The translations under genes and the position numbers were made by a program. From positions 186,001-250,000 of IMG/VR virus record IMGVR_UViG_3300035665_000001: DNA of 64,000 nt; one strand, written 5' to 3'. The notes beneath the pieces were generated by a model that saw only the letters and a program-made list of their open reading frames with translations, was not told the origin of the DNA and ran no database searches. This document shows, one piece after another, positions 1-64,000 of the stretch. How positions within the stretch are numbered: position 1 is the first letter of the stretch; each line of letters begins with the position of its first letter.

Positions 1-5
1 TTGAA

Positions 6-962
6 TTGACTGAAATTCACAGAATGTTAAATTATAAGTATAATAAGGATAGTGAAGCCTTACTAAATTACCTCTATGAGTTAAAGAAAGTTGATGTTAT
101 GGTTAATACTTTAGGTAAAGTAAAAGACAGAATTGATTATAAACTAACATCAATAATCCATACACTAGAATGGTCAAAACATAAGAATATTTTAGATAAG
201 AAAATAAAAATTGGTATAGACCGAGATATTATTCTATCTTTCATTGATAGAAAGGATTATTTTGCAAAGATGCATCTTTCATTACAATTATCAATGGTTT
301 CAAAATATTCTAAGTTGTTATATGAGATATTGAAAGATTACGCTGGACTAAAAACGATTACTGTTGATTTTGGAATATTATTACCATTACTAAATGTTAA
401 TTTTGAAAATACTAGGAATGGTGAATGGTCTATGTTTAATCAAAACATTTTAATGAAATCGGTTAATGAAATCAATGAAAAATCTGATATTGTAGTTTCT
501 TATGAAGCGATTAAAGAAAAACCAGAAGGTGGTAGATTGCAAGTAACTAAAATAAAATTTACTATTGAAAAACAACCAGAAATAAGATTGTGTGAATTGG
601 GTTTAATTCCACCAAGAATTGATAATAATAAATTTTATAATAAATCAAAAACTAAACTAGATAAATTGATTAGTAGTGGTTATAAAGTTATTGATGAGGA
701 AAAATGGATTGAAACAGATATTACCAATAATGAAGAAAGATATGATGCAGAAATGCGTGTAGATATGTGGTTGAAAAGCACACCACGAGAAGATAGAAAT
801 AAGATTTATGAATTACTTGCAACAAATTTAGATGAATGTCATGAGCAATTTATCACCATTGAAGGCTATTTAATTAAAGGTATTTTTTCAAATGAAGCCT
901 ATACTAAGAATCCAATGGAAACTATTGCTGTTATGAATGATTTTTTGAGCAAAATAACATAA
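6..962 (+). CDS. repB: Rep_3 (RepB-like) plasmid-type replication initiator, probably 5'-truncated by the window edge
   Basis: SKYSKLLYEILKDY ... FNQNILMKSVNEINEKSDIVVSYEAIK ... VTKIKFTI matches the second winged-helix region of Rep_3 initiators; frame is open to the window start, so the TTG at 6 may not be the true start. Confidence 0.7.
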   Translation: MTEIHRMLNYKYNKDSEALLNYLYELKKVDVMVNTLGKVKDRIDYKLTSIIHTLEWSKHKNILDKKIKIGIDRDIILSFIDRKDYFAKMHLSLQLSMVSKYSKLLYEILKDYAGLKTITVDFGILLPLLNVNFENTRNGEWSMFNQNILMKSVNEINEKSDIVVSYEAIKEKPEGGRLQVTKIKFTIEKQPEIRLCELGLIPPRIDNNKFYNKSKTKLDKLISSGYKVIDEEKWIETDITNNEERYDAEMRVDMWLKSTPREDRNKIYELLATNLDECHEQFITIEGYLIKGIFSNEAYTKNPMETIAVMNDFLSKIT

Positions 963-997
963 ATAAACATATTAAAATAATAAAAAGGTATTCACAT

Positions 998-1513
998 ATG
1001 GCTGACGAAAAACTTAGTGCAAAATTTGCAAAATATTGTGGAGAAGGCAAACTTACCATGGTTAAAAAATATATTGCTGATAAAAATGTCGATGTTAATT
1101 GGAATATGAGTTCACCATTAACAAAAGCAGTTAAATATGATAAAATTGAAGTTGTGAAACTTTTACTATCTGACCCTCGATTACAAACCGATTTTGAGAA
1201 TAAAAAAGAGTTGCGTGGATCGTTAATGTATAATAACCCACCATTAGTTTTAAATAATGTTATTATCAATCCATTTACTGAGGCAATGTTTACTAAAAAG
1301 TATGATATTCTCGATTTATTTTTATCAGATGGTAGATTTACAACTAATCGAACTGAATATTTGGATATTTTATTAAAAATTGATGATGATGAATTGAACA
1401 ATTACTTTAAAAAAATTCCAGGGTTTAAAGAATATGCTGTTTCCAAAGTTAAAGAAAACAATGATTATGTTAAGATAATTTCTAAATCTGTTGCATCCAT
1501 TATGATGTTTTAA
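998..1513 (+). CDS. Ankyrin-repeat protein with C-terminal hydrophobic-Phe tag
   Basis: CGEGKLTMVKKYI..DVNWNMSSPLTKAVKYDKIEVVKLLLSD resembles ankyrin repeats; ends KSVASIMMF. Confidence 0.65.
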   Translation: MADEKLSAKFAKYCGEGKLTMVKKYIADKNVDVNWNMSSPLTKAVKYDKIEVVKLLLSDPRLQTDFENKKELRGSLMYNNPPLVLNNVIINPFTEAMFTKKYDILDLFLSDGRFTTNRTEYLDILLKIDDDELNNYFKKIPGFKEYAVSKVKENNDYVKIISKSVASIMMF

Positions 1514-1605
1514 GAGTTTAACCACTAACTATTTGAATAATGAAATATCTAGTTTTTTGAAGTGGTGAGGATAAATAATTAAAACAAAAATATATAGGGG
1601 AAAAT

Positions 1606-2118
1606 ATGCGTATATTAGATTTAATTTTGGAATTCCAATTTGAAGAATTAGCTCAAGCATTATTTGAAAAAACAGGTGATGGTAAGAATGCAACAGTTGT
1701 CGCATGGGCTAAAAAATTAGATATGACTTATGAAGAATTACATAAAGTATGGGATAAATCTAAAAAAATAGCAAAAAGTGATACTGATTATGGTTTGATT
1801 ATGACTATTTTTAAAAGACAGGTTACCTCACTTAAAGGCGTAACTAAAAAACAACTTAAAGATGGTGGCGATGCTAAATTTAATTATAAAGTTAGAACAC
1901 AACAAACAATAGATCAGTTATTAGACGATAAACCTGCACCAAAATCCACAAATCGAGTTGAAGTTAAAAAAGCAGCAGTAAAACTTAAAAAAATTAGTCA
2001 AGAAATCAAAGATATTAAAAGTAGACCAAATAATACACCTACTAGAAAAGCTAGAAATAAAAAGGATTTGGCTGCAGCAATCGCTAAAAGAAAAGAAATT
2101 AAAGATTCATTAAATTGA
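1606..2118 (+). CDS. Basic Lys-rich hypothetical protein, possibly virion-internal
   Basis: 170-aa ORF with GGGG-containing RBS; N-terminus MRILDLILE; Lys/Arg-rich C-half; ATAAATA upstream at about 1570. Confidence 0.55.
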   Translation: MRILDLILEFQFEELAQALFEKTGDGKNATVVAWAKKLDMTYEELHKVWDKSKKIAKSDTDYGLIMTIFKRQVTSLKGVTKKQLKDGGDAKFNYKVRTQQTIDQLLDDKPAPKSTNRVEVKKAAVKLKKISQEIKDIKSRPNNTPTRKARNKKDLAAAIAKRKEIKDSLN

Positions 2119-2127
2119 TTTGCTTCC

Positions 2128-2170
2128 CTTTTAAGGGGAAATGAACTAAATGTTAAATTCCCCTTAAAAG
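2128..2170. terminator. Inverted repeat between convergent genes, likely bidirectional terminator
   Basis: CTTTTAAGGGGAA (2128-2140) / TTCCCCTTAAAAG (2158-2170), 13-bp perfect stem. Confidence 0.6.
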
Positions 2171-3570
2171 AATATTATTTTTTTTATTTTTTCAGGTAAA
2201 TATTCTACTTTTTTGTTAGTTAACAAATATTGTATGAATTCCTTATTTTTCAATAGTGATTGTTTTAACTGATCACCATCATTTAAATATTTCATTATTG
2301 ATGCTTCATCAATAGCATAATCCATCATATTACTAATAGTCGTGTTTTCAATAAAAATTCTTATCAAATTTGTTGCAATTTTACCCTCATGAATCTTATT
2401 TCCACTAAACAATTTAAGCAATTGTAATAATATGGTAGGTTGGTAATCTGGAAAATGTACCAACAGTATTTTTAATAAAATTGCCTGTGATTGTAAGTTA
2501 GTTTCAAAAATAGTTTTTTTAATGAGTGATAACAATTGTACATTTTCATCATCTACTAATCGCAACCAGTCTTGATCTATCAGTAGTTGTAGAAATTTAT
2601 GATCCTGTAAACAGGTAAGTGTTATAACCGATGATTTTAATCTCCAGCTATTAAAATAATATTTTTTTGCATCTTTATAATCGATGAATCTTGCGAATGC
2701 TGCATTATTTTCCGTATCTAGTAGATATTGCAATATTTCTTGACCTGTTTCGAATGAAAAATCCCAATTCTTCAAGATGTTTATATATATTTTTTGATAA
2801 CTAACCCCAATTTCAAATAATTTAAATGTTTGTGATACATTGTGGTTATTGTCGTCATCAAATAATGCTAGGTTATCAATTTTAAAGTCAGACAAGTGGT
2901 ATAATATATCGGAATATATTTTGTTTTGTGATTTATCTGACATAATATGAAAAAATGAATGAATTACATCTTCAATTTTTGTAGATTTATTTTCTGTTAA
3001 AATTTTTAATAAATCTATATTTTCTTGAGCGATACTAAAATCGATTACCCAGTTTATTGGGTTTTTAACGGTTGATGAAATTTCATCTATATTATTAATA
3101 ATTAGTTTTAATTCATGTGGTTTCAACTTTTCATTAAACTGTGAAATTGGGGATTGTTTATTATCATCAAAACCATAACCCACATTTTTTGGTATGATTG
3201 AATCGTAATCAGTAGATTCGGCTGATTTAAAATTGGTTTCTATTTCAAAATCATTTTTAATTTCTTTAGAACTTAAAATATTCTCTTTTATATCTAAAAT
3301 TATTGATGAAATCACGCCATTTTCTATGGTATATGAATTTCTAATTTTGATATTATTTTTCTTTAAAATAACAACTAATTTTTCAAACTTATTATTTAAG
3401 GAGTTTACTTCATCCTTACCTAATGTATGAGCATCATAGATTTTTGAGTTTATAATGAAACCATTTTTTTGAAAAGGTTGCCATACTTGCATAATAGTAT
3501 GTATATTATTTTCAACACTACATTTTAGTCCTAAAGAAAGGACCATGTGCTCTAATTCACTTTTTTTCAT
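2164..3570 (-). CDS. Helical-repeat (ankyrin-like) hypothetical protein with C-terminal tag
   Basis: 468-aa ORF; segments like FSIAQENIDLLKILTE; ends YLPEKIKKIIFF. Confidence 0.6.
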   Translation of the reverse strand: MKKSELEHMVLSLGLKCSVENNIHTIMQVWQPFQKNGFIINSKIYDAHTLGKDEVNSLNNKFEKLVVILKKNNIKIRNSYTIENGVISSIILDIKENILSSKEIKNDFEIETNFKSAESTDYDSIIPKNVGYGFDDNKQSPISQFNEKLKPHELKLIINNIDEISSTVKNPINWVIDFSIAQENIDLLKILTENKSTKIEDVIHSFFHIMSDKSQNKIYSDILYHLSDFKIDNLALFDDDNNHNVSQTFKLFEIGVSYQKIYINILKNWDFSFETGQEILQYLLDTENNAAFARFIDYKDAKKYYFNSWRLKSSVITLTCLQDHKFLQLLIDQDWLRLVDDENVQLLSLIKKTIFETNLQSQAILLKILLVHFPDYQPTILLQLLKLFSGNKIHEGKIATNLIRIFIENTTISNMMDYAIDEASIMKYLNDGDQLKQSLLKNKEFIQYLLTNKKVEYLPEKIKKIIFF

Positions 3571-3603
3571 ATTATATTTCTCTGTTGAATATCTTTTAAC
3601 CGC

Positions 3604-4335
3604 CTAAAAAAATAGATCTTTGATTTCTGTAGGTATATATTTTAGATCCTTCGTTTTCTTATATAAGTATTTACCTATAACATTCCTCGTTTTTACATCG
3701 GATAATGCTGCAAATCTAGTTTCTAAGGATTTAATATCTATATTTCTATCTTTATTTAGAATATTTGATATAATTAATTCAACATTTTTTACTTTTTTAC
3801 TTAACGTTAAACAATATCTTATTATTGCATTGTAAATTGTTGACTCTGAATTAAATCCATCAATTTCATCGATAAGCTTGTTTAAAATTTCTACTTCTTT
3901 ACCTTTTTCTCGACTAAAAATAAGATACATAAAATCATTTATTTCTGAAAATGTTCCAAACCCAGCCATTTCTTTAAATGAACCGTCTAACGTAGCCATG
4001 TGTCTTATTATCCATTCTCTATCAATACTTTCAGAATCGAAACTTTTTTTAGCTATTGTCGAACTAAATTTGGTATAACATGTTACTGTTGAATCAAAGT
4101 AAGGTGTATCTTTTAATAGATCCATCATTTCTTTATAATCATCATATGAATCGAATTTATATTTTGACATAAATGCTGATAATATTGCTGCATCATACTT
4201 ATCAAGCTCTTTATTCGCTGGAATAGTATAAAATTCCATCAGTCTTTTAAAAGTTTTCTTTGTAGCGGGTGCTTTTTTTTTAAAAATTGAGAGAATAAAT
4301 ATTCTCCATTTAAGCTGGTTATTATTTAAAGTCAT
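3604..4335 (-). CDS. Hypothetical protein with C-terminal tag
   Basis: 243-aa ORF ending YIPTEIKDLFF. Confidence 0.65.
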   Translation of the reverse strand: MTLNNNQLKWRIFILSIFKKKAPATKKTFKRLMEFYTIPANKELDKYDAAILSAFMSKYKFDSYDDYKEMMDLLKDTPYFDSTVTCYTKFSSTIAKKSFDSESIDREWIIRHMATLDGSFKEMAGFGTFSEINDFMYLIFSREKGKEVEILNKLIDEIDGFNSESTIYNAIIRYCLTLSKKVKNVELIISNILNKDRNIDIKSLETRFAALSDVKTRNVIGKYLYKKTKDLKYIPTEIKDLFF

Positions 4336-4359
4336 ATTTCATCCACATGTATAAAATTT

Positions 4360-4490
4360 GTGAAGCACTCCGACCTAAAGGACGGAGCTTCTAATGCTTG
4401 TTTCCAAGACTTACAAAGATCTTGATTTCAATGGAAATCACAGCCTTCTCTCCCAGAGACCAATTTGTTTTGGGAACCAAATAACTTCAT
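4360..4490 (-). ncRNA. Putative TnpB-type omegaRNA/reRNA scaffold
   Basis: About 130 nt with stems TGATTTC/GAAATCA, CAAGA/TCTTG and the terminal CTCCG..CTTTAG..CGGAG hairpin ending TTCAC; inferred from TnpB right-end architecture. Confidence 0.4.
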
Positions 4491-4645
4491 GATTCTCCGA
4501 TCAACGATCCATTTATATTTGGATCTGCTACAATCTTTACAGATTGCATTAAATTTATTTTGTGGAAATCCACATTTTTATTTATATCGGATTTTGTGAA
4601 AAACTGCCTATCCATCCTAAGCCTAAAGTCCGAGGTCTTACGGTA
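4360..4645 (-). mobile_element. Non-autonomous IS200/IS605-family element (PATE-like) with both end hairpins and no transposase or TnpB
   Basis: Minus strand starts TAAGACCTCGGACTTTAGGCTTAGGATGGATAGGCAG (left-end-like) and ends AGAAGCTCCGTCCTTTAGGTCGGAGTGCTTCAC (right-end-like); the left-end part is repeated at 35831-35880 (44/50 identical). Confidence 0.6.
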
Positions 4646-4662
4646 GGAATGAATAAAATATC

Positions 4663-5136
4663 TCATAAAAAAAATATATTTTCGATCTGTGAATTTTTTT
4701 TTATCATTTCCATCCATTTTAATTCCAAAGCTATTTTATTGAAATTTTTATTGTTAGATAGAATTTCAGTTTCAAATCTCTTTATTTCCGATAATAGAAA
4801 AAAATTTGCGATTTCTCTATCCCATCTTATGTAGGTAAACAAATTTGGAAACCTTTTTAATACCTTGGTATCATTAATGTTAATTAGATTGATGTTGATT
4901 AGTCCACCATTTCCTTTATACTGTTGCACTTCATTATCTGCGTCATTTTGAGTTTGAATTATCCATTCGAGAACTCTTTCAACATTATATTTATCATTCC
5001 AACCTAATAATTCTGCATCACCTTCACGCATTTCATCAATGATTTTTAATGCTTCATGTGCTGGATCATATTTGCTGTTGTATTTGGTTTCATAAAAATC
5101 TTTGACTTTTTTCCAATATTCATTCGTATCTAACAT
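4663..5136 (-). CDS. Hypothetical protein with C-terminal tag
   Basis: 157-aa ORF ending SQIENIFFL. Confidence 0.6.
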   Translation of the reverse strand: MLDTNEYWKKVKDFYETKYNSKYDPAHEALKIIDEMREGDAELLGWNDKYNVERVLEWIIQTQNDADNEVQQYKGNGGLININLININDTKVLKRFPNLFTYIRWDREIANFFLLSEIKRFETEILSNNKNFNKIALELKWMEMIKKNSQIENIFFL

Positions 5137-5169
5137 AACCTTTGATTCCTTATTACGTATTTACTATAA

Positions 5170-6612
5170 TCAAAAAGCGAGAACATTTGATAATTTTTTA
5201 AATTTTTCATATGTTGCCTTCCCAGATTTATCGACAGTTTCTACAAAATCCATTGTACTTTTAGGAATAGTTACCACATTATCATCTATTAAATTATTTA
5301 GGATTGAATTGATTGAGGTTTTTATTTTTGGTGGGTATAAATTTGCTTCAAAATGTAACCATAACCAATCATCCGTTGATAAGTTTACTATGCGGGATTT
5401 TATTTTTTGATAGTTAAAATTTAAAGCTTGCATAATATCTATTATATGATATTTTTGTACTTTTATTCCTTTCGGCCAATTAGATTTTACTTTGAAAAAA
5501 GCAACATCGTGGTTCTTTACCAAAAAGTCTAAAATCAAACTGTTTGATAGTAATTCATCTTCTACATTTCCTGGTAGTGTGTTTATGGCTATATAACTGA
5601 TATTCAACTTTTCGAGAATTTCTTTTGTCAACATATTTCCTCGAAATAACCTAAGTATAAACCTAGCTTTTGGTGATATATTTAGTATTTTTGGTGGTGT
5701 TTCTAATACATATTTAACAATTTTGTCTGTTAATTCTATATCTTTATCTAATGCGATTGCTATACCAGTTTTAGAAAAGGCAACATCGACTAATTGTGAT
5801 TTCCATCTAGGGTCAATAAACGACCAATCGTCTGAGTTTACATTAGGGGTAAGTTCGAAATATTTTTTAATTGCGTCTATAGTATAATAAGGCTGAGAAT
5901 TAATTAGGTTGAAATTTTCTGATAATCCACCACTACTTATTAACCACAACGCAAATATTTCTGGGTCAGCTTTAAATGTAGTAGATAGTTGACTCCAAAA
6001 TAATCGTAAAATATTGTATGTTTTTTTGTCAGTGTTTTTTAGATAGTCTATTATTTCTGATCGAGTTAATAAATTTTCTGGTAAGAAAATTATTGAATTT
6101 AAATCTAATTTTAATACTTGTTCTTTTAAAGATTTATCCCACCAATCAGTATGGAAATATTTTATTTGGTATATTTGATTAGTTATCAACCATTCTAATG
6201 TTTTAGTTGATGGTTTTTCTCCATGATAATTACTAAGGAAGTTAGATGAATTTTGTTGCAAATAAGAAATTAACCGTTTTTCAGTTTGTACTTCCCCAGG
6301 TAAAAATGGAAATAGTCCATTTTTAAAATCTGTTTTTGTATATAACCTATCATAAAATTCAAGGTTCAAAAATCCACCAATACCATTAATATCGGGAAAT
6401 TTAAACCATCCAATTATATTTGCTATTGGTGGAGTTTGATATACAAAATATAATTTTTCTATTAATTTTTGCCCATTTGGTGAATCTAAAATAAAATCGA
6501 GTATCTGATTAAATGTTGGTGGGGTAATAGAAATTATTTTTTCTATTTCCGATTTATCAATCGTGGATTGTTTAGATAAATTTATAAAAATTTCATTTTC
6601 AAACGGGTTCAT
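5170..6612 (-). CDS. Large helical hypothetical protein (weak DUF4116-like segments)
   Basis: 480-aa ORF with RBS; VLKLDLNSIIFLPENLLT-like repeats; ends KLSNVLAF. Confidence 0.55.
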   Translation of the reverse strand: MNPFENEIFINLSKQSTIDKSEIEKIISITPPTFNQILDFILDSPNGQKLIEKLYFVYQTPPIANIIGWFKFPDINGIGGFLNLEFYDRLYTKTDFKNGLFPFLPGEVQTEKRLISYLQQNSSNFLSNYHGEKPSTKTLEWLITNQIYQIKYFHTDWWDKSLKEQVLKLDLNSIIFLPENLLTRSEIIDYLKNTDKKTYNILRLFWSQLSTTFKADPEIFALWLISSGGLSENFNLINSQPYYTIDAIKKYFELTPNVNSDDWSFIDPRWKSQLVDVAFSKTGIAIALDKDIELTDKIVKYVLETPPKILNISPKARFILRLFRGNMLTKEILEKLNISYIAINTLPGNVEDELLSNSLILDFLVKNHDVAFFKVKSNWPKGIKVQKYHIIDIMQALNFNYQKIKSRIVNLSTDDWLWLHFEANLYPPKIKTSINSILNNLIDDNVVTIPKSTMDFVETVDKSGKATYEKFKKLSNVLAF

Positions 6613-6633
6613 TATGTGTTCCTTACAGAATAA

Positions 6634-7122
6634 TTAAAAAGTAAAACATGACAAAACTTTAATAGCACGTAAAACTTTGTCTATTTCAGTTGATAATTGA
6701 GTTACAATAGTATTCATCTTCATATCAATCTCACCATCTACATGATATAGTGTGATCATTGTTTTAAGTTTTAGTTTTTCATCTAATTCAGCAACCAATA
6801 CATCGGAAATACCTTTGAAAACTAAAGTTGCTGAAAAATCTCTACGAGATGGTGCTTTATATCCAGCACCTAATTCTGAAATTTTAATGGTTGCTACAAC
6901 TTTAATATTATTTACCGGTTGAGTTATAAATGTTATTTTTGTTTTTCCATCAAAGGATGAAACTTTATTCTCAGAATCATATATAATTTCGGTTAAATTT
7001 ATATTAAGTTTATTGAACATATCATCCATTTTTTTGGAAGCGATATCTGTTAACATTTCAACATCATCTTTAAAAGTGTTTCTATCTTGTGCTGATAACA
7101 GTAGTGTTTTTTTAACTGACAT
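6634..7122 (-). CDS. Hypothetical protein
   Basis: 162-aa ORF with GAGAGGAG RBS. Confidence 0.65.
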   Translation of the reverse strand: MSVKKTLLLSAQDRNTFKDDVEMLTDIASKKMDDMFNKLNINLTEIIYDSENKVSSFDGKTKITFITQPVNNIKVVATIKISELGAGYKAPSRRDFSATLVFKGISDVLVAELDEKLKLKTMITLYHVDGEIDMKMNTIVTQLSTEIDKVLRAIKVLSCFTF

Positions 7123-7142
7123 TTTTTTATTCTCCTCTCATA

Positions 7143-7769
7143 TTATAGAAATAGTAAATTTTTCATCTTGCTAGATAAAAACTTTTTATCTTTTGTTAGT
7201 TGCACAAATAATTTCAAAATTTTATCTGTGGTCATATTATTATCAAAAACTGCTGAAAATATATCATTGTTTTCTTTACAAGTTGCAAATTTTTGCCCAA
7301 AATCAGAAAAAATCTGTAAAATAATTTCCTCAGAATAATTTTTTTTAGGGTATTTAAAAAAGTTATACCAGAACGTTTCCCAGATTTTATCTGATACTAT
7401 GTTTGTATGATTCATTATAAACTTATATAATGTTAACCACTCAGTATCACTGGCAAAAAATTTTTCATTTTCAAGAGGTTGCATTAAATAAAAACTATAT
7501 GTGGTATTTGATGAGATGAATTTGATAAAATCAAAAATCCATTCCTTTTTAAATGCTTCGTTGTCGTAAAACAATTTATAAACTCTACTATTTTTGTTGA
7601 ATATTTTTACTTTTTTGGGGTTTGTCAACACATTAAAGAATTCATCATTTATATTTTTACTCGACACTATAGCTTCAATAATATCATCGACATCATCACT
7701 GACTAATAATTTACAAAGGTCTTTGGATGATAGGTTATGTATAGTTTCATTATTATTTGAATTTGGCAT
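7143..7769 (-). CDS. Hypothetical protein with C-terminal tag
   Basis: 208-aa ORF ending FLSSKMKNLLFL. Confidence 0.65.
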   Translation of the reverse strand: MPNSNNNETIHNLSSKDLCKLLVSDDVDDIIEAIVSSKNINDEFFNVLTNPKKVKIFNKNSRVYKLFYDNEAFKKEWIFDFIKFISSNTTYSFYLMQPLENEKFFASDTEWLTLYKFIMNHTNIVSDKIWETFWYNFFKYPKKNYSEEIILQIFSDFGQKFATCKENNDIFSAVFDNNMTTDKILKLFVQLTKDKKFLSSKMKNLLFL

Positions 7770-7780
7770 AATAGTTTACC

Positions 7781-8593
7781 TTACAAAAACAATATATTTG
7801 CAATTTTTTCAGGGATGTACTTATTCGATCTTGTACTAGCGAATGCAGCTTTTTTAACTGCCATTGTTGCATTTTTATGATTGACAGCCTTATCTCTGAA
7901 TCCCTCTAAAAAACTAAAATTTCTAACATCTAATGGTGCTGAAGCAATATCGATAAGAATTGATTCATCTAAATCATCAAATTTTAATAATGTACCAACG
8001 ATAGAATACCAGATATTATCTTTGTATGACCAATCAGCATATTTTTTTAATTTATCATACCAGTCATTTATCAATTTTTTAGTAACATTTTTTGCTGCTA
8101 CTAATTTTTCAAATGCTAGGTAATTGTAATTTTTTGTATTGGGTGGTAATACCCACATATTAAAAAATAAATTTAAATGATTTTCTGTTATGGATGGGTT
8201 TTGAAGAACCTGAGCATAAGATGATGAACTTCGCATTAACGCATTGATTATACTGTCATCGATTACTGGGTTTTCAGCTAATAGTCTTCTAATTTTACCT
8301 CGCAATCCCAAGTTTTTGGATTTTGTTGCTTGTGAGATGCTACTTTGTTTTTCTTCGGTACTAATGTCCTTTAATGTTTTCATCATTAAACGTATAGTAT
8401 CGGGTGTTAAATTTGGATTTAATGCCGCTCCAATCCAGGCGTTATAATTTATTTTATCTGTAATAGTGATTAATTTTTCAACTTCTTTCAATGGTGCTTT
8501 AGAAAATTTTTCACCATCTTTTGTTAATTTAATGTCACTATCAATTGCACCTTGTAATCTAATTTGTCTATCTAAGTATTGACTCATACTCAT
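7781..8593 (-). CDS. LRV/HEAT-like helical repeat protein with C-terminal tag
   Basis: Repeats AALNPNLTPDTI, LAENPVIDDSII, VLQNPSITENHL, AVNHKNATMAV; ends YIPEKIANILFL. Confidence 0.6.
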   Translation of the reverse strand: MSMSQYLDRQIRLQGAIDSDIKLTKDGEKFSKAPLKEVEKLITITDKINYNAWIGAALNPNLTPDTIRLMMKTLKDISTEEKQSSISQATKSKNLGLRGKIRRLLAENPVIDDSIINALMRSSSSYAQVLQNPSITENHLNLFFNMWVLPPNTKNYNYLAFEKLVAAKNVTKKLINDWYDKLKKYADWSYKDNIWYSIVGTLLKFDDLDESILIDIASAPLDVRNFSFLEGFRDKAVNHKNATMAVKKAAFASTRSNKYIPEKIANILFL

Positions 8594-8615
8594 AAAATAA
8601 CTCCGGTTGTAAATA

Positions 8616-9944
8616 CTATATATTTATTTGGTAGGTGGTATTATTATCTAAATCAATTAACGCATTTCTAAGTGGTGGGGTTATTATCTCTTTTAATGCG
8701 TTTAATAGATAATCAACATCATCTTTTGTATGGGTATAATGAATGGAGATTCTCAACCAACCCATATCTGGTCTACTGTTTGGATCGTTTGGTAATCCAA
8801 GAAGTATATGTCCGTATGGACCAGCACAACTGCATCCTGCACGAGTTTCTAGTTGATATTGAGTTGATAGTTTTTCACATAGTTCTTCGGGAGTAAAACC
8901 TTTAACATTTAATGAACATATACCAATATTGGGAACATCCATATTTCCATAAACAGTAACATTAGGAAACGTACTCACTTCAGAAACGAAATACCGATGT
9001 AATTCTTTTTTGATATTCTTAATTTTATCTAATCCGAAATCATTTCGTAATTTATACGCTTTGGCAGTTTTTATAAATTGTAATATGCCCGGAGTTCCTG
9101 CATTTTCTCTAATATGTAAATCATCGTCATAATAGTGTTCTTCTGAATTAACATAACAAACTGTTCCACCACCTGCAAAAGTGGGTGGTAATGTAGTATC
9201 AACTAACGATTTTCTAATTACTAATAAACCTACACTACCTGGTCCACCAATACATTTATGTGGTGACATAAACATTACATCATAAAATGAGGAGGGTATA
9301 TTGATGTAAGGTGAACTTGTAGCAGCATCTAGACATAGCACAGCGTTATACTTCCTTGCTATGACACTTACCGCCTGTACATCGGTTATAATTCCAGTTA
9401 CGTTAGATGCTACGGATAAGCAAATATAAATTTCTCGATTTTTATTTTCTTGTAGTTTTTTTTCCAAATCTAATAAACATAATGTACCTGTATCATTTAA
9501 ATTTAATCGTATTATATCGGCAATGGATTCTCGATATGATACATCATTTGAGTGATGTTCATATGGACCGACTAATACTACAGGTTTATCAATTACTTTT
9601 ATTTCACATCGACGTTTTGTTCGTGGTGGTAAATAAATTCCAATCAATTCCTGAAATTTTTTTATTGCCGCTGTAGATCCATAACCTGCAGGTATTATTT
9701 CAAAATCGAAAGGATTTATTTCAAGTAATTTAAATAACGCATTTCTTGAAGTGGTCCAATGTTCGTTCATATAATTTGAAAGGGTTGCATCTTTAGAATG
9801 TGTATTTGCGTAATGTGCTGAAATTTGTTTCATTTCGGCTTCAATACTTTCAACACAAAGACCACTGGCAGTATAATCGAAATATTTATTTGCATTGGGA
9901 TTTATAAATTTGATTTTCACAGTTGCGATTTCCTTAGGTTGCAA
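8616..9944 (-). CDS. Aminotransferase class V / cysteine desulfurase-like PLP enzyme
   Basis: YFDYTASG, YANTHS, GSTAAI, EHHSN, DAA, SPHK (PLP Lys), GTPG, RAGCSCAGPYG (catalytic Cys loop). Confidence 0.9.
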   Translation of the reverse strand: MQPKEIATVKIKFINPNANKYFDYTASGLCVESIEAEMKQISAHYANTHSKDATLSNYMNEHWTTSRNALFKLLEINPFDFEIIPAGYGSTAAIKKFQELIGIYLPPRTKRRCEIKVIDKPVVLVGPYEHHSNDVSYRESIADIIRLNLNDTGTLCLLDLEKKLQENKNREIYICLSVASNVTGIITDVQAVSVIARKYNAVLCLDAATSSPYINIPSSFYDVMFMSPHKCIGGPGSVGLLVIRKSLVDTTLPPTFAGGGTVCYVNSEEHYYDDDLHIRENAGTPGILQFIKTAKAYKLRNDFGLDKIKNIKKELHRYFVSEVSTFPNVTVYGNMDVPNIGICSLNVKGFTPEELCEKLSTQYQLETRAGCSCAGPYGHILLGLPNDPNSRPDMGWLRISIHYTHTKDDVDYLLNALKEIITPPLRNALIDLDNNTTYQINI

Positions 9945-10035
9945 TGGTTTCGAGAATAAAATTATTTATAACATTTTTTTAAGAATTATTGTTAATCTTT
10001 AGTATAATAATTTTTTAATATAAAGAGAAAATAGA

Positions 10036-10803
10036 ATGATTGATTTAATTAAGGAAATAAATCTTGATACATTTATAATTTCAGATCTGCATTTTGCACA
10101 TAGTAGAATTCTACAATTTGAACCAGTAAGGGTTGAATACCTATCTGACTATAATTCCGATGTGATGCTAGAGTGTCAGGAATTATTAACTCTTTTGAAT
10201 TTAATTCCAAGAGAACAACGCTACAATCATACTGAGATAAACACACTGTGCAAATTTTTATTGCCTTTTCACGATGAAATGATTATAGAAAAATGGAACA
10301 TGACAGTTGGTGATGAAGATTTAATATTATGTTTGGGTGATTTTGCGTTTAGTGATGTTAAAAAATACACTGAACTTTTAAATGGTAGAAAAATATTATT
10401 GATGGGTAATCATGATAGAAATTCTGTTTCAGAATATTATGATTCTGGATGGAATTATGTTATTTCTACTGTCCACGAAAATATTGCATTGGATGAAGAT
10501 ATTACTATTCCCGAAATAATTCAAACTGATAAACACTGTAGTGGTTTGTTCAAAACCATTGAACAACATAAAATTTTATTTTCACATTATCCAATTTTTA
10601 ATACCAGTTTATATGATAATAAATTTTCAAAAATTACTGAAATTTTAGAATCAATGTATTCTAATAATAACGCAACTATTAATATTCATGGACATACTCA
10701 TAGTTCTAAATCAACATTTCCTAATGCTATTAGTGCGTCAATCGAATATTGTGCCTCTTTATCACCCATAACCATTCGAGCACTAATGGAAAAAAATCAA
10801 TAA
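10036..10803 (+). CDS. Calcineurin-like metallophosphoesterase
   Basis: SDLHF, LGDF, GNHD, FSHYP, IHGHTH motifs in canonical order. Confidence 0.9.
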   Translation: MIDLIKEINLDTFIISDLHFAHSRILQFEPVRVEYLSDYNSDVMLECQELLTLLNLIPREQRYNHTEINTLCKFLLPFHDEMIIEKWNMTVGDEDLILCLGDFAFSDVKKYTELLNGRKILLMGNHDRNSVSEYYDSGWNYVISTVHENIALDEDITIPEIIQTDKHCSGLFKTIEQHKILFSHYPIFNTSLYDNKFSKITEILESMYSNNNATINIHGHTHSSKSTFPNAISASIEYCASLSPITIRALMEKNQ

Positions 10804-10820
10804 TTGGTAAATGTTTTAAA

Positions 10821-10828
10821 TATAAATA
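10821..10828 (+). promoter_or_regulatory. T4-like late promoter TATAAATA
   Basis: Exact TATAAATA about 35 nt upstream of ATG 10862; specificity is limited in AT-rich DNA. Confidence 0.4.
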
Positions 10829-10861
10829 CAAATAATATAATGAATGTTTTTTGGAGTTAAA

Positions 10862-11236
10862 ATGTATAAGAAAATATTATTGTTTGGATTTTTAACAATT
10901 TTGTATGGCTGTGATGATACAGAGTTTCGAAAAAATAAAGAGATTGATGAATATATTGATAGTAAATATACGAGTAAATTACTGGAAGCCAATGTTAAGT
11001 TTCTAAAATGTTATCCACAAAAAGATGGAACAATGCGTGCAGTTTATACTACGATTCAAAGAGATAATTCATTTCCCGCAGTGGTAAGATTTGATTATTT
11101 TAATAATTCCTATAATCTTTATTTTGATGTATCTTATTTGAATACATCTAAAGACATTTTATTAACCGATATTGATAAATGTGTTGATGAATGGTCTAGA
11201 CTTAAAGAATCTAACCTTAGTTGGGGAAATGGATAA
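10862..11236 (+). CDS. Putative lipoprotein
   Basis: MYKKILLFGFLTILYG-C: basic N-terminus, hydrophobic core, lipobox Cys; GGAG RBS. Confidence 0.6.
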   Translation: MYKKILLFGFLTILYGCDDTEFRKNKEIDEYIDSKYTSKLLEANVKFLKCYPQKDGTMRAVYTTIQRDNSFPAVVRFDYFNNSYNLYFDVSYLNTSKDILLTDIDKCVDEWSRLKESNLSWGNG

Positions 11237-11238
11237 GT

Positions 11239-11679
11239 ATGTCCACATATACATTTGATATGTTAAGTATGTTAAATTATGTGGAAACCTATTCTAAAAA
11301 ACAATACATTCATAAAATGGTTTCCAAAATACGTGAAATAGGTGATGATGAATTTTGGGTATTAAATAAACAATATATGGAAATATATAAATTTCGGGCA
11401 GTTCGAGTATCAGAATTTGACGTACAAATGAATTTGGATAATGAGTTAGCAAAAGAACATATTTTTAGTGGAATATTCGTTTTACATATGAAGGAATTTT
11501 TGTTAAGATTTTTGGAAGAGGTTCCAGGAACTGTATATGTTAATAAGTTAGAATGTTACAGAGAACTCTATGATGTTTTATATGCAAAAGCTCATAAAAC
11601 AAAATCTTTAAAACAGAAAAAAATGTTGGTTGAAAAAATTGAGTTTATTGAAAATGAATTCCCACAATTTGTAATTTGA
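11239..11679 (+). CDS. Hypothetical protein
   Basis: ORF 11221-11679 of the track; start adjusted to the first ATG after the upstream stop. Confidence 0.55.
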   Translation: MSTYTFDMLSMLNYVETYSKKQYIHKMVSKIREIGDDEFWVLNKQYMEIYKFRAVRVSEFDVQMNLDNELAKEHIFSGIFVLHMKEFLLRFLEEVPGTVYVNKLECYRELYDVLYAKAHKTKSLKQKKMLVEKIEFIENEFPQFVI

Positions 11680-11706
11680 TGTAGGAATTCATTTCTTAAA
11701 TTTTAG

Positions 11707-12396
11707 TTATACGTGATATTTTTTTGATTTGATAGCACCATGTGTTCTCAAAGAGAATGTTTTTCCTTGTCTTCTCATAGCACTTATTTTTTTACCAAAC
11801 ATTCTACGAATTTTTTTATTTCTCATACGAATTTTTGATCTATTTTTTCTATAATTTAATTTTGCTGCTCTTTTTTCTGCAGATGTTGATTTTCCAAACA
11901 TAGATTCGTTGAAATCTTCATCTTCATCTTCATCACAGGTACATTCACCATTTTCATCTGGTTCACAGCATGGTTCATCTTCATCTTCATCCCATTCACC
12001 ACTGATATAATCTTCATTTTCATCAAAATCGGATTCTTCTACTTCACCACCACATGAAGGACATGCACCATCAACTAATTCTGCCTCTGTACCTATCCAA
12101 TCACCTTCAACACAAGCATATTCCATCATTTCATTATATTCATCATCATCACATGATTCACATGATTCCATTAATACATTTGCAAAAATTGATGAGATTG
12201 AATCCATCAATTTTGTTTTTTCTTTTTTAGTTAATGCATCATTTTTGAGCATTTCTAAAATTGTTTTAACTGCCTGTACGCTTCCATTTTTTGAATTTAA
12301 AGATCCCACTAAATCTTTATCTAAAGAAATTTTTGGTTTTTTACCCGCTTCTTTAAGATTTGCAGATGTTTTCATTAGTTCTCTTAAACTTGCCAT
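11707..12396 (-). CDS. Acidic, Cys-rich / basic-tailed protein, possibly prohead core or internal protein
   Basis: D/E-rich centre with CxxC motifs (CESC, CPSC), Arg/Lys-rich C-terminus, GAGG RBS, several TAAATA upstream. Confidence 0.55.
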   Translation of the reverse strand: MASLRELMKTSANLKEAGKKPKISLDKDLVGSLNSKNGSVQAVKTILEMLKNDALTKKEKTKLMDSISSIFANVLMESCESCDDDEYNEMMEYACVEGDWIGTEAELVDGACPSCGGEVEESDFDENEDYISGEWDEDEDEPCCEPDENGECTCDEDEDEDFNESMFGKSTSAEKRAAKLNYRKNRSKIRMRNKKIRRMFGKKISAMRRQGKTFSLRTHGAIKSKKYHV

Positions 12397-12479
12397 TTTA
12401 TTTCCTCACTTAGGTTATAATCGTTTTATTTATTTATTATTTATTTATGGATGAATTGTAAAATTACCATTTCAAAAAA

Positions 12480-12728
12480 ATGATGGATATAAAAATGGAT
12501 AATAATCAATATGCACCATTATCAGACAGTGAAATGATAATCTTAAAACGACAACATACACAGAATTTTGATGACATGACTATTAAAGCCACAATACAGC
12601 TATTACATATGTTGAATTTTTCTGATGAAACCATGAAAACACATGTAAATAGCGAAGCATATAACTTACTACTCCGCAGATTACATATGATAATTGATTG
12701 GACTAATTACCCTGAAAGATTAATTTAA
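12480..12728 (+). CDS. Hypothetical protein
   Basis: 82-aa ORF. Confidence 0.45.
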   Translation: MMDIKMDNNQYAPLSDSEMIILKRQHTQNFDDMTIKATIQLLHMLNFSDETMKTHVNSEAYNLLLRRLHMIIDWTNYPERLI

Positions 12729-12983
12729 TCTTTCAATTTTAACGGTCGACGCAAAATCACTACCTAGTTGGGAATTTAACCTTGATGCTAAATTTTCTAA
12801 TGCTGTATCATGATTATATTGTACTCTTCTATAATCAGTTAAATTTGGTATTTGTAAATTATTTACAATATTTGGTTGGTTAACCAGTTGTGTTTTTGCC
12901 CATTCTTCATGAAATTGTGTTGTATTTTTTGGTTCATTTAAACCTGCGAGTTCTCTAAATTCTGCCATTTCCGATGGTGTCAT
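12720..12983 (-). CDS. Hypothetical protein
   Basis: 87-aa ORF with AGGAG RBS. Confidence 0.6.
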   Translation of the reverse strand: MTPSEMAEFRELAGLNEPKNTTQFHEEWAKTQLVNQPNIVNNLQIPNLTDYRRVQYNHDTALENLASRLNSQLGSDFASTVKIERLN

Positions 12984-13073
12984 ACCTTACTCCTAAAAAC
13001 GTATATTTTTAAATTTTGATTTTACAAAAAAAATGTAAAATTGGTTAGTTAAATTAAATTAAATAGTGTAGGT

Positions 13074-14204
13074 ATGAAAACTAAAAATTATCATTATGTT
13101 TACAAAATTACAAATCATAATCCAGTAGATTCACGTAAGTTCTATATTGGTGTTAGAACAACGAAAGGGCGATTACCAGAAGATGATATTAATTATATGG
13201 GTTCATCAGATACATTAACCGCTGCAATTAAAACCCAAGGAAAAAAATATTTTTCTAAAGAAATTTTGTCAGTATGGCAATCAAAGGATGATGCATATGC
13301 TGAAGAAATAAGATTACATGAATTGTATGATGTTTGTAGAAACATGGAATATTATAATAATGCTAACCAAACGAGCACTAAATTTTGTACGGATGGTAGG
13401 GTTGTAGTGTTTGATAAGAACACGGGCAAAACAAAAAGTGTAACAAAAGAAGAATTTCAAACTGTTACTGATTATGTTGGTGTTAAAACAGGTATGGTTT
13501 CCGTAATGGATACTACCGATGGAGTATTTAAATCAGTGTCAAAGGAGGAATTTGAAAAATCCGAACATTATATTCATCCTGCAACTGGTAAAGTAACCGT
13601 GATTGATACCACCGATGGTTTAGTTAAACATGTGAACTGTACAGAATATAGAAGTTGTGAAAATTATGTTTCTATCGCTACTGGAACTGTAACGTGTTAT
13701 GATATTAGAGATGGAAAAAACAAACAAGTTTCTAAAGATGAATTTGATAATGCTGATAATTTAATCAGTTGTAATGCTGGAAAAGTTACTGTGCTTGATA
13801 CTCGTGATGGAATTAAGAAATCGGTAACTAAGGTAGAGTTTGATATTACCTCTCATTATGTCGGTGTTAAATCTGGTAGAGTTACCGCTTTCGATATTCG
13901 GGACAAAAAGTTTAAAACTGTTACGATTGAAGAATTTGCAAATGATGATAATTATGTGAAAGGTAATTCCAAAAAAGTTGTTATTTTTGATAATAATGAT
14001 AATGTGGTTTTTGTATCTTATGGCAATTTTGAAACTTTTTGTAAAAAACATAAATTGCCGTGCTTTGTATTTAGAATGTCATATCGTAATAATGGCAGTC
14101 CAATCTATCAAAATTTAAGAGGCGTAACAAAAGCAAAGATATTTAAAAATGGAAACTACAAATATATCGGTTGGTATGCTAAAATTAGTGATGATACAAC
14201 TTAA
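13074..14204 (+). CDS. GIY-YIG (Seg-like) homing endonuclease with six 32-aa repeats
   Basis: YHYVYKITN..KFYIGVR..YMGSS..KEIL..EIRLH..YYN; then six units of G(K/R)V(T/S)xxDxxDGxxKxVxxxEF. Confidence 0.85.
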   Translation: MKTKNYHYVYKITNHNPVDSRKFYIGVRTTKGRLPEDDINYMGSSDTLTAAIKTQGKKYFSKEILSVWQSKDDAYAEEIRLHELYDVCRNMEYYNNANQTSTKFCTDGRVVVFDKNTGKTKSVTKEEFQTVTDYVGVKTGMVSVMDTTDGVFKSVSKEEFEKSEHYIHPATGKVTVIDTTDGLVKHVNCTEYRSCENYVSIATGTVTCYDIRDGKNKQVSKDEFDNADNLISCNAGKVTVLDTRDGIKKSVTKVEFDITSHYVGVKSGRVTAFDIRDKKFKTVTIEEFANDDNYVKGNSKKVVIFDNNDNVVFVSYGNFETFCKKHKLPCFVFRMSYRNNGSPIYQNLRGVTKAKIFKNGNYKYIGWYAKISDDTT

Positions 14205-15511
14205 AAAACAGAAGGGAGAATATCCCATTTATCCATATCGGAGTCAGGATCATAATCATCATCCTCATCATATTCTACAACAGATGAACCATTTTGTGCC
14301 ATTCTGGCGTAGTATTCTCTTTCCTGTTTCTTTGCTTCTTCAATTAATTTTAGTTCTTCCTGTTTTTGTTGTTCTAATCGCAAAGTTTCTTTTTCTACTC
14401 GTTCTTTATATAATTTCGCAGGATCAATTTCTTCTTTATTGGTGTTGATAATTTTTTCATCTTTTTTAGTAATCAACATATTATCAACAGAAAAATCACC
14501 CATCGCGTAGTTTGCGAATTCATTAAGAAGATAATATACCATTAAGAATGAACAGGTGACTCTATCGTCAGTATAACCAGATTTAGCACAATACGCCCCA
14601 CCAGCTGTTCTAATAAATCCATATAATTCCTCAATAAATCTTCCATCTCGAATTACCATTTTGTCGTACTCAACCAAATTTTTAAATTGTAATGCTAGTT
14701 TATTTTTAAGAGTTGGGGTTATGTGTAATCCAGGTTTACCCTTAATATCATAGAAGATAGGCATTTCAAGATTTTCGATTGCCTTTTCAGTTTGGGTTAA
14801 AATTTGAGCTAATCCCTCACCAATACCATTACGTTCAAAGATAATAAGTGCTTCATTTGGTTCATACTGCCATCTTGTTCGCATGTAATCCTGTAACCAT
14901 AATAATTTTTCAAATAGTACTGATGCATCAGCAAATTCATCGACAAAAGAGGCGATTTCATAAACCTTATGTGGTGCTATTTCCCAAATTTGTAAACAAC
15001 TACTATTATTACCACCTGCGGATGGGTCAATAGTTACCACTAACAAACCATCATCGTGCTCCAATTTATCTTTAAAAATATTAAAACCATTAACATCCTC
15101 CTCAAGAATTTCAGGTATTTGGTAAAAATCTAAAATATCTGTAGAAATTAATGAAAGTTCGAAAGTGATGAAAGCACAATTATGGGTTTTTAATGAATTA
15201 GCCAATAAAAAACTGTGCTCATCGTTTTCAACCTCAATAATATCAAACATTTTGGTAAAATTGTGAATTTCATTGATTTCCTCCACCTCACACAAACCCG
15301 TTTCGGTTTTTAAATCAAACCCCACTAATAAATCTTTTGCTTTTATTAACAGGTTATTTGATGTCCAAAATAAATGTTCACCAGAACATTTTACCGAAAT
15401 ATCATTGCTTAATTTTATTTCAAAAAACGAATTATGTTCAGATGATGCTATTCCTGCAAACGCTTTGTAACCTTCAGGAGTTTTTATTTTAAATCTATTA
15501 TTTTTTACCAT
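14201..15511 (-). CDS. terL: Large terminase C-terminal fragment: split-intein C-half (111 aa) plus RNase H-fold nuclease domain
   Basis: IKTPEGYKAFAGI..CSGEHLF..FDIIEVENDEHSFLLANSLKTHN|CAF, then gp17-like TIDPSAGG, IFERNGIGEGL, GYTDDRV; ends in a coiled-coil/acidic tail. Confidence 0.88.
   Translation of the reverse strand: MVKNNRFKIKTPEGYKAFAGIASSEHNSFFEIKLSNDISVKCSGEHLFWTSNNLLIKAKDLLVGFDLKTETGLCEVEEINEIHNFTKMFDIIEVENDEHSFLLANSLKTHNCAFITFELSLISTDILDFYQIPEILEEDVNGFNIFKDKLEHDDGLLVVTIDPSAGGNNSSCLQIWEIAPHKVYEIASFVDEFADASVLFEKLLWLQDYMRTRWQYEPNEALIIFERNGIGEGLAQILTQTEKAIENLEMPIFYDIKGKPGLHITPTLKNKLALQFKNLVEYDKMVIRDGRFIEELYGFIRTAGGAYCAKSGYTDDRVTCSFLMVYYLLNEFANYAMGDFSVDNMLITKKDEKIINTNKEEIDPAKLYKERVEKETLRLEQQKQEELKLIEEAKKQEREYYARMAQNGSSVVEYDEDDDYDPDSDMDKWDILPSVF
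15179..15511 (-). other. Atypically split intein, C-half (TerL intein 2)
   Basis: Contains block B (SGEH), block F and terminal HN followed by +1 Cys; lacks block A. Confidence 0.85.
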
Positions 15512-15615
15512 GAATTTTTTCTCAAATTAATGTAATTAAACTATATTTATGAATTTTTTGTTGAAACAATTACAAAAATAAATAAATATAATAAAATTAT
15601 AATTTGGAGAAAAAA

Positions 15616-16422
15616 ATGACGGTAGTAAACCAGAGTGATATTAAAAGTGGTTCAAAACCTGTTAGGGATTTATTTTCATTACTACCAAAAGACAGAGATT
15701 ATGGTTGGTTGTGTACGCAAACCTATTCAAATGACGATCTTGTCGAAATTTCATATATTGTGAATAATATTGAGAGTCCACATATCAAGAATTTTGGTTT
15801 TTTTAACTTACTGATACAGAGTCAAGCTGGACCATTCAATTCTGCTGTTTTTGCTGTCTATTTAAAAGAGTTAAATGCTGTAGATGTTCTAATTCATTTG
15901 ATCGCAAAAACCCCTAACTTATCAGAAAAAGAAAAAATTGCTTGGTTGGAAAACCCAAATATTATATCTAAAGGTTTTATGACAATGGTTAGATATTTTT
16001 TTGATCATGGTGTTGCCGCACAATGTGGAATTTCTAATACTAAATCACCATATAATGTGATATTTGCAAAAGAAATAATGGTATATGGTTATAGTACAAA
16101 TCATGATCGATTAAAAGACTTTTTATTTGGTTCGTTAAATTCTTTGACTCCTGCTGAATTAGATTCATGGTATCGTGAAACTCTTTTTATGATTTGTGGT
16201 GAGGATAATTATGTAGCAGTTGATGTGTTGGGTGATTATCCAAATACACCCGAAAATTTGTTGGATGACTATTTTTCACATACTCAAAACACTGCGTTGA
16301 AATTGAAATTGGCTTTGCATAAAAATTTCCCAGTAAAAAAAATATATCCTATATGGAAAGAAACTGAAAATACCATATTGTATGATAAGTTACCAGCGTC
16401 AATAAAAAGCTTGATATTCTAA
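15616..16422 (+). CDS. LRV/HEAT-like repeat protein with C-terminal tag
   Basis: AKTPNLSEKE, GDYPNTPENLL, ALHKNFPVKK repeats; GGAG RBS; ends KLPASIKSLIF. Confidence 0.6.
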   Translation: MTVVNQSDIKSGSKPVRDLFSLLPKDRDYGWLCTQTYSNDDLVEISYIVNNIESPHIKNFGFFNLLIQSQAGPFNSAVFAVYLKELNAVDVLIHLIAKTPNLSEKEKIAWLENPNIISKGFMTMVRYFFDHGVAAQCGISNTKSPYNVIFAKEIMVYGYSTNHDRLKDFLFGSLNSLTPAELDSWYRETLFMICGEDNYVAVDVLGDYPNTPENLLDDYFSHTQNTALKLKLALHKNFPVKKIYPIWKETENTILYDKLPASIKSLIF

Positions 16423-16425
16423 GAG

Positions 16426-16459
16426 TGAGTTGGTTGATAGATTGTTTTCAACCAACTCA
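16426..16459. terminator. Inverted repeat between convergent genes
   Basis: TGAGTTGGTTGA / TCAACCAACTCA, 12-bp stem. Confidence 0.65.
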
Positions 16460-16466
16460 TTTGTAA

Positions 16467-16982
16467 TTATACCAACTTACTCAATAGGTAAGTTTTATGT
16501 TTATTATTGTTAAAAACAAACATCACCTCATTTTTTTCTGTATTTTCATACAATTTAAATTTCTTGTAAATTGAAATTAATTGAGTAATTGGTGCAGTCA
16601 TAGTAACCATATTCACTCTTACATTTCTATCATAACAGAACGCTTGTAGGTCAGTAATATTTTTACCAAAACTTCCAAGATAATTGAAATTTTTAAGGTC
16701 GATTGCTTTTTCTGGTGAGGTTCCTAGAGTTTGATCTGTTACGGGAACTAATTTGTTTCGAGTTAATCTGAATGTCCCTTCAAAATCAATTTCTTCGGGA
16801 TTGTCATATACAATCATTGTTTTATCATTAATGCACGTCAAATATTCATTACATGCTGATGTATAAAGATTTGTTTTTTCACGTTGTAAATTTTTAAAAC
16901 TTTTTAACACTTCACGGTTAACATTGTCAATAATATCTAGGTTTAATGCTTCCACAACTATACTCATCGGTAAATTCTCCAT
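16467..16982 (-). CDS. Hypothetical protein
   Basis: ORF 16467-17048 of the track; start adjusted to MENLPM. Confidence 0.55.
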   Translation of the reverse strand: MENLPMSIVVEALNLDIIDNVNREVLKSFKNLQREKTNLYTSACNEYLTCINDKTMIVYDNPEEIDFEGTFRLTRNKLVPVTDQTLGTSPEKAIDLKNFNYLGSFGKNITDLQAFCYDRNVRVNMVTMTAPITQLISIYKKFKLYENTEKNEVMFVFNNNKHKTYLLSKLV

Positions 16983-17065
16983 TTTTAATTTATTTTGAAT
17001 TATTTTACAAAAAAATAAAAATTTAGTATAATTCTTTTGGAATACCAATAAATACGGAGAATTCT

Positions 17066-17827
17066 ATGTTCATATCATGGTTAGAAAAAAAATGTTATCC
17101 AAACCATCCAATATCTTTGACCGCTGAAGAATGGGTTGAATGGGAAAAGGTAGAAAAATCAAAACCAATTTGTAATTTTTGTGTTAATGTAGTTCCTCAA
17201 TGGTGTAAAAAATATATTACTAGACCCCTATCAAATGCACAATATTGGTTTTTATATCGGTTTGTTAAAAAACACAAATATCATTTAATTGATACTGGAT
17301 TGTTACCAGGCTATTATGATGTGGATACTCGTATTTTTCATGGTGTTTTTAATTTGATGAAAGAATTTTGTGAGGATGAACAACCTAGAAATGATTGGAT
17401 GTGGGAATCTGATAAAAATTCTAAAAAATTTGTTCCTGGATTTAATGCAGCGATTGAATCTTTTAAATGGCAAAAAGAATTGGTTTATACCTCGGATGAT
17501 GTCTGGGATATTGAAAATCAACATCTTATTGGTACACCACAACCACAGGCTTTAGTTGCTAAAGAATTAGAAGAAATCTATATTTGGTGGGTGGTAACTA
17601 GACCAAATCGAGAAGATCCATATAAAAAATTTCAGGATTTTTATTTTGAAAATCTTTTGCGAGAAAAAGGTTCCAGTATGTCACTATTATGTGCGAGATC
17701 ACCAGAAGAAGAAGAAAAAAGAGCATTGGTAGTTGCACAACGAGATGAATTAGAAAAGCAGTATAAAGATGAGGATGAAAATATGCTACTTAGATTGATA
17801 AAAATTAGACATTCTTTATGGACATGA
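17066..17827 (+). CDS. Phage hypothetical protein
   Basis: 253-aa Trp-rich ORF; GGAG RBS; TTTACA-17-TATAAT promoter at 17004-17032. Confidence 0.7.
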   Translation: MFISWLEKKCYPNHPISLTAEEWVEWEKVEKSKPICNFCVNVVPQWCKKYITRPLSNAQYWFLYRFVKKHKYHLIDTGLLPGYYDVDTRIFHGVFNLMKEFCEDEQPRNDWMWESDKNSKKFVPGFNAAIESFKWQKELVYTSDDVWDIENQHLIGTPQPQALVAKELEEIYIWWVVTRPNREDPYKKFQDFYFENLLREKGSSMSLLCARSPEEEEKRALVVAQRDELEKQYKDEDENMLLRLIKIRHSLWT

Positions 17828-17924
17828 TGTTATTTGGGATTGTTATGTGAAATATTATTTTAGTTGTCGACATTCAATAACATATAAATATTCTGTTTTT
17901 AAAAAATTAATCGAGATTACGAAA

Positions 17925-18365
17925 ATGAAAAAAATATTATTACTGGCAATTTTATCATCGATACACCAAAATGCTCATGCTTTAAAAGTTATAGATAATG
18001 TAGTTGTCCCTATGGGTGCTGGAATTGCAGGAGCAATGATTTATCAGTCAATTAGTAGTGATGATAATCGGAGAAATAACAATCAGTATAACTCAGATTA
18101 TAATCGAAATACTTATCAATATAATAATACCTACCAATACAACAATAGTTATGGTCGAACCAATGATTATCAGTATAATAGAAACCACTACGATAACCAA
18201 TATGATTATAACAGTGATTACAGTAGAAGTAGAGATAATGAAAGAGAATATGAAGAACGACAAATTGAAAGAGATATTATTAGAGAAGAAAAAAGAAAAT
18301 TGCGATACTGTAAATATTTGTTAAATACACAACAACTTAATATGTATCGTTATAAATGTCAGTAG
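17925..18365 (+). CDS. Secreted protein with Asn/Tyr/Gln-rich low-complexity domain
   Basis: Signal peptide MKKILLLAILSSIHQNAHA, glycine-zipper-like GAGIAGAM, NNQYNSDYNRNTYQYNNTYQYNN tract; TATAAATA at 17883-17890. Confidence 0.6.
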   Translation: MKKILLLAILSSIHQNAHALKVIDNVVVPMGAGIAGAMIYQSISSDDNRRNNNQYNSDYNRNTYQYNNTYQYNNSYGRTNDYQYNRNHYDNQYDYNSDYSRSRDNEREYEERQIERDIIREEKRKLRYCKYLLNTQQLNMYRYKCQ

Positions 18366-18647
18366 TTGAAACACGAATCAGATATTGTGTTAATTTTTTT
18401 GGAGTTAATTATGAGTAAATTTATTTTACCGTGTTGTATTGGTTATATATTGATTAATTTGAATCATGTGATTTTTGGATATTCAGTTCATGATGATGTA
18501 ATACAGTTAATCAGTCATATGTTTTTACTGTTTTCGGAAATTTTTGTTATTGAATCCCTGATAAAATGGTTTAATAGACATGAAAATGTTGTATAATAAT
18601 ATTGAAAGTTACAACCATTAACACTAATTTTTTGAGTAGATAACACA

Positions 18648-19625
18648 ATGCATACAGCAACAGACATCAAAAATTTAAAAGAAATTAAAGATTTTCTTGA
18701 TGAAAACGGATTAGAATATAGCACTGAATATGATAACTTTTGCCTCCATTATGGTAATCCAGATGGTAAAAGGTCTTATGAAATTTGTTATGTTGCATCA
18801 CACGAATACCCTATATCATACAAACAATATGGCATTGCAGGAGTGGATGCCGCATATTTTTATGAATTGTCTCATAAAGCAGAACACGAACAAAATTCCT
18901 TTAAATGTTGGGTTAAAGATTATGAATGGGCTGATGATAGAAAAAGAGAAGTGTTAAAATCTTACTTTATGCACGCAGCTGGTAAAACACGTTATAAATT
19001 TTATGCAAGGGATTGTGAAGTTCGTGAAGTTTCTACTCCAGTTGCTAGAAAATTTGAAAGTGAAAATTGTTTTTATGGTAAACGAGGTGCTTCTTTAAAT
19101 TTAGGTCTTTATTTGCGAAAAGAAAAAAATGGATTACCAGCTGGTACATTGATGATGATTTATACTTTTGGTAAAAACTTTTTTGGAAAGGATGATTCTA
19201 TTGAAGTTTTGCGTGTAGGAACTAAAAAGTTTTCGAATGTTGTTGGTGGAGCATCTAAGTTACTAAAGCATTTCATTTATAATTACCCAGTGTTGCGAAT
19301 CGGTGCAGTTGATGTTCCCGTAACCGTTTTGAAATTCTATAGTGATTATGACCATAACATTGGTAACAGTATGGACGAATTAGGATTTAAGTTTGTAAGT
19401 TATTCGGGTGGTGGATTTATGAATTACTGGGTTGCTACTGGAGAAGTAAAAGGTAGACAACCAAACAAACACAAATGGGTTATGGAACAAATGAAAGAAG
19501 GAAAAGTATTGGCAATTCCAAATGCTGGGGTAAAAACCTTTGTAATGTATGTTGATAGATCAACTTTACCACCACCTCCAGAAAAAATTATCGATCCTAA
19601 TGTTGGACCAGAAGTTCTTTTCTAA
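18648..19625 (+). CDS. Hef-like homing-endonuclease-related protein with GNAT-like C-domain
   Basis: FYARDCEVREV, LGLY, YTFG, VVGGASKLLKHF, YSD, GF pattern recalled from phage Hef-like proteins. Confidence 0.55.
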   Translation: MHTATDIKNLKEIKDFLDENGLEYSTEYDNFCLHYGNPDGKRSYEICYVASHEYPISYKQYGIAGVDAAYFYELSHKAEHEQNSFKCWVKDYEWADDRKREVLKSYFMHAAGKTRYKFYARDCEVREVSTPVARKFESENCFYGKRGASLNLGLYLRKEKNGLPAGTLMMIYTFGKNFFGKDDSIEVLRVGTKKFSNVVGGASKLLKHFIYNYPVLRIGAVDVPVTVLKFYSDYDHNIGNSMDELGFKFVSYSGGGFMNYWVATGEVKGRQPNKHKWVMEQMKEGKVLAIPNAGVKTFVMYVDRSTLPPPPEKIIDPNVGPEVLF

Positions 19626-19656
19626 AAAAATTATTTTGTGTACTAAAGGATAAAAA

Positions 19657-20718
19657 ATGAAAATACAAGAACGATTAGAAAATGAAATTTTATTTATAAA
19701 ATTTGGAAATATTAATTTAGAGCAGTTTATTAGGATGGTTGGTTTGAAAATAGATGGTATTGCTAGTGTTGAAATTAGTAGTACCACTAATACGATAATT
19801 AGTGTGCATAAATCAAATGCACGTAGATTGGAGGTGTGTTTTGAATTAACATTAAATCTCTATAATAATTTTTTCTTAAATTGTGATAGAGATATTAAAA
19901 CTGCTTTAAAGAAACTATCAAAACATTCTAAAAAATATGATATTGAATTACTGGAAGTTAAAGATAGTTTTGCAGATGGTGAAAATAGATTTATCAGTTT
20001 TAAATTTAAACCACCCATAAAACAAATATTCCCATTAAGTACAAGAAAAAAAGAGATTTCAACTGATACAATCCGAGATATTATTGGGTTGAAAAAACAT
20101 TTAGATTATTCGGTTATTTCTGATAGACCTGTGAATAATGGGTGGCAATACATTTTCCATGTGTATGATATTGATAAATTTAGTTTACATTATATTGATA
20201 TGGAATTACAACGATCAAAAATATCAAAAGATTATTACATTAAAGTATTTTGTGATAAGTATGCTGATATTAGGGTAGTGCTTCAAAATAAAAAATCTAA
20301 ACAGTTTTTTAAAAATTGCATTCCCCAAATCACTATTCCACATTTAACTGCTATTCTTAGAACTAACGATTATGCTTTAAGTGGTGCATTTACTTACCAG
20401 GATGAATATGCCGCTGGGTTAAAATTTACTAATTTGTTTTTACCAACTATAAATGAATTTTTGGATTTTGATTATGTAGTCAACGAAATAAAACCTTATT
20501 TTAAAGAATATTATCATATTGAAACGAATGTAAGTGAAAATATGATTCGGTTTGTGGATAAAAGTGTTGATGCTAGATACAACCCCGAAGATTTGAGTGA
20601 TTCAATTATTCGTATCGTTCTTGAAGATGTAAAAGTAGAAAAGTTGTCGATACATGATGCAACGGAAATTATAAAATTGCATTTTGAACAAATAATCGAT
20701 AAATTGGTTACATCATAA
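19657..20718 (+). CDS. Hypothetical protein
   Basis: 353-aa ORF with AAGGA RBS. Confidence 0.65.
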   Translation: MKIQERLENEILFIKFGNINLEQFIRMVGLKIDGIASVEISSTTNTIISVHKSNARRLEVCFELTLNLYNNFFLNCDRDIKTALKKLSKHSKKYDIELLEVKDSFADGENRFISFKFKPPIKQIFPLSTRKKEISTDTIRDIIGLKKHLDYSVISDRPVNNGWQYIFHVYDIDKFSLHYIDMELQRSKISKDYYIKVFCDKYADIRVVLQNKKSKQFFKNCIPQITIPHLTAILRTNDYALSGAFTYQDEYAAGLKFTNLFLPTINEFLDFDYVVNEIKPYFKEYYHIETNVSENMIRFVDKSVDARYNPEDLSDSIIRIVLEDVKVEKLSIHDATEIIKLHFEQIIDKLVTS

Positions 20719-21240
20719 CACTACACACATTATTGTTGGGGTTACTAAAATGGTTGATATTATACATGCTACTGAAGCTCGGAAGGTTACTAATATAGCG
20801 GTATCTGTATTAGAAAATCAGTTACAAGTTTTAGAGAATAACAAATGGTTGAAAGATTTAGAAATTATTAATACCGATTTGGATAACATCATCACCAATA
20901 TTATTAATGATGCCATAAAAAATGCAGCAAATGAGATGAAATATAGTGTTGAGTTTATAATTTCTACCGAAGATATTTCTTATGCTGATAAGTATTTTTA
21001 TTATACTCATATCATTCTTTCAGAATATTCTGAAAGAATGGTGGAAACCTTTGTTGATAAACTTAAAACTATTATTGAAGGTGGTGGTTATCATTGGCAG
21101 ATTGCAAAAAATAATATATTAGATTTGTGTCCAAAATTACAGGTTTCAAGTTATGTAGAATATTATTTTTTATCAGTTGACTGGTTAGTTGATGATGATA
21201 TTTACAATTGATGTTCTAATCCCTATTAGAGGAAAAAACT

Positions 21241-21720
21241 ATGAATACACCAAATGAAGTTGAACTAGATGTTAATTATGATGTTGATCAAGATGAATGG
21301 GATAAATTACTCCAGAATCAAATTGATTTATTGGATGATGATGGTTTTTATGATTTTGATTGCGATGAATGGGTTGTTAGTATGGGCGAATATGTTCCAG
21401 ATAAATGGGTTATTGTAAATATTTCTAATCCTACGGTCACCATTAGAAAGGTTTTAGGGTCTTGGTATGGCGGTTTTAATGGTGGTTGGAGTTATCGATT
21501 GAGTAGCGGTATCACTCAAACTGTTGATATGGGAGATTATTTTGAAATTCATAATGCATCTGGTAGTGTATATAAATGTTATAAATTCTGTCATGGTATG
21601 AGCTTATTTACAGCTGGGATATATGATGATTTTGTTAAAAACATTCCTGATGATACAGCTATATTCATCGAGGATAACCATGAACAGGATTATTTCGGGC
21701 ATTCTAACCTTCTACCATAG
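21241..21720 (+). CDS. Phage hypothetical protein
   Basis: PDKWVIV..KVLGSWYGG..SYRLSSGIT..NASGSVYKC pattern; GAGG RBS. Confidence 0.6.
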   Translation: MNTPNEVELDVNYDVDQDEWDKLLQNQIDLLDDDGFYDFDCDEWVVSMGEYVPDKWVIVNISNPTVTIRKVLGSWYGGFNGGWSYRLSSGITQTVDMGDYFEIHNASGSVYKCYKFCHGMSLFTAGIYDDFVKNIPDDTAIFIEDNHEQDYFGHSNLLP

Positions 21721-24700
21721 AAATTTAAACTGTATGTTTTGGTTTGGTGGATATGGTTTTTAATTAATTGACATAAAATGGTTTATTTTCTCAAAATTGT
21801 ATTGTAATTATGGTATAATAAAATAACATTTTTTGAAATATGATTGAGAAAAAATATGAACACTATATCAGCATATAAAGAAACCACCGATAATTGGTTT
21901 CCTTCATTTAAATTTGTAGGAAATCAAAATCGGAATTTTGTTAATGTTGAATTCACAAAGATTGAACCAAATACATTGACAACGGGTATTGATGCATGGC
22001 GTGTTTGTGCTTGGGGCAATGATGATTTTGGGTTAGAACTTGATTATACCGACAGGATAGAAGCATTAAATATGTTTTACGCTATTATTACGTTGGAATA
22101 TGTTAATGTAGATATTTTGTGTGGTTATGGATTTAAAAGTGCATAAACTTTAGCTTTTTATTTTTTTAGGGGGAGAAATGAAAATTAATTTTGACAAAAG
22201 GTCGGTTGGACTTATATCTGTAATATTTTTGGGTGTGTTAATATTGATACAGTATATTTACACTATTGTAAGTTTTATTATGTAGAGTTATTAAGAAAAT
22301 GCAAACTATCCTGATAGCGTTTATTATGTTTCATATGACATTGATGATGTCATATGAGTTTAGATGTAGATTATATTTAATGCTATTATCTATTTTAGAG
22401 AAAATTGAACGAAAAATAAAGGAAATAAAAAAAGATGACGAATAATTTTTTTAGTAAACTGTCCGCTAAAGATGAATTACGTAAAAAGTTGATTAAAGAT
22501 TATGAGATTGGTTTGGATTATGCAAAAAAATTAAAAAATGCTGGTCGTGAAAACATTATTGATAATTTAGGTGGTACAACTTATAATGTTGTGTCAATTG
22601 ATGATTATATTAATTATTGGGAAGTTGGATTAAAAGCCCTATTATCGGGTGCTGATCCAGAAAAATATGATTTTTAATATATTTTTTTAATATTTAGTAT
22701 TTGATTACTAAACAAATTTTAACAGATTTAAAAATAGGATGAAAGAATGGCTCTTAAAGAATCAAACAAAAATAGAAGTAACATGAATAACTGTTGTGGA
22801 CAGGGATGTAATAATCATGCAAACAAAGGTTGTGGGTCGAATGATGTTGATGATACATCGAGTTATATTACTGGAATAATTATTGGTAGTATGTTTGTTT
22901 TTGGTATATTTTTTCTGTTAGTTAACAGTTTTATTTTTCCAACGTTGTAATGGGTTTGTAGGTTACTTTACTCTGGGAGTTAATGATGTGTTTTAAATTG
23001 TTTGAATTGCTATGTATTGTATTATTCGTCAGTGTAATTGTAGGCTTAATAAGTTTGTTGGGATTTGTTTTAATTAAAATTCCATATTTCTTAATGTTAA
23101 TTATTAATGTTTTGTCAATAATAATCTTAGTTGTTATGTTTTTTTACGGTGGTATTGCACTTAGTTGTAGAATCGATAGAATATATAACCGTAAGATAAA
23201 AGATTAGCTAGTATTATTGTTGAGTACTGTATGCCATTAAGAGATAGACAGGCTGCGAGACGCATTAAAACTTTGTTAGAGTTACCTAATACTGATATTG
23301 GTAGTATTACTGATTTGTTGACAGATATTATTCATTATTGTAATCTTGAGGGTGAAGATTTTAATTCGATTCTAAAAGATGCCAAGGATTATGTGTGGAA
23401 GGATATTGAAACTGATGAGGCTGAATTTGATGATATAGCTGAATTAGAATGGAACAAAAAATAAAAATTCACTTATGTAGTTTGGATAATTAATATGAAA
23501 CATACTAACACTAACTTTAAACCTGATTTAGATTGGGTAGATTTTTTCGAACGTTTTGATCGTAGAATTGAGGAATTAATTTCTGCTAACGATATAACTT
23601 TCGAACAGGCAGAAAAAATTGTTAACACGGAATTTAATTTAGATGACTGACATGACTATTCCGCCTGTAGTATTGGTTATTTTGAAGATAAACATTTAAG
23701 TTACTATGATTAAAAATAAGAAAAAATTATGACTTTTGTTAATTTTGAGAATAAATGTGATGATATAGATTCTATAACATGGGAATTCCAAGGTATAGTG
23801 ATTTATCCATTTTATGCCAAATACAAAGATTCGGATGGATATGATATTACATTTGTTGTAGATAACACTGGAATAGCAATTTGTTATTCTAAAAACATCA
23901 ATTCAAAAAAATTTGATGAATTTTTTTATTTTATTCAATGTGATTTAAATTACACTTTAGCTAAATTAGTTTGTGATGGGTTGGAAAAAATGGATATTGA
24001 CAGATATTTAGGTGAGGTTAAACATTATTATGAAAAACACACTATAACACATACCAACTTAAAGAGAAATTAAAAAAATTTGATAAATTGAATCAATTGA
24101 GTTAAGTATATTTTCAATTTTAAAATAGGGGTGCATAATGCTAAGTGAAAAGAAAGAAACAATATTAACACAAAAAATAGATAATTTCTTTAAAATAACA
24201 GAACTACTAAATGAACAATATACTCATTTAGTTTACCAACCGATTCTGGATATAACTTACAGAATATCATTTGATGGTAATAATGTTGTTTGGTATAAAT
24301 CTGGAAATGAAACCACCAAATATCGATTGCCACCAAATATTTTTTTAAAATATATTAAAGTGGATATTGATAAAAAAATAAAATGCAGATTAGAAGATTT
24401 AGCTTATGTTGTATCAAGAAATTTTACATCTGGTAAATCGTCGAGTGCAGATGTAAATTGGGATATGGTTGATTTCACCGACAATGGTATCATATTGTCG
24501 TTTAATATAATGCCCTATACTGCAAATTGGTGTGGAATTAAAAAATTTCAAACACCATATAAATTCACCATTACCATTAGTAAGGATTATATTATAGTTG
24601 AGTCAGTTGAAATTAACACAAATGTTGAACCTATATCTGCCACGCTGTTTGATTTTTACGAACTGGATAATGTTATCACATTATTAGGTAAAATGTTAAA

Positions 24701-26198
24701 AATTAGAGATTATGGTGATGATGGTTAAGTTTTGAAAATTGAATATTTTCAAAGTAATTTTCACTAGATGTGGGGTAAAGTAATGGTTTTCGATAAAGAA
24801 CCAAATTTAAAAGAATTTAATGATATATTTCAATCGTATGTTTCTGATTGTATGAGTAATGATGGTAATATTCAGTCACATACGTTTCCTGCAAACCTGA
24901 ATGTGTGGTGTGAGGAAGAAGATGGTTCATGCTACGATATAGTTGCGATTAATCGGGATTATTTAGGTGGTTGTGGTTGCCCTAGTGGTATTGAAATCAT
25001 TATTAAAAAGAGTAACATTTAATTAAAAAAATAATAGGATAATAATATATGGGTTTTATTCCTGCTGAACCACCACCAAAAAGTAAAACTATCCCGCTAT
25101 CAGATGACAATCTTATATTAATGGATGGTAATGAGAGTTTAATTGATGTTGTTGAAAATAATCCATCAGCATTCTGTAACAGAATGGATTTTGATAATAT
25201 TTCAACAATTGATGATGATATGGTATAATATTCTTATATTTTTGTATGTTAATTCCCTTTGTGAACGTATTACCAAATACTTTTGAGTATTGGTTTCACA
25301 TCACGGATAAAATAACCAAAATCATTTTAGGTTTCTAAAAAACGATGAACGATGTAGTTGGTTGTAAGTTTCCACTTTTATTAGATTGCGGTAAGAAAAT
25401 TAGATGATTAAAAATGAAAGCTAAAGAATTAATTAAATTATTATCACAACATCCTAACGCTGATGTGGTTATAAGTGACTATAATGGTTGCGAAACACCA
25501 TTTTATGATGTTGATGCTATTGAATTCCATGAAAATAGTTATCCTGTCGGTGAAAATATTAGAAAAAGTGTCCAAACCAAACAAAGGTTTGATTACTTTC
25601 ATATTGGGTGAAAAATGTTAATGTGTAGTATTTTCCAACACTACACAAAGAATGCTGTGTGTTGATAGTCAAAATAATGAATCATGTGGTGTGAAGTATT
25701 TACATTTAATGATATTACATTAAGTGTGAATAATGTACAATCCAAAACATTTTATAACCGTGCTGAATTGATTGAATTTTTAAAACAGCATAAAGTTAGA
25801 TTAGATGATCCAAAATATCCCTTAGAATTAGAGGGACCTTACGAACATCATGTCTTTGGTAATTGTGTTTATACCGTTAAACAATGAACCACTATTGGCT
25901 GGATTAAAGACGAAATGATAGGATAAAATAATGAATAAACATATTTACGAGCTTGCAGAACAAGCTGGAATACAACACCGTTTAGAAACCCCTAACGAGA
26001 TTTGGGGATTTGATCATAATTTAGAAAAGTTTGCTGAACTGATTATCAAAGAATGTATTGATAAGATTGAAACGCATCGAATTCGTGTAGGCAACAGTCC
26101 AGCAGGTGAATTAGCAGCTGAATGGACTTATGATTCATTGTTTGTGATTAGGGATAAGATTAAAGATCATTTTGATATGGGTTAGTAGATTATAATCC

Positions 26199-26719
26199 AT
26201 GAAAATTAATGGGACATTAATGAAAAGTAACTTTAGTAATCCAGTTGAAGCTGCTATACATTTGTTAAATGTTGCATGGGATGACAATCTTCCGGTAAAT
26301 CCAATAAAAATAGCGAACAAAATAGGTATAGAAGTGCGTTCTATTTCTTCGGACTCTTATAGTGGCAAAGCAATGTACGAAGGAAATAAACCAATTGTTG
26401 AGTTTAATGAAAAAGATACTCTTAGTGGTAAATTATTTACTATTTCTCATGAAATAGGACATCATTATCTTGGGCATACTGAAGGTGAAGAACAACATTT
26501 TGTACCACGCATTGATGAAGCTGAAAATTTCAATGTAAACGTAAATGATGAGTATGACAGACAAGCAAATAATTTCGCTATGGAATTGTTGATGCCTTAC
26601 AGTGTGGTTGATTTTTTAATAACTAAAAAAAGATGACCTCATTATATGATTTAGCGAATAAATTTGAAGTATCAACAGTTGCGATGAAATATAGGCTAAA
26701 GAATTTAGGGTGGAATTAA
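26199..26719 (+). CDS. ImmA/IrrE-family zinc metallopeptidase; C-terminal HTH tail is in the -1 frame
   Basis: FTISHEIGH (HExxH), RQANNFAMELLMP; after A7 at 26625-26631 the -1 frame reads MTSLYDLANKFEVSTVAMKYRLKNLGWN to 26719. Confidence 0.75.
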
Positions 26720-26881
26720 AATATGCCATTGGTAATTGAGTTGATACTCAAAAGTAAACAAAATCAGGTCCACAATAACCATACTTGAGATATTTAATAT
26801 ATTGTATGTTATAATCAATAATTATATTAATCTTCAAAAATTATTATCTGATAATAGACGTCAATTAAAGAGGAATTAAAA

Positions 26882-27106
26882 ATGAGAAGTGATGCATCAA
26901 GATTTACCGAATATGTTTTATTAGATATTAACCAGGCAAACGAAAAATTATCCAAGGCTGTATGGAGTATCAATCAGGTACAACAGCAGTTTACGTCTGA
27001 GAAATTTGAGTATGTAAAACAGCTAATGTACGAATCTAAAGAGATAGATGAATTAAAACGAAATATTGCTGATTTTGAAAAATTGTTAAATAACCATGCT
27101 GATTAG
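26882..27106 (+). CDS. Hypothetical protein, paralog of 39603-39833
   Basis: ESKEIDELKRNIADFEKLL vs ESGAIEKLKQGITDFEAML; similar upstream DNA. Confidence 0.6.
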   Translation: MRSDASRFTEYVLLDINQANEKLSKAVWSINQVQQQFTSEKFEYVKQLMYESKEIDELKRNIADFEKLLNNHAD

Positions 27107-27112
27107 ATAGGT

Positions 27113-27141
27113 GTCAATTACCCCACCCTAAAGGATGGGGC
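27113..27141. mobile_element. Isolated IS200/IS605-type end hairpin
   Basis: GTCAATTACCCCACCCTAAAGGATGGGGC, with the same CCTAAAGG loop core as the 4360 hairpin. Confidence 0.5.
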
Positions 27142-28017
27142 ATTTTGGTAGAACATGGGTAAATTAAAGAGAAAATAAAATGCCAACAACTAAAGAATTG
27201 ACGTCAACAACTGATAAATTTTGTGAAAAACATGGTGGTACTGTAGAACAAGGTGATGCATACTGGTTATGTGACACATGTACTAGAGAGAATATCAACA
27301 AATGTAAATGTGGTGCTTATGCTAGGTATTTTGGCGAAGCTATGCTGTGTAGTATTTCTTGTGAAGCAAATTGTGGTGAAAATTTAGTAATGATATGCTA
27401 CGATGGTGATATTCGTCAGATGTGGAATGATGGTTTGCGTGGGTCCTACGAGGATTAAAATGAAAGATGTTAGTGATACATTAGTTGGTAAATTTCACAG
27501 CCACTTAACAATTAAAAGTAATGACATTGACATGCTAAAAAAGCTGCTACTATAGCTAAAGGTAAATTGACAGTAATGTAGCTTTAGATGCTTGGTGGTG
27601 GACTACATGGATTTAACACACAGAGGAAATAAAAATGACTAAACAATATGAAGAACGTGATATTATGGCATTAGACAGAGCTGGTGGATATTATATTAGA
27701 CATGTTGGTGCCATGACAACAGAAAAATTACACAACAAATCTGATATTGCTGCAGAATTAGCTCATCGAGATTGGTTAATTGATGATTTATTACAGCAAC
27801 TAAAAGCTTATCAGGTTAACTTCAATGATCAAGAAGAACTCTTGGAACAACTTTATTGGGAGTTTGATTCTGAAAGAAAAAGAACACCTGAGAATGAACG
27901 TATTTTGTTCAAAGGTAAGATGAGATTTTTTACAGGACAAGTAACTCAATACTTAAACACCCTTGTTGATGCACTTAAAAATAAGGAGAATTAAATGAAA
28001 TTGGTTGGAGATAGAAA

Positions 28018-28327
28018 ATGCCATTACCGTTTAAAGTTGCTAGTAAATCAACTGAAAAACTGATGTCTTGGAAAGAAGCAGTAAGCTATGTTAAAACGAG
28101 ATGGGTGGTGGTTGGAGATTGCAAACTAAAAATGAAATGAATTGAATTTGATTTACAATTCCAAAACCAATTTTAACGAAAATGAATACTGGTCTGGCAC
28201 GGAGTTTAGTTCAACAAGGTCGTGAATAAAATTCTCCAACTGTTGTGGGTTCAGAAATCTTACTCATAAGTCTCACAGTTACTACATTAGAGCTGTAATG
28301 GATGTTGAACAAGTAAAACAAATCTAA
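28018..28327 (+). pseudogene. Lcl/DUF1566-like pseudogene
   Basis: MPLPFKVASKSTEKLMSWKEAVSYVK / GGWRLQTKNE / YWSGTE..YIRAV, with frameshifts and TGA at the conserved Trp. Confidence 0.75.
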
Positions 28328-29906
28328 ACAACTTATTATGGGGTGTGGATAAAGAAAATGGATAATCAGATAACTTATCTTTATTTTTGTACTCTTGGTG
28401 GATTGGCTAATCCTCGGTGTTACAAAAAGAAACACCAAAATGGAACGCATGTCTACTATACGTATCATTTAAATTATTAGAGTGAAAATAATATGTCTCA
28501 AAGTAAAATTTTAGAAAATCACAATGTGGGGTAAAATGATGAAATCGCAGTTTGTATGGTTTGGTATTTGGTTTTTTGTTATATTTGTACCAATGGTTAG
28601 TTTGGTGGTGTGCCAATTAACCAGGTGCTTTGGTTAGTTATGAATCGGAAAAAATAAACTGTTAGTCGAATGGTTTCATTCACAATCACCACATATTTGT
28701 GAGATATGGAAAAATATGTCTGGTATCGGTTGTGTCCATCACTGTGTGGGTGTTTTAACATTATTTAATTAGGTAGAGAAGAAAATGGCAAATTATATTT
28801 TAGTAGAAGTGGACATGAATGATGCTGATTATGCAAGTAAATTTACACCAATTGATGATGAAGTATTGGCAATTATATTACCTTTAATTGAAAAAATTAA
28901 AGGTAATACAAACCGTCATAATTTTAGTTATCGAGAAAATACAAATGATGGTGAACATGCGTACGAGGTATATGTAAATGAAGAGACGGTTGATCACGAT
29001 GAAGAAGTTCTTGATATGTTTATGGATTTTCTTCCAGTAACAGAATACGGTTTTCATACGATAAAAACTATTGAAATTTATGATGTTGGGCACATTGAAA
29101 AATTTTTATAATCTGTTGAATAATGTTAGATATTGCGTTTGTGTTATTTGGCTATAATTTGAGTGAGTCAAGCGTACTATGTGAACGTGTTTTAACTAAT
29201 ATGTTGAGGAGTTAAAAAATGACTGATATATTATCATATGACGAATTTATTAAAGGGCGTAAACGTTACGAAAGTAAACGCGAATTAGAAGCGATAGACG
29301 ATTTTTTTGATAATGATGAAAATTGCGATGGCGTGACAATTGATGTTTTTATTGGTTTTTTAAAAAAAATTAAGGAAGACCATAAAGACAAAGATCTTCG
29401 CGTAAAGCAAGATAGTTGGTATTCGTCAAACAAAACATACATTACATACACTGTATATGAGTCTGATAAAGACTATACTCAACGAATGACTAAATCCTAC
29501 AATACATACGTTGAAAATCAATCAGCAAAAATGATTAAAATGGCTGTTGATCCAGCAGATAAAATCAAAGCATTAGAAGTGGAGATTGCTAGACTAAGAA
29601 CGTTGATTGGAACAAATGAATGAAAAAATTTCCGGTAATATGGTAAGAAAAAAATGAACAAAAATATTACATTTGAAACGTACAATTATATTACAGTAAC
29701 ATTAGATAAGTTGAGAGATGAAATAATGTATGTTGGTGATACTGATACTCGCATTTCGTTGTTAGAGCATCGTGATGCTATTCAACGCATTATTAGTGGA
29801 CATTCGTTTAAACCAATTAATCCCACCATTCCACCACAAAAACTTCCAAAAGACGGACAATAATATTTTTACATTGATTCATTGAAATGAAAAAGGAAAT
29901 ACAAAA

Positions 29907-30842
29907 ATGTCTAAAAAATTTAAACAAAAAATATCAAAATATATCAATGAGTTGGAATCACGTGGTGTCATTGTTGTGCAAGAAGGTGATTACATGGAAG
30001 ACGAAGATTATACAATTTATGATGTTGTTTATGAATATGTGATGAAATGTAATGACGATGAAATATATCATATCGTCCATCATGCTGATGGACATCTGGA
30101 GTTTACAAATGCAATTGAGGTTGATGTTTTAATTATTGATGATGCGTCAGATTTGTCATTATTATCTAATATCCAAGTTACATTAGATTTGTCGTTAGTG
30201 GAAGATGAAGATGAACCAGCTGATAACGATAGATTGAAATCTGTTGAAAATCAATTAGATAGATTAACACAAATACTATTGCCAATTTCTGAAAAATTGG
30301 ATAACTTGGAACGGAAATTATTAAAATTGAATACTCAACAAGCAAATTATTGTTTAAAATTTAATAAATTGCAGGAAGAAATAACTGGTATCCAAAAACA
30401 CCTAGTGGGTAGTAATGTGCAATCTCCAATTAAATCAAATATCACTTTGAAAAAATCTATTGATGATTTATTTGGTGAGGGTTATTACGATAGTCATCAA
30501 CAATTGGAAAATAGCGACCATCATCAATCGGAAATTAAATCAAAAAACAGTTTGACACGATATATTGATGATTTACTCGAGTTGGGTATTATATCGGCAG
30601 GTAAAAATTGTGGAAGATATTTTGATGGTACCTCAAGAATAATTCATAAAGTTAGTGATGAATATACCCTGACCCATTATAGTGAAATTAACACCTTTGA
30701 TGTTACCGAATTAAATTATGGTGCTGATACATTAACATTATATGGACAAAATGGTGCCTTTGGAGAACGTTATACCAACGAAGATTTTGAAACGTTTTTT
30801 AAAGAATCAAATTATCCATTAAAATTTAAATTAGCTAATTAG
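29907..30842 (+). CDS. Hypothetical protein with central coiled coil
   Basis: 311-aa ORF; heptad-rich segment RLKSVENQLDRL..LQEEITGIQKHL. Confidence 0.65.
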   Translation: MSKKFKQKISKYINELESRGVIVVQEGDYMEDEDYTIYDVVYEYVMKCNDDEIYHIVHHADGHLEFTNAIEVDVLIIDDASDLSLLSNIQVTLDLSLVEDEDEPADNDRLKSVENQLDRLTQILLPISEKLDNLERKLLKLNTQQANYCLKFNKLQEEITGIQKHLVGSNVQSPIKSNITLKKSIDDLFGEGYYDSHQQLENSDHHQSEIKSKNSLTRYIDDLLELGIISAGKNCGRYFDGTSRIIHKVSDEYTLTHYSEINTFDVTELNYGADTLTLYGQNGAFGERYTNEDFETFFKESNYPLKFKLAN

Positions 30843-30913
30843 TGGACTAACGTAATAAATTATAATATAATATATTTTTTAAAATAACTTTTACAAACTA
30901 AAAGGATACTATT

Positions 30914-31852
30914 ATGGACATTAAAACAGAAATTGCCGAATTAAAATCTCGCATTAATATATTAGAACAACAATTAATTGAATTACCAAAAGAATTTCCA
31001 TTTGAAATAGCTCCTAAAATAAGTGAGCGAGAATGTAAATGGGAAGATGCCATTAGCTATTGTGAATTTTTAGGCCATGGATGGAGATTGCCTTATTTGA
31101 ATGAATTGGATTTAATATATCAAACTGAAAATGATTTTGGTGACAATACCTACTGGTCCGATACCACGAGTGGTGGCATTTACGTATGGCTTCATAATAT
31201 GTCTAATGGAAATCAGTTCAGGGACAGTAAGGTTAATAGCAGATACTATGTTAGACCTATCCGTGATTTAGTTAAATCAAAACTACCATTCGAAATAGCA
31301 GATATATCAACTGAGATTAAATCTGATTGGGATAGTGCCGTAGAATATGTTAAAAGATTAGGTAATGAATGGAGATTACCTAGTATAAATGAATTGGATT
31401 TGATTTATCAAACTGAAAACGACTTTGGGGACAATACTTACTGGACCTCTACTGAGGGCAATGGCAATGGCGCATGGGGTCAGAATGTGTCTAATGGGAA
31501 TCAGTTCAACTACAGTAAGAACTTCGGTGGCAACTACGTTAGACCTATCCGCAATTTAGTTAAATCGAAACTACCCTTTGTAATTGCAGCCAAGGCGTTT
31601 GAGATTAAATCTGATTGGGATAGTGCAGTAGAATATGTTAAAACATTGGGTAAAGGATGGCGACTACCAACTAAAGATGAATTAACATTAATTTATCAAA
31701 CTGCAAATGATTTCGGTGACAATACTTACTGGTCCACCACTGAGCCTGATGGCGATTACGCCTGGATTCAGGATATGTCCTGTGGGTATCAGAACTTCCA
31801 CAATAAGTATGGTGGCAATTTCTATGTTAGAGCTGTTAAAGATATAAATTAA
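30914..31852 (+). CDS. Protein with coiled-coil leader and three tandem Lcl/DUF1566-like domains (putative DGR target)
   Basis: Three 96-aa (288-nt) units, each W..A..Y....G..WRLP...EL....YWS...W.......G.Q......YVR. Confidence 0.85.
   Translation: MDIKTEIAELKSRINILEQQLIELPKEFPFEIAPKISERECKWEDAISYCEFLGHGWRLPYLNELDLIYQTENDFGDNTYWSDTTSGGIYVWLHNMSNGNQFRDSKVNSRYYVRPIRDLVKSKLPFEIADISTEIKSDWDSAVEYVKRLGNEWRLPSINELDLIYQTENDFGDNTYWTSTEGNGNGAWGQNVSNGNQFNYSKNFGGNYVRPIRNLVKSKLPFVIAAKAFEIKSDWDSAVEYVKTLGKGWRLPTKDELTLIYQTANDFGDNTYWSTTEPDGDYAWIQDMSCGYQNFHNKYGGNFYVRAVKDIN
31151..31264 (+). repeat. DGR-like variable region VR-A
   Basis: 38 codons; aligns with VR-B and VR-C; variable codons mostly NNY. Confidence 0.7.
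31439..31552 (+). repeat. DGR-like variable region VR-B
   Basis: tac tgg acc tct act gag ggc aat ggc aat ggc gca tgg ggt cag aat ... aac tac gtt aga. Confidence 0.75.
31727..31840 (+). repeat. DGR-like variable region VR-C
   Basis: tac tgg tcc acc act gag cct gat ggc gat tac gcc tgg att cag gat ... ttc tat gtt aga. Confidence 0.75.
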
Positions 31853-31867
31853 AAAGATAATATTAAA

Positions 31868-32548
31868 ATGAATATCAATCAAGAAATTGCAAGAGTAAAA
31901 TATCGCCTTAGTAAATTAGAACAACAGCGAGATGAATTTCGGAGTGTGTTTTTACCAAACAATCGTGATAACAAGATTGATTGGAATTATAACAAAAACC
32001 GTGTTGATAAATGGAGACTGCCTAATGTCTCTAACTACGAAGTTAAAGAATGGTTAATTAACCTTGCATGCGGTGTGCGTTCAAAATTCGTGACCGCTGA
32101 TGAATTAATACATAAATTGCACTCATTGCCTACCGAGGTGCATGAGCGTATAATGTGGCACGCAAGTTTTGATGGTGGGCAATGTTTCGAAGATCTGTTT
32201 AGTGGTGATAGTTCACCTGTTACTGAATCCGCTGCAAGTGAATCGAATTTTGAAATAGCCCCAAAATCAACCGAAGTTAAAACTAATTGGTTCTATGCCA
32301 AGTTATATTGTATTGCTCTTAATATCGATGGAAAGACTGGTTGGCGTATGCCATCTAAAGAAGAACTAAATCAGATATACGAATCTGAAAATGATTTTGA
32401 GAAGGATTGGTATTGGTCATCCACTGAGGCTATTGGTGAACAAGGTCATGGTGATTATGCTTGGTATCAGCATTTTGGTCGATATCCGGTACCGGACTTC
32501 TACCAGAAAAATTACCGCAGATACGTTAGAGCTATTAGAGACATTTAG
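31868..32548 (+). CDS. Coiled-coil leader, unrelated insert and C-terminal Lcl/DUF1566-like domain
   Basis: MNINQEIARVKYRLSKLEQQ leader; FEIAPK..NW..A..YC..GWRMPSKEEL..YWSSTE..YVRAIR. Confidence 0.8.
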   Translation: MNINQEIARVKYRLSKLEQQRDEFRSVFLPNNRDNKIDWNYNKNRVDKWRLPNVSNYEVKEWLINLACGVRSKFVTADELIHKLHSLPTEVHERIMWHASFDGGQCFEDLFSGDSSPVTESAASESNFEIAPKSTEVKTNWFYAKLYCIALNIDGKTGWRMPSKEELNQIYESENDFEKDWYWSSTEAIGEQGHGDYAWYQHFGRYPVPDFYQKNYRRYVRAIRDI

Positions 32549-34453
32549 ATTTTTTAATTGGGACTGATAAATGAAAGATTTTCAAACATTTGAACAAACT
32601 ACAAGGAGTAATGATGCTGTTATTTAAACATGATACACGAGAATATGGTATTAAGATTTCTAAGAAGTATCTTAGATTAGCAGCAACATATAGAAGGTTT
32701 TCAGACAGACATAACCAACATTGGGATTTCTCATTAGAAGCATTAATCGATTGTTTCAACCATGAATCCAGTGGTGGAACTTATTTTGGTAACAATGGTT
32801 ATGTTCATGGCAAATGGAATAAAGATATAACATTTGCTATGTGGGTTGAGGACATTAGAAACGGATATACCGCGAAGATTGAATATTACACACCATTAAA
32901 CAAGTGGTGGGCAATTCCTGCACTATCAACTGTTGCGGTAACAAAGCCATTGTTTCCATATACAGATATTAAAGTAAGAGAAAAGATTATACATGAAAAC
33001 AGAATATAGCTTAATTTAACCTGGTAGAAAATACAATGACCAAAGAATTTGTTCACCGATTGAAAGAATTGGCCGCTACTGATGCTTGGGTGGATATAAT
33101 TCTGGAGAGATTCAATTAACTCGAGAAATTCTAAGTGAGCTTAACATTAAATGGTATGAAGAAGATGAGTAAACAAACGATTCAAGAATATAAAAAACGT
33201 AAGGTTGTTTTAAAACACCCCTGTACTGAGTGTATATCAAAAGATAACGATAAAATAAAGTTAGCATTAGGTTTAACCGCAGCGGTAGCATTGTTAGCTG
33301 GACTTTGTATTGGTTTAGACAATTCAAGACGATAATGAGGCAAACAATGCATGGATTTGATTTTGATTTGATAAGAATGAGAGAAGCAGTGGAATCTAAA
33401 ACTATTTCTATTCCATTAGAAGCATTGGATAGCTTTGAAAAGTTTGATGAATGGATTACTACAAGGCATAATTTATACACCAATATCAGAAATAGATTGC
33501 CAAACCCATTTACCACCGATTATCAATATAAAAATGGGCCATTAGATTTATACACTGAAACGGAGATGTTGAAATTTGCTGAAGCAATTATAAACCACTG
33601 TGTATATATGCTGGATGTAAATGATATATTATTGGTAGATGGTGTTGATAATACGCCAATCCCATCAACCGTAATTAAAAAAGGTTTTGGAATGAGTTTT
33701 AGTGAGGTAACTAAATGAATAAAAATTTTGAGTTGTCAGATTTGTTGGGTTTATTGGTAATATCTTTATTAATTCTTACCTGTGTTAGTATATTTTATTC
33801 TTTGGTTAAAGATGCAAATCAAAAATATGTACAAAATCAAGTATTAGAACAACTCGATAGCCGTACTAAGGATGACAATTATATTAAATCGCATATACAT
33901 TATGGTAAAGACCAATTTGGAAATTGTTGGGTATGGGGGAGTAATAGTGGTCTTGTTTCAATAGAATGTTCTAAAATAGGTAGACAACATGAATGATAAA
34001 TTATTATTATCCAATGAAATTGGAGTGTATCCAAATCCACCGATTTCTGGTACATACCCCGTTTTCATTGAAAATACAATATTTGGCTTTCAACCGTATA
34101 TGAATTTTGATGGGAAATTATGGGACGTTCCACATGAGTTCATAAACAAACGAATTTGGTGGCTTAATGAAAAATGGGACAATATTAATGAACTATCACA
34201 GTGAAAAATAAGAAAATGAGTGAAGAATATATTTTACCACCGAAAGATTTAATTGATAATGATGATATTGATTACAAAAAGGAACTGACTAAGGCATTAC
34301 GAGAAGCCACAGGATGTTATACGATGGAATGCAAAAGGGCATTGATGTTATTTGATTGGGATTTTATCCAGGCAAAGGCATATTTGGAAAACCCAATAAA
34401 TTCTATGCGTATATTGAATTTAAGAATTTAAATGGAAATTTGTGAAAAAGTTC

Positions 34454-34482
34454 TTGACAAACTTTACACAGAATGGTATAAT
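34454..34482 (+). promoter_or_regulatory. Consensus sigma70-type early promoter
   Basis: TTGACA-17 nt-TATAAT, with TG at the extended -10 position. Confidence 0.75.
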
Positions 34483-35094
34483 AATTTAAACTAATTGGTT
34501 GGAGAGAAAATGAAGATTAAATTGTTTGACGTATTTTGTATTTGTGCATTTGTTATTATATCAATAGTTGTTATTATATCAATGGGAATAATTTGGTTTG
34601 TTATTTTCACATTTGTTAAAATTCCGGCATATCTATTTGTTTTTGTGGTATTATGGGGGTTGAGTGTTTTTTATTTGATGCGTATAATTATTAATGGTAT
34701 GATGCTTATTGATGGATTCCCACTTGGAGTAAGAAAAAAATGACAAATAAGAGAGATAATATTTTAATGTCTGTAATTCTTGGTGGGATATTTGGTATTG
34801 TATTAACTGTAATTTTTTCCTGGAATAAGGCAACTAAATTAGATTGTCCGATAAAAATGGCCAGAATTCATAATGATTGGGGATTTGAAGAATTGGAACA
34901 AGCGTGTGGCATAGAACTTAGTGCGTCTAAAGAAAGTTGTATTCGCAGATTATCAAAAATTCATAGTGATTGGCGAGTAGAAGAATTAAGACAGGCTTGT
35001 TAATGAAATTTTTTGCTAATAATAGTTTAGGTTTAGATGTAGATTTCGGTTTGAATAGCATGTTAAAAAATACAGTAGAATCAGTTGATAAAAT

Positions 35095-35382
35095 TTGGAG
35101 AAAACAATAACATTATCATTTGAAATAGCACCGAAAGAATATGAAAGATGGTTAAATTGGGATGATAGTAAATTATATTGCACATTATTAATACTAAATG
35201 AACAGGATGATTGGCGATTACCCACCTTAACTGAATTGAATCACATGTTTAAATCTGAAAATGATTTTGCAAGCACAGGTTATTGGTCGTCTTCTGAGGG
35301 CATTAGTAATGATTGTGGGACAGAATACTACGGTGGCAAGGTTTTTAGTTGTTATGTTCGTCCTGTAAGAACTATTAAATAA
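35095..35382 (+). CDS. Single Lcl/DUF1566-like domain with shortened variable region
   Basis: FEIAPK..NW..YC..WRLPTLTEL..YWSSSE..YVRPVR; the AW segment of the VR is deleted. Confidence 0.75.
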   Translation: MEKTITLSFEIAPKEYERWLNWDDSKLYCTLLILNEQDDWRLPTLTELNHMFKSENDFASTGYWSSSEGISNDCGTEYYGGKVFSCYVRPVRTIK

Positions 35383-35451
35383 TTAACAAACCATATTAAC
35401 TAGTGATTATTTTTAGTTGATGGTAGAGAATAATTAAAGAGATAACTTACG

Positions 35452-35742
35452 AATATCGAAATAAGTCATAAAGAATTTGAAAAAAAGTTAAACTGGTATG
35501 ATGGAATGAGGTATTGTCAATTATTAGATATTGATGGTAAGAAGGATTAGAGGATGCCTACTAAAGAAGAATTAAATGAAATATATAATTCTGAAAATGA
35601 TTTTGTCGGTTTCTTCTACTGGTCGTCTACTGAGTACAATGGTAACACCGCCTGGTATCAGGCTTTCTCGAATGGGTATCAGTTCAACTATTTCAAGAAT
35701 ACCTGCAACTATGTGTGTGCTGTGCGGAGTTCAACCATTTAA
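35452..35742 (+). pseudogene. Lcl/DUF1566-like gene with in-frame TAG, carrying GC-rich VR-D (35617-35727)
   Basis: NIEISHKEFEKKLNWYDGMRYCQLLDIDGKKD*RMPTKEEL; TAG replaces the conserved Trp; TAA upstream at 35443 and no in-frame start. Confidence 0.75.
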
Positions 35743-35764
35743 TTTTTTTATCCATACTCTGTCG

Positions 35765-35880
35765 GAAAACCCAGTCCCTTTAGGGGTACGGTATAAATCA
35801 ACTGGGAAAATATCTTAAAGAAAAATAATTATTTTGTGGAGAACTACCTGTCCATCCTTAACCTAAAGTCCGAGGTCTTA
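35765..35880. mobile_element. Remnant IS200/IS605-type end hairpins
   Basis: GAAAACCCAGTCCCTTTAGGGG..TCAAC on +, plus a 44/50 copy of the 4591-4640 left-end-like sequence. Confidence 0.55.
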
Positions 35881-35909
35881 TGTCAGTAATGTTAAAAAAG
35901 GAAAAGAAA

Positions 35910-36557
35910 ATGAATATCAAAGAAGAAATCGATAATTTAAAAAAATTTATTGGGATTCATGAAAAAAGATTAGCTAAATTGGAACAACAATTATTAGAAT
36001 CAGAATCACGATTTGAAATAGCACCGAAGCTATTAGAAAAAGAAAATGTAAATTGGAATGAGGCTGTTAAATACTGTGAACTGTTGGGTAATGGATGGCG
36101 TTTACCATCTAAAGACGAATTAAAAATAATTCTTACATTGGAAAATGACTTAAACACAAACTATAGATATTGGTCAACAGCTACTAGGGGTAATAAAGAT
36201 CTTATTGCTTTTAATCAAAGTTTGTATAGAGGATATCGAGTTAGACCTATTAGAGATATTATTAAACCAAAATCATGTTTACCGTTCGAAGTTGCTGATA
36301 AATCAACTGAAAATAGATTATCATGGAATGAGGCTGTAAAATATGTTAAAACATTAGGTAAAGGTTGGAGATTGCCAACTAAACATGAATTAACTTTAAT
36401 CTATATTTCTGATAATGATTTTGACAAGGAATACTATTGGTCTAGTACAGAGTTTAATTCTACAGACGCTTGGGGGAAGGTCTTCGACGGTGGGTATGAG
36501 ACCACCAGCAATAAGGCTGGTAGTAACTATGTTAGAGCTATCCGTCCAATTCTTTAA
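35910..36557 (+). CDS. Coiled-coil leader plus two Lcl/DUF1566-like domains (VR-E 36435-36545)
   Basis: Two GWRLP..EL..YW..VR units; the terminal VR has mostly NNY codons. Confidence 0.82.
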   Translation: MNIKEEIDNLKKFIGIHEKRLAKLEQQLLESESRFEIAPKLLEKENVNWNEAVKYCELLGNGWRLPSKDELKIILTLENDLNTNYRYWSTATRGNKDLIAFNQSLYRGYRVRPIRDIIKPKSCLPFEVADKSTENRLSWNEAVKYVKTLGKGWRLPTKHELTLIYISDNDFDKEYYWSSTEFNSTDAWGKVFDGGYETTSNKAGSNYVRAIRPIL

Positions 36558-36645
36558 TTATTAGATCATTTGTAAGAGGAATGAAAATGAAATCTATCAA
36601 TACAACTAAATTGTACACCATTAATCGTTAAACTAATACAATATG

Positions 36646-36674
36646 TTGACAAACGCACAATGGTGTGTTATAAT
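36646..36674 (+). promoter_or_regulatory. Consensus sigma70-type early promoter
   Basis: TTGACA-17 nt-TATAAT. Confidence 0.75.
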
Positions 36675-37867
36675 ATACACAGTGAATAACTTTTACAAAT
36701 TAAAAGGACCAAATCAAATGAAAATTTTCAAACAAACAACGAGTATTATTAGTATTATTTTTGCATTAGCTGTATGTTTATTTTCCGTATCAGCGTTTAT
36801 ACATGCGTTATTTGTAATTCCAGCTTTTAGAATGTACTTAGGCCAGATGATTGTTGTCTGTGGAGCCACTTATCTATTTTTCAAGGGTATATTTGAGCTA
36901 TTGTCAATGTATATTGATTATGATCAACACCGAAAATAATGGTAGACCATCGATTACATAATATGTGAATTAACTAACTTTTCAACTAAGGGGTGTGTTA
37001 ATGAACAACATTGATGAGGATATTTTTGATGAATACTATCTAAGTCGGAGTAGATGTACACAATAATCCACTAATTAAAATGTTTGAGGATGAAAAAAAT
37101 GTTTGAACCTGCAAAAGAAATGTTACATAAAGCAAATGAAAATTTTAAAGCACTTTTTGAAGAGAAGATTACTGAAGTTGGTCCATGTATTCAAGAAGCA
37201 CTATTTGATGTGGCTGCTAAGGGAGAGTATAAAACTACCATCATATTTACTGGTCGTTCACATCGCAATCCAATTGGTTGGATACCAAACAACTATGTCC
37301 ACTATAATGAAGAAGATACAATGCTCAGTGCATTAACTGAGTTCTTTTGTGAACAATTGACTAATGATGGTTATGGTGTAGTTACCCAAATGGTTAAAAA
37401 TGATATAATTGTGATAACGATTTTTTTTAATCCTATGAAGACAAATAAAATGGGTACAAATTTACATGCAGTAGGTAATGGTTACTAAGACGGATGAGTA
37501 AACGGAACAACAAATTATCTTTGAATTGTATCAAACGTCAACTAATGTTACCTGGGATATATTAACCTCAATTCAGAACAAACATATTTTGAGTGGGTGA
37601 TTACGTTTAGGATAAAGATTATGCCCCCAGTTTACGGAGATGATGATTATTTCTGGTAGTATCCACCAATATGGTATAATATAATTTTTGAAGGTGATAT
37701 GCGCATTTAATAGAGTTAGATAATTTTAGTACTAAATGATGAGAATATTGGATATATGGTTGAATTATATTTAACAAATTCCATCAGAGTTAGAGCTATT
37801 TAATATGGTGTGTCACATGGTGAGTGGGATTAGAGATAGATTATCAATTATACTGAGTAATATAAAA

Positions 37868-38644
37868 ATGAATATTAATGAAGAAATTGCTGAAGTAAAA
37901 TCAATTATTGCAGTTCAAGAAAAACGATTAGCTGAATTAGAAAAGCAATCAAATGAATTAACATTTGAAATAGCTCCGGAGTTATTAGAAAAAGGCAATG
38001 TGGATTGGTATGAGGCGATTAACTATTGTAAATTGTTAGGTAATGGTTGGCGACTTCCATCTCGGGATGAACTGAAAATAATTTATAACTCTGATAATGA
38101 CTTGAACGAAAACAGTACGTATTGGTCAGCTACAAGGGGTAATAATGATCGTCTTGCTTTTAATCAAAGTATGTATAATGGGGATCAATTTATTTCGGAT
38201 AAAAGTTTTAGTTCCAATGAATATCGAGTTAGACCGATAAGGGATATTATTAGACCAAATTTATCGTTTGAAGTAGTTAATAAATCGACTGAGATTCAAG
38301 TGGAATGGGATAGTGTGGATAAGCATTGTAAACCGTTAGGTTTATCAACTACCGATGAATTACCGTTTGAAATTTCTCCTAAATCATGTGAAAAACAATG
38401 CAATTGGTATGAAGCATTTGAATATGCTGAATTTGTGGATCAAGGTTGGAGAATACCCACAATAGATGATTTAAAGCTTATTTTTCAAAACCGTAAAGGT
38501 ACAAATATGGAGCTTGGTGTTTATTGGACAAAAAATGTATATGGGCATACCGCTTTAGGTATTAATATGCTGAATGGATTACAACAACCGTATGGTAAAG
38601 AAATGGGTAACAACTACATTAGGCTAATTCGGAATAAAAAATGA
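37868..38644 (+). CDS. Coiled-coil leader plus two Lcl/DUF1566-like domains and a truncated middle unit
   Basis: First domain is closely paralogous to 35910-36250; FEVVNKSTEIQVEWDSV is a truncated unit; last domain is divergent. Confidence 0.8.
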   Translation: MNINEEIAEVKSIIAVQEKRLAELEKQSNELTFEIAPELLEKGNVDWYEAINYCKLLGNGWRLPSRDELKIIYNSDNDLNENSTYWSATRGNNDRLAFNQSMYNGDQFISDKSFSSNEYRVRPIRDIIRPNLSFEVVNKSTEIQVEWDSVDKHCKPLGLSTTDELPFEISPKSCEKQCNWYEAFEYAEFVDQGWRIPTIDDLKLIFQNRKGTNMELGVYWTKNVYGHTALGINMLNGLQQPYGKEMGNNYIRLIRNKK

Positions 38645-39153
38645 ATATAAAGAAAGAGACGATGTACACATTTGATGGGTTGAAAAACGCATGTCGAAAT
38701 GAAGTAATTGATTTTATTGAAGAATTGATGAAAGAAATTGACTTTCAACCTACTTGGTATGACCATAAGGAATCTGATTCTGATTTGCCTCGAGTACCAG
38801 TAACACCATCTGGGACATATATGTATGCCTTAAAAGTAATTAACAGTAGATGTAAAGAGTGGGAACATTTAATAATGGAGGAACCCAAATATTCGTATTT
38901 GTATGCATTAAACGTAATTGGTGGGAGATGGGAAGAGGCAGAACCAATTATTATGACTGATCCACAGTATGCATATTCGTATGCCATTGAGGTGATTAAA
39001 GGTAGATGGGAGCTAGGAGAGACTGTTATTAAAGAAGATTCCTATTATGCCTATTTGTATGCCCGAGATATACTTAAAGAGAGGTGGTGGGATGCTGAAC
39101 CTTATATAATGGAAACATCATGGTGGAAAAGGTATATACGTGATCTTGGATAA
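38641..39153 (+). CDS. Repeat protein (about 24-aa YAxxVIxGRWxEAEPxI units)
   Basis: YALNVIGGRWEEAEPII, YAIEVIKGRWELGETVI, YARDILKERWWDAEPYI. Confidence 0.7.
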   Translation: MNIKKETMYTFDGLKNACRNEVIDFIEELMKEIDFQPTWYDHKESDSDLPRVPVTPSGTYMYALKVINSRCKEWEHLIMEEPKYSYLYALNVIGGRWEEAEPIIMTDPQYAYSYAIEVIKGRWELGETVIKEDSYYAYLYARDILKERWWDAEPYIMETSWWKRYIRDLG

Positions 39154-39602
39154 TTGATTCAAAATTATCTTTAGTAAATGTAGAAAACGAATAGGTTGAA
39201 TTTAGTGATCATACTGTAATAGGGTTTAAAATGAGAAATGTGCAAGAAATAGCTGAAACTTTGATTAGCGAAGGTGTATTAGAATGGGTAGACAGTAATG
39301 AATTACCGTTTTATGAGATATTTGATGTATCTGATAATTATATTTTAGAACTTGATTACCTTGTTAATGATGATTATCCAATTAGATATAGAATTTGCTA
39401 TGTCAATATATCCGATGAGAAAATTGATTTTATCGGGTGTGAAGATGATAATATGCGATTACCACTCGATGGGTTGTTGGATGAATCAATTATGCATATA
39501 TATCAAAAAATATCAATTTAATATGTTGAGTGTTACAATCAATAGTTAAATTAGTCTTCAAAATTTGATGTCTACTGATAGACAAAAAAGAGGTATTGAA
39601 AA

Positions 39603-39833
39603 GTGTTTACTCACGAACAGGATATTGATAACGCATTGTTTGATATTGACCAAATGCACAAAAAATTAGCTGATCACGTTTGTTGGGTGTCAAATGTTAT
39701 GCGTGATCTTGATAATACGGAAATTGAGAAATTAAAAACACTGGTCACTGAGTCAGGTGCAATTGAAAAATTAAAACAAGGTATTACTGATTTTGAAGCA
39801 ATGTTGGATCATCGAGGAATTAAAAATGAATGA
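39603..39833 (+). CDS. Hypothetical protein, paralog of 26882-27106
   Basis: GTG start with GAGG RBS; protein and upstream DNA resemble the 26882 locus. Confidence 0.6.
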   Translation: MFTHEQDIDNALFDIDQMHKKLADHVCWVSNVMRDLDNTEIEKLKTLVTESGAIEKLKQGITDFEAMLDHRGIKNE

Positions 39834-39954
39834 AAAAAGTTTAAAATCGACTGGTGTTCAACTCAGTAAATCCCACAAGAATTACATCAGCTACGTGCGT
39901 ACAGTAAGAGATCTCTAAACAGATAATAGAAACCATTTAACAAGGAAATCTATA

Positions 39955-40338
39955 ATGAATCACCAACCACCAATATCTATCACCAAAGAACACTATGACA
40001 ACAGAGATGTAATTTATTCGGATACATTGTTTGTGGTATGGATGCCAGATAATACCAGAAGAAAAACAATCGAACTAGCTATCAATGCAGTACGTTTATC
40101 TTGGCTTGATTTATCTTGGGCTAATTTAGCACATGACGATTTATCTGGGTTAGATTTATCGGGTTTGGATCTTTCTTATACTAATTTAACGTTTGCAAAT
40201 TTGTCAAATGCTAATCTAACCAATGCGAATTTATTTCAAGCAAGTTTACGTGGTGCTGATCTTACGAACACCATGATAAATAATACAAATCTTCAATATG
40301 CTGATTTAAGTTATACATTATTAAAAAATGACAGATAA
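39955..40338 (+). CDS. Pentapeptide-repeat protein
   Basis: ANLAH DDLSG LDLSG LDLSY TNLTF ANLSN ANLTN ANLFQ ASLRG ADLTN. Confidence 0.85.
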   Translation: MNHQPPISITKEHYDNRDVIYSDTLFVVWMPDNTRRKTIELAINAVRLSWLDLSWANLAHDDLSGLDLSGLDLSYTNLTFANLSNANLTNANLFQASLRGADLTNTMINNTNLQYADLSYTLLKNDR

Positions 40339-40362
40339 TTTTACAATTTTTTTAAAAATCTC

Positions 40363-40391
40363 TTGACACCTTGACTTGTTTAAGGTATAAT
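40363..40391 (+). promoter_or_regulatory. Consensus sigma70-type early promoter
   Basis: TTGACA-17 nt-TATAAT. Confidence 0.75.
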
Positions 40392-43300
40392 ATTACTATC
40401 AAATTATTATTAGAAATATTCAAAATATATGCATGAAAAAGTAAAACCATTTTTGCCTGTTTACACTAGACCACCAAATGTCTTTTTGCGATATGAAGAA
40501 ACAAGATTTGATGATGGATATGGGCATACAGGTATAGCTAGAACAGCATTCTTTTTAACTAAAAAGAAAGAAGAAATGTCAATGATTGCCCAAATTATTT
40601 GGGATAACTTATGAGGATTAAATAATGAATTTGTACTTGTTGGAACAAGAAGAAAATAGTGGTTATGATACTTATGATTCTATGGTAGTAGCAGCAGAAA
40701 CTGAAGATAAAGCCAGATTAATTCATCCAAATACTTGGTTAGATAATCCTTGGGATAGAACAAAATTTAATAGAGATTGGGCAACTTCTCCCGATCAAGT
40801 TTCTGTTAAGTTAATCGGAACAGCGGTAGAAGGAACAAAATCTGGTGTGATTTTATCATCATTTAATGCAGGTTAGATAAGGAAAGAATATGCCTTTTAA
40901 AAAACATAGAACTGATTGTATATCAGAGTATGCAAACACAATTGCAAAGTTGTCTGTAGAGTTGGCTGTTTTAGGTACAAACCGGGATGATGCTGTTAAA
41001 TGTACCACAAAATTGATTAGTACCCTATTGAATAAATTGATGTTGAGTCCAGGGGCAGTAGAGATTCTAAAACATGATTTAAAAAATAATGTTATTCCAC
41101 TGTATAATTCTACTATTAAAAATGAGAGTGAAAATCAATATCCTACACCTGTTAAACAAAAAAAGTTAACGGTGGATTTTAATTTCGATTTGGAGAGAAT
41201 GAAAGTTGCGGTTGAATCAAAAAAAATTGAGATTCCAAAACATGCTTTAGAAAGTTTTGAAGCTTTTGATGCCTGGTTGAATGATGATGAACTACCTAAA
41301 AAGCAAATTTGTCCACAGAAAGTAAATGGACATTGTCCACTACATAATTTGTTTTGTAAATATCCAGAATGTGAGAAAATCCCTTTAGGGATGGGTAATT
41401 GACAATCAACTTTTTGCAGAAATTATCAAATCATTGCACCACTGATAATAGTAAAAAAATTGTAATAATAGAAATCGTATTGGTTGCAGAGATGTCTAAA
41501 GATTCTCTAACTATCCAATCACTTTTTTGAGTAAAGGTAGGTATAATTATGAAAAATGCTAAAGCCGAAATTGTAGAAATTGTATCAAAAATTAATCCTG
41601 ATTTGGTTAGTCATGTTGATTTACTAAACATTGATAAGGCATGTTTTCAGTGTGGTCATTTTAACAAAAATTTAAAAGATGTAGATGTATATCGATGCTA
41701 TAATATTGGTACGTGTATATCGGCAACATTACATCCCGAAATCACTGATAAAATTTGGAGTGAATACACTGAAAATTTTTGGAAAGATGTTGATTGTGGT
41801 ATAATATAGGTGACAGATGAAAGTGTATGTGGTTTACTATACCGATGGTTTAGGGATGTCAGATCGTTTTTGTGGTGTGTTTGATTCTCCCGAATCATGT
41901 ATTACATTTATCGATCGTCAAGATTTTAGTTGGTATTATGATTGGTTTTCATCAAAAGTATTATCTAAAGATGATCTAACATTGGATGATGTTTAAAACT
42001 ATTATGGATTGTGGGTAAAAATGGCACAAATTGAAAACCCAGATTTAAAAATTTTTAAAGTTGTTTTAACAGAATATGAACGTGGCTGGGGATCTAAAAT
42101 CTGGGACACATTGTATTTTGATAATGAATTAGAAGCAAAAACATTTGCTACTGACTACAATCAACAAAATAATAGTGATTCTTATGTACCCGATTGGTAT
42201 GTTAGTGCGACTTATGAAGGTAAAGTAAGATAATGATGGTTGATTATGAAATATTATAACAGTAAGATAAGAGAGTTGGCTAATAAAACTGCGAATGAAA
42301 TAGCGGATCAATTTGCAATAGGTTATTTTGATGATCGTATGGTTGAATTACATTCTGACATTATAGAAAGAAATATGCTCACAATCGTGGATTTGTGCTC
42401 TCTAATAATATTAGAAGATGATAAGAAACAGGTTTCAATGTTTGATAAATTATTGAGAAATGATGCAGAGGAAATGCATAATCTTAGTAAAAAAATTAAA
42501 CTTTATTTTGGTGTGTTATAATGCATACATATATACAGAATATTGCCGATCAGGCTACCGAATATGCCAGTTTAAAGAAAAATTTGGTATGTGTTCAACT
42601 GCAAATGGTAATTAAACCGATGTTAAGAAAATTAAAATAACTATATTACATTAAAAAATAGTAATAACAGAATCTAATGGAAATAGGAATTAATATGCAT
42701 GAAAACGTAAAACGAATTATTGATCAGTGGGATGAAATTTTAGATGATGAAGCTGATTTTGATGTCGAGTTAGCTAAATTGGTGGAAATAGTTGTTTTTG
42801 ATGTTATCAACAATATCAATGATGTTAAATATGAATCTGGAAAAAGTCTTTCTAAAATTATTGAAACTGTGATTAAAAACCATTATGGTTTAGAATATGA
42901 ACATTAAAAATAGATATTTGTTGGTTTACCATTTTGAGTTGAATTTATGAATGAAAAAATTAAAGAAATTGCAACTAGGTGTAATTGGGTAGATTTAACT
43001 GGCGACGATAACTGGATCAACATTGAAGCTAATAAACGTGGTTATTTCACTGAAAAAGATTTAGAAAAGTTTGCAAGAGAGATAGTAAAAGAATGTATTG
43101 GTGTGTATGTGACCATTGCAAATGGTAATTATGTTGAGGATACCGATGATTACATTGTTGCGATTGGAAAAACATTTTTAACTGAGCGAAAAGTGGAAGA
43201 ATGATATTATGGTCACCAAAATTCAAAAATTGATAAGTAAGTTTGATGATAATTTTTTAGATAAAAATGATTCATTCGAACAAATGATGGAAAAATTTGC

Positions 43301-43746
43301 TACATTGGTGATTTCTGATGTACTATATGTAGTAAACGATGAATTACAATATGAAATTGGTTTTGGGTTAGCAAAAACAATAAACCATGCAGTAAATAAA
43401 CATTATGAAATAAAGGATGATTAGAGTCCACACAAAACATAACTGATATGGTGTTATATTGATTATATTATCAGTTGGTTATTTAGAAAAACATTTTGAG
43501 AAAAAACATATGACAGATAATAATGTAGTGAAAAAAAAAGTTGTTACATACCCAATTATTGGTATTTTTCCAAAAACTGGAAACATAGTATTATTTTCAT
43601 CTTTGACCACTGGAACTTTTTTAAAATGTTCAGAGAGTTGTACACTTAAAGTGGGAACAACCATTTCTAATTTTGCTCGCAATTGGATTCCCTATCCAGG
43701 GATGTTAAACATGTCAAACGATATATTATCCAGGTAAAGAGTAATT

Positions 43747-43780
43747 AAGAAACCCCATATTTCAATTTGTGGGGTTTCTT
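43747..43780 (+). terminator. Intrinsic terminator ending the small-ORF array
   Basis: AAGAAACCCCA / TGGGGTTTCTT, 11-bp stem right after the last small ORF. Confidence 0.7.
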
Positions 43781-43965
43781 CCACAAAAAATTGACACAAC
43801 CGTATATTTTCTTCAGAGTACACATTATGTCACTCAATTCAACAAGCCGGTAATCCTCAAAAATTTGTTAAAAATTCCAACACACGGGTATCTCACTACC
43901 CATAAGTTGACAAAAAATTGGTATTAATTAATTACGTTGACTTTTTTCATCACCTTGCTAAAAAT

Positions 43966-43973
43966 TATAAATA
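43966..43973 (+). promoter_or_regulatory. T4-like late promoter upstream of the terminase middle fragment
   Basis: Exact TATAAATA 36 nt upstream of ATG 44010. Confidence 0.5.
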
Positions 43974-44009
43974 GAATAACATCAGCAAAAAACTATTTAG
44001 AGTAAGATA

Positions 44010-44333
44010 ATGAAAGATATTAATGAGTGGGAGATTTTAACTCCAGAGGGATGGCGTGATTTTTCGGGAATTATCCAATTAGATAAGAAAGTTATCACTA
44101 TTGAATTTGATAATGGTAAACAGTTAACAGGTAGTGAAACACATCGAATTTTTTCTAAAATTGGAATACAAGAATTTAACACTTTAATGGTTGGTGATGA
44201 AATCAAAACCAATGATGGTTGGACTGTGGTAACTAAAATTTCAGATGTAAAACAAACTCAGAAAGTATATGATTTGGTAGAAGTAAAATCAGCTAACCAT
44301 CAATATTATACCAATGGTTTTGTTTCAAAAAAT
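44010..44333 (+). other. Atypically split intein C-half (TerL intein 1); partner N-half not in window
   Basis: Blocks B (SETH), F and G ending SKN, with +1 Cys. Confidence 0.82.
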
Positions 44334-44798
44334 TGTGATGAGATTGCGTTTATTCCCAACAGAATTCAGGAAGAATTTATGTCTGGCACAACACCGGCTC
44401 TTTCTGCTACAAAAGGAAAAATGTTAATTACCTCAACGCCCAATGGTTCGAGAGATTTATTTGCGAAACTTTGGTTTGGATCCGGTATGACATGGGATAA
44501 AAAACAATATACATACGTCAGAAAAAATGAACCAAAAAACCTTTTTAGTCCATTATTTGTACCTTTTTGGATTGACCCAGAAAAAAACACTGATGAATGG
44601 ATTCACAGAGAAAAGATGACTCTCGATAGCCCAATAGCATGGAAAATAGAGTTTGAATGTATGTATCCAGATACGTTGATTGATGTATATGATGAAAAAA
44701 CTAAAAATTATCAAACAATAACTATAGAAGATATGTATCGAATGATACTTCGAGATGAAATTGAGAATAAAGTTATTATTGATGAATCTGATAATTAG
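44010..44798 (+). CDS. terL: Large terminase middle fragment: IntC(108 aa) - ATPase Walker B/motif C region - IntN(46 aa)
   Basis: ILTPEGWRDFSGI..SETH..YDL..YTNGFVSKN|CDEIAFIP..LITSTPNG..IEFE|CMYPDTLIDV..ITIEDMY. Confidence 0.9.
   Translation: MKDINEWEILTPEGWRDFSGIIQLDKKVITIEFDNGKQLTGSETHRIFSKIGIQEFNTLMVGDEIKTNDGWTVVTKISDVKQTQKVYDLVEVKSANHQYYTNGFVSKNCDEIAFIPNRIQEEFMSGTTPALSATKGKMLITSTPNGSRDLFAKLWFGSGMTWDKKQYTYVRKNEPKNLFSPLFVPFWIDPEKNTDEWIHREKMTLDSPIAWKIEFECMYPDTLIDVYDEKTKNYQTITIEDMYRMILRDEIENKVIIDESDN
44658..44798 (+). other. Atypically split intein N-half (TerL intein 2), 46 aa
   Basis: CMYPDTLIDV block A plus ITIEDMY helix, then stop. Confidence 0.85.
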
Positions 44799-44806
44799 AG
44801 AAATAT

Positions 44807-45970
44807 ATGTTGTTGAAAGAAAAAATGATATTGATAGAATTCATAATATTCGCAAAAAACAATATTAATAATATCGCTGAAAATCCAACAGATACGTTCA
44901 TCGATAAAGTGGTTGAAATTTACCATCGCAAGAAAAATGTTGAATTTAAAAACCCACTAGCAAATGAATTTCCTAGAGCACCTAATACACTTGAATATTG
45001 GTTACACCGTGGATGGAATGAAAAAGAAGCAGAGAAAAAAAGGTGTGAAAAAATTCTCGCTAGTAGTTGCTCATTACAAGCTTTAATTGCTAAACATGGT
45101 GAAGAAAAAGGGTATCATTTGTTCACCGAAATCAATACTAAAAAATCAAATACTTTGGATGGTTTCATTAGAAGACACGGTGATGAAATAGGAAAAAAAT
45201 TGTACGCTGCATATACCCTAAAAATGTCCACACAAAATACTTTAGTTGGGATGATTGAAACTTATGGTGAAATTGAGGGTAATGAAAGATATAACACTAT
45301 GATTTCTGGTAAGATACATAACTTAGAAAGTGTTATTAAGCGATATGGGGAAGAAGAAGGTAAAAAACGATACACTGCTAGTAATTTAAAAAGAAGTAAA
45401 TCACACAGTTATGTGGGGTTCGTTGAAAGGTTTGGTTCTTACGCTGACCAAAAATGGGAGGAATTATCAAAAAATCGATCATATAGAACAACAGTAGATT
45501 ATTATATTGAAAAATATGGGGATGATTTAGGGAGAAAAAAACATACCGATTGGTTTAAATCATCGATTGGTGGTGATTTTAGTCAAAGTTTTTCAAAAAC
45601 ATCTAAAATGTTATTTGAAAGTTTAAAAAATAATGAATTTGCTCAATTTGGTTGTAATGAAGCTTTAATTGAATTAACTACAGATGAACAATCAGTTTTA
45701 AATAGGAAATTTATTCGCCCCGATTTTTTACTTGATAACAAAATAATTGAATTTTACGGAACCTATTGGCATTGTCATGAATCCATGTTTGCTGCAGATC
45801 AGATACATCCACAGTTTAATAAGACAGCAACAGATATACGAAACTACGATTGTAAGAAAAATGAGGTGTTGAAATTGAAAGGGTTTGATGTTTTGGTTAT
45901 TTGGGAACATAATTATTATGCTAACAAAGAAGGTATTATTGCACAGTGTAATGACTTCTTAAATCAATAA
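44807..45970 (+). CDS. Free-standing homing endonuclease with C-terminal Vsr-like PD-(D/E)xK domain
   Basis: Repeated K(H/Y)GxExGxxxY units; RPDF..IIEFYGTYWH..GFDVLVIWE; paralog of 62689-63924. Confidence 0.75.
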   Translation: MLLKEKMILIEFIIFAKNNINNIAENPTDTFIDKVVEIYHRKKNVEFKNPLANEFPRAPNTLEYWLHRGWNEKEAEKKRCEKILASSCSLQALIAKHGEEKGYHLFTEINTKKSNTLDGFIRRHGDEIGKKLYAAYTLKMSTQNTLVGMIETYGEIEGNERYNTMISGKIHNLESVIKRYGEEEGKKRYTASNLKRSKSHSYVGFVERFGSYADQKWEELSKNRSYRTTVDYYIEKYGDDLGRKKHTDWFKSSIGGDFSQSFSKTSKMLFESLKNNEFAQFGCNEALIELTTDEQSVLNRKFIRPDFLLDNKIIEFYGTYWHCHESMFAADQIHPQFNKTATDIRNYDCKKNEVLKLKGFDVLVIWEHNYYANKEGIIAQCNDFLNQ

Positions 45971-45991
45971 TACCACTAAGTTACTTACAAA

Positions 45992-46501
45992 TCAAAAAAT
46001 ACTACTATTATTTAATTTATCGTGATTCTTTTTAAATTCGGTAATCAAGTCTGTAACTAACTGATGGTCTTTAATGTATTGTTTAATATCATCAACAGTA
46101 GCAGTTACCAATCGTTTATTTCTAAATTTAGGCCAGTTAGATGTAATATCTCGTTTGTTACCTAAACGACCGTTTGCATCGTAATAAAATTTTCTAACTT
46201 TTACAATTGTATGGAATGGATGTTCCATCGTGGGATCAAAATCCTCAGTTCCATCAAAATACCATTTAACTTGGGACTTTTTAAAATTGCCCACAAGAAA
46301 AATTATTTCTGATTTTTCACCAATCGATTCTAGATAAGTATGCAATGCTAATGCAAATTCATAGCATTTTCCCGATTCAAATGCAGATGGTCCTCTCATT
46401 CCACGCTCAATAAAAAACATACTATTCCGGTTTAAATCCGAAATAATTTGTTCAATATTATACTGTTTCATTGAGGCTTCTAAAAGTGTTGATAATCTCA
46501 T
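45992..46501 (-). CDS. Hypothetical protein with a possible papain/transglutaminase-like Cys-His-Asp triad
   Basis: GKCYEFALAL .. FHTIVKV .. YYDANG; N-terminus MRLSTLLEA. Confidence 0.45.
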   Translation of the reverse strand: MRLSTLLEASMKQYNIEQIISDLNRNSMFFIERGMRGPSAFESGKCYEFALALHTYLESIGEKSEIIFLVGNFKKSQVKWYFDGTEDFDPTMEHPFHTIVKVRKFYYDANGRLGNKRDITSNWPKFRNKRLVTATVDDIKQYIKDHQLVTDLITEFKKNHDKLNNSSIF

Positions 46502-46592
46502 AAGTGGTTTTCCTATTAATTAAAGTTTTAACTATTTATCAACCCGAAATGTAAAATTACAAAATTGATTACATTGAAAGGAGAGTTAGACT

Positions 46593-48056
46593 TTGAGAAC
46601 CATATTAAAATTTATATTGATTACACTACTTTTGTTATTACCCGTAGTATTGATAACAAATCTAGGTGTGATACAACCTTCATACTATCATATTATTATA
46701 AATCAAATTTACAATACGGTAATTATAGTTTTGTCTGTATGTTTTATTACTACTATTGTTGGTGTAACACTATCATGGGTATTTGCAATTTACGATTTCC
46801 CCTTTAAAAATAGTTTGGAAAAAATAATTATTTTAGGTATGGTTTTTCCAAGTTATGTATTGGCATTTTTTTATTCCGAAATGTTTAATATCTTTGGTTC
46901 AATTGCGTTAATTGGTACTTTAGTTGTTACCACATTACCTTATGTTTTTATGATGGTAACTACCAGTATCCGAATACAATCCCAACGTATGGTTGAATCG
47001 GCATTGATGTTTGGTAAAGATAAGAGATGGATAAAAGGTAAATTGATATTGCCATTAATTTTTCCAACAATCGTTTTATCAACATTATTGGTTATGGGAG
47101 ATACATTTTCTGAATTTGGTGCCACTTATTTTTATGGTGTTAATACTGTGATGACTGGAATTTACGAAATTTGGTTTGGTTTGAATGAATCTATACAAGG
47201 GATACGATTGTCAGCATGGTTGTTAACAGTTGTTATAATGGTATATTTGGTTATTAATGTTTTGAAAAAAGTATTTGTTGATAAATCCGATAATTTTATA
47301 AACAGTCGTGAATTTAAAGGTATAGTGGTCGAGAATATAGGTATTAAAGGTTGGTTTATAACTTTTTTAATATTCTTACTAACCATTATTACTTTTTTTA
47401 TACCTTGTTTCGTGTTATTAACATGGGTAATTGAAAGTTATAACAAAACCGATTGGTTTAAAGTTTTAGCAACCACAATTAATTCGGGAATCTTAGCATC
47501 AATAATATCTTTAAGTGTATTATGTGTTACCACTATAATTTTATATTTGTTTAAGCATCGGCTAGTGGCAATAATGACAATTTGTAATACGTTGTATTCA
47601 ATACCAGGTATTGTTTTGGCAATAACGACAATCTTTATATCTACACATCTTCCATTGAGTTTTACACCTGTTATATTTTTGTATGTTTTAATAGTCAAGT
47701 ATATTGCAATTGGTGTTGATAATATTAGTGCTCCAATTCAAAAAATTCATAAACAACATTATCACTCCTCAAAATTGTTAGGTCATAGTTCCTTATGGTA
47801 TATTAAAAATGTTCAGTTTCCATTAGGTTTTCAAATATATTTGGTTGCAGGATTATTAGTTTGGATCGATGTCATTCGGGAATTAGTAATAGGGTTGACT
47901 ATTAGACCACAGGGATTAAATTTATTAAGTATCGAAATTTTTAGATTTATGGATTTAGAACAATTATCTATGAGTGGTCCTTGGATTTTATCTATGGTTA
48001 TTTTAACAATGGTTCCAATTTATTTTATAAATATGGTTTTAAAGCAAAATAGGTAA
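46593..48056 (+). CDS. fbpB: Fe3+ ABC transporter permease (FbpB/FutB-like)
   Basis: Multi-TM with two duplicated halves; ESALMFG..LILPLIFP EAA-like motif, SEFGAT. Confidence 0.85.
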   Translation: MRTILKFILITLLLLLPVVLITNLGVIQPSYYHIIINQIYNTVIIVLSVCFITTIVGVTLSWVFAIYDFPFKNSLEKIIILGMVFPSYVLAFFYSEMFNIFGSIALIGTLVVTTLPYVFMMVTTSIRIQSQRMVESALMFGKDKRWIKGKLILPLIFPTIVLSTLLVMGDTFSEFGATYFYGVNTVMTGIYEIWFGLNESIQGIRLSAWLLTVVIMVYLVINVLKKVFVDKSDNFINSREFKGIVVENIGIKGWFITFLIFLLTIITFFIPCFVLLTWVIESYNKTDWFKVLATTINSGILASIISLSVLCVTTIILYLFKHRLVAIMTICNTLYSIPGIVLAITTIFISTHLPLSFTPVIFLYVLIVKYIAIGVDNISAPIQKIHKQHYHSSKLLGHSSLWYIKNVQFPLGFQIYLVAGLLVWIDVIRELVIGLTIRPQGLNLLSIEIFRFMDLEQLSMSGPWILSMVILTMVPIYFINMVLKQNR

Positions 48057-48062
48057 ATCTGT

Positions 48063-48968
48063 ATGTTTGATGTAAAAAATCTAAACCTAATAATAGATGA
48101 TGTTGATATTCTACACAATATAAACTTTGATATTCATAATGGTGAAATACTTTCTATTATTGGACCGAGTGGTTGTGGTAAATCATCTATTTTAAAATCT
48201 ATAGCTGGAATTTATAAACATACTACAGGGGCATTAATATTAGATGGTGAAAATATCGCGGACAAACCTATTAATCTCAGAAATGTCAACTTAGTTTTTC
48301 AAGATTTCCCTTTGTTTCCACATATGACTACTATACAAAATATGCTTGTTGCCTGTGATAATAACCGAGTTATTGATATAGTCCTCGATGAAATGGGTAT
48401 CAAACATTTAAAATTTAAATATCCTCATGAAATGAGTGGTGGTGAACAACAACGAGTTGCATTAGCTCGTGCGATAGTGTATAAACCCAAATTATTATTA
48501 TTGGACGAACCATTTTCAAATATTGATGTGCTAACCACAAAAGTATTGAGACATAAAGTATTTAATTTATTGAAGCAATTTAATATTACTACTCTAATGG
48601 TTACACATGATTTGGATGATGTTTTTGAAATGAGTGAAAGATGTATCGTTATGAAAAATTCGAGTATTGTACAGTTTGATACTTTTGATAATTTATACAA
48701 TTATCCAGTTGACGAATATGTTTCAACTTTATTCGGTAATGTTGTTTCTTATGCAGGTAAAAATTATAGACCAGAAAATATATTAATTATTGCAGATTAT
48801 TCACCTAATTCCGTTAAAACTGTAATTAAAAATGTAAAATTTAAATCACATTATAATGAAATAACTTTAGAATTGGATAATAAACAAGATATCATTGTTT
48901 TTGATTATTATCGTAAAAAGTATAAAATTAATGAGATTATGTATTTGAATTTTAATAACCCATTATAG
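48063..48968 (+). CDS. fbpC: Fe3+ ABC transporter ATPase (FbpC/FutC-like)
   Basis: GPSGCGKS Walker A, VFQDFPLFPH Q-loop, MSGGEQQR signature, LLLDEPF Walker B, VTHD. Confidence 0.9.
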   Translation: MFDVKNLNLIIDDVDILHNINFDIHNGEILSIIGPSGCGKSSILKSIAGIYKHTTGALILDGENIADKPINLRNVNLVFQDFPLFPHMTTIQNMLVACDNNRVIDIVLDEMGIKHLKFKYPHEMSGGEQQRVALARAIVYKPKLLLLDEPFSNIDVLTTKVLRHKVFNLLKQFNITTLMVTHDLDDVFEMSERCIVMKNSSIVQFDTFDNLYNYPVDEYVSTLFGNVVSYAGKNYRPENILIIADYSPNSVKTVIKNVKFKSHYNEITLELDNKQDIIVFDYYRKKYKINEIMYLNFNNPL

Positions 48969-48980
48969 GAAAAACATATT

Positions 48981-49976
48981 ATGAAGAAAAATTTATGGTT
49001 GCTACTTTTTTTGTTTGGTATTTATAATGCATCTGCTTCAGATAAAAAGAGTATTCATGTTATTACTGATAGAAGTGATGCACACTTATTAGATTTAACA
49101 TCAAAATTTGAAAAAGAAAGTGGTGTTGAAGTGAATTTAACATTCGTTAAAAATGGCATTATTGAAAAAGTAAAAAGTTATGATTATGATGCAATTATCA
49201 GTAAGGATAGTAGTGAATTAGTTGCGGCGAAAGATGAGGGGTTGTTACATACTATTGATGATAGTGTGCTAGACAACATTCCAACCAATTTTAAGGATAT
49301 TGATAAACAATGGTTTAATATGAGCTATAGAATTAGATCATTTCATATGAAGAAAGGTTTAACAGATGCACCAACATCGTATGAGGATTTAGCAAAACCC
49401 CAGTATAAAAATAGAATTTGTATTAGAAGTTTAACTCACAATTACAATTTAGAAATGTATGGAACTATGTTATCATATATGGGTGAGGAGAAATTTACTA
49501 ACTGGTTTAAAGGATTTAAATCGAATATAGTTAAAGATTCGGCAGCAGGAAATGATAGAACCCAGGTTAAAGGTGTGTATGATGGTGAATGTGACATAGC
49601 AGTTGCAAATTCATATTATCGTGGATTGATGTTACAAGATCCGGAGCAAAAAAAATGGGCAGAAGCAACATATTTATACATACCTAACCAAGAAAACGGT
49701 AGAGGAGCGATAGCATTGTATTCTGCAGTAGGTTCGTTATCGGATAATACCAATAATAAAACATTTTTGAATTATTTAATTTCAAAAGAAACGCAACAAC
49801 AGTTATCATATGATAATTATGAATATCCAATTAAAACTGAAAATACATCACCTACTGTTAAACAATATGGTGATGCACAGAAATTGGACTATAAATCAAT
49901 CAAATTATTTGATAATGTTCAAAACGATTTATTTGAATTGAGAAAAAAAGCTTATTTAATTATTAAAGCCAACTAA
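48981..49976 (+). CDS. fbpA: Fe3+ ABC transporter periplasmic binding protein (FbpA/FutA-like)
   Basis: Signal peptide; SYEDLAKPQYKNRICIRS..HNYN, GNDRTQ, CDIAVANSYY, YEYP. Confidence 0.85.
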   Translation: MKKNLWLLLFLFGIYNASASDKKSIHVITDRSDAHLLDLTSKFEKESGVEVNLTFVKNGIIEKVKSYDYDAIISKDSSELVAAKDEGLLHTIDDSVLDNIPTNFKDIDKQWFNMSYRIRSFHMKKGLTDAPTSYEDLAKPQYKNRICIRSLTHNYNLEMYGTMLSYMGEEKFTNWFKGFKSNIVKDSAAGNDRTQVKGVYDGECDIAVANSYYRGLMLQDPEQKKWAEATYLYIPNQENGRGAIALYSAVGSLSDNTNNKTFLNYLISKETQQQLSYDNYEYPIKTENTSPTVKQYGDAQKLDYKSIKLFDNVQNDLFELRKKAYLIIKAN

Positions 49977-50944
49977 AACAAAACCAATTTTGCAATTGGG
50001 GTGAGTTTAATAAATTCACCCCAATGTTTCCAATCTCTTTCAGCTGATATAGTTTTTACAAACACTTTTGATCTTGAATTGAGGTCGGCAATCAAATCCT
50101 CATCAAATAATATTTTATCATCTTTTAATAATGAAATAGCTAATTGTTTCCATTCATCGTCAGAAAATTTAAAAAAATCTAAATATTTTGGATTCTCAAC
50201 GTATAAATCTGACATATTTTTAATAACTACTTGACCAATAGCTGTTGATGATATTCTCACAAATGGCAATATCTTTTCTAATGATCTGGATGATAAATTT
50301 CGTAAAAATGGATAGGTATAAACTGATAGTCCTGTCAATACTTTACCATCTCTTATAATACCCATTTTTATATAAAAATCAATAGTTTCATCTTCTCTAT
50401 CAAGTGAACGACAATTCAATAATATTGATGCCACCCAATTATTGTCAATGATGGGATAGTTTTTAACACCGTAAGTTTTAACCAACCATTCCATTGCAGG
50501 TAAATTGTGAAATTTATAAAACAATTGAAAGTATTTTATATCACTGAAATTTGTTAATTTATTTTCCTTGTATAACTTATCAAGTATTGGTACAACATTG
50601 GGATCATCATACTTTATACTTGATAAATCGGCATCAAAGAAAAATTTACGCAATTCTGGTGTAAATTTATCAATGGTTAATTTTTTTAACATTGCCGCAG
50701 TTATTGAATATCTACCCTTTGGTGTTTTTTTGATTTCTATACCATTTGCTTTTAAGGCTGATACAATAATTTCGACTTTTTTATTGAATTCATCGATTTT
50801 TAGATTTGATGTGTAATTGTTTCCTCGTCCAAAATAATCCAATATTTCTTCACGCAATCCACATTGTGAATTTCTAAAGGTTTCTAACCATTCGATTATG
50901 TTTAATCTTCCAGAAAGGGGTAAACTTAATAATTTTGATGCCAT
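49973..50944 (-). CDS. Hypothetical helical protein with C-terminal tag
   Basis: 323-aa ORF ending KLTPIAKLVLF; GATAAATA upstream. Confidence 0.6.
   Translation of the reverse strand: MASKLLSLPLSGRLNIIEWLETFRNSQCGLREEILDYFGRGNNYTSNLKIDEFNKKVEIIVSALKANGIEIKKTPKGRYSITAAMLKKLTIDKFTPELRKFFFDADLSSIKYDDPNVVPILDKLYKENKLTNFSDIKYFQLFYKFHNLPAMEWLVKTYGVKNYPIIDNNWVASILLNCRSLDREDETIDFYIKMGIIRDGKVLTGLSVYTYPFLRNLSSRSLEKILPFVRISSTAIGQVVIKNMSDLYVENPKYLDFFKFSDDEWKQLAISLLKDDKILFDEDLIADLNSRSKVFVKTISAERDWKHWGEFIKLTPIAKLVLF
49995..50025. terminator. Hairpin at the convergence of the fbp operon and the 49973 gene
   Basis: ATTGGGGTGA / TCACCCCAAT stem; lies inside the 3' end of the minus-strand CDS; weak U tract. 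Confidence 0.35.
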
Positions 50945-51080
50945 GCAGATTTCTCCAAACGTAATGATTATATTTAATTATACTAAAATAATTTATACTA
51001 AAACAGTATTTATCCTCACATTTTTAAAAATAATGAATAAAAATGGGATAAATAAATTCATATTTAAGGAGATAAATACT

Positions 51081-51299
51081 ATGATAGATGGTTATAATTT
51101 ATTTTTACAAAATTTAGAATCAAAATATCCTGAGGTATATTTCAAACTTTGTAGTTTACCACAGGCATCGATATATGGTATTATTAATGGGTTTCAATCA
51201 TCGAATGTTAATTTTAATGATGAGGATAAGGTTGTCACTTATTTTAAAAACATACCATCATTGCGAGAATATACTGAAATTGAATTTAAAATCAAATAG
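51081..51299 (+). CDS. Hypothetical protein
   Basis: AAGGAG RBS before ATG 51081, inside track ORF 50898-51299. Confidence 0.55.
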   Translation: MIDGYNLFLQNLESKYPEVYFKLCSLPQASIYGIINGFQSSNVNFNDEDKVVTYFKNIPSLREYTEIEFKIK

Positions 51300-51315
51300 C
51301 CGTTGGAGATAAAAT

Positions 51316-51990
51316 ATGGTTGATAATATCACGAATGTTGAACATACAATTAATTATTTTAGAAAGAATTACATAAGTGATGGATTGGAAATAAATTATC
51401 AACTTGTTGGTTCGGAAAAATTAAAATTTAAAATACCAAAAAACGAATATGGTTTAATAACTCAAAAATTAAAAGCTGACAATATTGATTTTGAAGTAAT
51501 CCCATCCGATAGAAAAATGGAATTGGAATTTCAGCAATATGATGGTTTTCAGTTATTGACAAAAACGTTTAAAATGGATATATATTTTGTTGAGTATGCA
51601 GCACTTAAAAATGTTGAAAATATTCATAATTCCACGGATTTAAACATTAAAAATTGGTCTGATTTTTTTGATCTAATTGATCCGGAGTATCGCAATTTAT
51701 TGCTTCATATTATAAATGGTGTGCCTATAGCAACTCATAAAAATGAATACAATAAGGTCATTTCGAAGAAAGTATATTGGATTGATCCCAAAGATGGTTT
51801 ATTTGAAAAGAAAGAAAAATTGGTAAATGATGAGTGGAAAGTTACTTATCAATTGGTTACAAATAATTTACACCAAATATTTAAAATGTTTTTTAAATAT
51901 TTTGATGAAATTCCATTTAATGAGTTAGCCGATTTTGAAAAATTCAAAGAAATTGTTGCCAACACAAAATATAAAACTTATTTGTATTAA
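51316..51990 (+). CDS. Hypothetical protein
   Basis: 224-aa ORF with GGAG RBS. Confidence 0.65.
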   Translation: MVDNITNVEHTINYFRKNYISDGLEINYQLVGSEKLKFKIPKNEYGLITQKLKADNIDFEVIPSDRKMELEFQQYDGFQLLTKTFKMDIYFVEYAALKNVENIHNSTDLNIKNWSDFFDLIDPEYRNLLLHIINGVPIATHKNEYNKVISKKVYWIDPKDGLFEKKEKLVNDEWKVTYQLVTNNLHQIFKMFFKYFDEIPFNELADFEKFKEIVANTKYKTYLY

Positions 51991-52048
51991 AAAATATTTT
52001 TTGAGTAAATAAAGGAATGTTGAAATACTTTATAAAGGATAGTGTTAT

Positions 52049-53608
52049 ATGACTTATACTGAAAATGATCTAATTTATTATAAAAACCACCCAGAACATA
52101 TAACGTCGGAACTTGATCACGATTTATTATTAGCATTAATATCTTATAACGTTGAAAATATGTCGCGTATTAAGAAACAAACCACCGAATTTATAAGTGC
52201 AGCTTATGATATAAGTCATTCAGTTTTTAAATATATTGATTTCAGTGAAGTATCTATTCACTTTTTAGAAATTGCAATATCAAATAACCCTACATTTATT
52301 CAATACCTATATTCACCAAGCCCAGAAATAATTAAATTAGCATTATCGAAAGACATCAACGTGTTTATGTATGTTGAGAAATACTTGGATGCTAGTATGT
52401 TTGAATGGTTGTTATCACAAAATGGATTGATGTTAGAATATGTCCCGGCAGAAATACAAACTGAAAAAATGGTATTGATAGCATTAAAAGAAAATGTACA
52501 GTCGTATAAATTTGCACATATAAAAACAAAAGAAACAGATATTTGTTTAATTAATATCGACCAAACAAAAATAAGTTGGATAACTGGTTTTTGGACAGAA
52601 TTAGTTAAACCGATAATTGAATATAATCCTTTATACATCGCCAAATTTTTCGATACCCCTGAAATATTAACCAATGATATTGTAAAAATGGCATTAAGAA
52701 AAAACCCAAAAATTTATAAAATTCTACCAAATCCAAACCCAGAATTAAAATTGTATGCCGCTGAATTGGATATTTCTTTACTTGAACACATGAAATTTGA
52801 CAGAACACTGATTGAACATATTGTTTCTAAAAACGGGTTAGCTCTTAAATATGTAAAGAAAAAAGATTTGTATATAATAAAAATAGCAATTTTACAAAAT
52901 GTATTTTCACTCGATTATGTTGTAAATGTTGATAGACCTAGACAATTTCTTATTGATTATGCGTTTAAGCATGATGGTGCTGCATTAAAATATATGACGT
53001 CACCTACATACAAACAATGTTTAGACGCAGTTACTAGAAATCCATTGGCAATTCAATTTGTTCCAGCGTTACATAACACTGAAGAGATACAATTGGTGGC
53101 GTTGCATGGTGGGAAATATGAAGTGGTACAGTATATTTCTACACCTGCATCAAATGTGGTTATTTTGGCAATGATTGAATGTGATCCAAGTTATATATTT
53201 AAAATTCCAAATCCAACAAAAGAAATATATAAACTTGCGTTTAAACATGATGGTCGATTGATGATGCAATTTCCAAATTGGAATAATAAATTTGATCCTG
53301 ATGTTATTTCTGTTGCACTTAGTCAAGATGGTGAAATATTTGAATATGTTGAACGCAAAACTAAAACTTACGCGACTGTCGCAATTAGTCAATATCCACC
53401 AGCGATACAATGGGTTATATTCCAGGATTTAGAATTAGCTACTTTAGCGGTAAATTTAGATCCAAGAACGATATTTTTCGTCGATAAAAGTATATTAGAT
53501 AAAAAATTATTTGAAACTGCACTTACATTAGATCCAGACTTTTTTGAACATACAGCTGGTGAGATGACATGGGATGAATGGTTGAAAATAATTACACCAA
53601 TACAATAA
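52049..53608 (+). CDS. DUF4116-like tandem repeat protein
   Basis: Many roughly 24-aa units such as LSQNGLMLEYVP, VSKNGLALKYVK, FKHDGAALKYMT, VTRNPLAIQFVP. Confidence 0.75.
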   Translation: MTYTENDLIYYKNHPEHITSELDHDLLLALISYNVENMSRIKKQTTEFISAAYDISHSVFKYIDFSEVSIHFLEIAISNNPTFIQYLYSPSPEIIKLALSKDINVFMYVEKYLDASMFEWLLSQNGLMLEYVPAEIQTEKMVLIALKENVQSYKFAHIKTKETDICLINIDQTKISWITGFWTELVKPIIEYNPLYIAKFFDTPEILTNDIVKMALRKNPKIYKILPNPNPELKLYAAELDISLLEHMKFDRTLIEHIVSKNGLALKYVKKKDLYIIKIAILQNVFSLDYVVNVDRPRQFLIDYAFKHDGAALKYMTSPTYKQCLDAVTRNPLAIQFVPALHNTEEIQLVALHGGKYEVVQYISTPASNVVILAMIECDPSYIFKIPNPTKEIYKLAFKHDGRLMMQFPNWNNKFDPDVISVALSQDGEIFEYVERKTKTYATVAISQYPPAIQWVIFQDLELATLAVNLDPRTIFFVDKSILDKKLFETALTLDPDFFEHTAGEMTWDEWLKIITPIQ

Positions 53609-53627
53609 CAAAGAAGGAAATCAAACA

Positions 53628-54155
53628 ATGAAATTAGGTAAATTAAGTGAAAGTTTTACAAATCCAGATACATTTTTTCTGAAATTGTATCAGACTGAAG
53701 ATTTGTCAAATTGTACAACATTAAATGAAACCAAAGAAACTATATCTACCATATTTGCAGCCGCAGATACTTATGCAGTTAATAATAAGTTTAAACACAA
53801 ATATTTTGATTTGGCACATACTCCCCTGTGGGAAAATTTAGAAATTGAAAAACACCATTTTATTTTAAAAGGTTTTGATGCGTTTATTGCGATCGATTTA
53901 ACTGAAAATTTGCATGACATTAGACCATTTGTATTGGTTCAACACAATAATGTTGAAGATTTGGAATATGGGCATCGAATTGAAATCACTGAAGAATTTA
54001 TAAATTCTATGGTTGTATTTCAGAAAGAACTTTTTTTAGAAGCATTACATAGATTTGAAAGTGAAACTGTGGAAACATTAAAGGCTGTTTGGAAGGTTGA
54101 ACAGCAAAGAATAGATAAATGGGTTAAAACTTGTAAAATTGATTTGAATTCGTAA
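53628..54155 (+). CDS. Hypothetical protein
   Basis: 175-aa ORF; N-terminus MKLGKLSES. Confidence 0.6.
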   Translation: MKLGKLSESFTNPDTFFLKLYQTEDLSNCTTLNETKETISTIFAAADTYAVNNKFKHKYFDLAHTPLWENLEIEKHHFILKGFDAFIAIDLTENLHDIRPFVLVQHNNVEDLEYGHRIEITEEFINSMVVFQKELFLEALHRFESETVETLKAVWKVEQQRIDKWVKTCKIDLNS

Positions 54156-54170
54156 ATCAGTGTAGTATAA

Positions 54171-54485
54171 TTGGTATTTAATTATACAAATAGGATAAAC
54201 ATGGAAATCTTGGATATTTCAACAGTTCGTGAAAAAACTATCAATTCACAACCCATTGAAAAAGAATATGATACTATGATTTCTGACTGGAATAATATCA
54301 TTGATTGGACATCTAATAATCACTTTGGATATACTAAAATTTGGTTTTATGAGCATCAACTCGAAGAATTAGAAACTGATATTTTACATGTTTCTAATTT
54401 GTATAGGGTTGGTGGTTATAAAGTGAGTGACATCGGGTTTGATAAATACTTCTCTTATTATTTTGTAGAGATATCGTGGGCATGA
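54171..54485 (+). CDS. Hypothetical protein
   Basis: About 100-aa ORF. Confidence 0.5.
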   Translation: MVFNYTNRINMEILDISTVREKTINSQPIEKEYDTMISDWNNIIDWTSNNHFGYTKIWFYEHQLEELETDILHVSNLYRVGGYKVSDIGFDKYFSYYFVEISWA

Positions 54486-54952
54486 CAATATTTCTTGATA
54501 AAATCAAAGATTTGTTAACTGTACAGAAAAACATTATAATTTCTGATATTACCCCAGTTATACATGTGGCCCATATAACTAACAATGGGTATCTACATTT
54601 GGGAATTGAATTTCATGAGGAGTTACAGGTAAGAATGTTATATCATGGTTTTAAACCAAATAATGTGTGGCAGTTATCACTTACGGGGTTATTTGACGAA
54701 CATGAAAACATAATCACTTATATATCGGAACATTATTTAACCATACAGGTAACAAATAATCGGTGGTATCAATTAGATTTATTCACCGATAATGAGGTAA
54801 GTGATTACAGTTTAACTATCGAAAGTATTGAATTCTCGAAAGTAGTTAAGTCACTATTACAGTTATCAGAAGAAAAAACAATCCATTTAAGAGTTAGAAT
54901 TGGTGAGTCAAATTGGTCAGAAATAGTGAAATTTGATGTTTCAAAAATTTAG
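54476..54952 (+). CDS. Hypothetical protein
   Basis: About 155-aa ORF. Confidence 0.5.
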   Translation: MGMTIFLDKIKDLLTVQKNIIISDITPVIHVAHITNNGYLHLGIEFHEELQVRMLYHGFKPNNVWQLSLTGLFDEHENIITYISEHYLTIQVTNNRWYQLDLFTDNEVSDYSLTIESIEFSKVVKSLLQLSEEKTIHLRVRIGESNWSEIVKFDVSKI

Positions 54953-55176
54953 GAACCAAATTATCTACCTAAGAGGAGATTAAACTCAATGAATCATAAT
55001 CGTGTTTTGATGGTGTATGAACAATCTAAGAAAAAATTACTACCTCACAATATCACTAAAATATGGGAATATATTTCTCATCACATTCCAACTAAAAAAA
55101 TACCAGTTAAAACTTTTTTATCACCAAAAAATATTGTAAAATTGTTATCATCAACAATAAAATAGGATATTAAATT

Positions 55177-55470
55177 ATGGCTAAGAAAGACACAACCACA
55201 TCTACATCTAAAAGTGCCACACCTAAAAAAAATGATTTATTCACCAAAATGAGAAAAAACATTCTTAAAAAGAATGAAGATGCAATGTTAGATTTAACGG
55301 AACCTACTGTTTGGGCATCATCTGGAAATTATGTATTAAATCATATTTTGAGTGGTAGATTTCATAGAGGTTATCCTTCTGGAAGAATTGTACAAATTTT
55401 TGGTGATTCTGGGTGTTTATTGCCACATGAAAAAATAAAAGTGTATGAATTCAAATCAAATATTGTATGA
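55177..55470 (+). CDS. recA: RecA/UvsX fragment 1: N-terminus to mid-Walker A plus 18-aa split-intein N-half
   Basis: SSGNYVLNHILSG..GYPSGRIVQIFGDSG|CLLPHEKIKVYEFKSNIV*; IntN 55414-55467. Confidence 0.85.
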   Translation: MAKKDTTTSTSKSATPKKNDLFTKMRKNILKKNEDAMLDLTEPTVWASSGNYVLNHILSGRFHRGYPSGRIVQIFGDSGCLLPHEKIKVYEFKSNIV

Positions 55471-55533
55471 AATACTTGTTAAATTATTATAAAACTAACA
55501 ATCAAAAAATAAAAAACTTTATTGGAGAACAAA

Positions 55534-56856
55534 ATGATTGAAAACAATGTTAGAGAATTAACTGATAAAGAAAAATTACTGGAATTAAAAGAATGGTATT
55601 CCTCTGATGAATTATCAAAATCCCTTGATGTTACTGAAGAAATGCTTGGTAATTTTTTAAATGATAAAAGTTCTTTTACATTAACAAATTCTGAGAAATT
55701 GAACGATTTTTTTAATAACCATGTTCATGAAAATTCAAAATTTGAAATGATTAAAAATGTTTATGGTTTGTGGGAAACTGATGAAAAACAATTTATGGTT
55801 GATACTCCTGATGGGTTTCAATTTGTTAGTGAATTTATTCATAAAGATTCAAGAAGTTGCTTTGACTTAAGAACCGATAATTTTCATATTGAATGTTCGG
55901 GTGACCATTTGATTGAAACTGATAAAGGTTGGGTGAAAACTGAAGATATTGTAGTTGGTTCAAAAGTGTTAACCCGTGTTGGTTTTGAGGAAGTTAAATC
56001 AAATGCACAACTTAGTGATAGTGATGTTTACGATATGACTGTTGAACATGATAATCATCGATATTGGGGTGGTGCCGGTATTTCATCACATAATTCTGGT
56101 AAATCTTTTCTTATGGCTAAAGCGATTGTTGAGGCTCAAAAAGAAGGTTATATGGTGGCAGTATTAGATTCGGAACAAGCGGTTTCACAGGATTATTTGA
56201 AAAAAATTGGGGTTGATTTAGACCCATCAATGTTAATGACTGTGCAGGTACAAACAGTTGAACAAACTCAAGATATGCTTCTAGAAGTTTTGGAAGGTGT
56301 TAAGGAAGAACAAGAAGCTTTAGGAAATACCAAAGAACTAAAATTATTACTGATTGTTGATTCCATTGGTATGCTTTCATCTGGAAAAGCACTAGCAAAT
56401 GCTGAAGCTGGACATCACGCGGCTGATATGGGTACTAAAGCAAAAGCATTAACCAATATGTTCAACCAAATTGTACAAAAAGTTGGTATTACTGAAACTG
56501 TTTGTTTAGTAACTAATCATGGAGCATTAGAAGTTGGAGTTATGTTCCCACAACTCAAACCAAAAGGTGGACAATGTTTAGTAGCAGGTACAAAAGTACA
56601 AACTGATAAAGGTTATAAAAATATTGAAGAAATCCAAGTTGGTGATATGGTGAGAACACACTTGAACCAAATTAAACCTGTTGAAAAATTATTTAGTTTC
56701 GATAATCTTGATATTCTTAATTTTGAATTAGAAACAGGACAAAACATTAAAATGTCGAAGGATCATAAAATGTTAGTTTTGCGAAATGGTGAAAAATTGT
56801 GGTTGGAAGCTCAATTTATAACTACTTATGATTCATTGTTAGCACTTGATGTTTAA
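55534..56856 (+). CDS. recA: RecA/UvsX fragment 2: IntC(187 aa) - ATPase core - IntN(93 aa)
   Basis: GGAG RBS; ..CSGDHL..YDMTV..ISSHN|SGKS..LDSE..IVDSIG..VTNH..KGGQ|CLVAGTKV..SKDHK. Confidence 0.9.
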   Translation: MIENNVRELTDKEKLLELKEWYSSDELSKSLDVTEEMLGNFLNDKSSFTLTNSEKLNDFFNNHVHENSKFEMIKNVYGLWETDEKQFMVDTPDGFQFVSEFIHKDSRSCFDLRTDNFHIECSGDHLIETDKGWVKTEDIVVGSKVLTRVGFEEVKSNAQLSDSDVYDMTVEHDNHRYWGGAGISSHNSGKSFLMAKAIVEAQKEGYMVAVLDSEQAVSQDYLKKIGVDLDPSMLMTVQVQTVEQTQDMLLEVLEGVKEEQEALGNTKELKLLLIVDSIGMLSSGKALANAEAGHHAADMGTKAKALTNMFNQIVQKVGITETVCLVTNHGALEVGVMFPQLKPKGGQCLVAGTKVQTDKGYKNIEEIQVGDMVRTHLNQIKPVEKLFSFDNLDILNFELETGQNIKMSKDHKMLVLRNGEKLWLEAQFITTYDSLLALDV

Positions 56857-56870
56857 TAATTAAATGGATT

Positions 56871-56901
56871 GGGGTGGATATTGAAATCCACCCCATTTTT
56901 T
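56871..56901 (+). terminator. Intrinsic terminator after RecA fragment 2
   Basis: GGGGTGGA / TCCACCCC stem followed by a T run. Confidence 0.75.
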
Positions 56902-57397
56902 TATTGTACAGCCCCATATCTAGAACCAGTAACCAACCATGTAATTGAACTGTTTCCACTTATTGATGCACCACCTGAACCACCACCTGAACCCATATCG
57001 TTGTATGATGTTTTACCACCGCCACCACCACAGATTGCACCTGCTTGACCTGTAAATGCTGAACCGCCTGTACCTGCTGTCCTACCATATGAGTTAGAAC
57101 CATTAGTTCCGTATGTCGCACCTATCCAGTTTTCAGTACCACTTCCCCATGGTGAAGCACCACCAGCACCACCTTGAGTTTGTGTACCACTGTTACCATT
57201 ACCACCAGCGGCATAACCAAAACTTGTTTCCGTTCCACCTGATGCAGGTGAATTATTCGAATCGGACTGTCTAGCAGTTGTTTCTGCAGCTAAATTAGTA
57301 GTTAAAGTTGCATCTGCAGCTTGTCTCGCAGTTACCTCATTTGCAATATTGGTAGCAACAACACTACCGATTTTTTTTTAAATATTGAATCGACCAT
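56901..57397 (-). pseudogene. Frameshifted Gly-rich tail-fibre-like ORF (about 165 aa if shifted -1 at A9)
   Basis: AGGAG RBS, then MVDSIFKKK / IGSVVATNIANEVTARQAADATLTTNLAAETTARQ..GGAGGAS..CGGGGG..GSGGGSGG..AVQ*; T9 run at 57371-57379; GC-richer than flanks; absent from the ORF track. Confidence 0.6.
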
Positions 57398-57477
57398 TTG
57401 TATCTCCTATTTAATAACTATTAAAAATCGGTATGATTTTTTGAATGAATCCACTTGTGTGGAATATGTTATATTTA

Positions 57478-57789
57478 TCAAATAGTATCATTTTGCGGAA
57501 CTAAATTTCGTTCTAAAACACCCCATTTATGTAATCTTCTTAGTTCTGCAGAATGATCACGGCAGCAGGTTTTATTAAATCCAGCACCAATTGACACAAA
57601 TTTTGTTACTTTATTACATTTTGGATGTTGACATATATTGCTGTCTGGATGATAAAATAAATAAATTTTTGCATCTGTCGGTGTACCTTCAAAAAGTTTG
57701 GAATCCTCACATTCATTTAACCATAACCCAACGTTATGTTTGAATCCTTTTTCTTTGTTTTTTATAAAATATGTTTCAAAATTATTCAT
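57478..57789 (-). CDS. Truncated homing-endonuclease-like N-terminal fragment (Cys motif)
   Basis: CQHPKCNKVTKFVSIGAGFNKTCC resembles the Zn-binding N-domains of phage free-standing endonucleases; no nuclease domain. Confidence 0.4.
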   Translation of the reverse strand: MNNFETYFIKNKEKGFKHNVGLWLNECEDSKLFEGTPTDAKIYLFYHPDSNICQHPKCNKVTKFVSIGAGFNKTCCRDHSAELRRLHKWGVLERNLVPQNDTI

Positions 57790-57945
57790 TTGTTTTTTTC
57801 TCCTGAAAATAATATAGTATTATACATTAAGTGACAATTCATCTTATTATCGAGTGATAGGCAAAAAATAAATTTTTAAGATTTTACTTTTATCTCATTT
57901 GATTGTAAAATAATAGTTAATAACCATTCACTAAAGGAGTATTTT

Positions 57946-58614
57946 ATGAACTCAAATGAGTTTTTAGTCGATTCAAATTATAAACCAGTTAAGATTAAAT
58001 CTATTACCCCTGTGGCAATAGAAAAAACTTATGATTTTCAAGTTGCTGACGATCATAGTTTTTTATTAGAAAATAATATAATTTCAAGTAATTGTATGGA
58101 ATTTGTACCATCAATTTCTTTGCGTGTAACTAAAGGTAAGATTAAACCCACTGATTTGGCAGAATTAGAATATTTGTATGATGGTGGAATACCAAAACAT
58201 TTGGGTGCTTTAGGGATTGTATCGAGAATTGAATTGTATAAATCCCGATTTACCCGACCTTTTAGAAAGGTACAATTGATGATTCCATACGATTTTGGAT
58301 TACCTGAATATGCGGGATTATTTGATTATCTCAAAGATAATGGTATAATTATTGAAAATGGTAGAAAAGGTTATTATAATTGTACTGAGGTACAATTTGA
58401 AAAAGATTTTACTAGAAAAGATTTTATTAAAGGTGGTTGGGCTGATTTAATTATGGAACATTTATTAGCTGAGGAAACCAAAGGTAGAATTTATGATTTT
58501 ATTATGAAATCTAGTGATGATGATGCCCGAGAAAAAGAACAAGGATTAGATTCAATTGATGACTCTTACATTGAAGATGATGATATGGATGAATCGGAAT
58601 TTAATGTTGAATAA
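57946..58614 (+). CDS. recA: RecA/UvsX fragment 3: IntC(49 aa) plus C-terminal domain with acidic tail
   Basis: AAGGAG RBS; VKIKSI..TYDFQVADDHSFLLENNIISSN|CMEFVPSISL..KSRFTRPFR. Confidence 0.88.
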   Translation: MNSNEFLVDSNYKPVKIKSITPVAIEKTYDFQVADDHSFLLENNIISSNCMEFVPSISLRVTKGKIKPTDLAELEYLYDGGIPKHLGALGIVSRIELYKSRFTRPFRKVQLMIPYDFGLPEYAGLFDYLKDNGIIIENGRKGYYNCTEVQFEKDFTRKDFIKGGWADLIMEHLLAEETKGRIYDFIMKSSDDDAREKEQGLDSIDDSYIEDDDMDESEFNVE

Positions 58615-58632
58615 CCATAGTGAGAAAAAAAT

Positions 58633-59079
58633 ATGTTTAGAGTAGTTTCAATTAATGGTACTATGAATGATATTTTTAATGAAGGGAGTTTTCTCGTTGA
58701 AGAAGCTTTCTTCTTCACTATTAAATCAACTTCATATTACAATGTTTATAATAAAAGAGAAGAACTTATTGGTGTGATTCCTGATGGATACAACTTATTC
58801 TTTAAAGTTGAGGAACATGATAATTTTGAAGAAATTGATATGTTTAATGTGCTCAGATTATTTGAAATGGGTGAAGAATTTCAAATTGTTGGAACTATTA
58901 GTAATAGTCAACAGGTTAAATTGATTTCAAGTAATATTATTAAAGAATTTAGATTGGTCGATGATGATGTTATTAATATTCCATTTACTAATAAGGCATT
59001 TGATTCTGAGGGAATCATCGTATTCAAAAATATGGTATCATTGGCTGAATCTATTAAATTAGAAAATGATTCACATTGA
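58633..59079 (+). CDS. Hypothetical protein
   Basis: 148-aa ORF. Confidence 0.6.
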   Translation: MFRVVSINGTMNDIFNEGSFLVEEAFFFTIKSTSYYNVYNKREELIGVIPDGYNLFFKVEEHDNFEEIDMFNVLRLFEMGEEFQIVGTISNSQQVKLISSNIIKEFRLVDDDVINIPFTNKAFDSEGIIVFKNMVSLAESIKLENDSH

Positions 59080-59117
59080 TTGTGTTATTAAAAAATTATA
59101 TTGGTTGGTGATAAATA

Positions 59118-59705
59118 ATGGATATTTTTGAAATAGCTCAGAAAGGTATGGAAATCCAAGAAGTTGAAAGGGTTGAAAAACTTAAAGAAGCGGCTGAAAT
59201 AGAAAAAACTAAAGCGTACAAATTAGAAATTTTTGATGTTATTAGAGCTGCCGAAAATAAAGATTATGATTGGTTTAATCGTTTGGGTGAGAACCAAAAA
59301 CATTTTCAACCGTTTATGTTAAATTTATGGTTGGGTATGTTGTGGAATGTAAAAAATACACAAAAAAAATTCAATAATAATGATATGATTTATGCTGAGT
59401 TGATTAAAAGTATAAATCATAATTTAAACAGACACGTATACAACACTCCAAAAGAATTATTTTGGTTATTAGCTTGTATAATTCAAGAGTATGACGCACC
59501 ATTCGATGTAGATTATAAAAAATCATTAAAAAAAATATCAGGCGAAAAATATAATAAAAAGGTTATTGATTATATGTCTAAAGAATTATTATCTTCAAAA
59601 GAGAAAATTCTTGATATGATTGATATGGGTTTAATAACCAATGAGGATATGATTGAAATTGAAAAAGATTTGGAAACTCTTGAAGATCAACGAAAAAAGA
59701 AGTAA
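59118..59705 (+). CDS. Possible clamp-loader small subunit (gp62-like)
   Basis: IFDVIRAA..K...F..FQPFMLNLWLG resembles gp62 homologues; lies in the replication cluster. Confidence 0.45.
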   Translation: MDIFEIAQKGMEIQEVERVEKLKEAAEIEKTKAYKLEIFDVIRAAENKDYDWFNRLGENQKHFQPFMLNLWLGMLWNVKNTQKKFNNNDMIYAELIKSINHNLNRHVYNTPKELFWLLACIIQEYDAPFDVDYKKSLKKISGEKYNKKVIDYMSKELLSSKEKILDMIDMGLITNEDMIEIEKDLETLEDQRKKK

Positions 59706-59741
59706 CACTTTTAATTTAAAAATCTAAAAAAGGAACATGTC

Positions 59742-59951
59742 ATGAAACTAAAATTTCGCAATCCATTGTTAAATAAAAACAAAAAACCATGTAAATTTAC
59801 ATGTCATAATCAATCAATCAGATCTAAAGGAGTAGTTATTACTTATTCAACGGAAGAAAGTTATGAACTTAGGAGTTGTACCTCCTGTGGTAGAAAATAT
59901 ACTGCTGTATTAACCCCTGTTGGCTTGATTGAAACACAAAACAAATTTTAG
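59742..59951 (+). CDS. Small Zn-ribbon-like protein
   Basis: CKFTC and CTSC motifs. Confidence 0.45.
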   Translation: MKLKFRNPLLNKNKKPCKFTCHNQSIRSKGVVITYSTEESYELRSCTSCGRKYTAVLTPVGLIETQNKF

Positions 59952-59959
59952 GATTTCTT

Positions 59960-60337
59960 ATGTTGAGTTTAATAGAAGAGTTTAAACAAGATGCAACAAT
60001 TTTCATCTTGGTAAAAAATACAAAGGATTTTTTATATGGTGAATACCACGTTGTAGATGTCAAATATCGAAGTATGAATAATCAGTATGCTAAATTAGCA
60101 TTGAAAGTTGCACCTAAAAAACAAAGGTATTTTAAACCTACCTTTGAATTTGATGGGTTTCATATTGAATTTAAAAATCATTCAAATCAGGAATATTTAG
60201 TTTTTGAAACTTATGATGATTTAGTTCGAGAATTTTGTAATATCTTAGATAAAAATGGTGATTATGATTCAAAGTTATTTAAAAAGTTTAAAAAACTGTA
60301 TCCTCAATTTTTTAAATTTAAACATTATGATCTGTAA
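59960..60337 (+). CDS. Hypothetical protein
   Basis: 125-aa ORF with AGGA RBS. Confidence 0.55.
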   Translation: MLSLIEEFKQDATIFILVKNTKDFLYGEYHVVDVKYRSMNNQYAKLALKVAPKKQRYFKPTFEFDGFHIEFKNHSNQEYLVFETYDDLVREFCNILDKNGDYDSKLFKKFKKLYPQFFKFKHYDL

Positions 60338-60358
60338 AAACTGATAGGATAAGTTAAA

Positions 60359-60796
60359 ATGTCAATTACAATTTACACTGATGGCAGTTGTCGTGGAAAC
60401 CCTGGACCAGGTGGTTGGGCTACATTGATAAAAAAAAGTAACGGTGGTGAAGAAAAAGTTTTACATGGTAGCAATGAAAAAACTACCAATAATGTGATGG
60501 AATTAACTGCCATCATTGAGGCTTTGCGAGAAATTCAATTATCTACCGATACAACTTTACCCATAAAAATATATTCTGATAGCACTTATTGTGTTAAAGG
60601 GATTTCTGAATGGCTTCCAGGTTGGATAAAAACCAATTTCAAAGGTAAAAAAAATGTGGATCTTTGGAAAGATTACATTTCCTGTTCAAAAGGCTTAAAC
60701 ATTACCGTTGAATGGGTTAAGGCACATAATGGTCATGAAGAAAATGAATTCGTTGATAGGTTAGCGTTTGAAGAAGCTAGTAGGTATTTTACATGA
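60359..60796 (+). CDS. rnhA: Ribonuclease HI
   Basis: YTDGSCRGNPGPGGW, TTNNVMEL, YSDSTY, WVKAHNG..NEFVDRLA. Confidence 0.95.
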   Translation: MSITIYTDGSCRGNPGPGGWATLIKKSNGGEEKVLHGSNEKTTNNVMELTAIIEALREIQLSTDTTLPIKIYSDSTYCVKGISEWLPGWIKTNFKGKKNVDLWKDYISCSKGLNITVEWVKAHNGHEENEFVDRLAFEEASRYFT

Positions 60797-60952
60797 TCAT
60801 CCGATATGGATTAGTAAAAATTGATTATAATTGGATTAATACTCGAGCATATTATATTTACTTAGAAACTAACGAAGATGATGATTTTAAAAATTGGTTA
60901 CAGGCTCAGGAAGAATATTTCATTTTTGTTAATATGGATGAAGGAAGAATAA

Positions 60953-62692
60953 ATGGCTAACTATATTGATTTTGCTTATTTAGGTAAAACCGCAGACCCA
61001 ACAGGCATTAGAGTGTGGGAACAAAATTATGAAACAGGTAAAATTGATGAGAAAGATTATGACATAAAAGATTATTTGTATTTTTACATTGATGCTACTG
61101 ACGAGAACAAAATTGAAAAAAATTTAATTTCTCAAAGGGGAACAAAAGTTAAAAAAGTGGTTGCAGATAACTTTAAAGTTCTTAGAAATGGTGAATCTGC
61201 GAAAATGTTTCATAGTTTAAATCTTAATACTTATGAGTCTGATATTGAACCCTTACATAAGGTAATGTTGGATAATTATGGAAAAGATCATCAAAAAGCC
61301 ACTAATTGGAATTTAGCTTTATATGATATTGAAACGGATGTTCGTATGGAGGATTCTTTTATGGGTATGCGAGCAAATGCAGATCGAGAGATAAACGCTA
61401 TTTCTGTGTGGTATTCGAAACCAAATAAATTTTATAATTTTACCGTTGTACCACCTATGCTGCGAGATGAATGGGATTTTGATACTATTGAAACTCGTGG
61501 TAATTTTGAGATTATCTATTTTGATAATGAAGAAGAAATGCTGGAAACATTTTTCACAGTTACAAAAAAACATGAAACTATGGCATTAGGTGCGTGGAAT
61601 GGGGATTTTTTCGATACCAAGTATATTTTTGATAGATGCAAAAATATTTGGAAAGAAAAAGGTGCTGCAGAACGAATGGGGCGGTTTACAAAAGTTAAAA
61701 AAACTAAAATCATGTTGGGTGAAAAAGAAGAAATTTTGGTTAGACCAATTGGTATGATTTGGTACGATTGTATGGAGGCTTATAAGAAAAATGGTCCAGA
61801 ATTAGAATCGTTTGCTCTAAATGCTGTAGTTGAACATGAAAATTTGGGAAGTAAGTTAGATTTTGAAGGGTCGTTTGAAACTTTATATCACGGAAGTAGA
61901 AAAGATAGAGATAGATTTTTAGAATTAACACCAAAGAAAAAAAGAAAAAATTTGATTAAAAAATCTAATGAGATTGGAAACTCGGTTATTTCTGATTTGG
62001 GGTTATATAGCGAATGTAAAGATATGTTGAAGATGGATACAAGCATCGAAGAATATGAATTGGAAACTCGAATTCAAATAAGTATTACTGATAGATTGGA
62101 AGAGCTTCTCAAAATGAATGAAACCAAAGAAGATTTAGGTGATATGTTTGAGGATTTTGAACGATTTGTAGTGTATAAAAAGTTAACAGATACTTATAGA
62201 CTTTTTGTTGATTATTCTAATCAGGATAGTCAACTTTTACATGATTTAGAAATGAAGTTGGAAAAATTTAAAACTCTTATGATGTTGGCACAGTATAATG
62301 TATCATCGTTTTATGATGTATTTTCTACACTCAAACAGGTTGAACAGGGTATTACTAATTTTGCTCATTTATATAATAATAAAGTTGTTATTGATCGAGA
62401 GTATGATAAGAAAAAACAGATTTATAATAAATTTGTTGATAAAGATTTGTTACAAATCAGAATCGACAATGATACTCGTATACAACCAAATGATAATCGG
62501 AAGATAAGAGAAATAAAAACTCTTTTGGAGCAAAAAAAAATACCTGGAGCCAACGTGCTTCAACCATACGTAGGATTGATTTCTTACAATGAGGCGGAAA
62601 CACCACAGTTAGCAAGAGAATTCAAATCATTAAAAAATGAATTGCGAGAAATAGATGAACAGTTAAAACAATTTGAAATGGATGAAAATTAG
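60953..62692 (+). CDS. polB: Family B DNA polymerase N-terminal (3'-5' exonuclease) subunit of a split gene
   Basis: ExoI YDIET, ExoII WNGDFFD, ExoIII YSNQD; ends PGANVLQPYVG plus a coiled coil, before polymerase motif A. Confidence 0.85.
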   Translation: MANYIDFAYLGKTADPTGIRVWEQNYETGKIDEKDYDIKDYLYFYIDATDENKIEKNLISQRGTKVKKVVADNFKVLRNGESAKMFHSLNLNTYESDIEPLHKVMLDNYGKDHQKATNWNLALYDIETDVRMEDSFMGMRANADREINAISVWYSKPNKFYNFTVVPPMLRDEWDFDTIETRGNFEIIYFDNEEEMLETFFTVTKKHETMALGAWNGDFFDTKYIFDRCKNIWKEKGAAERMGRFTKVKKTKIMLGEKEEILVRPIGMIWYDCMEAYKKNGPELESFALNAVVEHENLGSKLDFEGSFETLYHGSRKDRDRFLELTPKKKRKNLIKKSNEIGNSVISDLGLYSECKDMLKMDTSIEEYELETRIQISITDRLEELLKMNETKEDLGDMFEDFERFVVYKKLTDTYRLFVDYSNQDSQLLHDLEMKLEKFKTLMMLAQYNVSSFYDVFSTLKQVEQGITNFAHLYNNKVVIDREYDKKKQIYNKFVDKDLLQIRIDNDTRIQPNDNRKIREIKTLLEQKKIPGANVLQPYVGLISYNEAETPQLAREFKSLKNELREIDEQLKQFEMDEN

Positions 62693-63924
62693 ATTCTCTC
62701 TTTAATTAGATTCACACATTTTTCTACCATCTGTTCTATATTTTCTTTTGTTTCATAATCCCAAATTTCGATTACAGTGAACCCTTTTTTTTCAGCAGAT
62801 GCTAATTTTAATCTGTCCAATTCAAATTTTTCATCTGCTGATTTTCCTGTCCAAGGACATCTCCATCGTTCCCATTGCTCAGTTGTTAATTTTTCTTTTG
62901 ATGGGTGTACATGACTTCCATTATATTCAAAAATTAATTTTAGTGGTAAAATAGTATAATCGAATGAATGCAGTTTTGTACCTTCTTCAATTTTGTATTC
63001 ACAAGAGTTTTCAACGCCGTAAAAAATATCAGAAAAATCAATACCGTGTGCAAGTGAAAAATCAGTTAAATGTTTAAAAAATGCCAATGATTCTTTGGAA
63101 GCAATATAACCTGCATTGCTGTTTTTGTATTTTTTCCATCTGGTCAACCCTTCTTCATATCCATGAACTCTGATGAAATTCTCTTTAGTATTTGCAGATC
63201 GTTTACAAAATAGGTTGTATTTCTTTTCACCTAATTCTGTACCATACCGGGAAATGAAATTCTCCTTACTTAATTTAGATTTTTCTTTAAATTCTACCCA
63301 TTTTTGTTTTCCCAATTCTTCTCCATGCCGAAGTTTAAAATTTTCTTCGGATAGCATGCACTTTTTTTTCCATGATTTGTATTTCTTTTCACCCAATTCA
63401 ACACCATGACGTTTTTGCATTTTTTCTAAAGTTTGTCCACCTCTTGTAGAAATTGCCTTGGTAAACAATTTCAACCCTTCATCATTTCCATATTTCTTAG
63501 TGAATTTTTCTAAGGTAAGCACTTTTTTTGAATTCATTTCAGTGTATCTTCTAGATCCTTCTTCCAATCCATATTTTTCTACTTGTCCCTCTAACGTGTT
63601 ACCAATACCTTTTTTTCTGTTATTATCAAGATATTTTTTTAAACCTATCTCGTCACCATACTTTAACCTAAAATAATGTTCAGTGTTAGATTTAGTCTTT
63701 AGAAATTTTTTAAATCGGACTACTAAATTTTCTTCTAGGGTAGTGGTAGATATTAGCATACAATGAAACGAATATCTTTGTTCTTGTGTTAAATTTCCTC
63801 CCAATACTAAGTTGACGTCTTTTAATCTTTCAATCCCAATGTTTTCAAAAGTAATCCCATTCTCCTTAAAAAACTTATTGGTGAACGCTCTTTTCGTTTT
63901 TAAATTTAATTCTGAATATTTCAT
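62689..63924 (-). CDS. Free-standing homing endonuclease with Vsr-like C-terminal domain
   Basis: Many (K/R)YGxExGxxxY repeats; SFDY..IFEYNGSHVHP..GFTVIEIWD; paralog of 44807-45970. Confidence 0.75.
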   Translation of the reverse strand: MKYSELNLKTKRAFTNKFFKENGITFENIGIERLKDVNLVLGGNLTQEQRYSFHCMLISTTTLEENLVVRFKKFLKTKSNTEHYFRLKYGDEIGLKKYLDNNRKKGIGNTLEGQVEKYGLEEGSRRYTEMNSKKVLTLEKFTKKYGNDEGLKLFTKAISTRGGQTLEKMQKRHGVELGEKKYKSWKKKCMLSEENFKLRHGEELGKQKWVEFKEKSKLSKENFISRYGTELGEKKYNLFCKRSANTKENFIRVHGYEEGLTRWKKYKNSNAGYIASKESLAFFKHLTDFSLAHGIDFSDIFYGVENSCEYKIEEGTKLHSFDYTILPLKLIFEYNGSHVHPSKEKLTTEQWERWRCPWTGKSADEKFELDRLKLASAEKKGFTVIEIWDYETKENIEQMVEKCVNLIKERI

Positions 63925-64000
63925 GTTAACCGATTATTATTGTATAATTTAAATATATTATTATACAAATTTATGTATTTGAAGGTGTTTTCTTATGAAA

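What the first reader, a model, noticed from the sequence alone, without database searches (positions are those of the whole stretch)
30914..31852. One gene with three tandem 288-nt lectin domains, each independently diversified
Seen: the VRs start at 31151, 31439 and 31727, an exact 288-nt period. The non-VR parts of the units are close copies (ATTAAATCTGATTGGGATAGTGC..GAATATGTTAAA), whereas the VRs differ heavily at NNY codons and share third-position patterns (t,t,c,t,c in A and C). Known: DGR VRs usually sit once, at the 3' end of the target. Inference: internal VRs were mutagenised before or after duplication, giving a trivalent combinatorial binder.
Basis: partly seen in the sequence, partly recalled or inferred. 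Interest (0 to 1): 0.75.

Follow-up and report, generated by a model that had tools for sequence, protein, structure and literature searches.

The report
Three-lectin phage gene with orphan DGR scars
A freshwater jumbo phage gene strings together three C-type-lectin-fold (Lcl_C/DUF1566) domains whose binding halves carry the codon fingerprint of diversity-generating retroelement (DGR) mutagenesis, but the phage has no reverse transcriptase or template repeat and the three regions are unchanged across samples, so they look like frozen products rather than live targets.

Summary
ORF 30914-31852 (312 aa) is an N-terminal helix plus three exact 288-nt units, each a Pfam Lcl_C (DUF1566) domain with a confident C-type-lectin-like fold.

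The "VR" halves are compositional islands. They are rich in NNY codons, with third-base C/(C+T) of 0.45 against 0.16 genome-wide, and poor in A-ending codons. Across 48 related units, the hypervariable codons vary at positions 1-2 but keep a column-specific third base. That third base matches the AAT/AAC codons of a bona fide DGR template repeat, so a DGR origin is strongly supported.

The DGR itself is missing:
- No RT and no TR in the 306-kb record (about 85% complete).
- No RT in 34 further viral records of the family; none in 78 flanked loci.
- In contrast, 75 of 80 control loci with a TR core have an RT.

The three VRs differ from each other at non-adenine and third positions, so no single TR wrote them recently. 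They lack the family's conserved VR 3' end. They are identical in contigs from other samples.

Best reading: a fixed trivalent lectin assembled from DGR-born cassettes. It belongs to a birth-and-death gene family that is shuffled and horizontally exchanged among jumbo phages. Trans or off-contig diversification is not excluded.

The parts
30914..31852 (+). ORF of 312 aa: N-terminal helix followed by three tandem Lcl_C (DUF1566) C-type-lectin-fold domains
   Evidence: PF07603, 117 bits, 3 stretches; AlphaFold2 model with mean pLDDT 91.4; Foldseek matches to Legionella Lcl C-terminal domain 8q4e (TMt 0.59, rmsd 2.8, 27% id) and to multi-CTLD receptors
30920..30982 (+). N-terminal alpha-helix (residues 3-23), heptad-like; the same leader is repeated at the start of paralogues (31860, 35907, 37860)
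   Evidence: DSSP on the model; repeat families D7 and D11. Oligomerisation is untested: the trimer prediction gave no answer
30986..31273 (+). Unit A (288 nt, 96 codons)
31274..31561 (+). Unit B (288 nt)
31562..31849 (+). Unit C (288 nt), terminal; followed by TAA and AT-rich spacer with no GC-rich 3' element
31151..31252 (+). VR-A (YW...YV, 34 codons). The most decayed: 9 of 17 hypervariable columns keep the subfamily's third base, and it contains AGG and AGA codons
   Evidence: count by hand (note)
31439..31540 (+). VR-B. Best preserved (14 of 17) and richest in AAY codons; differs at 12 codons from the copy in L010
31727..31828 (+). VR-C (11 of 17)
31868..32548 (+). Paralogue: same N-terminal leader, extra middle region, one Lcl_C domain with an atypical VR. 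A 96.6%-identical copy lies in an otherwise unrelated 327-kb phage
35095..35382 (+). Paralogue, single short Lcl_C domain (95 aa)
35446..35742 (+). Lcl_C pseudogene (approximate bounds). In-frame TAG at 35548-35550 replaces the conserved Trp of WR(L/M)P. Its VR (35617-35730) keeps a GC-rich 3' end like VRs of real DGR targets (L101, L104)
   Evidence: relatives' contigs read G at 35549
35880..36557 (+). Paralogue with leader plus two Lcl_C domains
37805..38644 (+). Paralogue with leader plus two Lcl_C domains
28018..28310 (+). Decayed Lcl_C pseudogene with frameshifts and stops (approximate bounds)
   Evidence: repeat families D6 and D8; three-frame translation; weak nhmmer hit

Best explanation
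The gene encodes a fixed, germline-encoded, three-domain lectin-like binder. Each 96-residue unit is an Lcl_C/DUF1566 C-type-lectin-fold domain. Its C-terminal half was originally written by DGR mutagenic retrohoming, in which AAY template codons become NNY codons. In this phage that machinery is absent, so the three variable regions are frozen snapshots at different stages of decay (A the most, B the least).

The gene belongs to a birth-and-death family: at least 7 genes or pseudogenes and at least 11 domains between 28 and 39 kb of the window. The family's diversity is now produced by unit duplication and fusion, mosaic recombination between paralogues, and horizontal exchange between jumbo phages, not by ongoing hypermutation.

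What is shown: the anatomy, the fold, the codon fingerprint, the absence of RT and TR, identity across samples, mosaicism and horizontal transfer.

What is inferred: that the fingerprint means past retrohoming; that the three different surfaces bind three different ligands (likely glycans or other surface molecules); and that the protein is multivalent.
For: (1) Family and fold. PF07603 matches three times. The model has pLDDT 91.4 and its best single-domain match is the Lcl C-terminal domain.

(2) DGR fingerprint.
- VR third-base C/(C+T) is 0.45 versus 0.16 genome-wide; Y-ending codons are 74% versus 52%.
- In 48 distinct units from the window and 29 loci chosen by protein pattern only, hypervariable columns have 1.5-1.9 bits of entropy at positions 1-2. 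Their third base is nearly fixed: T in 46/48; C in 44/48, 44/48 and 41/48. This equals the AAT / AAC AAC AAC codons of the TR in the canonical cassette L095 (target-Avd-TR-RT).
- In the window's own subfamily, only 5 of 304 hypervariable codons encode residues outside the AAY-derived set.

(3) No machinery.
- RVT_1 is absent from the record.
- No RT motif by regex.
- Brt/Avd tblastn is negative.
- No TR by blastn or nhmmer.
- No TR core with up to 2 mismatches.
- Positive controls work: BPP-1 Brt is found, and 75 of 80 IMG/VR loci with the TR core have an RT.
- 0 of 78 family loci and 0 of 34 other family records have one.

(4) Frozen.
- L113-L115 are 100.000% identical to the window over 14-15 kb.
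- Logan contigs from other samples (runs dated 2016, 2020 and 2024) cover VR-A, VR-B and VR-C with 0 differences (table 8).
- The 90% cluster of the protein has one member sequence.
- The VRs differ at third and framework positions.
- The A/B/C 3' ends are AT-recoded and unlike the conserved 3' end of terminal VRs.

(5) Shuffling and horizontal transfer.
- L010 is a two-unit mosaic.
- P0003 carries an A-like VR on a C-like scaffold.
- P0008 versus P0009 shows block mosaicism.
- There is a 96.6%-identical gene in a phage whose DNA polymerase is 25% identical.
- The window holds pseudogenes of the family.
Against: - The record is only about 85% complete, so an RT/TR cassette could lie in the missing part.
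- Only assembled contigs, not reads, could be laid. Minority VR variants would be invisible.
- Third-base C is retained at about 90% in the family, although paralogue scaffolds are synonymously saturated (dS 0.6-1.5). This is hard to reconcile with long-frozen relics in a 30% GC genome and hints at recent re-templating or recent import.
- VR-B differs from its L010 counterpart in a DGR-like way.
- The function is not tested at all.
Confidence: 0.6

Rival explanations
1. Live DGR target. The three VRs, or at least the terminal one, are still diversified by a DGR that lies in the unassembled ~15% of the phage genome, or that is supplied in trans by the host or a co-infecting element.
For: - The AAY-to-NNY fingerprint is well preserved, especially in VR-B.
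- VR-B is 4 times more diverged than the scaffold against L010, mostly at codon positions 1-2.
- CheckV completeness is 85%.
- Canonical DGR cassettes with very similar VR/TR DNA occur in comparably AT-rich metagenome contigs (L095, L104).
- Remote targets are known for Treponema (Wu et al. 2018).
Against: - No RT or TR in 306 kb, nor in five family records that are 92-100% complete.
- The three VRs differ at positions a single TR would homogenise.
- A/B and C have different, AT-rich 3' ends with no shared IMH-like element and no GC-rich downstream hairpin.
- The VRs are identical across samples.
- No TR with the subfamily's AT-type 3' end exists in IMG/VR.
Confidence: 0.2
2. Imported cassettes. 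The VR-bearing halves, or whole units, were diversified in DGR-carrying genomes. They were then repeatedly captured by RT-less jumbo phages through recombination at the conserved framework (YWSSTE ... YVRAVR) and by gene transfer. On this view the scars are young by import, not by local retrohoming.
For: - A near-identical Lcl_C gene is shared by unrelated phages.
- L010 sits in a different phage background, marked by the GCGAG hairpin that is absent from this genome, yet carries units A and B at 90% identity.
- Paralogues are block mosaics.
- The pseudogene VR at 35617-35730 is 82% identical to L101 and shares the framework of the VR in the RT-bearing contig L104.
- High retention of third-base C is easier to explain by recent arrival.
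Against: - No donor with a matching TR was found for A, B or C.
- The scaffolds of A, B and C have phage-like codon usage, with third-base C/(C+T) of 0.18. Whole-unit import would therefore have to be old or come from an equally AT-rich donor.
Confidence: 0.15
3. No DGR history. These are ordinary tandem paralogues whose ligand-binding loops diverged under diversifying selection.
For: - Total nucleotide divergence is similar inside and outside the VRs among A, B and C.
- No RT or TR was found.
Against: - Column-specific fixed third bases sit beside saturated first and second positions, in 48 units from about 30 loci.
- The third-base pattern is identical to real TRs.
- Residues are restricted to the AAY-derived set, with 5 of 304 exceptions.
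- NNC is strongly enriched in a genome with 8.5% C at third positions.
- Multi-nucleotide codon changes retain the third base.
Confidence: 0.04

Closest known systems
DGR target proteins of the DUF1566/Lcl_C class (category 'd', CLec2 VRs; type example Legionella LdtA) as classified by Wu et al. 2018 (PMC5758913)
   Same: Same Pfam family. Same placement of the variable codons in the C-terminal half of a C-type-lectin fold. Same YWSST...AW.Q...G.Q....K....VR.VR framework and the same AAY-derived codon pattern.
   Different: No cognate TR, RT or Avd in the genome. Two of the three VRs are internal. The 3' framework is recoded to AT-rich codons and serves as an inter-domain linker. There is no lipoprotein or secretion signal; the leader is a short helix.
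The single DGR target with three tandem FGE-sulfatase (C-type lectin) domains, all apparently diversified (Wu et al. 2018)
   Same: One gene with three tandem lectin-type domains, each with a VR.
   Different: That gene sits in a DGR cassette and its VRs match a TR. Here the domains are Lcl_C rather than FGE-sulfatase, there is no TR, and the VRs disagree at non-adenine positions.
Bordetella phage BPP-1 Mtd / Brt / TR cassette
   Same: A phage-borne C-type-lectin-fold protein whose binding face is encoded by NNY codons.
   Different: BPP-1 has VR, TR, Avd and RT within 3 kb, and one terminal VR. The window has none of the machinery.
Legionella pneumophila Lcl C-terminal domain (PDB 8q4e)
   Same: Best single-domain structural and sequence match.
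   Different: In Lcl there is a single domain following a collagen-like region. Here there are three domains in tandem behind a short helix.
Multi-CTLD receptors (mannose receptor, DEC205, PLA2R)
   Same: Tandem C-type-lectin-like domains in one chain, which is why Foldseek ranks them first.
   Different: An analogy of architecture only. rmsd is about 20 Å over the whole chain, identity about 10%, and the proteins are of eukaryotic origin.

Membership tests
Lcl_C / DUF1566 (PF07603) | Profile match above Pfam's gathering score | tested here: met
   117.1 bits versus 34.9, three stretches. Six-frame scan gives 42-43 bits per unit.
Lcl_C / DUF1566 (PF07603) | C-type-lectin-like fold | tested here: met
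   AF2 mean pLDDT 91.4. 8q4e_A TMt 0.59, rmsd 2.8 Å. Snake-venom and receptor CTLDs also match.
Diversity-generating retroelement (as a system acting on this gene) | A DGR-type reverse transcriptase in the genome | tested here: not met
   PF00078 search of the 306-kb record gives 0. Motif regex, Brt tblastn and the L104 RT protein are all negative. Positive controls work. Caveat: the record is about 85% complete.
Diversity-generating retroelement (as a system acting on this gene) | A template repeat homologous to the VR(s) | tested here: not met
   blastn at word size 7 and an nhmmer profile find only paralogous VRs. The TR core with up to 2 mismatches is absent. The pseudogene copy at 35617 is not a TR, because its mismatches to VR-B are not confined to its adenines (read).
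Diversity-generating retroelement (as a system acting on this gene) | TR-to-VR differences confined to TR adenines | not testable with these tools
   There is no cognate TR. With the L095 TR as a distant proxy the test is uninformative (p=0.1-1), while L095's own VR gives 12/38 versus 0/64.
Diversity-generating retroelement (as a system acting on this gene) | AAY-to-NNY codon fingerprint in the VR | tested here: met
Diversity-generating retroelement (as a system acting on this gene) | VR at the 3' end of the target, with a conserved 3' boundary (IMH-like) shared with the TR | tested here: not met
   VR-A and VR-B are internal. The A/B and C 3' ends differ and are AT-rich, unlike the conserved GTT CGY GCT GTT CGG end of the family's terminal VRs and of L095.
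Diversity-generating retroelement (as a system acting on this gene) | Accessory variability determinant (Avd) | tested here: inconclusive
   Only a tblastn with BPP-1 Avd was run (best E=2.8). Avd proteins are divergent and short.
Diversity-generating retroelement (as a system acting on this gene) | VR hypervariability within or between populations | tested here: not met
   Re-assemblies are 100% identical. Contigs from other samples cover the VRs with 0 differences. The cluster has a single member. Contigs hide minority variants, so this is not proof of absence.
FGE-sulfatase (PF03781) | Profile match with a domain-level hit | tested here: inconclusive
   25.2 bits versus a cut-off of 23.3, but no stretch passes on its own. 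This is a related lectin-type family, and the match lies under the Lcl_C match.

The most novel reading that the evidence does not exclude
Jumbo phages that encode neither an RT nor a TR keep arrays of DGR-type variable cassettes, including internal ones in multi-domain genes. These are kept fresh by a DGR encoded elsewhere: host chromosome, satellite or co-infecting phage. Phage genes would then be trans-targets of a foreign retroelement. Alternatively, a pool of DGR-born lectin cassettes circulates horizontally among unrelated phages as a shared, pre-diversified library.
Probability: 0.17. Interest if true: 0.85.

Novelty: new variant of a known kind. Interest (0 to 1): 0.55.

Why it matters
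DGRs are normally recognised by their RT, so surveys miss what happens to their products once the retroelement is gone or sits elsewhere. Here a whole family of phage lectin-fold genes carries an unmistakable DGR fingerprint in genomes without the machinery. This includes records that are 92-100% complete. The cassettes are duplicated, fused into multi-domain genes, recombined and passed between unrelated jumbo phages.

If these are frozen relics, DGR-made diversity can be banked as a hard-wired repertoire of binders. If they are still rewritten in trans, that would be a new mode of DGR action across replicons.

In either case, the column-specific third-base test used here is a practical way to detect DGR ancestry without an RT or a TR.

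Tried and rejected
1. The copy at 35617-35730 as the TR. Rejected: its mismatches to VR-B fall on all four bases, and it is a pseudogene's VR.
2. L095's TR as a proxy TR for an adenine-bias test. Uninformative, because it is too distant and offset by one codon at the 3' end.
3. A GC-rich hairpin (GCGAG-N4-GNTA-N4'-CGAGC) just after terminal VRs in L010, L017, L023 and L027 as a DGR target-recognition element. Rejected: the same hairpin is scattered through intergenic DNA of those phages on both strands and is absent from this genome.
4. TAG recoding to explain the in-frame TAG at 35548. Rejected: all three stops terminate long ORFs (141 TAA, 43 TGA, 33 TAG), and the TAG replaces a conserved TGG.
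5. A weak Brt hit at genome 263.5 kb. It is a KYGV-repeat protein, not an RT.
6. Single-protein search of IMG/VR for close relatives of the gene and of the phage's DNA polymerase. None were found, so no complete close relative could be checked for an RT.
7. Homotrimer prediction. No answer; not used as evidence.
8. Rfam scan of the window. No hits.
9. TR-like loose end in run X5. It matches the VR of L099, not a TR.
10. Pattern scans for a TR of the window's type in IMG/VR. None found.
11. The one metagenome scan found only L095's TR. That pattern fixed the Gly codon as GGG, so TRs with GGC or GGT would have been missed.
Full report
**Where we are.** The window is bases 186001-250000 of a 306,333-bp IMG/VR virus record. 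The record is linear, with a CheckV completeness estimate of 85% and 30.1% G+C. PHROG matches to DNA polymerase and a UvsX-like recombinase, together with the record's size, make it a jumbo phage. Sequencing runs that hold the region are lake or freshwater metagenomes. All three stop codons are used as stops.

**The observation.** ORF 30914-31852 (+) encodes 312 aa.
- Tandem Repeats Finder reports a 288-nt period with 2.5 copies.
- The repeat finder reports three copies spaced exactly 288 nt. The VR-like 83-mers lie at 31151, 31439 and 31727, with a fourth copy at 35617.
- In frame, the units are 30986-31273 (A), 31274-31561 (B) and 31562-31849 (C).
- Each unit matches Pfam Lcl_C/DUF1566. The whole protein scores 117 bits against a cut-off of 34.9.
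- An AlphaFold2 model (mean pLDDT 91.4) shows an N-terminal helix (residues 3-23) and three alpha/beta domains.
- Foldseek's best single-domain match is the Legionella Lcl C-terminal domain (8q4e: TMt 0.59, rmsd 2.8 Å, 27% identity). Multi-CTLD receptors match the tandem architecture.

**Divergence inside and outside the VRs.** Among the three units the amount of nucleotide divergence is almost uniform: 33-36% in the VRs against 24-39% in the scaffolds.

The kind of change differs:
- In the VRs, codon positions 1-2 carry most changes (24:10, 28:8, 28:9 against position 3). In the scaffolds the ratios are 33:19, 45:28 and 24:20.
- dN/dS is 0.6-1.5 in the VRs and 0.2-0.5 in the scaffolds.
- Codon usage in the VRs is alien to the genome. 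Y-ending codons make up 74%, against 52% genome-wide. C/(C+T) at third positions is 0.45, against 0.18 in the scaffolds and 0.16 in the genome's long ORFs (p=3e-8). A-ending codons number 4 of 93.

**Is this a DGR fingerprint?**
- A degenerate DNA pattern built on the VR framework found 12 metagenome loci. One of them, L095, is a textbook cassette: target with VR, a four-helix Avd-like ORF, an AAY-rich TR, and an RT (Brt E=3e-25). Its VR differs from its TR at 12 of 38 adenines and 0 of 64 other bases.
- I then collected VR units with a protein-only pattern, which is unbiased for third bases, from the window and from loci fetched by protein similarity. This gave 48 distinct units from about 30 loci.
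- At the hypervariable columns, positions 1 and 2 have 1.5-1.9 bits of entropy while the third base is nearly fixed and column-specific: T in 46/48; C in 44/48, 44/48 and 41/48. This is exactly the AAT / AAC AAC AAC of the L095 TR and of dozens of other TRs in IMG/VR.
- In the window's own subfamily (19 units), only 5 of 304 hypervariable codons encode a residue outside the 15 that AAY can yield. Third bases there are 57% C, against 8.5% genome-wide.

Ordinary divergence or diversifying selection does not produce this. I take a DGR origin of these segments as strongly supported. This is an inference from the pattern, resting on the established adenine-specific mechanism and AAC-rich TRs described in Wu et al. 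2018.

**Is a DGR acting here?** Every direct test was negative.
- No RVT_1 match in the whole record.
- No RT motif by regex.
- No tblastn hit with BPP-1 Brt or Avd, or with the L104 RT. The one weak hit is a KYGV-repeat protein.
- No extra VR-like copy by blastn (word size 7) or by an nhmmer profile. All hits are Lcl_C paralogues between 28 and 40 kb of the window.
- No TR core with up to two mismatches.

The methods do work. Brt is found in BPP-1, and 75 of 80 IMG/VR loci that contain the TR core have a DGR RT within the same few kilobases. By contrast:
- 0 of 78 IMG/VR loci of this protein family (±10 kb) have an RT.
- 0 of 34 further whole records do. These include five estimated at 92-100% complete, one of them a 372-kb genome with terminal repeats.
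- A TR with the subfamily's AT-type 3' end does not exist in IMG/VR.

**Are the three VRs co-diversified from one TR?** No.
- They differ from each other at 8-10 third positions and at framework codons. Retrohoming from a single TR would homogenise these.
- Their 3' boundaries are not shared. A and B read GTT AGA CCT ATC CGY and continue as an inter-domain linker. C reads GTT AGA GCT GTT AAA and runs into the stop and AT-rich spacer.
- Terminal VRs elsewhere in the family, and in L095, keep GTT CGY GCT GTT CGG.
- Measured against the subfamily's third-base consensus at 17 hypervariable columns, VR-A keeps 9 (and has AGG and AGA codons), VR-C keeps 11 and VR-B keeps 14 (by hand). The three are at different stages of decay, and the terminal one is not the freshest.

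**Variation between samples.**
- The exact 312-aa protein occurs on six contigs. The three with DNA from other assemblies (L113, L114, L115) are 100.000% identical to the window over 14-15 kb, including every VR of the family.
- Logan contigs of runs from other studies, dated 2016, 2020 and 2024, cover VR-A (X4), VR-B (X5) and VR-C (X3, X4) with zero differences (table 8).
- The protein's 90% cluster has one member sequence. A two-domain relative (P0008) is found with the identical sequence in 20 contigs read, and is listed in 36 index blocks.

Only contigs, not reads, could be laid, so rare variants are invisible. Still, nothing points to turnover.

**The one DGR-like contrast.** Contig L010 carries a two-unit gene that is 90% identical to units A and B.
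- Scaffold divergence is 5.4-5.6%, mostly at third positions.
- VR-A divergence is 7.8%.
- VR-B divergence is 22.5%, with 17 of 23 changes at positions 1-2 and several double changes that keep the third base (AAT/CGT, TCT/AAT, TAC/GGC, AGT/CTT).

Neither copy is the other's template. Both look like products of a common TR lineage. L010, however, sits in a different phage background: it carries an intergenic hairpin typical of the G001-type phages and absent from this genome. Its first scaffold is spliced from a different paralogue. The contrast therefore documents past retrohoming or cassette exchange somewhere in the family's history, not activity in this phage.

**The family and how it evolves.** The window holds:
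- the three-unit gene;
- a one-domain gene (31868-32548);
- a short one-domain gene (35095-35382);
- two two-domain genes (35880-36557 and 37805-38644);
- two pseudogenes: about 28018-28310 with frameshifts, and about 35446-35742 with TAG in place of the conserved Trp.

The same short helical leader starts several of them (D7 and D11). Relatives carry tandem arrays of ten or more single-domain genes (L023, L025, L062).

Block mosaicism is evident. P0008 and P0009 are identical through VR1 but diverged around it, with a wholly different VR2. P0003 has an A-like VR on a C-like scaffold.

ORF 31868-32548 has a 96.6%-identical copy in a 327-kb phage. That phage shares no detectable DNA with 20 kb of the window's core region, and its DNA polymerase is 25% identical. 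This indicates recent horizontal transfer. In that pair, and in L025, the VR of this gene is essentially unchanged.

**What remains unexplained.** Third-base C is retained at about 90% across the family. Yet paralogue scaffolds are synonymously saturated (dS 0.6-1.5), and the genomes strongly favour T and A at third positions. Long-frozen relics should have decayed further. Three explanations are possible:
- cassettes are imported relatively freshly from DGR-bearing genomes;
- a DGR acts in trans;
- the RT lies in unassembled sequence.

For this particular gene the below-average retention (9, 14 and 11 of 17) fits frozen relics best. For the family as a whole the question is open (note).

**Comparison with what is known.** DUF1566-type VRs are a recognised DGR target class, about 14% of DGRs, with Legionella LdtA as the type example. 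One target with three tandem FGE-sulfatase domains, all apparently diversified, has been reported (Wu et al. 2018, PMC5758913). The architecture is therefore a rare but known theme. What I did not find described in four literature searches is a phage-borne, RT- and TR-less family of such cassettes. That absence is weak evidence, because the library is limited.

**Verdict.**
- Best explanation (0.6): a fixed three-domain lectin assembled from DGR-born cassettes in a shuffled, horizontally exchanged, birth-and-death family.
- Rivals: a live target with off-contig or trans DGR (0.2); imported cassettes (0.15); no DGR history (0.04).
- Novelty: a new variant of a known kind. Interest: 0.55.

Noticed in passing
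window 31868-32548 versus L023:9299-9972: The neighbouring Lcl_C gene is 96.6% identical to a gene in a 327-kb phage that otherwise shares no detectable DNA with 20 kb of the window. That phage's DNA polymerase is 25% identical. This points to recent horizontal transfer between unrelated jumbo phages.
   Followed up: partly
L017, L023, L025, L027-L030, L034, L038, L010 (e.g. L010:2059): A 22-nt hairpin, GCGAG-N4-GNTA-N4'-CGAGC, with compensatory stem changes recurs on both strands in intergenic DNA of one group of related jumbo-phage loci. It is absent from this genome. It is probably a phage-specific regulatory or terminator element.
   Followed up: partly
window 35446-35742: Lcl_C pseudogene with TAG (35548-35550) in place of the conserved Trp. 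Contigs of relatives in other runs read G at 35549. Its VR keeps a GC-rich 3' end like the VRs of the contigs L101 and L104; L104 carries a DGR RT.
   Followed up: partly
window 28018-28310: A second, more decayed Lcl_C pseudogene, spread over three frames with stops.
   Followed up: partly
window 4591-4677 and 35831-35917: A 75%-identical 87-nt intergenic repeat. Logan contigs of two runs leave 35880 into the continuation of the other copy. This indicates either a rearranged variant or an assembly branch at the repeat.
   Followed up: no
window 26792-26859 and 39516-39583: 79%-identical AT-rich intergenic repeats that roughly bracket the region of small genes holding the Lcl_C family. They may be shared promoters.
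   Followed up: no
L104:2279-3106: A DGR-type RT ORF that lacks about 120 N-terminal residues relative to Brt. No TR is detectable in the 11-kb contig, although a VR-bearing target lies next to it. This may be a decaying DGR.
   Followed up: partly
window 29907-30842 versus P0012: In a relative, an N-terminus like that of the upstream 311-aa ORF is fused to Lcl_C domains. This suggests the two neighbouring genes are functionally linked.
   Followed up: no
L041, L062, L024, L045 and L095: Tandem arrays of single-domain Lcl_C genes are each followed by a conserved spacer of about 50 nt containing TTTAACTATTTAAC. The same motif follows the VR of the canonical DGR target in L095.
   Followed up: no
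window 11915-12024: Short imperfect TCATCTTCA-type repeats lie inside the minus-strand ORF 11707-12396, apparently an acidic low-complexity stretch.
   Followed up: no

What the first reader, a model, noticed from the sequence alone, without database searches (positions are those of the whole stretch)
46593..49976. Complete three-gene Fe3+ ABC uptake system in a phage context
Seen: permease, ATPase and binding protein are intact and co-directional, flanked by phage genes, with the same AT-rich composition. The binding protein keeps YN and YY tyrosines and DR/RxR arginines and lacks the N-terminal His-Tyr, like Tyr/carbonate-type FbpA as I recall it. The ATPase is short (301 aa). Inference: a long-resident auxiliary module for iron acquisition during infection; whole transporters are much less common in phages than single binding proteins.
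Basis: partly seen in the sequence, partly recalled or inferred. Interest (0 to 1): 0.65.

Follow-up and report, generated by a model that had tools for sequence, protein, structure and literature searches.

The report
Phage-borne ferric iron ABC importer
A 306-kb T4-like jumbo phage from lake water carries an intact three-gene ferric-iron ABC importer that it has kept, together with its relatives, for a long time; this is an uncommon case of a phage carrying a whole nutrient transporter rather than a single binding protein.

Summary
Window 46593-49976 has three intact, co-directional genes: a fused two-domain permease (487 aa), an ABC ATPase (301 aa) and a periplasmic binding protein (331 aa, with a signal peptide).

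- **Phage context.** The contig is an IMG/VR virus record of 306,333 bp with a T4-type capsid, portal and sheath. The module's GC (28%) matches the genome's (30%).
- **Iron specificity.** The binding protein's best solved relatives, by sequence and by predicted fold, are all ferric-binding proteins (M. haemolytica, B. pertussis, M. catarrhalis FbpA). It keeps the three iron-binding tyrosines and the aligned arginines. It lacks the His-Tyr of FutA-type proteins. That makes it class III (Tyr3 plus carbonate).
- **Not a chimera.** Seven distinct relatives on large phage-like contigs carry the same permease-ATPase-binding protein module at the same syntenic place. The module has diverged about as much as the flanking phage genes. 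Independent lake metagenomes tile the region at 99% identity or more.
- **Wider distribution.** A second, unrelated phage lineage carries a distant version.

Not shown: iron binding, expression, timing and host. The mechanism is ordinary FbpABC; the carrier is what is unusual. Complete ABC transporters in huge phages were recently noted in a preprint, without an iron assignment.

The parts
46577..46585 (+). Shine-Dalgarno-like AAAGGAGAG box, 7-8 nt before the TTG start of the permease
   Evidence: Read directly from the sequence.
46593..48056 (+). FbpB-like fused permease, 487 aa. It has two BPD_transp_1 halves, about 12 hydrophobic segments, and EAA-type coupling loops near aa 135 and aa 392.
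   Evidence: Pfam PF00528, two stretches. Hydropathy and motif positions. 55%, 54% and 41% identical to the permeases of L001, L093 and L004.
48026..48033 (+). T4 late-promoter-like TATAAATA, 30 nt before the ATPase start. Its function is uncertain.
   Evidence: 9 sites in 64 kb against 19 expected, and 4 of the 9 lie 16-37 nt before start codons. Only partly conserved in L001 and absent in L093 and L004.
48063..48968 (+). FbpC-like ABC ATPase, 301 aa. Motifs: Walker A at aa 34, Q-loop at aa 79, signature MSGGE at aa 124, Walker B at aa 144, H-loop at aa 180, and a shortened TOBE-like C-terminal domain from about aa 235.
   Evidence: PF00005, E 2e-35. Motif positions. Alignment with bacterial FbpC proteins of 337-363 aa. 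NCBIfam best hits are PhnT2, PotA and ferric ATPases, all far below their cut-offs.
48981..49976 (+). Class III FbpA-like periplasmic ferric-binding protein, 331 aa. Signal peptide is about aa 1-20 (48981-49040). Ligand candidates are Y155, Y212 and Y213. Anion-site arginines are R31, R117 and R119.
   Evidence: PDB sequence search: 1Q35, E 2e-47. Profile search: E 3e-65. AlphaFold model pLDDT 94. Foldseek: 2OWT and 1SI0, TM 0.83-0.88. Invariant columns.
44010..44798 (+). Terminase-large-subunit fragment beginning with an intein C-end. This phage core gene lies directly before the permease in the relatives and anchors the module in the phage backbone.
   Evidence: phrog_36964 terminase large subunit. 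64% identical to L001:5550-6374, which abuts the L001 permease. TATAAATA lies 37 nt upstream.
44807..46501 (.). Insertion specific to this genome, between the terminase fragment and the permease. It holds a 387-aa endonuclease-like ORF (+) and a 169-aa ORF (-).
   Evidence: phrog_22677 and an endonuclease family. No counterpart in L001, L004 or L093.
49973..50944 (-). Convergent 323-aa phage ORF of unknown function, overlapping the binding-protein stop by 4 nt. It marks the downstream border of the module.
   Evidence: 38% identical to the ORF at the same place in L001. No Pfam or PHROG hit. Independent contigs bridge this junction.

Best explanation
The three genes encode a type I ABC importer of the FbpABC kind, specific for ferric iron and carried by a lytic-type T4-like jumbo phage of lake bacteria.

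Inferred mechanism. After infection of a diderm host, the binding protein is exported by the host Sec system and its signal peptide is cut. In the periplasm it clamps Fe3+ between three tyrosines (Y155, Y212, Y213) and a synergistic carbonate held by N-lobe arginines (R31, R117, R119). It docks on the phage's own 12-helix permease, and a dimer of the phage ATPase drives the iron into the cytoplasm. The outer-membrane step is left to the host. The pay-off would be to keep or raise iron supply while host gene expression is taken over, in iron-poor water and during a long jumbo-phage infection.

Shown here: intact genes with catalytic and ligand motifs; class III FbpA sequence and fold; phage carrier; vertical inheritance in a phage lineage.

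Inferred only: iron binding, transport, expression during infection, and benefit to the phage.
For: - **Genes and domains:**
- **ATPase and permease motifs:**
- **Sequence matches of the binding protein:** the top eight PDB sequence matches are all iron-binding proteins (1Q35 E 2e-47; profile E 3e-65). The first non-iron protein appears at E 2e-4.
- **Fold:** model pLDDT 94.1. Foldseek gives TM 0.84/0.88 to carbonate-bound B. pertussis FbpA (2OWT) and 0.83/0.87 to closed M. haemolytica FbpA (1SI0). AfuA, the 2-AEP binder and PotD reach only TM 0.61-0.74 at 14-19% identity.
- **Ligand residues:** the ligand tyrosines and arginines are invariant in 21 close and 60 wider homologues. Class III is defined in PMC10182148 as three Tyr plus carbonate bound by N-lobe arginines. 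The class IV His-Tyr motif is described in PMC6254336.
- **Phage carrier:**
- **Same module and synteny:** seen in seven distinct clusters on contigs of 30-261 kb.
- **Divergence:** module identity of 41-62% parallels that of flanking phage genes at 45-75%.
- **Tree:** the clade is one branch (100/99) with a long stem; the best bacterial identity is 37%.
- **Independent assemblies:** lake metagenome contigs at 99% or more cover the stretch and bridge both borders.
- **Docking model (weak support):** permease with binding protein scored 0.43 against a best control of 0.00. The mark was reached by 51 of 78 solved complexes and 2 of 108 mismatched pairs. At 0.60 or under it was reached by only 5 of the 78 solved ones and by all 4 mismatches that passed. 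Runs agree in at least 79% of contacts, and partner pLDDT is at least 83.
Against: - No expression data: none of the listed runs that hold the region is RNA.
- No curated NCBIfam model reaches its cut-off for any of the three proteins. The binding protein's only NCBIfam hits are 2-AEP and thiamine models at 36-50 bits against cut-offs of 93-395.
- No outer-membrane receptor, NrdB, radical SAM or NifU gene was found in the phage, so no obvious phage-encoded iron sink. The exceptions are a distant SufS-like desulfurase and a sub-threshold 2OG-Fe(II) oxygenase hit.
- No Fur box.
- In the relatives the permease follows a terminase fragment that carries a late-type promoter motif. That would mean late expression, which fits a nutrient-uptake role less well.
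- Host unknown.
Confidence: 0.7

Rival explanations
1. It is a real phage ABC importer, but the substrate is not free ferric iron. Candidates are another metal or oxyanion, an iron chelate, a sugar phosphate, thiamine or 2-aminoethylphosphonate.
For: NCBIfam hits of the binding protein are to 2-AEP (PhnS) and thiamine/SfuA-type models, and of the ATPase to PhnT2 and PotA. Cluster D binding proteins have switched substrate before: AfuA binds sugar phosphates, and it appears in the fold list. FutA-type proteins can hold organic ligands beside iron (PMC6254336).
Against: Those NCBIfam scores lie 5-10 times below the cut-offs. All strong sequence and fold matches are ferric-binding proteins. The three iron tyrosines and the aligned arginines are invariant over 60 homologues.
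Confidence: 0.1
2. The importer works, but its role is not nutrition of the infected cell. It might strip periplasmic iron to alter receptor expression or exclude competing phages. It might instead load iron into progeny virions ('Ferrojan horse').
For: There is possible late-type promoter context. No clear phage-encoded iron-dependent enzyme set was found. The Ferrojan horse idea is discussed for pelagiphage infections, where host afuABC is up- or down-regulated depending on the phage (PMC12753301).
Against: A full importer with ATPase moves iron into the cytoplasm, which is what a nutritional role needs. Nothing in the sequence links it to virion proteins. Both ideas are speculative.
Confidence: 0.12
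3. The module is bacterial DNA joined to phage DNA by mis-assembly, or a recent passenger without function.
For: The record is a metagenome assembly, linear, with completeness estimated at 85%. An endonuclease-like insertion sits next to the module in this genome only.
Against: The same module lies between the same phage genes in seven distinct relatives from different samples and data sources. Its GC equals the phage's. Independent contigs at 99% or more identity bridge 46593 (run X3) and 49976 (runs X3 and X6). No bacterial genome of 185,579 species has a binding protein more than 37% identical. All functional motifs are conserved across 41-62% divergence.
Confidence: 0.02

Closest known systems
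Class III ferric-binding protein transporters FbpABC of Mannheimia haemolytica, Bordetella pertussis and Moraxella catarrhalis (PDB 1Q35/1SI0, 1Y9U/2OWT, 7LI0/7LI1)
   Same: Same fold (TM 0.82-0.89). Same three tyrosine ligands and aligned N-lobe arginines, and no His or Glu ligand. Same three-component type I ABC importer, with a fused two-domain permease and a single ATPase gene.
   Different: - Only 26-31% identical.
- Gene order is permease-ATPase-binding protein instead of binding protein-permease-ATPase.
- The ATPase is 301 aa with a shortened C-terminal domain; some phage relatives have 236-242 aa with no such domain.
- Encoded by a phage.
- No link to transferrin or lactoferrin receptors.
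FutA/IdiA (class IV) iron-binding proteins of cyanobacteria (Synechocystis FutA1/FutA2, Trichodesmium Tery_3377, Prochlorococcus FutA) and C. jejuni FbpA
   Same: Same fold and the same three C-lobe tyrosines. They are aquatic, iron-stress proteins. Sequence E-values are 1e-25 to 1e-41.
   Different: The N-lobe His-Tyr pair that completes iron coordination in class IV is Ser32-Asp33 here, invariant in the clade.
Phage nutrient-uptake auxiliary genes (for example cyanophage pstS), and the complete ABC transporters reported beside pspA in 15 huge phages (preprint 10.64898/2026.10.24.761521)
   Same: A phage carries host-type uptake genes. The preprint describes sets of binding protein, ATPase and permease in phages over 200 kb.
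   Different: pstS is a single binding protein that relies on the host permease (my own knowledge). The preprint assigns no substrate and ties its transporters to membrane-stress genes. Here the substrate class is defined by ligand residues, and the module sits next to a terminase fragment, not pspA.
Second phage lineage with a distant module (IMG/VR contigs L011 and L012)
   Same: Permease-ATPase-binding protein order. The binding protein is 34% identical, and the module lies beside tail sheath, adaptor and virion genes.
   Different: It is an unrelated phage backbone: only a weak sheath match to this genome, GC 38-41%. Its permease is shorter (434-436 aa) and misses the Pfam threshold. In the tree it is a separate branch.

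Membership tests
Class III ferric-binding protein (FbpA, Tyr3 + carbonate) | Three tyrosine iron ligands from the C-lobe (Y142, Y198, Y199 in M. haemolytica FbpA) | tested here: met
   Y155, Y212 and Y213 align to them. They are invariant in 21 and in 60 homologues.
Class III ferric-binding protein (FbpA, Tyr3 + carbonate) | N-lobe arginines that hold the synergistic carbonate | tested here: met
   R31, R117 and R119 align with R10, R101 and R103 of 1Q35 and are invariant. PMC10182148 states the role of N-lobe arginines. Which of the aligned arginines touch carbonate was not checked on coordinates.
Class III ferric-binding protein (FbpA, Tyr3 + carbonate) | No protein ligand from the N-terminal loop (no His-Tyr as in class IV, no His/Glu as in class I) | tested here: met
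   S32-D33 stand opposite the H-Y of FutA1 (2PT1) and C. jejuni FbpA (1Y4T). This is invariant in the clade.
Class III ferric-binding protein (FbpA, Tyr3 + carbonate) | Two-lobe cluster D binding-protein fold closest to solved ferric-binding proteins | tested here: met
   Model pLDDT 94.1. Ranks 1-38 in the PDB fold search are ferric-binding proteins except one (rank 28, 4R6Y). The top hits 2OWT and 1SI0 have TM 0.83-0.88.
Class III ferric-binding protein (FbpA, Tyr3 + carbonate) | Binds Fe3+ with a synergistic anion | not testable with these tools
   Needs purified protein (spectroscopy, ICP-MS, ITC).
Class III ferric-binding protein (FbpA, Tyr3 + carbonate) | Reaches a curated family threshold (NCBIfam equivalog) | tested here: not met
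   No ferric binding-protein model was hit. The 2-AEP and thiamine models score 36-50 bits against cut-offs of 93-395. The ferric ATPase model NF008513 scores 195 bits against 496. So this is a divergent member, not an equivalog of a curated protein.
Type I ABC importer | Permease with BPD_transp_1 domains and EAA coupling loops; ATPase with Walker A/B, Q-loop, signature and H-loop; secreted binding protein | tested here: met
   The signal peptide was read from the sequence (n-region KK, hydrophobic core, ASA|S site, no lipobox Cys); no predictor was run.
Phage auxiliary metabolic gene | Encoded inside a bona fide phage genome, with phage genes on both sides | tested here: met
   Capsid, portal and sheath. 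Terminase fragment upstream and conserved phage ORFs downstream. Synteny in seven relatives.
Phage auxiliary metabolic gene | Expressed during infection and beneficial to the phage | not testable with these tools
   No RNA run holds the stretch. The host is unknown.
FutA/IdiA class IV | N-lobe His-Tyr pair coordinating iron | tested here: not met
   Replaced by Ser-Asp. The motif is described in PMC6254336.
AfuA-type sugar-phosphate binding protein | Closest sequence and fold relatives are AfuA/VcA0625 | tested here: not met
   AfuA does not appear in the sequence search at E 0.01 or better. In the fold search it ranks 41 or lower, with TM 0.67-0.72 and 18-21% identity.

The most novel reading that the evidence does not exclude
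A cosmopolitan lineage of freshwater jumbo phages has kept a private high-affinity Fe3+ importer as part of its core genome, and a second phage lineage acquired one independently. On this reading, iron supply is a general bottleneck for large-phage replication in lakes. The importer would then work together with phage sulfur-mobilising or Fe-S functions. The hints for that link are the SufS-like gene in this window, an Aminotran_5 gene beside the module in one relative, and four radical-SAM genes beside the module in L094. If so, phages would directly alter iron fluxes of infected cells.
Probability: 0.3. Interest if true: 0.75.

Novelty: new variant of a known kind. Interest (0 to 1): 0.55.

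Why it matters
Phages are known to carry single uptake components such as phosphate-binding proteins. Whole transporters are rare, and I found no paper in the searchable library that describes a ferric-iron importer in a phage.

Here the module is conserved across a lineage that turns up in lake metagenomes of more than twenty studies. That suggests infected cells ('virocells') may take up iron with viral machinery, which bears on iron cycling and on what limits large-phage replication in oligotrophic water.

It is also directly testable. Three small genes can be expressed in a laboratory strain, and the binding protein has a predicted, mutable metal site.

Tried and rejected
- **Deposited phage genomes.** The DNA (near mode) and the binding protein (protein mode) gave no match. 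The permease found one 23%-identical hit in an 11-kb fecal phage contig.
- **IMG/VR.** The single protein found nothing. The profile found only the distant L011 and L012.
- **Promoter and terminator scan.** Uninformative in 29% GC DNA: 60 sites against 45 expected.
- **Fur box.** No match with up to 3 mismatches.
- **Other genes in the phage genome.** No NrdB, radical SAM, NifU or TonB-dependent receptor. There is one sub-threshold 2OG-Fe(II) oxygenase hit outside the window, and no second ABC system. No tRNA genes.
- **Host.** Not resolved. The capsid is about 33% identical to jumbo myophages of Pseudomonadota (PA5oct, RaK2, SCTP-2), which is too distant to name a host.
- **Gene order as a phage signature.** Rejected, because a bacterial MAG contig (L025, beside a D-Ala-D-Ala ligase gene) has the same order.
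- **All 21 close homologues as phage-borne.** Rejected. The deepest member lies on a TGA-recoded 223-kb contig of undecided nature, and its record could not be searched.
- **Not run.** The large representative-protein search, because the word search and the genome scan already bound the nearest bacterial relatives.
Full report
**What is there**

Window 46593-49976 holds three tightly spaced + strand ORFs.

- **Permease.** The first ORF (487 aa) starts at a TTG preceded by AAAGGAGAG. It has two BPD_transp_1 halves, about twelve hydrophobic segments, and two EAA-type loops. This is the fused permease typical of ferric-iron ABC importers.
- **ATPase.** The second ORF (301 aa) is an ABC ATPase with intact Walker A, Q-loop, signature, Walker B and H-loop.
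- **Binding protein.** The third ORF (331 aa) is a periplasmic binding protein (SBP_bac_6/11). Its N-terminus reads as a classical Sec signal peptide: two lysines, a hydrophobic core, an Ala-Ser-Ala cleavage site, and no lipobox cysteine. That points to a diderm host.

No curated NCBIfam model reaches its cut-off for any of the three. Family scans alone therefore leave the substrate open.

**The carrier is a phage**

The window is bases 186001-250000 of a single 306,333-bp contig. This contig is an IMG/VR virus record, linear, with estimated completeness of 85%.

- It encodes a T4 Gp23-type capsid protein (E 3e-81), a T4-type portal and a sheath-like protein.
- The capsid is about 33% identical to those of jumbo myophages such as PA5oct, RaK2 and SCTP-2. 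The polymerase is distantly gp43-like.
- The window itself holds terminase fragments, a RecA/UvsX piece and a polymerase.
- GC is 30.1% for the genome and 28.1% for the module.
- The DNA occurs in lake and freshwater metagenomes of 23 studies.

**Substrate**

By sequence, the top eight PDB matches are all iron-binding proteins:

- M. haemolytica FbpA 1Q35, E 2e-47
- Synechocystis FutA1
- B. pertussis FbpA
- Trichodesmium FutA
- C. jejuni FbpA
- M. catarrhalis FbpA
- Prochlorococcus FutA
- Synechocystis FutA2

The first non-iron protein appears at E 2e-4. A profile of the clade raises 1Q35 to E 3e-65.

An AlphaFold model (pLDDT 94.1) superposes best on carbonate-bound B. pertussis FbpA (2OWT, TM 0.84/0.88) and closed M. 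haemolytica FbpA (1SI0). AfuA (sugar phosphate), a 2-AEP binder, P5PA and PotD score far lower.

In the alignments:

- Y155, Y212 and Y213 match the three iron tyrosines of M. haemolytica FbpA (Y142, Y198, Y199).
- R31, R117 and R119 match its R10, R101 and R103.
- S32-D33 stand opposite the His-Tyr of FutA1 and C. jejuni FbpA.
- These residues are invariant in 21 close homologues, and the Tyr and Arg positions in 60 wider ones.

Published work defines class III as three tyrosines plus a carbonate held by N-lobe arginines (PMC10182148). Class IV is defined by the extra His-Tyr (PMC6254336).

**The short ATPase**

Bacterial partners are 337-363 aa. The window protein aligns with them throughout, but lacks about 25-40 residues of the linker before a recognisable, shortened C-terminal TOBE-like domain. 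Relatives have either this form (303-307 aa) or no C-terminal domain at all (236-242 aa). This reading rests on alignment only; no Pfam TOBE hit was obtained.

**Residence in the phage lineage**

The word search found 20 clusters at 41-64% identity (local alignments). Identity then drops to 38% or less (37% or less for full-length hits) in bacterial Fe(3+) binding proteins. A scan of one genome for each of 185,579 species found nothing above 37%.

Seven distinct clusters could be placed on contigs of 30-261 kb: the window, P0005, P0014, P0017, P0008, P0003 and P0007. All show permease, then ATPase, then binding protein. Between the permease and the ATPase lie zero to three lineage-specific small ORFs of unknown function. 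Most of these contigs share the same downstream neighbours: a DEDDh exonuclease, a 224-aa ORF, a DUF4116 protein and a 176-aa ORF.

In L001 and L093 the permease directly follows the orthologue of window 44010-44798, a terminase fragment. In the window an endonuclease-like ORF and a reverse ORF have been inserted between them.

Identities of the window's proteins to those of three relatives' loci:

| Protein | L001 / L093 / L004 |
|---|---|
| Permease | 55 / 54 / 41% |
| ATPase | 55 / 57 / 45% |
| Binding protein | 58 / 62 / 51% |
| Flanking phage genes | 45-75% |

So the module has diverged together with the backbone.

In a maximum-likelihood tree of 67 sequences, the 21 close homologues form one branch (100/99) on a long stem. 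Only the inner 19 (97/97) include members shown to be phage-borne.

**Assembly check**

Logan contigs of independent lake runs (X3, X4, X6) tile 45.5-51 kb at 99% identity or more, without differences. One contig bridges the permease start (X3, 46531-46735). Two bridge the binding-protein end (X3 49683-50054; X6 49205-50057). Together with the conserved synteny, this excludes a chimera.

**Gene order and origin**

Bacterial loci have binding protein, then permease, then ATPase. The phage order is permease, then ATPase, then binding protein. That order is not unique to phages. It also occurs in three other places:

- **L025:** a bacterial MAG contig, beside a D-Ala-D-Ala ligase gene.
- **L011 and L012:** a second phage lineage whose module sits beside sheath, adaptor and virion genes. 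Its backbone is unrelated and its GC is 38-41%.
- **L094:** see 'An unexplained relative' below.

In the unrooted tree the phage clade, L011/L012 and all other bacterial sequences meet at one node. A common origin of the two phage branches is neither shown nor excluded.

**How it probably works, and what is missing**

The parts suffice for periplasm-to-cytoplasm transport of Fe3+. The phage genome has no TonB-dependent receptor, so the host must bring iron across the outer membrane.

A structure-prediction test of the permease with the binding protein gave weak support. The score was 0.43, with a best control of 0.00. The mark was reached by 51 of 78 solved complexes and 2 of 108 mismatched pairs. 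At 0.60 or under it was reached by only 5 of the 78 solved ones and by all 4 mismatches that passed. Runs agree in at least 79% of contacts, and partner pLDDT is at least 83.

Timing is open. A sigma-70-like site lies in the 91-nt gap before the permease. A T4 late-type TATAAATA lies 30 nt before the ATPase and 37 nt before the terminase fragment. Neither is conserved in all relatives. No Fur box was found.

Possible iron sinks in the phage are thin. There is a distant SufS-like desulfurase in the window (8616-9944) and a sub-threshold 2OG-Fe(II) oxygenase hit at contig position 253.7 kb. No NrdB, radical SAM or NifU was found.

Infection-driven changes of host afuABC expression in SAR11 show that iron uptake matters to some phages (PMC12753301).

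**An unexplained relative**

P0135 belongs to the deepest cluster of the clade and lies on a 222,882-bp contig (L094).

- Its neighbours are open only if TGA is read as sense. ORF coverage is 33% under code 11 and 98.5% with TGA as sense. In-frame TGA makes up about 2-8% of codons in the neighbours counted, and GGN codons are few, which looks like TGA=Gly.
- The three transporter genes there have no in-frame TGA and use GGN normally. Their GC is 42-51% against 29-37% for the neighbours. Two of them end in TGA.
- The neighbours include four radical-SAM proteins, a U32 peptidase and TauE.
- The record could not be searched, so phage or bacterium is undecided.

Another genetic code was named for this locus only, because the locus itself shows it.

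**Comparison and novelty**

In mechanism this is an ordinary class III FbpABC importer. Four things are unusual:

- the carrier is a phage;
- the clade is deep and private, with no bacterial relative above 37% identity;
- the gene order is rearranged;
- the ATPase regulatory domain is reduced.

Complete ABC transporters in huge phages were noted in a 2026 preprint, beside pspA and without a substrate. I found no report of a ferric-iron importer in a phage in the searchable library; that library does not cover subscription journals.

I rate it a new variant of a known kind, of moderate interest.

Noticed in passing
window 44010-44798, 55522-56856, 60953-62692; contig C1:63601-66579: Core phage genes are fractured or interrupted.
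- The terminase piece begins with an intein C-end.
- The RecA/UvsX piece is flanked by Hint domains on both sides (PT-HINT aa 127-184, Hint_2/Intein_splicing aa 352-432).
- The polymerase ORF covers only the N-half of gp43.
- The portal is one 1066-aa ORF with an insert of about 560 aa.
This looks like the 'fractured genes with split inteins plus homing endonuclease' arrangement.
   Followed up: partly
window 44807-45970 (+) and 62689-63924 (-): Two paralogous endonuclease-like ORFs (phrog_22677). The first is an insertion, absent from the relatives, between the terminase fragment and the permease. Relatives carry DUF7487 proteins nearby.
   Followed up: partly
window 8616-9944 (-): A distant SufS-like class V aminotransferase / cysteine desulfurase (Pfam E 4e-44; NCBIfam SufS 139 bits against a cut-off of 475), with a TATAAATA 19 nt upstream. 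One relative (the contig carrying P0007) has an Aminotran_5 gene 1.3 kb after its binding protein.
   Followed up: partly
L094:1-21014 (JGI contig of 222,882 bp): A TGA-recoded genome (Gly-like usage) in which the three transporter genes form a standard-code island of higher GC. The island sits next to four radical-SAM genes, a U32 peptidase and TauE. Phage or bacterium is undecided.
   Followed up: partly
L011:3454-7487 and L012:7749-10957: A second, unrelated phage lineage carries a distant permease-ATPase-binding protein module beside tail sheath and head-tail adaptor genes. In L011 a 228-aa ORF with a weak outer-membrane beta-barrel hit follows the binding protein.
   Followed up: partly
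L001:5084-5422 (-): The 261-kb relative carries a P-II (GlnB-like) nitrogen-regulator gene just before the terminase fragment and the transporter module.
   Followed up: no
whole contig (306,333 bp): No tRNA or tmRNA gene was found in a phage of over 300 kb, which is unusual for jumbo myophages.
   Followed up: no
window, 9 sites (for example 9963-9970 -, 10821-10828 +, 43966-43973 +, 48026-48033 +): TATAAATA is depleted overall (9 sites against 19 expected), yet four of the nine sites lie 16-37 nt before start codons in the right orientation. This suggests T4-type late promoters are in use.
   Followed up: partly
window 52049-53608 (+): A 519-aa protein with repeated DUF4116 units, conserved at 47-51% identity in the relatives, just downstream of the module.
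   Followed up: no

Follow-up and report, generated by a model that had tools for sequence, protein, structure and literature searches.

A VidaL-type split intein with a helix-turn-helix domain at its split site in the uvsX gene of a giant freshwater phage

The uvsX gene of a ~306-kb giant freshwater phage (IMG/VR record IMGVR_UViG_3300035665_000001) is divided among three ORFs by two split inteins. The first of these raises two questions: why does a gene for a RecA-like recombinase contain in-frame stop codons within its Walker A motif, and what is the additional helix-turn-helix (HTH) domain that opens the C-terminal intein half? We analyzed a window of 64,000 nucleotides (positions 186,001 to 250,000 of the record), in which the locus is the first of the two split inteins interrupting uvsX (Table 1). 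ORF A (55177-55470, 97 aa) ends in GDSG followed by the N-terminal intein half (IntN; CLLPHEKIKVYEFKSNIV) and TGA. ORF B starts with an ATG at 55534, preceded by GGAG, and its first 187 aa form the C-terminal half (IntC), which ends in ...HRYWGGAGISSHN (SSHN) at 56094 and is followed by SGKSF. The Walker A motif across the predicted splice junction reads GDSG/SGKS. ORF A and ORF B share a reading frame, while their counterparts are out of frame in three relatives. When searched separately, the extein pieces of the three ORFs each matched a part of the PHROG UvsX profile (phrog_97), and a chance pattern is ruled out because this profile spans both ORFs and the C-terminal half matches the VidaL intein. 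An earlier sequence-only reading had proposed a natural split intein with an 18-aa IntN, followed by TGA and then TAA in frame, and all of these features are present; it had missed the published VidaL family, the lost endonuclease gene in the gap and the second split intein. For the phage itself, this is an ordinary case of a recombinase gene with selfish elements.

Table 1. Features of the interrupted uvsX gene, with positions numbered from the start of the window.
Feature	Position	Strand	Observations
N-extein of uvsX, 79 aa	55177..55413	+	C-terminal ...IVQIFGDSG = first Walker A half; phrog_97 1-84, E 6.5e-10
IntN, 18 aa, and TGA at 55468-55470	55414..55470	+	Cys1; strands beta1-beta2
Spacer, 63 nt	55471..55533	+	In-frame TAA at 55480 and 55510; GGAG at 55524-55527
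XRE-type helix-turn-helix, IntC residues 1-63	55534..55722	+	At split site; AF2 helices, fold and profile matches
Hint core, IntC residues 64-187	55723..56094	+	VidaL 6vgv match; Pfam PT-HINT
Middle extein of uvsX, 160 aa	56095..56574	+	N-terminal SGKSF (Ser+1, second Walker A half); RecA core, PF00154 E 2.8e-11; phrog_97 83-239
Second intein N-half, 93 aa (CLVAGTKV...), and stop	56575..56856	+	Canonically split; Pfam Hint_2 from residue 348, Intein_splicing
DUF7487 endonuclease-like gene, truncated remnant, 103 aa	57478..57789	-	Within the gap of the second intein
Second intein C-half, 49 aa (...NIISSN), then Cys+1	57946..58092	+	Translation
C-extein of uvsX, 173 aa, and stop	58093..58614	+	phrog_97 363-494; phrog_18112 recombinase

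The intein bears class 1 sequence hallmarks, namely Cys1, a block B SxxH, a terminal HN and Ser+1. The nucleophile at position 1 (codon 55414-55416) directly follows GDSG. Block B of IntC is S122-G-D-H125, in which H125 is invariant and S122 nearly so among 25 relatives, and the block F residues D167/H175, the terminal H186-N187 and the following S188 (+1) are likewise all invariant or nearly so. The Hint core includes helix alpha1, and the Hint fold of IntC was modeled by AF2 with a pLDDT of 86. A Foldseek search with this model returned 49 matches at E ≤0.001; among the matches listed, all were inteins or intein-like, with 6vgv on top. From known intein chemistry, the 18-mer IntN would dock on IntC and complete the Hint fold, and trans-splicing would then ligate GDSG to SGKS, giving the ATP-binding loop of a UvsX-like recombinase.

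VidaL (PDB 6VGV/6VGW) is the closest known intein in both sequence and fold. The IntC length and Hint core given by the sequence-only reading were confirmed. phmmer aligned window residues 73-190 to VidaL residues 28-145 (33% identity, E 3.4e-16), and the IntC model matched 6vgv in Foldseek (E 3e-10). Cys1, Ser+1 and an SGK after the intein are common to both, the VidaL PDB chain ending in ..SHASGK with the same +1 residues as in the window. The intein is located in the Walker A loop, at VidaL's insertion site. VidaL was reportedly described by Burton and colleagues in 2020 (cited in PMC13014065), and its host gene, for which the comparison here offers the +1 SGK and the sequence match, we take to be UvsX. 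Both inteins are split directly after beta-strand 2. This split site has been named S1 for VidaL (PMC13014065). The IntN of VidaL has 16 aa, compared to 18 aa in the window, and that of PolB16 has 15 aa (PMC13014065, PMC10189870), which bears out the earlier remark that very short N-halves are valued for protein semisynthesis. The IntN of the window aligns with 15-21-aa IntNs from Pseudomonas phage PA5oct, three close relatives (L005, L006 and L087) and many IMG/VR loci (e.g., CLPETAKVKIRLSKKQS in PA5oct gp276 and CLLPHEKIKVY.. in L005, L006 and L087).

The C-terminal halves differ. VidaL's IntC begins at helix alpha1, whereas that of the window has 63 additional N-terminal residues that form the HTH; rather than being limited to the remaining Hint fold (about 120-130 aa, from alpha1), it comprises 187 aa, and the intein is therefore a VidaL-type variant rather than a plain member. 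On the tree, the minimal (VidaL-type) inteins form one clade (support 100/99), and the insert-bearing inteins are all on the other side. The window is outside the minimal VidaL/PA5oct/SCTP-2 clade, and its IntN motif reads CLLPxEKIKVYxFKS versus CLPxxAKVxIRxxKK in the minimal clade. Salicola phage SCTP-2 gp204 is a UvsX that shares both intein sites with the window, although its two inteins are unsplit mini-inteins within one 656-aa ORF and lack an HTH insert. The PolB16 OarG intein is also naturally split at S1 with a very short IntN and a long IntC (15 aa and 168 aa; PMC10189870), but has Ser1/Ser+1 and is found in a DNA polymerase gene. The additional residues of its IntC form a disordered insertion (T84-D101) instead of a domain at the split site; since they are situated elsewhere, PolB16 was rejected as an earlier example of a domain in this position.

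Could the stops simply mark a decaying uvsX pseudogene in which no splicing takes place? There are three in-frame stops, and the two associated endonuclease genes have each been lost or truncated, as such decay would predict. Nonetheless, we consider this explanation scarcely credible, given that the catalytic intein residues are all intact, ORF B has a proper start codon and ribosome-binding site, and omega for the core and extein is 0.05-0.28 with the window included. Moreover, the same split is present in many diverged phages, including the cultured PA5oct, where the annotation of the ORF for the C-half (gp274) cites support from ESI-MS/MS. Identical sequence was also recovered from samples of different studies: a 744-nt contig from an independent freshwater run (X7) covers 55201-55944, including the stops and spacer, with zero differences. 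Lake metagenomes from 22 studies contain the window's clade, and contigs from RNA libraries map onto ORF B. An alternative genetic code was set aside, as in-frame TAA stops follow the TGA and the window ORFs are normal under table 11. An internal start at Met72, which would give a minimal IntC, was also rejected (this Met is not conserved, and omega for residues 1-63 is well below 1).

IntC residues 1-63 are a real XRE-type HTH domain located exactly at the split site, as the sequence-only reading had suggested from about 60 aa of resemblance. AlphaFold predicts four helices in the IntC N-terminus (residues 11-19, 24-31, 35-42 and 50-66; pLDDT 83-90). VIA-align matched the domain to Aca7, C.EcoT38IS, the AcrIIA15 NTD, P22 c2 and the 434 repressor (Z 7.2-5; rmsd 1.6-3.5 over 51-64 residues), and Foldseek gave TM scores of 0.6-0.67 with probabilities of 0.98-1.0 (E 0.12 or weaker); given the small size of this helical domain, such scores are modest (maximum Z 7.2). 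A profile of the insert matched HipB and a LuxR-type HTH in the PDB. The HMM search called for by the sequence-only reading gave a divided result: 12 of 15 relatives matched Pfam HTH_3 (best E 9e-6), whereas the window copy scored 17.0-17.4 bits, under the cut-off of 23. The four-helix fold and HTH signature (..ELSKLLDITEATISNFLNDKS in relatives) are shared with XRE/Cro-C1 regulators (HTH_3, HTH_26; HipB, the 434 repressor, restriction-modification [R-M] controller proteins and Aca proteins). Unlike these free regulators, however, the window HTH is embedded in an intein half, has few basic residues, is acidic and falls below the Pfam cut-off. Its net charge is -7 versus about 0 in relatives, and it carries Met at position 38, where all 14 other sequences of alignment A2 have Thr (T38M), and Gly at position 40, where Ser is found elsewhere (S40G). 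These indirect signs are unfavorable for DNA binding by the window copy. The positions conserved across all lineages (L18, F59, F60 and H63) lie in the hydrophobic core of helices 1 and 4.

The spacer between the intein halves can be read by comparison with fractured genes, in which split intein halves surround a free-standing Vsr-like/EDxHD homing endonuclease gene (Dassa et al. 2009, PMC2677866). PA5oct (gp276/gp275/gp274) has this layout in uvsX, with the same insertion site and split point as in the window and an endonuclease gene between the halves, although its IntC lacks the HTH that the window has. Close relatives L006 and L087 carry an intact free-standing Vsr-like ORF between the intein halves, and an endonuclease ORF is also found in the gap of P0005 and P0010. 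The gap ORFs in relatives are 406-412 aa long (a 1.2-1.3 kb gene) and homologous to PA5oct gp275 (E 3e-8). No endonuclease ORF separates the halves in the window. The gap ranges from 1.3 kb in L006 to 347 nt in L005, where both N- and C-terminal scraps of the gene are retained, and 63 nt in the window, where the spacer ends resemble those of L005. By these comparisons, the window locus differs from the fractured-gene layout in that the Vsr-like homing endonuclease gene has been deleted, the spacer being what remains in its place. A remnant is also present in the second intein of the window, where 57478..57789 is 54% identical (E 2e-34) to the first 91 aa of a 410-aa DUF7487 ORF that occupies the same second-intein gap in L005.

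At least 140 related loci were found in viral metagenomes, and a scan of metagenomes for further close relatives yielded two. On the tree, the HTH belongs to one subclade and occurs only outside the minimal clade. Reduced inserts are scattered on the tree, and unsplit alleles (e.g., L089) are nested among split ones. Trimming of the HTH has occurred repeatedly, both where the endonuclease gene is present and where it is absent, as well as in unsplit alleles, and the reduced inserts retain just helices 1 and 4. Helices 2-3 are deleted, with Hint core and extein intact, in P0015, P0017, P0018/L091, P0019, P0020, P0021 and the whole intermediate-insert class. This repeated trimming indicates that the HTH is probably dispensable for both splicing and the endonuclease. 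The largest insert (P0027) is about 112 aa. A word search for stand-alone homologs of the insert of 36-115 aa found none. A whole-library profile search with the insert returned, beyond the family, mainly tandem generic HTH arrays that scored by summation, along with a few small XRE-like proteins, and offered no informative new context; P0090 and P0138 are stand-alone look-alikes.

Rates of change differ between the HTH of the window and those of its nearest relatives. Among L005, L006 and L087, helices 2-3 are 96-100% identical at a pS of 0.49-0.76 (omega about 0-0.02), while omega is 0.08-0.17 for the Hint core and 0.05-0.11 for the extein. These values point to very strong purifying selection on helices 2-3 in the nearest relatives, which carry the endonuclease gene in full or as a remnant. 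Co-conversion with this gene was rejected as the cause of this conservation, as synonymous sites are strongly diverged. Omega for the window HTH versus relatives is 0.13-0.38. In the insert, 10 changes were specific to the window versus 1 specific to L005 (binomial P = 0.012), whereas such changes were not asymmetric elsewhere (6 versus 4 in the core, 7 versus 6 in the extein). Moreover, window-specific changes were concentrated in helices 2-3 (7 of 23 sites versus 13 of 221 elsewhere, Fisher P = 0.0009). The HTH of the window has thus changed more quickly than the rest of the gene and has lost conserved recognition-helix residues. This faster change could represent adaptive retargeting instead of decay, and the purifying selection in relatives might reflect a requirement for correct folding of an inserted domain, without any binding function.

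Taken jointly, the locus is probably a uvsX split intein of the VidaL type with an accessory HTH domain, left as a relic after loss of the endonuclease gene. The HTH would be an accessory module for binding, with DNA as the most likely target, and would be tied to the intein's role as a mobile element and not to the chemistry of splicing. The endonuclease gene at this site has been lost from this phage, where the HTH would be a relic in early decay. We think it unlikely, if conceivable, that the HTH of intact relatives is a working DNA-binding domain, whether in an excised IntN-IntC acting as an XRE-type regulator or homing helper, or with DNA gating the docking of IntN. Coupling of DNA binding or autoregulation to splicing had been proposed by the sequence-only reading, and DNA binding or release that alters acceptance of the 18-aa IntN by IntC would tie recombinase assembly to DNA. 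The HTH is positioned at S1, exactly where IntN must dock, and is strongly selected in some relatives; in addition, splicing of an archaeal RadA intein is said to respond to ssDNA, offering a conceptual precedent. However, the minimal VidaL clade splices without an HTH, many relatives lack helices 2-3 yet have an intact Hint core and extein, the acidic window HTH has lost conserved helix-3 residues, and the 63-nt spacer contains no operator-like palindrome or inverted repeat. The relatives' deletions, the spacer and the residues and charge of the window HTH provided no evidence for HTH control of splicing, and we rate such a regulator as quite improbable. A transcription factor resembling R-M controllers, regulating the endonuclease/uvsX operon and still working in the window as precursor or excised intein, seems improbable too, if slightly less so. 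R-M controller proteins and Aca repressors are among the closest structures to this XRE-type fold, and in L005, L006 and L087 alike an inverted repeat (AAATTATA-N15-TATAATTT) precedes the endonuclease gene; in the clade of the window, alleles that have this gene also have an intact HTH. This link to endonuclease retention concerns a handful of alleles in one clade and fails more widely: the HTH is missing from many alleles with the endonuclease gene, and many reduced-insert alleles retain that gene. Furthermore, the repeat is AT-rich and may be mere promoter sequence, only its left arm is present in the window, the spacer lacks a palindrome, and the loss of conserved residues in the window HTH is lineage specific. 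A promoter scan and a search for TATAAATA around the locus found none above chance.

The sequence-only reading had also raised the possibility of a leftover endonuclease domain, in this case the DNA-binding part of one formerly nested in frame within the intein. NUMOD1, an HTH associated with nucleases, was weakly matched by 4 of 15 relatives (best E 0.0096), which would fit, as would repeated insert shrinkage, which resembles that of decaying endonuclease domains. This origin is nevertheless very improbable in our assessment. No nuclease motif was found in any relative, including P0027 (stretches read by eye), and the endonucleases of the site are free-standing, with L006 and L087 encoding a separate Vsr-like ORF while still carrying the HTH in the C-terminal half. 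The HTH profile has no similarity to the Vsr-like or DUF7487 endonuclease (hhalign probability <1%), the split site is not the usual nesting place of intein endonuclease domains, and strong purifying selection in L005, L006 and L087 is ill-suited to a dead remnant. A purely structural role, in which the HTH maintains the solubility of the incomplete Hint fold in IntC or covers the groove for IntN before the 18-mer arrives, we hold to be about as doubtful as the transcription factor. The residues conserved in all lineages are those of the hydrophobic core of helices 1 and 4, exactly the helices that reduced inserts retain. Set against this are the surface residues of helices 2-3, which are also frozen in L005, L006 and L087, the minimal split inteins (VidaL and PA5oct) that have no such domain, and the remnants that persist in unsplit alleles.

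Naturally occurring N-halves of very short length are in demand for protein semisynthesis and for editing proteins in live cells, and this locus and its at least 140 metagenomic relatives supply many new VidaL-family IntN/IntC pairs with IntNs of 15-34 aa. The HTH-bearing IntC suggests that fusion of a folded domain of 63 aa to the IntC N-terminus is tolerated at the S1 split site, which, if true, would be useful for design; if DNA binding gates the docking of IntN, the result would be an ultra-short split intein that occurs naturally and responds to a ligand. With the endonuclease gene present, in scraps or gone, the intein split or unsplit, and the HTH intact, trimmed or absent, the family forms a natural series that bears on the origin of split inteins, their possible re-fusion and the purpose of an accessory DNA-binding domain.

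The interrupted gene at this locus encodes a UvsX/RecA-type recombinase according to PHROG and Pfam scans, in which the uvsX pieces were searched one by one, unjoined. Positions 1–84 of the UvsX profile fall on ORF A and 83–239 on ORF B past the intein, with a later section on a third ORF (see table). As the profile is divided over ORFs A and B, splicing would rebuild the Walker A loop (GDSG/SGKS). The sequence-only reading had described a split intein here with an 18-residue N-half (IntN), and its coordinates and sequences proved correct when re-read on the + strand. The intein itself was also borne out. For an AlphaFold model of C-half (IntC) residues 1–195 (pLDDT 86), the solved VidaL structure was the best fold match (6vgv; E 3e-10, 33% identity) and other mini-inteins ranked behind it. 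By sequence, residues 73–190 aligned with VidaL 28–145 (E 3.4e-16), whose chain end (...SHASGK) has the same +1 residues. All catalytic residues expected are present and conserved (Cys1, S122-x-x-H125, D167, H175, H186-N187 and Ser+1). VidaL is a published split intein of the ultra-short kind: its IntN has 16 aa, and the break, known as the "S1" site, falls directly past beta-strand 2 (PMC13014065). The intein part is a new VidaL family member, in which, by the usual mechanism, the 18-mer would complete the Hint fold before class 1 trans-splicing takes place. Unlike the IntC of VidaL, Pseudomonas phage PA5oct and Salicola phage SCTP-2, however, it carries 63 extra N-terminal residues (the HTH, or insert) ahead of the Hint core, which set it apart as a variant within the family.

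Features of the uvsX locus and its surroundings (coordinates within the window)
Feature	Position	Strand	Basis or note
ORF A (97 aa; ends ...IVQIFGDSG then CLLPHEKIKVYEFKSNIV)	55177-55470	+	translation
TGA stop closing ORF A	55468	+	sequence
In-frame TAA codons 3' of TGA	55480, 55510	+	sequence
GGAG ahead of ORF B start	55524-55527	+	sequence
ORF B start ATG	55534	+	sequence
IntC (ORF B first 187 aa; C-terminal ...NHRYWGGAGISSHN), then SGKSF	ends 56094	+	translation
Second intein N-half, canonically split, 93 aa, end of ORF B	56575-56853 (to 56856 with stop)	+	
Terminator-like hairpin, strong, 10 pairs then T run, directly 3' of ORF B	56870-56895	+	
Glycine-rich open frame, 158 codons, no start codon, between ORF B end and DUF7487 remnant	56901-57377	-	
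Truncated DUF7487 endonuclease-like remnant, 103 aa	57478-57789	-	54% identity
Second intein C-half, 49 aa, ...NIISSN then Cys+1, opens third ORF	57946-58092	+	
Third uvsX ORF	57946-58614	+	profile positions 363-494
ORF matching only N-terminal part of DNA polymerase; abuts 411-aa endonuclease paralogue	60953-62692		
Vsr-like endonuclease paralogue, 411 aa	62689-63924	-	phrog_22677

The 306-kb viral record containing the window has an estimated completeness of 85%, and near-identical DNA is present in the lake and freshwater metagenomes of 22 studies. One contig from an independent run matched 55201–55944 with zero differences, so the stops and spacer are not assembly errors. Three contigs of a metatranscriptome library mapped to ORF B, which is only a hint of expression, as DNA carry-over is possible.

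A word-based protein search returned 26 relatives beyond the window's own ORF B, and a viral contig scan yielded 140 related stretches, for which 80 loci were fetched. In SCTP-2, both inteins occupy the same sites as the window's two but are unsplit, in a single ORF and without the extra domain. In PA5oct, the first intein is split at the window's point (17-aa IntN), and its halves are separated by a Vsr-like endonuclease gene of 478 aa, whereas the window has only a 63-nt spacer. The PA5oct layout is the "fractured gene" arrangement (Dassa et al. 2009, PMC2677866). Relatives 66–79% identical to the window carry a 406–412-aa ORF in this gap, of one family with the PA5oct gene (BLASTP E 3e-8). 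The 347-nt gap of L005, a related viral locus, holds only N- and C-terminal scraps of the gene, and the window's spacer is similar to this gap at both ends. On these grounds, we conclude that the endonuclease gene has been deleted from the window's first-intein gap. An intact paralogue lies 7 kb downstream and another elsewhere in the genome; the ORF abutting the former, whose match to a DNA polymerase is confined to the N-terminal part, probably represents a further gene disrupted by a homing endonuclease. In many relatives (L008, L002, L039, L074 and L025, for instance), the spacer from the IntN stop to the endonuclease start holds an inverted repeat, inside which lie the ribosome-binding site and a TATAAATA-like motif. 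This resembles the known strategy by which T4 restricts homing endonuclease expression to late transcripts. In a close relative (L088:948-2333, -), what fills the gap is not the Vsr-like endonuclease but another ORF, of 461 aa and encoded on the opposite strand, and the split site seems to be an insertion hotspot.

With two split inteins in one uvsX, the recombinase needs two trans-splicing events joining three ORFs. The 1.1-kb gap between the second-intein halves holds three features: the hairpin, a glycine-rich frame visibly G+C-richer than the surrounding DNA, and a remnant matching the opening quarter of a DUF7487 gene (410 aa) that L005, L087 and L088 carry at full length in the same gap. 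The third piece of uvsX is probably transcribed on its own. The phage genome carries an unusually heavy load of selfish elements: the whole record also holds several other intein matches and no fewer than 10 DUF7487 matches, of which some contain internal stops (C1:64456-65277, 108484-110084 and 262788-272887 are examples of such regions).

The 63 extra residues were predicted with high confidence to form four helices, both in the whole-IntC model and when the domain was folded alone. Fold matches were nearly all XRE/Cro-C1 regulators (Aca7, Z 7.2; also C.EcoT38IS, AcrIIA15-NTD, P22 c2, 434 repressor, SinR and HipB), with the modest scores expected for a small helical domain, in agreement with the XRE-type HTH of about 60 residues originally proposed. 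Against the PDB, a profile built from 15 relatives matched HipB and a LuxR-type HTH (E about 1e-3). Of the 15, 12 matched Pfam HTH_3 (best E 9e-6); the window's copy fell below the cut-off (17 versus 23 bits). Attempts to find the HTH in other contexts yielded nothing informative, and the literature searched, which was incomplete, contained no account of an HTH located at the split site of an intein. A whole-library search recovered a protein (P0038) with an HTH-plus-Hint C-half ahead of a CGKT P-loop and Cys+1; hence, the HTH-bearing intein also exists with another +1 nucleophile.

The distance from Cys1 to a conserved TPDG motif defined three insert classes: minimal (VidaL type, 37–53 residues), intermediate (81–101; 81–97 in viral-contig loci, with two metagenome loci at 99 and 101) and full (103–115; 108 in the window). 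In a Hint core tree, all but two minimal inteins formed one clade (support 100/99), with all insert-bearing inteins opposite; the two exceptions (P0021 and L043), placed inside the insert-bearing group, look like secondary losses. Full HTHs were present in several deep lineages, and reduced inserts, lacking helices 2–3, were dispersed over the tree in endonuclease-carrying, endonuclease-free and unsplit alleles. On the intein tree, unsplit alleles (P0013/L089, P0015, P0017, P0019, P0020 and L028) were nested among the split alleles, reflecting either re-fusion after endonuclease gene loss or repeated gene invasion of unsplit alleles.

Among L005, L006 and L087, relatives with the endonuclease gene or its remnant, helices 2–3 were 96–100% identical despite a synonymous divergence (pS) of 0.49–0.76. 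The ratio of protein-level to synonymous change (omega) was about 0–0.02 there, versus 0.08–0.17 in the Hint core and 0.05–0.11 in the recombinase, which points to a protein-level function of the HTH in these phages. Protein conservation alongside such heavily diverged synonymous sites speaks against the HTH having merely hitch-hiked on the endonuclease gene. The window differs: its insert has 10 specific changes against one in L005 (P = 0.012), an asymmetry not seen in the core (6 versus 4) or extein (7 versus 6), and window-specific changes affect 7 of 23 helix 2–3 positions versus 13 of 221 elsewhere (P = 0.0009). Among the changes are S40 to G and the replacement by M of T38, a threonine in 14/14 other aligned relatives. 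The net charge of the window's insert is -7, versus about 0 in relatives. In the window's closest tree neighbors, P0013 and P0017, both unsplit, the HTH is scrambled or deleted. Intact HTH and endonuclease gene go together only inside the window's small clade, an association that is a lead rather than a result.

Since reduced inserts occur in all three allele types, splicing and the endonuclease appear in general not to need the HTH, and the DNA-gated splicing that an HTH in IntC might suggest is accordingly improbable. An operon regulator still working in the window's phage would suit an XRE-type fold but is very unlikely; the HTH has lost conserved residues in that phage, and no operator-like repeat was found in its 63-nt spacer. 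Descent from a nested endonuclease, initially put forward as a leftover domain, was not supported, as the HTH showed no similarity to either endonuclease family at these gaps, and we give it little credence. We consider it similarly doubtful that the HTH is a solubility cap for IntC, given the constraint on helices 2–3 in L005, L006 and L087. On the best reading, the HTH serves as an accessory module for binding, probably of DNA, and is linked to a mobile-element lifestyle. In the window's phage, which has lost the endonuclease gene at the first-intein site, the HTH is, on this reading, drifting.

Follow-up and report, generated by a model that had tools for sequence, protein, structure and literature searches.

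In a freshwater (lake-water) jumbo phage of 306 kb, the gene for a UvsX/RecA-like recombinase has very likely been fractured into three translation units by two independent mobile inteins, each of which has since been split. In the 64 kb of this phage genome that we analyzed (the window), three recombinase ORFs lie on the same strand (55177-55470, 55534-56856, and 57946-58614), and the gene has one break inside the P-loop (GDSG|SGKS) and a second at KGGQ|C. The three pieces align collinearly with an intein-less UvsX/RecA homologue, and no residue is missing or doubled: residues 3-66, 66-226, and 228-382 of the intein-less protein P0044 (389 aa) correspond to pieces 1, 2, and 3 in that order. 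The UvsX-like profile PHROG 97 is likewise distributed over the pieces (positions 1-84, 83-239, and 363-494, respectively), and piece 2 scored 43.8 bits for the Pfam RecA family (PF00154), whose cut-off is 27. With its ATPase core, Walker motifs, and family profile match, the encoded protein belongs to the RecA/UvsX family. Judged by its sequence, the locus is a doubly 'fractured gene'.

Piece 1 (97 aa) consists of the N-extein (79 aa; 55177-55413, plus strand; PHROG 97 E 6.5e-10), which has the first half of the Walker A motif at its end, and a short intein fragment, so that its C-terminus reads ...QIFGDSG|CLLPHEKIKVYEFKSNIV. It is followed in frame by TGA, TAA, and TAA, all within 17 codons; the two further stops lie in a 63-nt spacer (55471-55533, plus strand) that also carries a GGAG ribosome-binding site (RBS; 55524-55527) and has no endonuclease gene. 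The predicted start of piece 2 is most likely ATG 55534, with GGAG 6 nt upstream, and not TTG 55522. Piece 2 reads ...GISSHN|SGKSFLMAK... and has ...KPKGGQ|CLVAGTKV... with a 93-aa IntN at its C-terminal end; the middle extein (160 aa; 56095-56574, plus strand) begins with the remaining half of Walker A (SGKS), spans the RecA ATPase core, ends in ...KPKGGQ, and is 83% identical to residues 66-226 of P0044. Piece 3 starts 6 nt downstream of AAGGAG with a 49-aa IntC ending in NIISSN, followed by CMEFVPSISLR; its C-extein (173 aa; 58093-58614, plus strand) has the +1 Cys as its first residue (CMEFVPSISLRVTKG...) and an acidic tail at its end. Walker A (GDSG plus SGKS) is restored only once pieces 1 and 2 are joined. 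The original prediction of three separately translated pieces agrees with these separate ORFs, their own starts and RBSs, and the stops between them, and its statements on the pieces, junctions, and intein halves all hold. It had also proposed that both junctions need ligation to rebuild Walker A and the GGQ-x-EF-PS core; the motifs, the IntC1 model, the selection on the intein fragments, and the relatives with contiguous inteins all point to such a need.

Intein 1, which interrupts the P-loop, is by its sequence and predicted structure a member of the VidaL family split after the second beta-strand. Its IntN1 has only 18 aa (55414-55470 including the TGA stop, plus strand) and precedes the three stops, and its 187-aa IntC1 (55534-56094, plus strand) has its own start and RBS, carries the HINT core after an N-terminal HTH-like part, and ends in ...GISSHN, as in the VidaL-type S1 split. 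We assigned IntN1 from its sequence, its dN/dS, and its joining in cis to the remaining intein in four relatives with a contiguous intein 1 (P0007, P0012, P0013, and P0022). IntC1 matched VidaL (PDB 6vgv) with E 1.3e-14 in a phmmer search of the PDB. Its AlphaFold2 model (pLDDT 91.9) had VidaL as the best Foldseek match (rmsd 1.5 Å over 119 columns) and also matched many other inteins. The splice residues are C1 in piece 1, SGDH, whose His is invariant, and HN|S with a +1 Ser, and H125, D167, H186, and N187 of IntC1 were invariant across 23 homologues. Intein 1 thus combines the HINT fold, Cys1, block B His, terminal Asn, and +1 nucleophile of class-1 inteins. The split position is common to the relatives L002, L003, and L008. 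The helical HTH-like subdomain of IntC1 covers approximately residues 10-83 (55561-55782); when modelled alone, it had XRE-type HTH proteins as its best PDB matches (E 0.1-1).

Intein 2, at KGGQ|C/S, is closest to gp41-1, and its split into 93 + 49 aa falls where endonucleases are usually inserted. IntN2 (CLVAGTKV...SKDH...; 56575-56856 including the TAA stop, plus strand) matched Pfam Hint_2 (E 1.1e-9), and its best PDB sequence match was the gp41-1 intein (6qaz, E 0.002). IntC2 (...TYDFQVADDHSFLLENNIISSN; 57946-58092, plus strand, with AAGGAG at 57934-57939) was assigned by alignment with L002, L003, L004, and L006. The splice residues are C1, SKDH, DDHSF, and SSN|C (in the window) or SSN|S, and intein 2 therefore has the Cys1, block B His, block F, Asn, and +1 residue, with the split between blocks B and F, of a canonically split class-1 intein. 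The residue preceding the terminal Asn is Ser, not His, and is kept in all split relatives; Ser at this position, which is not class-defining, is less usual in active inteins. Inteins 1 and 2 have no meaningful sequence similarity and are presumably mutually orthogonal. The claim that two different split inteins are present, one atypical and one conventional, is thus borne out by the VidaL and gp41-1 matches.

The middle piece with its IntC1-core-IntN2 arrangement was found in at least eight protein clusters (90% identity), and complete three-piece loci were present in two relatives, L002 and L003. Both inteins are contiguous in P0068, and further relatives have only intein 1 split, only intein 2 split, or no intein. 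The intein states showed no clustering on the extein tree, where 26 changes equalled the shuffled mean; they are scattered over near-identical alleles. No near-identical DNA was found in GenBank phages, and when IMG/VR was scanned with piece 2, the contig of the window itself was the sole match. Against the two sequenced relatives, the four intein fragments had dN/dS values of 0.03-0.38 with dS of 0.65-2.5; the values were 0.03-0.06 for IntN1 (versus L002 and L003), 0.17-0.30 for IntN2, and 0.12-0.30 for IntC2. These ratios indicate that all four intein fragments are under purifying selection in the relatives.

Gap 2 comprises 1,089 nt with many in-frame stops and antisense gene remnants. Directly 3′ of piece 2 lies the terminator that had been noted between pieces 2 and 3, an intrinsic-terminator-like element (56870-56902, plus strand) with a hairpin of 10 pairs (56870-56895; 6 G-C) and a T-run, whose hairpin sequence is the same in independent assemblies. 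Two antisense ORFs had also been reported here, and one of them stands: 57478-57789 (minus strand) is a proper 103-aa ORF, the N-terminal remnant of a DUF7487 endonuclease-like gene (54% identity with residues 1-91 of the corresponding L002 protein, which has 410 aa; E 2e-34). The DUF7487 protein had no sequence-level match to a solved structure. The other, a glycine-rich frame of 158 open codons (56901-57377, minus strand), was rejected as a true gene, as it has no start codon, Pfam or PHROG match, or homologue, and it is probably a gene fragment. A frameshift at an A9 run (57372-57380), which is the same in sequencing runs X3 and X6, would link this frame to an upstream MVDSIFKKK start; such a link is possible but unsupported. 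The region held promoter-like sites at no higher frequency than shuffled sequence did.

In L002, L003, L004, and L005, gap 2 contains a full-length, antisense DUF7487 gene. Gap 1 of other relatives (L008 and the P0003 and P0008 loci) contains an ORF of 406-408 aa that may be Vsr/DUF559-like; the L008 ORF (408 aa, same strand) had a sub-threshold DUF559 match (17.2 bits versus a cut-off of 20.6). A 45-aa remnant of this type of ORF occupies gap 1 of L002, and an antisense tail-fibre-like gene occupies that of L003. In the window, no same-strand free-standing homing-endonuclease gene lies between the halves of either intein. Because gap 1 is empty there and gap 2 holds only a stub, while the gaps of relatives hold genes, the window apparently represents a derived endonuclease-less state.

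We weighed three other explanations of the locus. That the breaks are not real in the protein, arising instead from assembly or sequencing errors, stop recoding, or group I/II intron splicing, is scarcely credible, although the three pieces do share one reading frame (a chance of 1 in 9). The DNA assemblies of two independent lake metagenomes, run X6 from 2016 (covering 55201-55944, 56678-56911, and 57599-58144) and run X3 from 2024 (covering 56004-56994 and 57775-58293), showed 0 differences at every stop and start covered, which rules out assembly error as the source of the breaks. Readthrough or recoding across gap 1 was rejected because its three stops are of two kinds, and the length, stops, and antisense remnants of gap 2 argue against a continuous frame there as well. 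No Rfam family matched within 54900-58900 at E <= 1, and neither RNA nor DNA contigs contained joints, so group I/II introns and other RNAs were also rejected as occupants of the gaps. In addition, whole genes occupy the gaps in relatives, and matching intein halves flank each break. Neither stop errors nor RNA-level joining, which the original prediction had named as the outcomes that would speak against it, was seen.

A decaying pseudogene, broken by mobile elements and stops, with its pieces unmade or unjoined and another or a host recombinase used, is improbable. It would fit the plain decay of the endonuclease-like gene in gap 2 (the 103-aa stub and the start-less fragment) and the short metatranscriptome contigs, which are few (three on piece 2, one on piece 3) and could be carried-over DNA; moreover, an intact second recombinase could sit in the genome outside the 64-kb window. 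However, the three-piece layout persists at 57-88% intein identity under the low dN/dS given above, with synonymous sites near saturation; the splice-site residues are all intact; all three pieces retain their start codon along with a Shine-Dalgarno sequence; and the exteins share 70-83% identity with the intact P0044 and have no internal stops. Still less probable is a non-covalent three-chain recombinase in which the intein halves serve as dimerisation domains only and no peptide bond is made. Genes that endonuclease genes have broken into pieces, with no intein involved, are known to function in T4-like phages, and a DNA polymerase fragment in the window (60953-62692) ends without a visible intein. 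Against such assembly, both junctions have conserved nucleophiles, block B His, and terminal Asn, which would be pointless unless the chemistry were needed, and an unspliced 187-aa IntC within the P-loop would probably prevent ATP binding. VidaL, the closest characterised relative, also splices fast, with a half-time of ~1 min (PMC13014065).

In the explanation that we favor, a gene fractured by two split inteins, three polypeptides would be translated apart, each from its own RBS and with a terminator after piece 2. IntN1 would dock into IntC1 and IntN2 onto IntC2, and each pair would undergo class-1 splicing, in which a Cys1 thioester is formed and transferred to the +1 Ser or Cys and the terminal Asn then cyclises. 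This would yield a single recombinase of 412 aa in which Walker A is intact. The two splicing reactions would be independent, with no fixed order; the 'ordered' splicing originally proposed is unsupported because the inteins are unrelated in sequence, nothing in the locus sets an order, and engineered pairs of atypical and canonical split inteins react stepwise in either order or in a concerted manner (PMC11185735). The splits most likely date from the insertion of free-standing endonuclease-like genes into inteins that were still contiguous, the inserter being perhaps Vsr/DUF559-like in gap 1 and DUF7487-type in gap 2. Later, in the window phage, the endonuclease gene of gap 1 would have been deleted and that of gap 2 would have decayed to a stub.

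Intein 1 resembles VidaL (PDB 6vgv/6vgw) in sequence, structure, the S1 split after beta-strand 2, and its expected dependence on Cys1, and its comparison group also includes the atypically split inteins PolB16 OarG, AceL-TerL, and GOS-TerL. The IntN of VidaL has 16 aa (PMC13014065), compared with 18 aa for intein 1. Unlike VidaL, IntC1 has an extra N-terminal helical HTH-like subdomain of ~75 aa, and another split intein, unrelated to intein 1, resides in the same host protein. The mycobacterial RecA inteins are alike in having a RecA-family host and a HINT fold, and Mtu RecA splicing-domain structures were among the Foldseek matches; however, they are contiguous and show 15-19% identity in the Foldseek alignments, with no specific relationship. 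Thiel and colleagues reportedly listed atypical split inteins in UvsX genes in 2014.

Intein 2 resembles gp41-1 and the canonical 'fractured gene' inteins in its split at the endonuclease site, with an IntN of ~90 aa and an IntC of ~50 aa, in its location in a phage DNA-metabolism gene, and in the endonuclease-like gene found between the halves in relatives (PMC2677866). This intervening gene is of the DUF7487 type and lies on the opposite strand, whereas those of the published loci are GIY-YIG or Vsr-like and lie on the same strand (PMC2677866). In the window it is only a stub, and the published gp41-7 locus is likewise without an endonuclease gene (PMC2677866). Each of the 26 published fractured loci was described as fractured in two (PMC2677866), in contrast to the host gene in the window, which is fractured twice. 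A full-text literature search found no description of a naturally occurring gene that has two split inteins, which is not proof of absence.

The locus appears to be a natural counterpart of the 'tandem trans-splicing' built by protein engineers. In the engineered systems, too, the middle segment lies between one intein's IntC and the IntN of another that is orthogonal to it, with the atypically split member at the N-terminal side and the canonical one at the C-terminal side (PMC11185735; PMC12707363); the window system differs in being natural, phage-encoded, and conserved across lineages. For the intein field, it may provide two split inteins already matched by nature within a single protein, namely a VidaL relative with an ultra-short IntN and a canonical intein of the gp41-1 kind, in the configuration that was built for tandem trans-splicing and 'protein transposition'. 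Homologues in which the same inteins are absent, contiguous, or split can show what lets an intein tolerate splitting. For phage biology, the locus suggests that an essential-type gene can outlast two successive fracturing events, while the endonuclease-like genes that are the supposed cause of the fractures come and go. Annotation pipelines would overlook such recombinases or label them as fragments.

Double trans-splicing could also go beyond tolerated parasitism. It is conceivable, if rather unlikely, that the conserved HTH-like domain of IntC1 makes assembly conditional and that several essential genes, namely UvsX, TerL, and perhaps DNA polymerase, are kept as intein-linked pieces under a regulated or protective strategy. 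If so, assembly of the recombinase would hinge, for instance, on DNA or the timing of its separately transcribed pieces. The N-terminal piece of the large terminase (TerL) was not found within the 64-kb window; TerL of the same phage is apparently encoded in three or more intein-linked pieces.

Three ORFs in frame 1 of the + strand of the window, a stretch of ~29% GC content, together corresponded to one UvsX/RecA recombinase. Piece 1 (55177-55470; 97 aa) read ...QIFGDSG followed by CLLPHEKIKVYEFKSNIV and a stop codon, and two more in-frame stops followed within 17 codons. Piece 2 (55534-56856, + strand; 440 aa) contained 187 aa up to ...GISSHN before continuing as SGKSFLMAK..., and its 3' part passed from ...KPKGGQ into CLVAGTKV..., which ran for 93 aa. 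Piece 3 (57946-58614, + strand; 222 aa) opened with 49 aa up to ...NIISSN, followed by CMEFVPSISLRVTKG.... Piece 2 had been listed with a TTG start at 55522; the ATG at 55534 is more likely to be used, given the GGAG located 6 nt before it and a database copy of this piece (P0001) that begins there. AAGGAG preceded the piece 3 ATG by 6 nt, and a hairpin of 10 pairs with a T-run was located at 56870-56895. All numbers in the original prediction of this arrangement agreed with the sequence.

The pieces reconstituted a recombinase without gaps. Pfam RecA matched piece 2 above threshold, and the PHROG UvsX-like profile was covered by pieces 1, 2, and 3 at positions 1-84, 83-239, and 363-494, respectively. 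Residues 3-66, 66-226, and 228-382 of P0044, an intact 389-aa homolog without inteins, aligned to the three pieces in the same order at 70-83% identity, with zero residues missing or doubled at both junctions. The predicted spliced product comprised 79 + 160 + 173 = 412 aa.

The intein joining pieces 1 and 2 (intein 1) had its Cys1 on piece 1, while piece 2 carried block B (SGDH), block F, and the terminal His-Asn, with Ser as the +1 residue. H125, D167, H186, and N187 were invariant among 23 homologs. The best solved relative of its C-terminal fragment (IntC1) was VidaL (6vgv; E 1.3e-14), a natural atypically split intein with an IntN of 16 aa (PMC13014065). The AlphaFold model of IntC1 was confident (pLDDT 91.9), and a Foldseek search with it also ranked VidaL first (1.5 A over 119 columns). 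A conserved helical subdomain opened IntC1 (55561-55782; piece 2 residues ~10-83), whereas VidaL lacks it; in contiguous versions of intein 1 (P0007, P0013, P0022, and P0068), it was shortened or absent. Its Foldseek PDB matches were mostly XRE-type HTH proteins (CylR2, Aca11, HigA, and C.AhdI at the top) at non-significant E values of 0.1-1, phmmer against HipB gave E 1.3, and the Atlas leads were HTH_3; an XRE/Cro-type HTH identity is thus only suggestive.

Intein 2, between pieces 2 and 3, displayed Cys1, SKDH, DDHSF, and Ser-Ser-Asn motifs followed by a +1 Cys. Its N-terminal fragment matched Hint_2 (E 1e-9), the best PDB match being the gp41-1 split intein (E 0.002), and the fragments (93 and 49 aa) were of canonical split sizes. 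The +1 Cys stands where proteins without an intein have Ser (GGQ-S-x-EF). Among orthologs, this nucleophile (58093-58095 in the window) was Cys in the window and locus L004 and Ser in loci L002, L003, and L006. A comparison of inteins 1 and 2 revealed no meaningful similarity, making cross-reaction between them appear unlikely at the sequence level.

We consider it highly probable that three polypeptides would be synthesized and then joined into one UvsX by two class-1 trans-splicing reactions independent of each other; the anatomy alone is more certain than this whole chain. The further claim that splicing is ordered was unsupported, as engineered pairs of atypical and canonical split inteins can react step by step in either order, or in a concerted manner (PMC11185735). 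That the breaks are an artefact, or are bypassed by recoding or RNA splicing, is very improbable, being contradicted by the in-frame stops, the independent assemblies, and the lack of an Rfam match. Contigs from other lake samples (X6, 2016; X3, 2024), spanning the piece 1 end with the piece 2 start, the piece 2 end with the hairpin, an A9 run in the second gap, and the piece 3 start, showed 0 differences from the window, which speaks against the stops being errors. As for RNA-level splicing, no joints between pieces were seen in these contigs, and 0 Rfam families matched 54900-58900 at E <= 1. DNA near-identical to the window was present in many lake-water metagenomes besides the source contig (IMG/VR viral, 306,333 bp; bases 186001-250000). 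Short metatranscriptome contigs on piece 2 (55868-56456) and the piece 3 end (58433-58624) are only a hint of expression, as DNA carry-over is possible.

Decay into a pseudogene is improbable given the conservation, the intact catalytic residues, and the retained translation signals. In L002 and L003, three-piece loci with available DNA, the split points were identical to those in the window, and dN/dS against them was 0.03-0.38 for all four intein fragments at a synonymous divergence of 0.65-2.5, values indicating that the splicing parts are under purifying selection. Non-covalent assembly of the pieces without splicing, somewhat less probable still, would leave the conserved nucleophiles unexplained. 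Each element of the trans-splicing arrangement is already known, namely VidaL-type atypical and gp41-1-type canonical split inteins, fractured genes, and tandem trans-splicing. In fractured genes, endonuclease genes sit between intein halves (PMC2677866), and tandem trans-splicing is known as an engineering scheme (PMC11185735, PMC12707363). A full-text literature search, with key subscription papers outside its reach, found no description of a natural gene requiring two different split inteins. A 2014 listing reportedly already included UvsX genes with atypical split inteins.

Searching proteins with piece 2 as the query recovered a family at 50-80% identity in which every intein state was represented: no intein (26 clusters), split intein 2 only (9), split intein 1 only (5 close clusters and more distant ones), contiguous intein 1 with split intein 2 (6, including P0007, P0013, and P0022), and the middle segment of the three-piece type (8). 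The more distant P0068, outside the census used for the tree, had both inteins contiguous. On the middle-extein tree (P0001-P0061), scored for none, split 1, contiguous 1, and split 2, the 26 intein-state changes equaled the shuffled-label mean, although gene conversion of the extein could blur this tree. Near-identical exteins also differed in state (P0016/P0043, P0002/P0008, and P0004/P0007), suggesting together with the unclustered states that inteins and splits are often gained and lost within the phage population, which fits homing and recombination.

The gaps between pieces varied among relatives, where they were occupied by mobile genes. Gap 1 held a same-strand 406-408-aa ORF in L008 and the P0003 and P0008 loci, the sole family evidence for the L008 copy being a sub-threshold DUF559 match; it was reduced to a 45-aa remnant in L002, replaced by an antisense tail-fibre-like gene in L003, and empty in the window. 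L008 (1-10067) had pieces 1 and 2 with the full 408-aa ORF in between; the 5 kb following piece 2 contained no piece 3, which may thus lie in another part of that genome. In L002-L005, gap 2 encoded, on the antisense strand, a protein of 410-412 aa that matched DUF7487 (E 1e-76) and, weakly, a TnsA-like nuclease; its family is found together with Vsr, DUF559, HNH, and NUMOD domains. Only the first ~91 residues of this gene (54% identity) were left in the window. Its gap 2 also contained a glycine-rich frame (56901-57380, - strand; ...TARQAADATLTTNLAAETTARQ...GGAGG...), open for 158 codons without a start codon; the A9 run marked its 5' end, and an upstream ATG (MVDSIFKKK) was in a different frame. 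The glycine-rich frame, including the A9 run, was identical in two independent metagenomes, and a search for homologs found none. It could represent a fragment or else a small gene with a frameshift.

Other genes in the window also appeared to be broken. The ORF at 44010-44798 (+) began with a ~108-aa IntC of the TerL 'Cat' family (best PDB match CatC 6dsl_B, E 4e-7), continued as the TerL middle part (phrog_36964, E 2e-10), and ended in a 46-aa short-IntN-like tail, CMYPDTLIDVYD.... Directly after it on the same strand, a 387-aa ORF (44807-45970) was homologous to the L008 gap-1 ORF (27% identity), with weak endonuclease and REase matches. The ORF at 14201-15511 (-) carried a ~111-aa IntC of the same family (CatC, E 4e-4) and then the terminase C-terminal part, adjoining a GIY-YIG SegE-like gene (13074-14204, +). 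Since both terminase ORFs start with an IntC and the first also has an IntN-like tail, the large terminase seems to be split into three or more pieces located on opposite strands, with ~30 kb between them; no N-terminal piece of it turned up in the 64-kb window. A 579-aa ORF (60953-62692, +) matched phage DNA polymerase profiles in their N-terminal part only (phrog_262 positions 37-377 of 856), had no intein motif at its end, and was directly followed by a 411-aa paralog of the L008 gap-1 ORF (62689-63924, -; phrog_22677). The polymerase gene may be fragmented with no intein involved; the window stops before any C-terminal part. An ABC-transporter permease-like gene (46593-48056, +; BPD_transp_1, E 8e-15) and the ABC ATPase gene beside it (48063-48968, +; ABC_tran, E 2e-35) are both host-like and probably auxiliary in role. 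A gene for a 519-aa DUF4116-repeat protein (52049-53608, +) preceded the recombinase locus, with synteny kept in L004 and L006.
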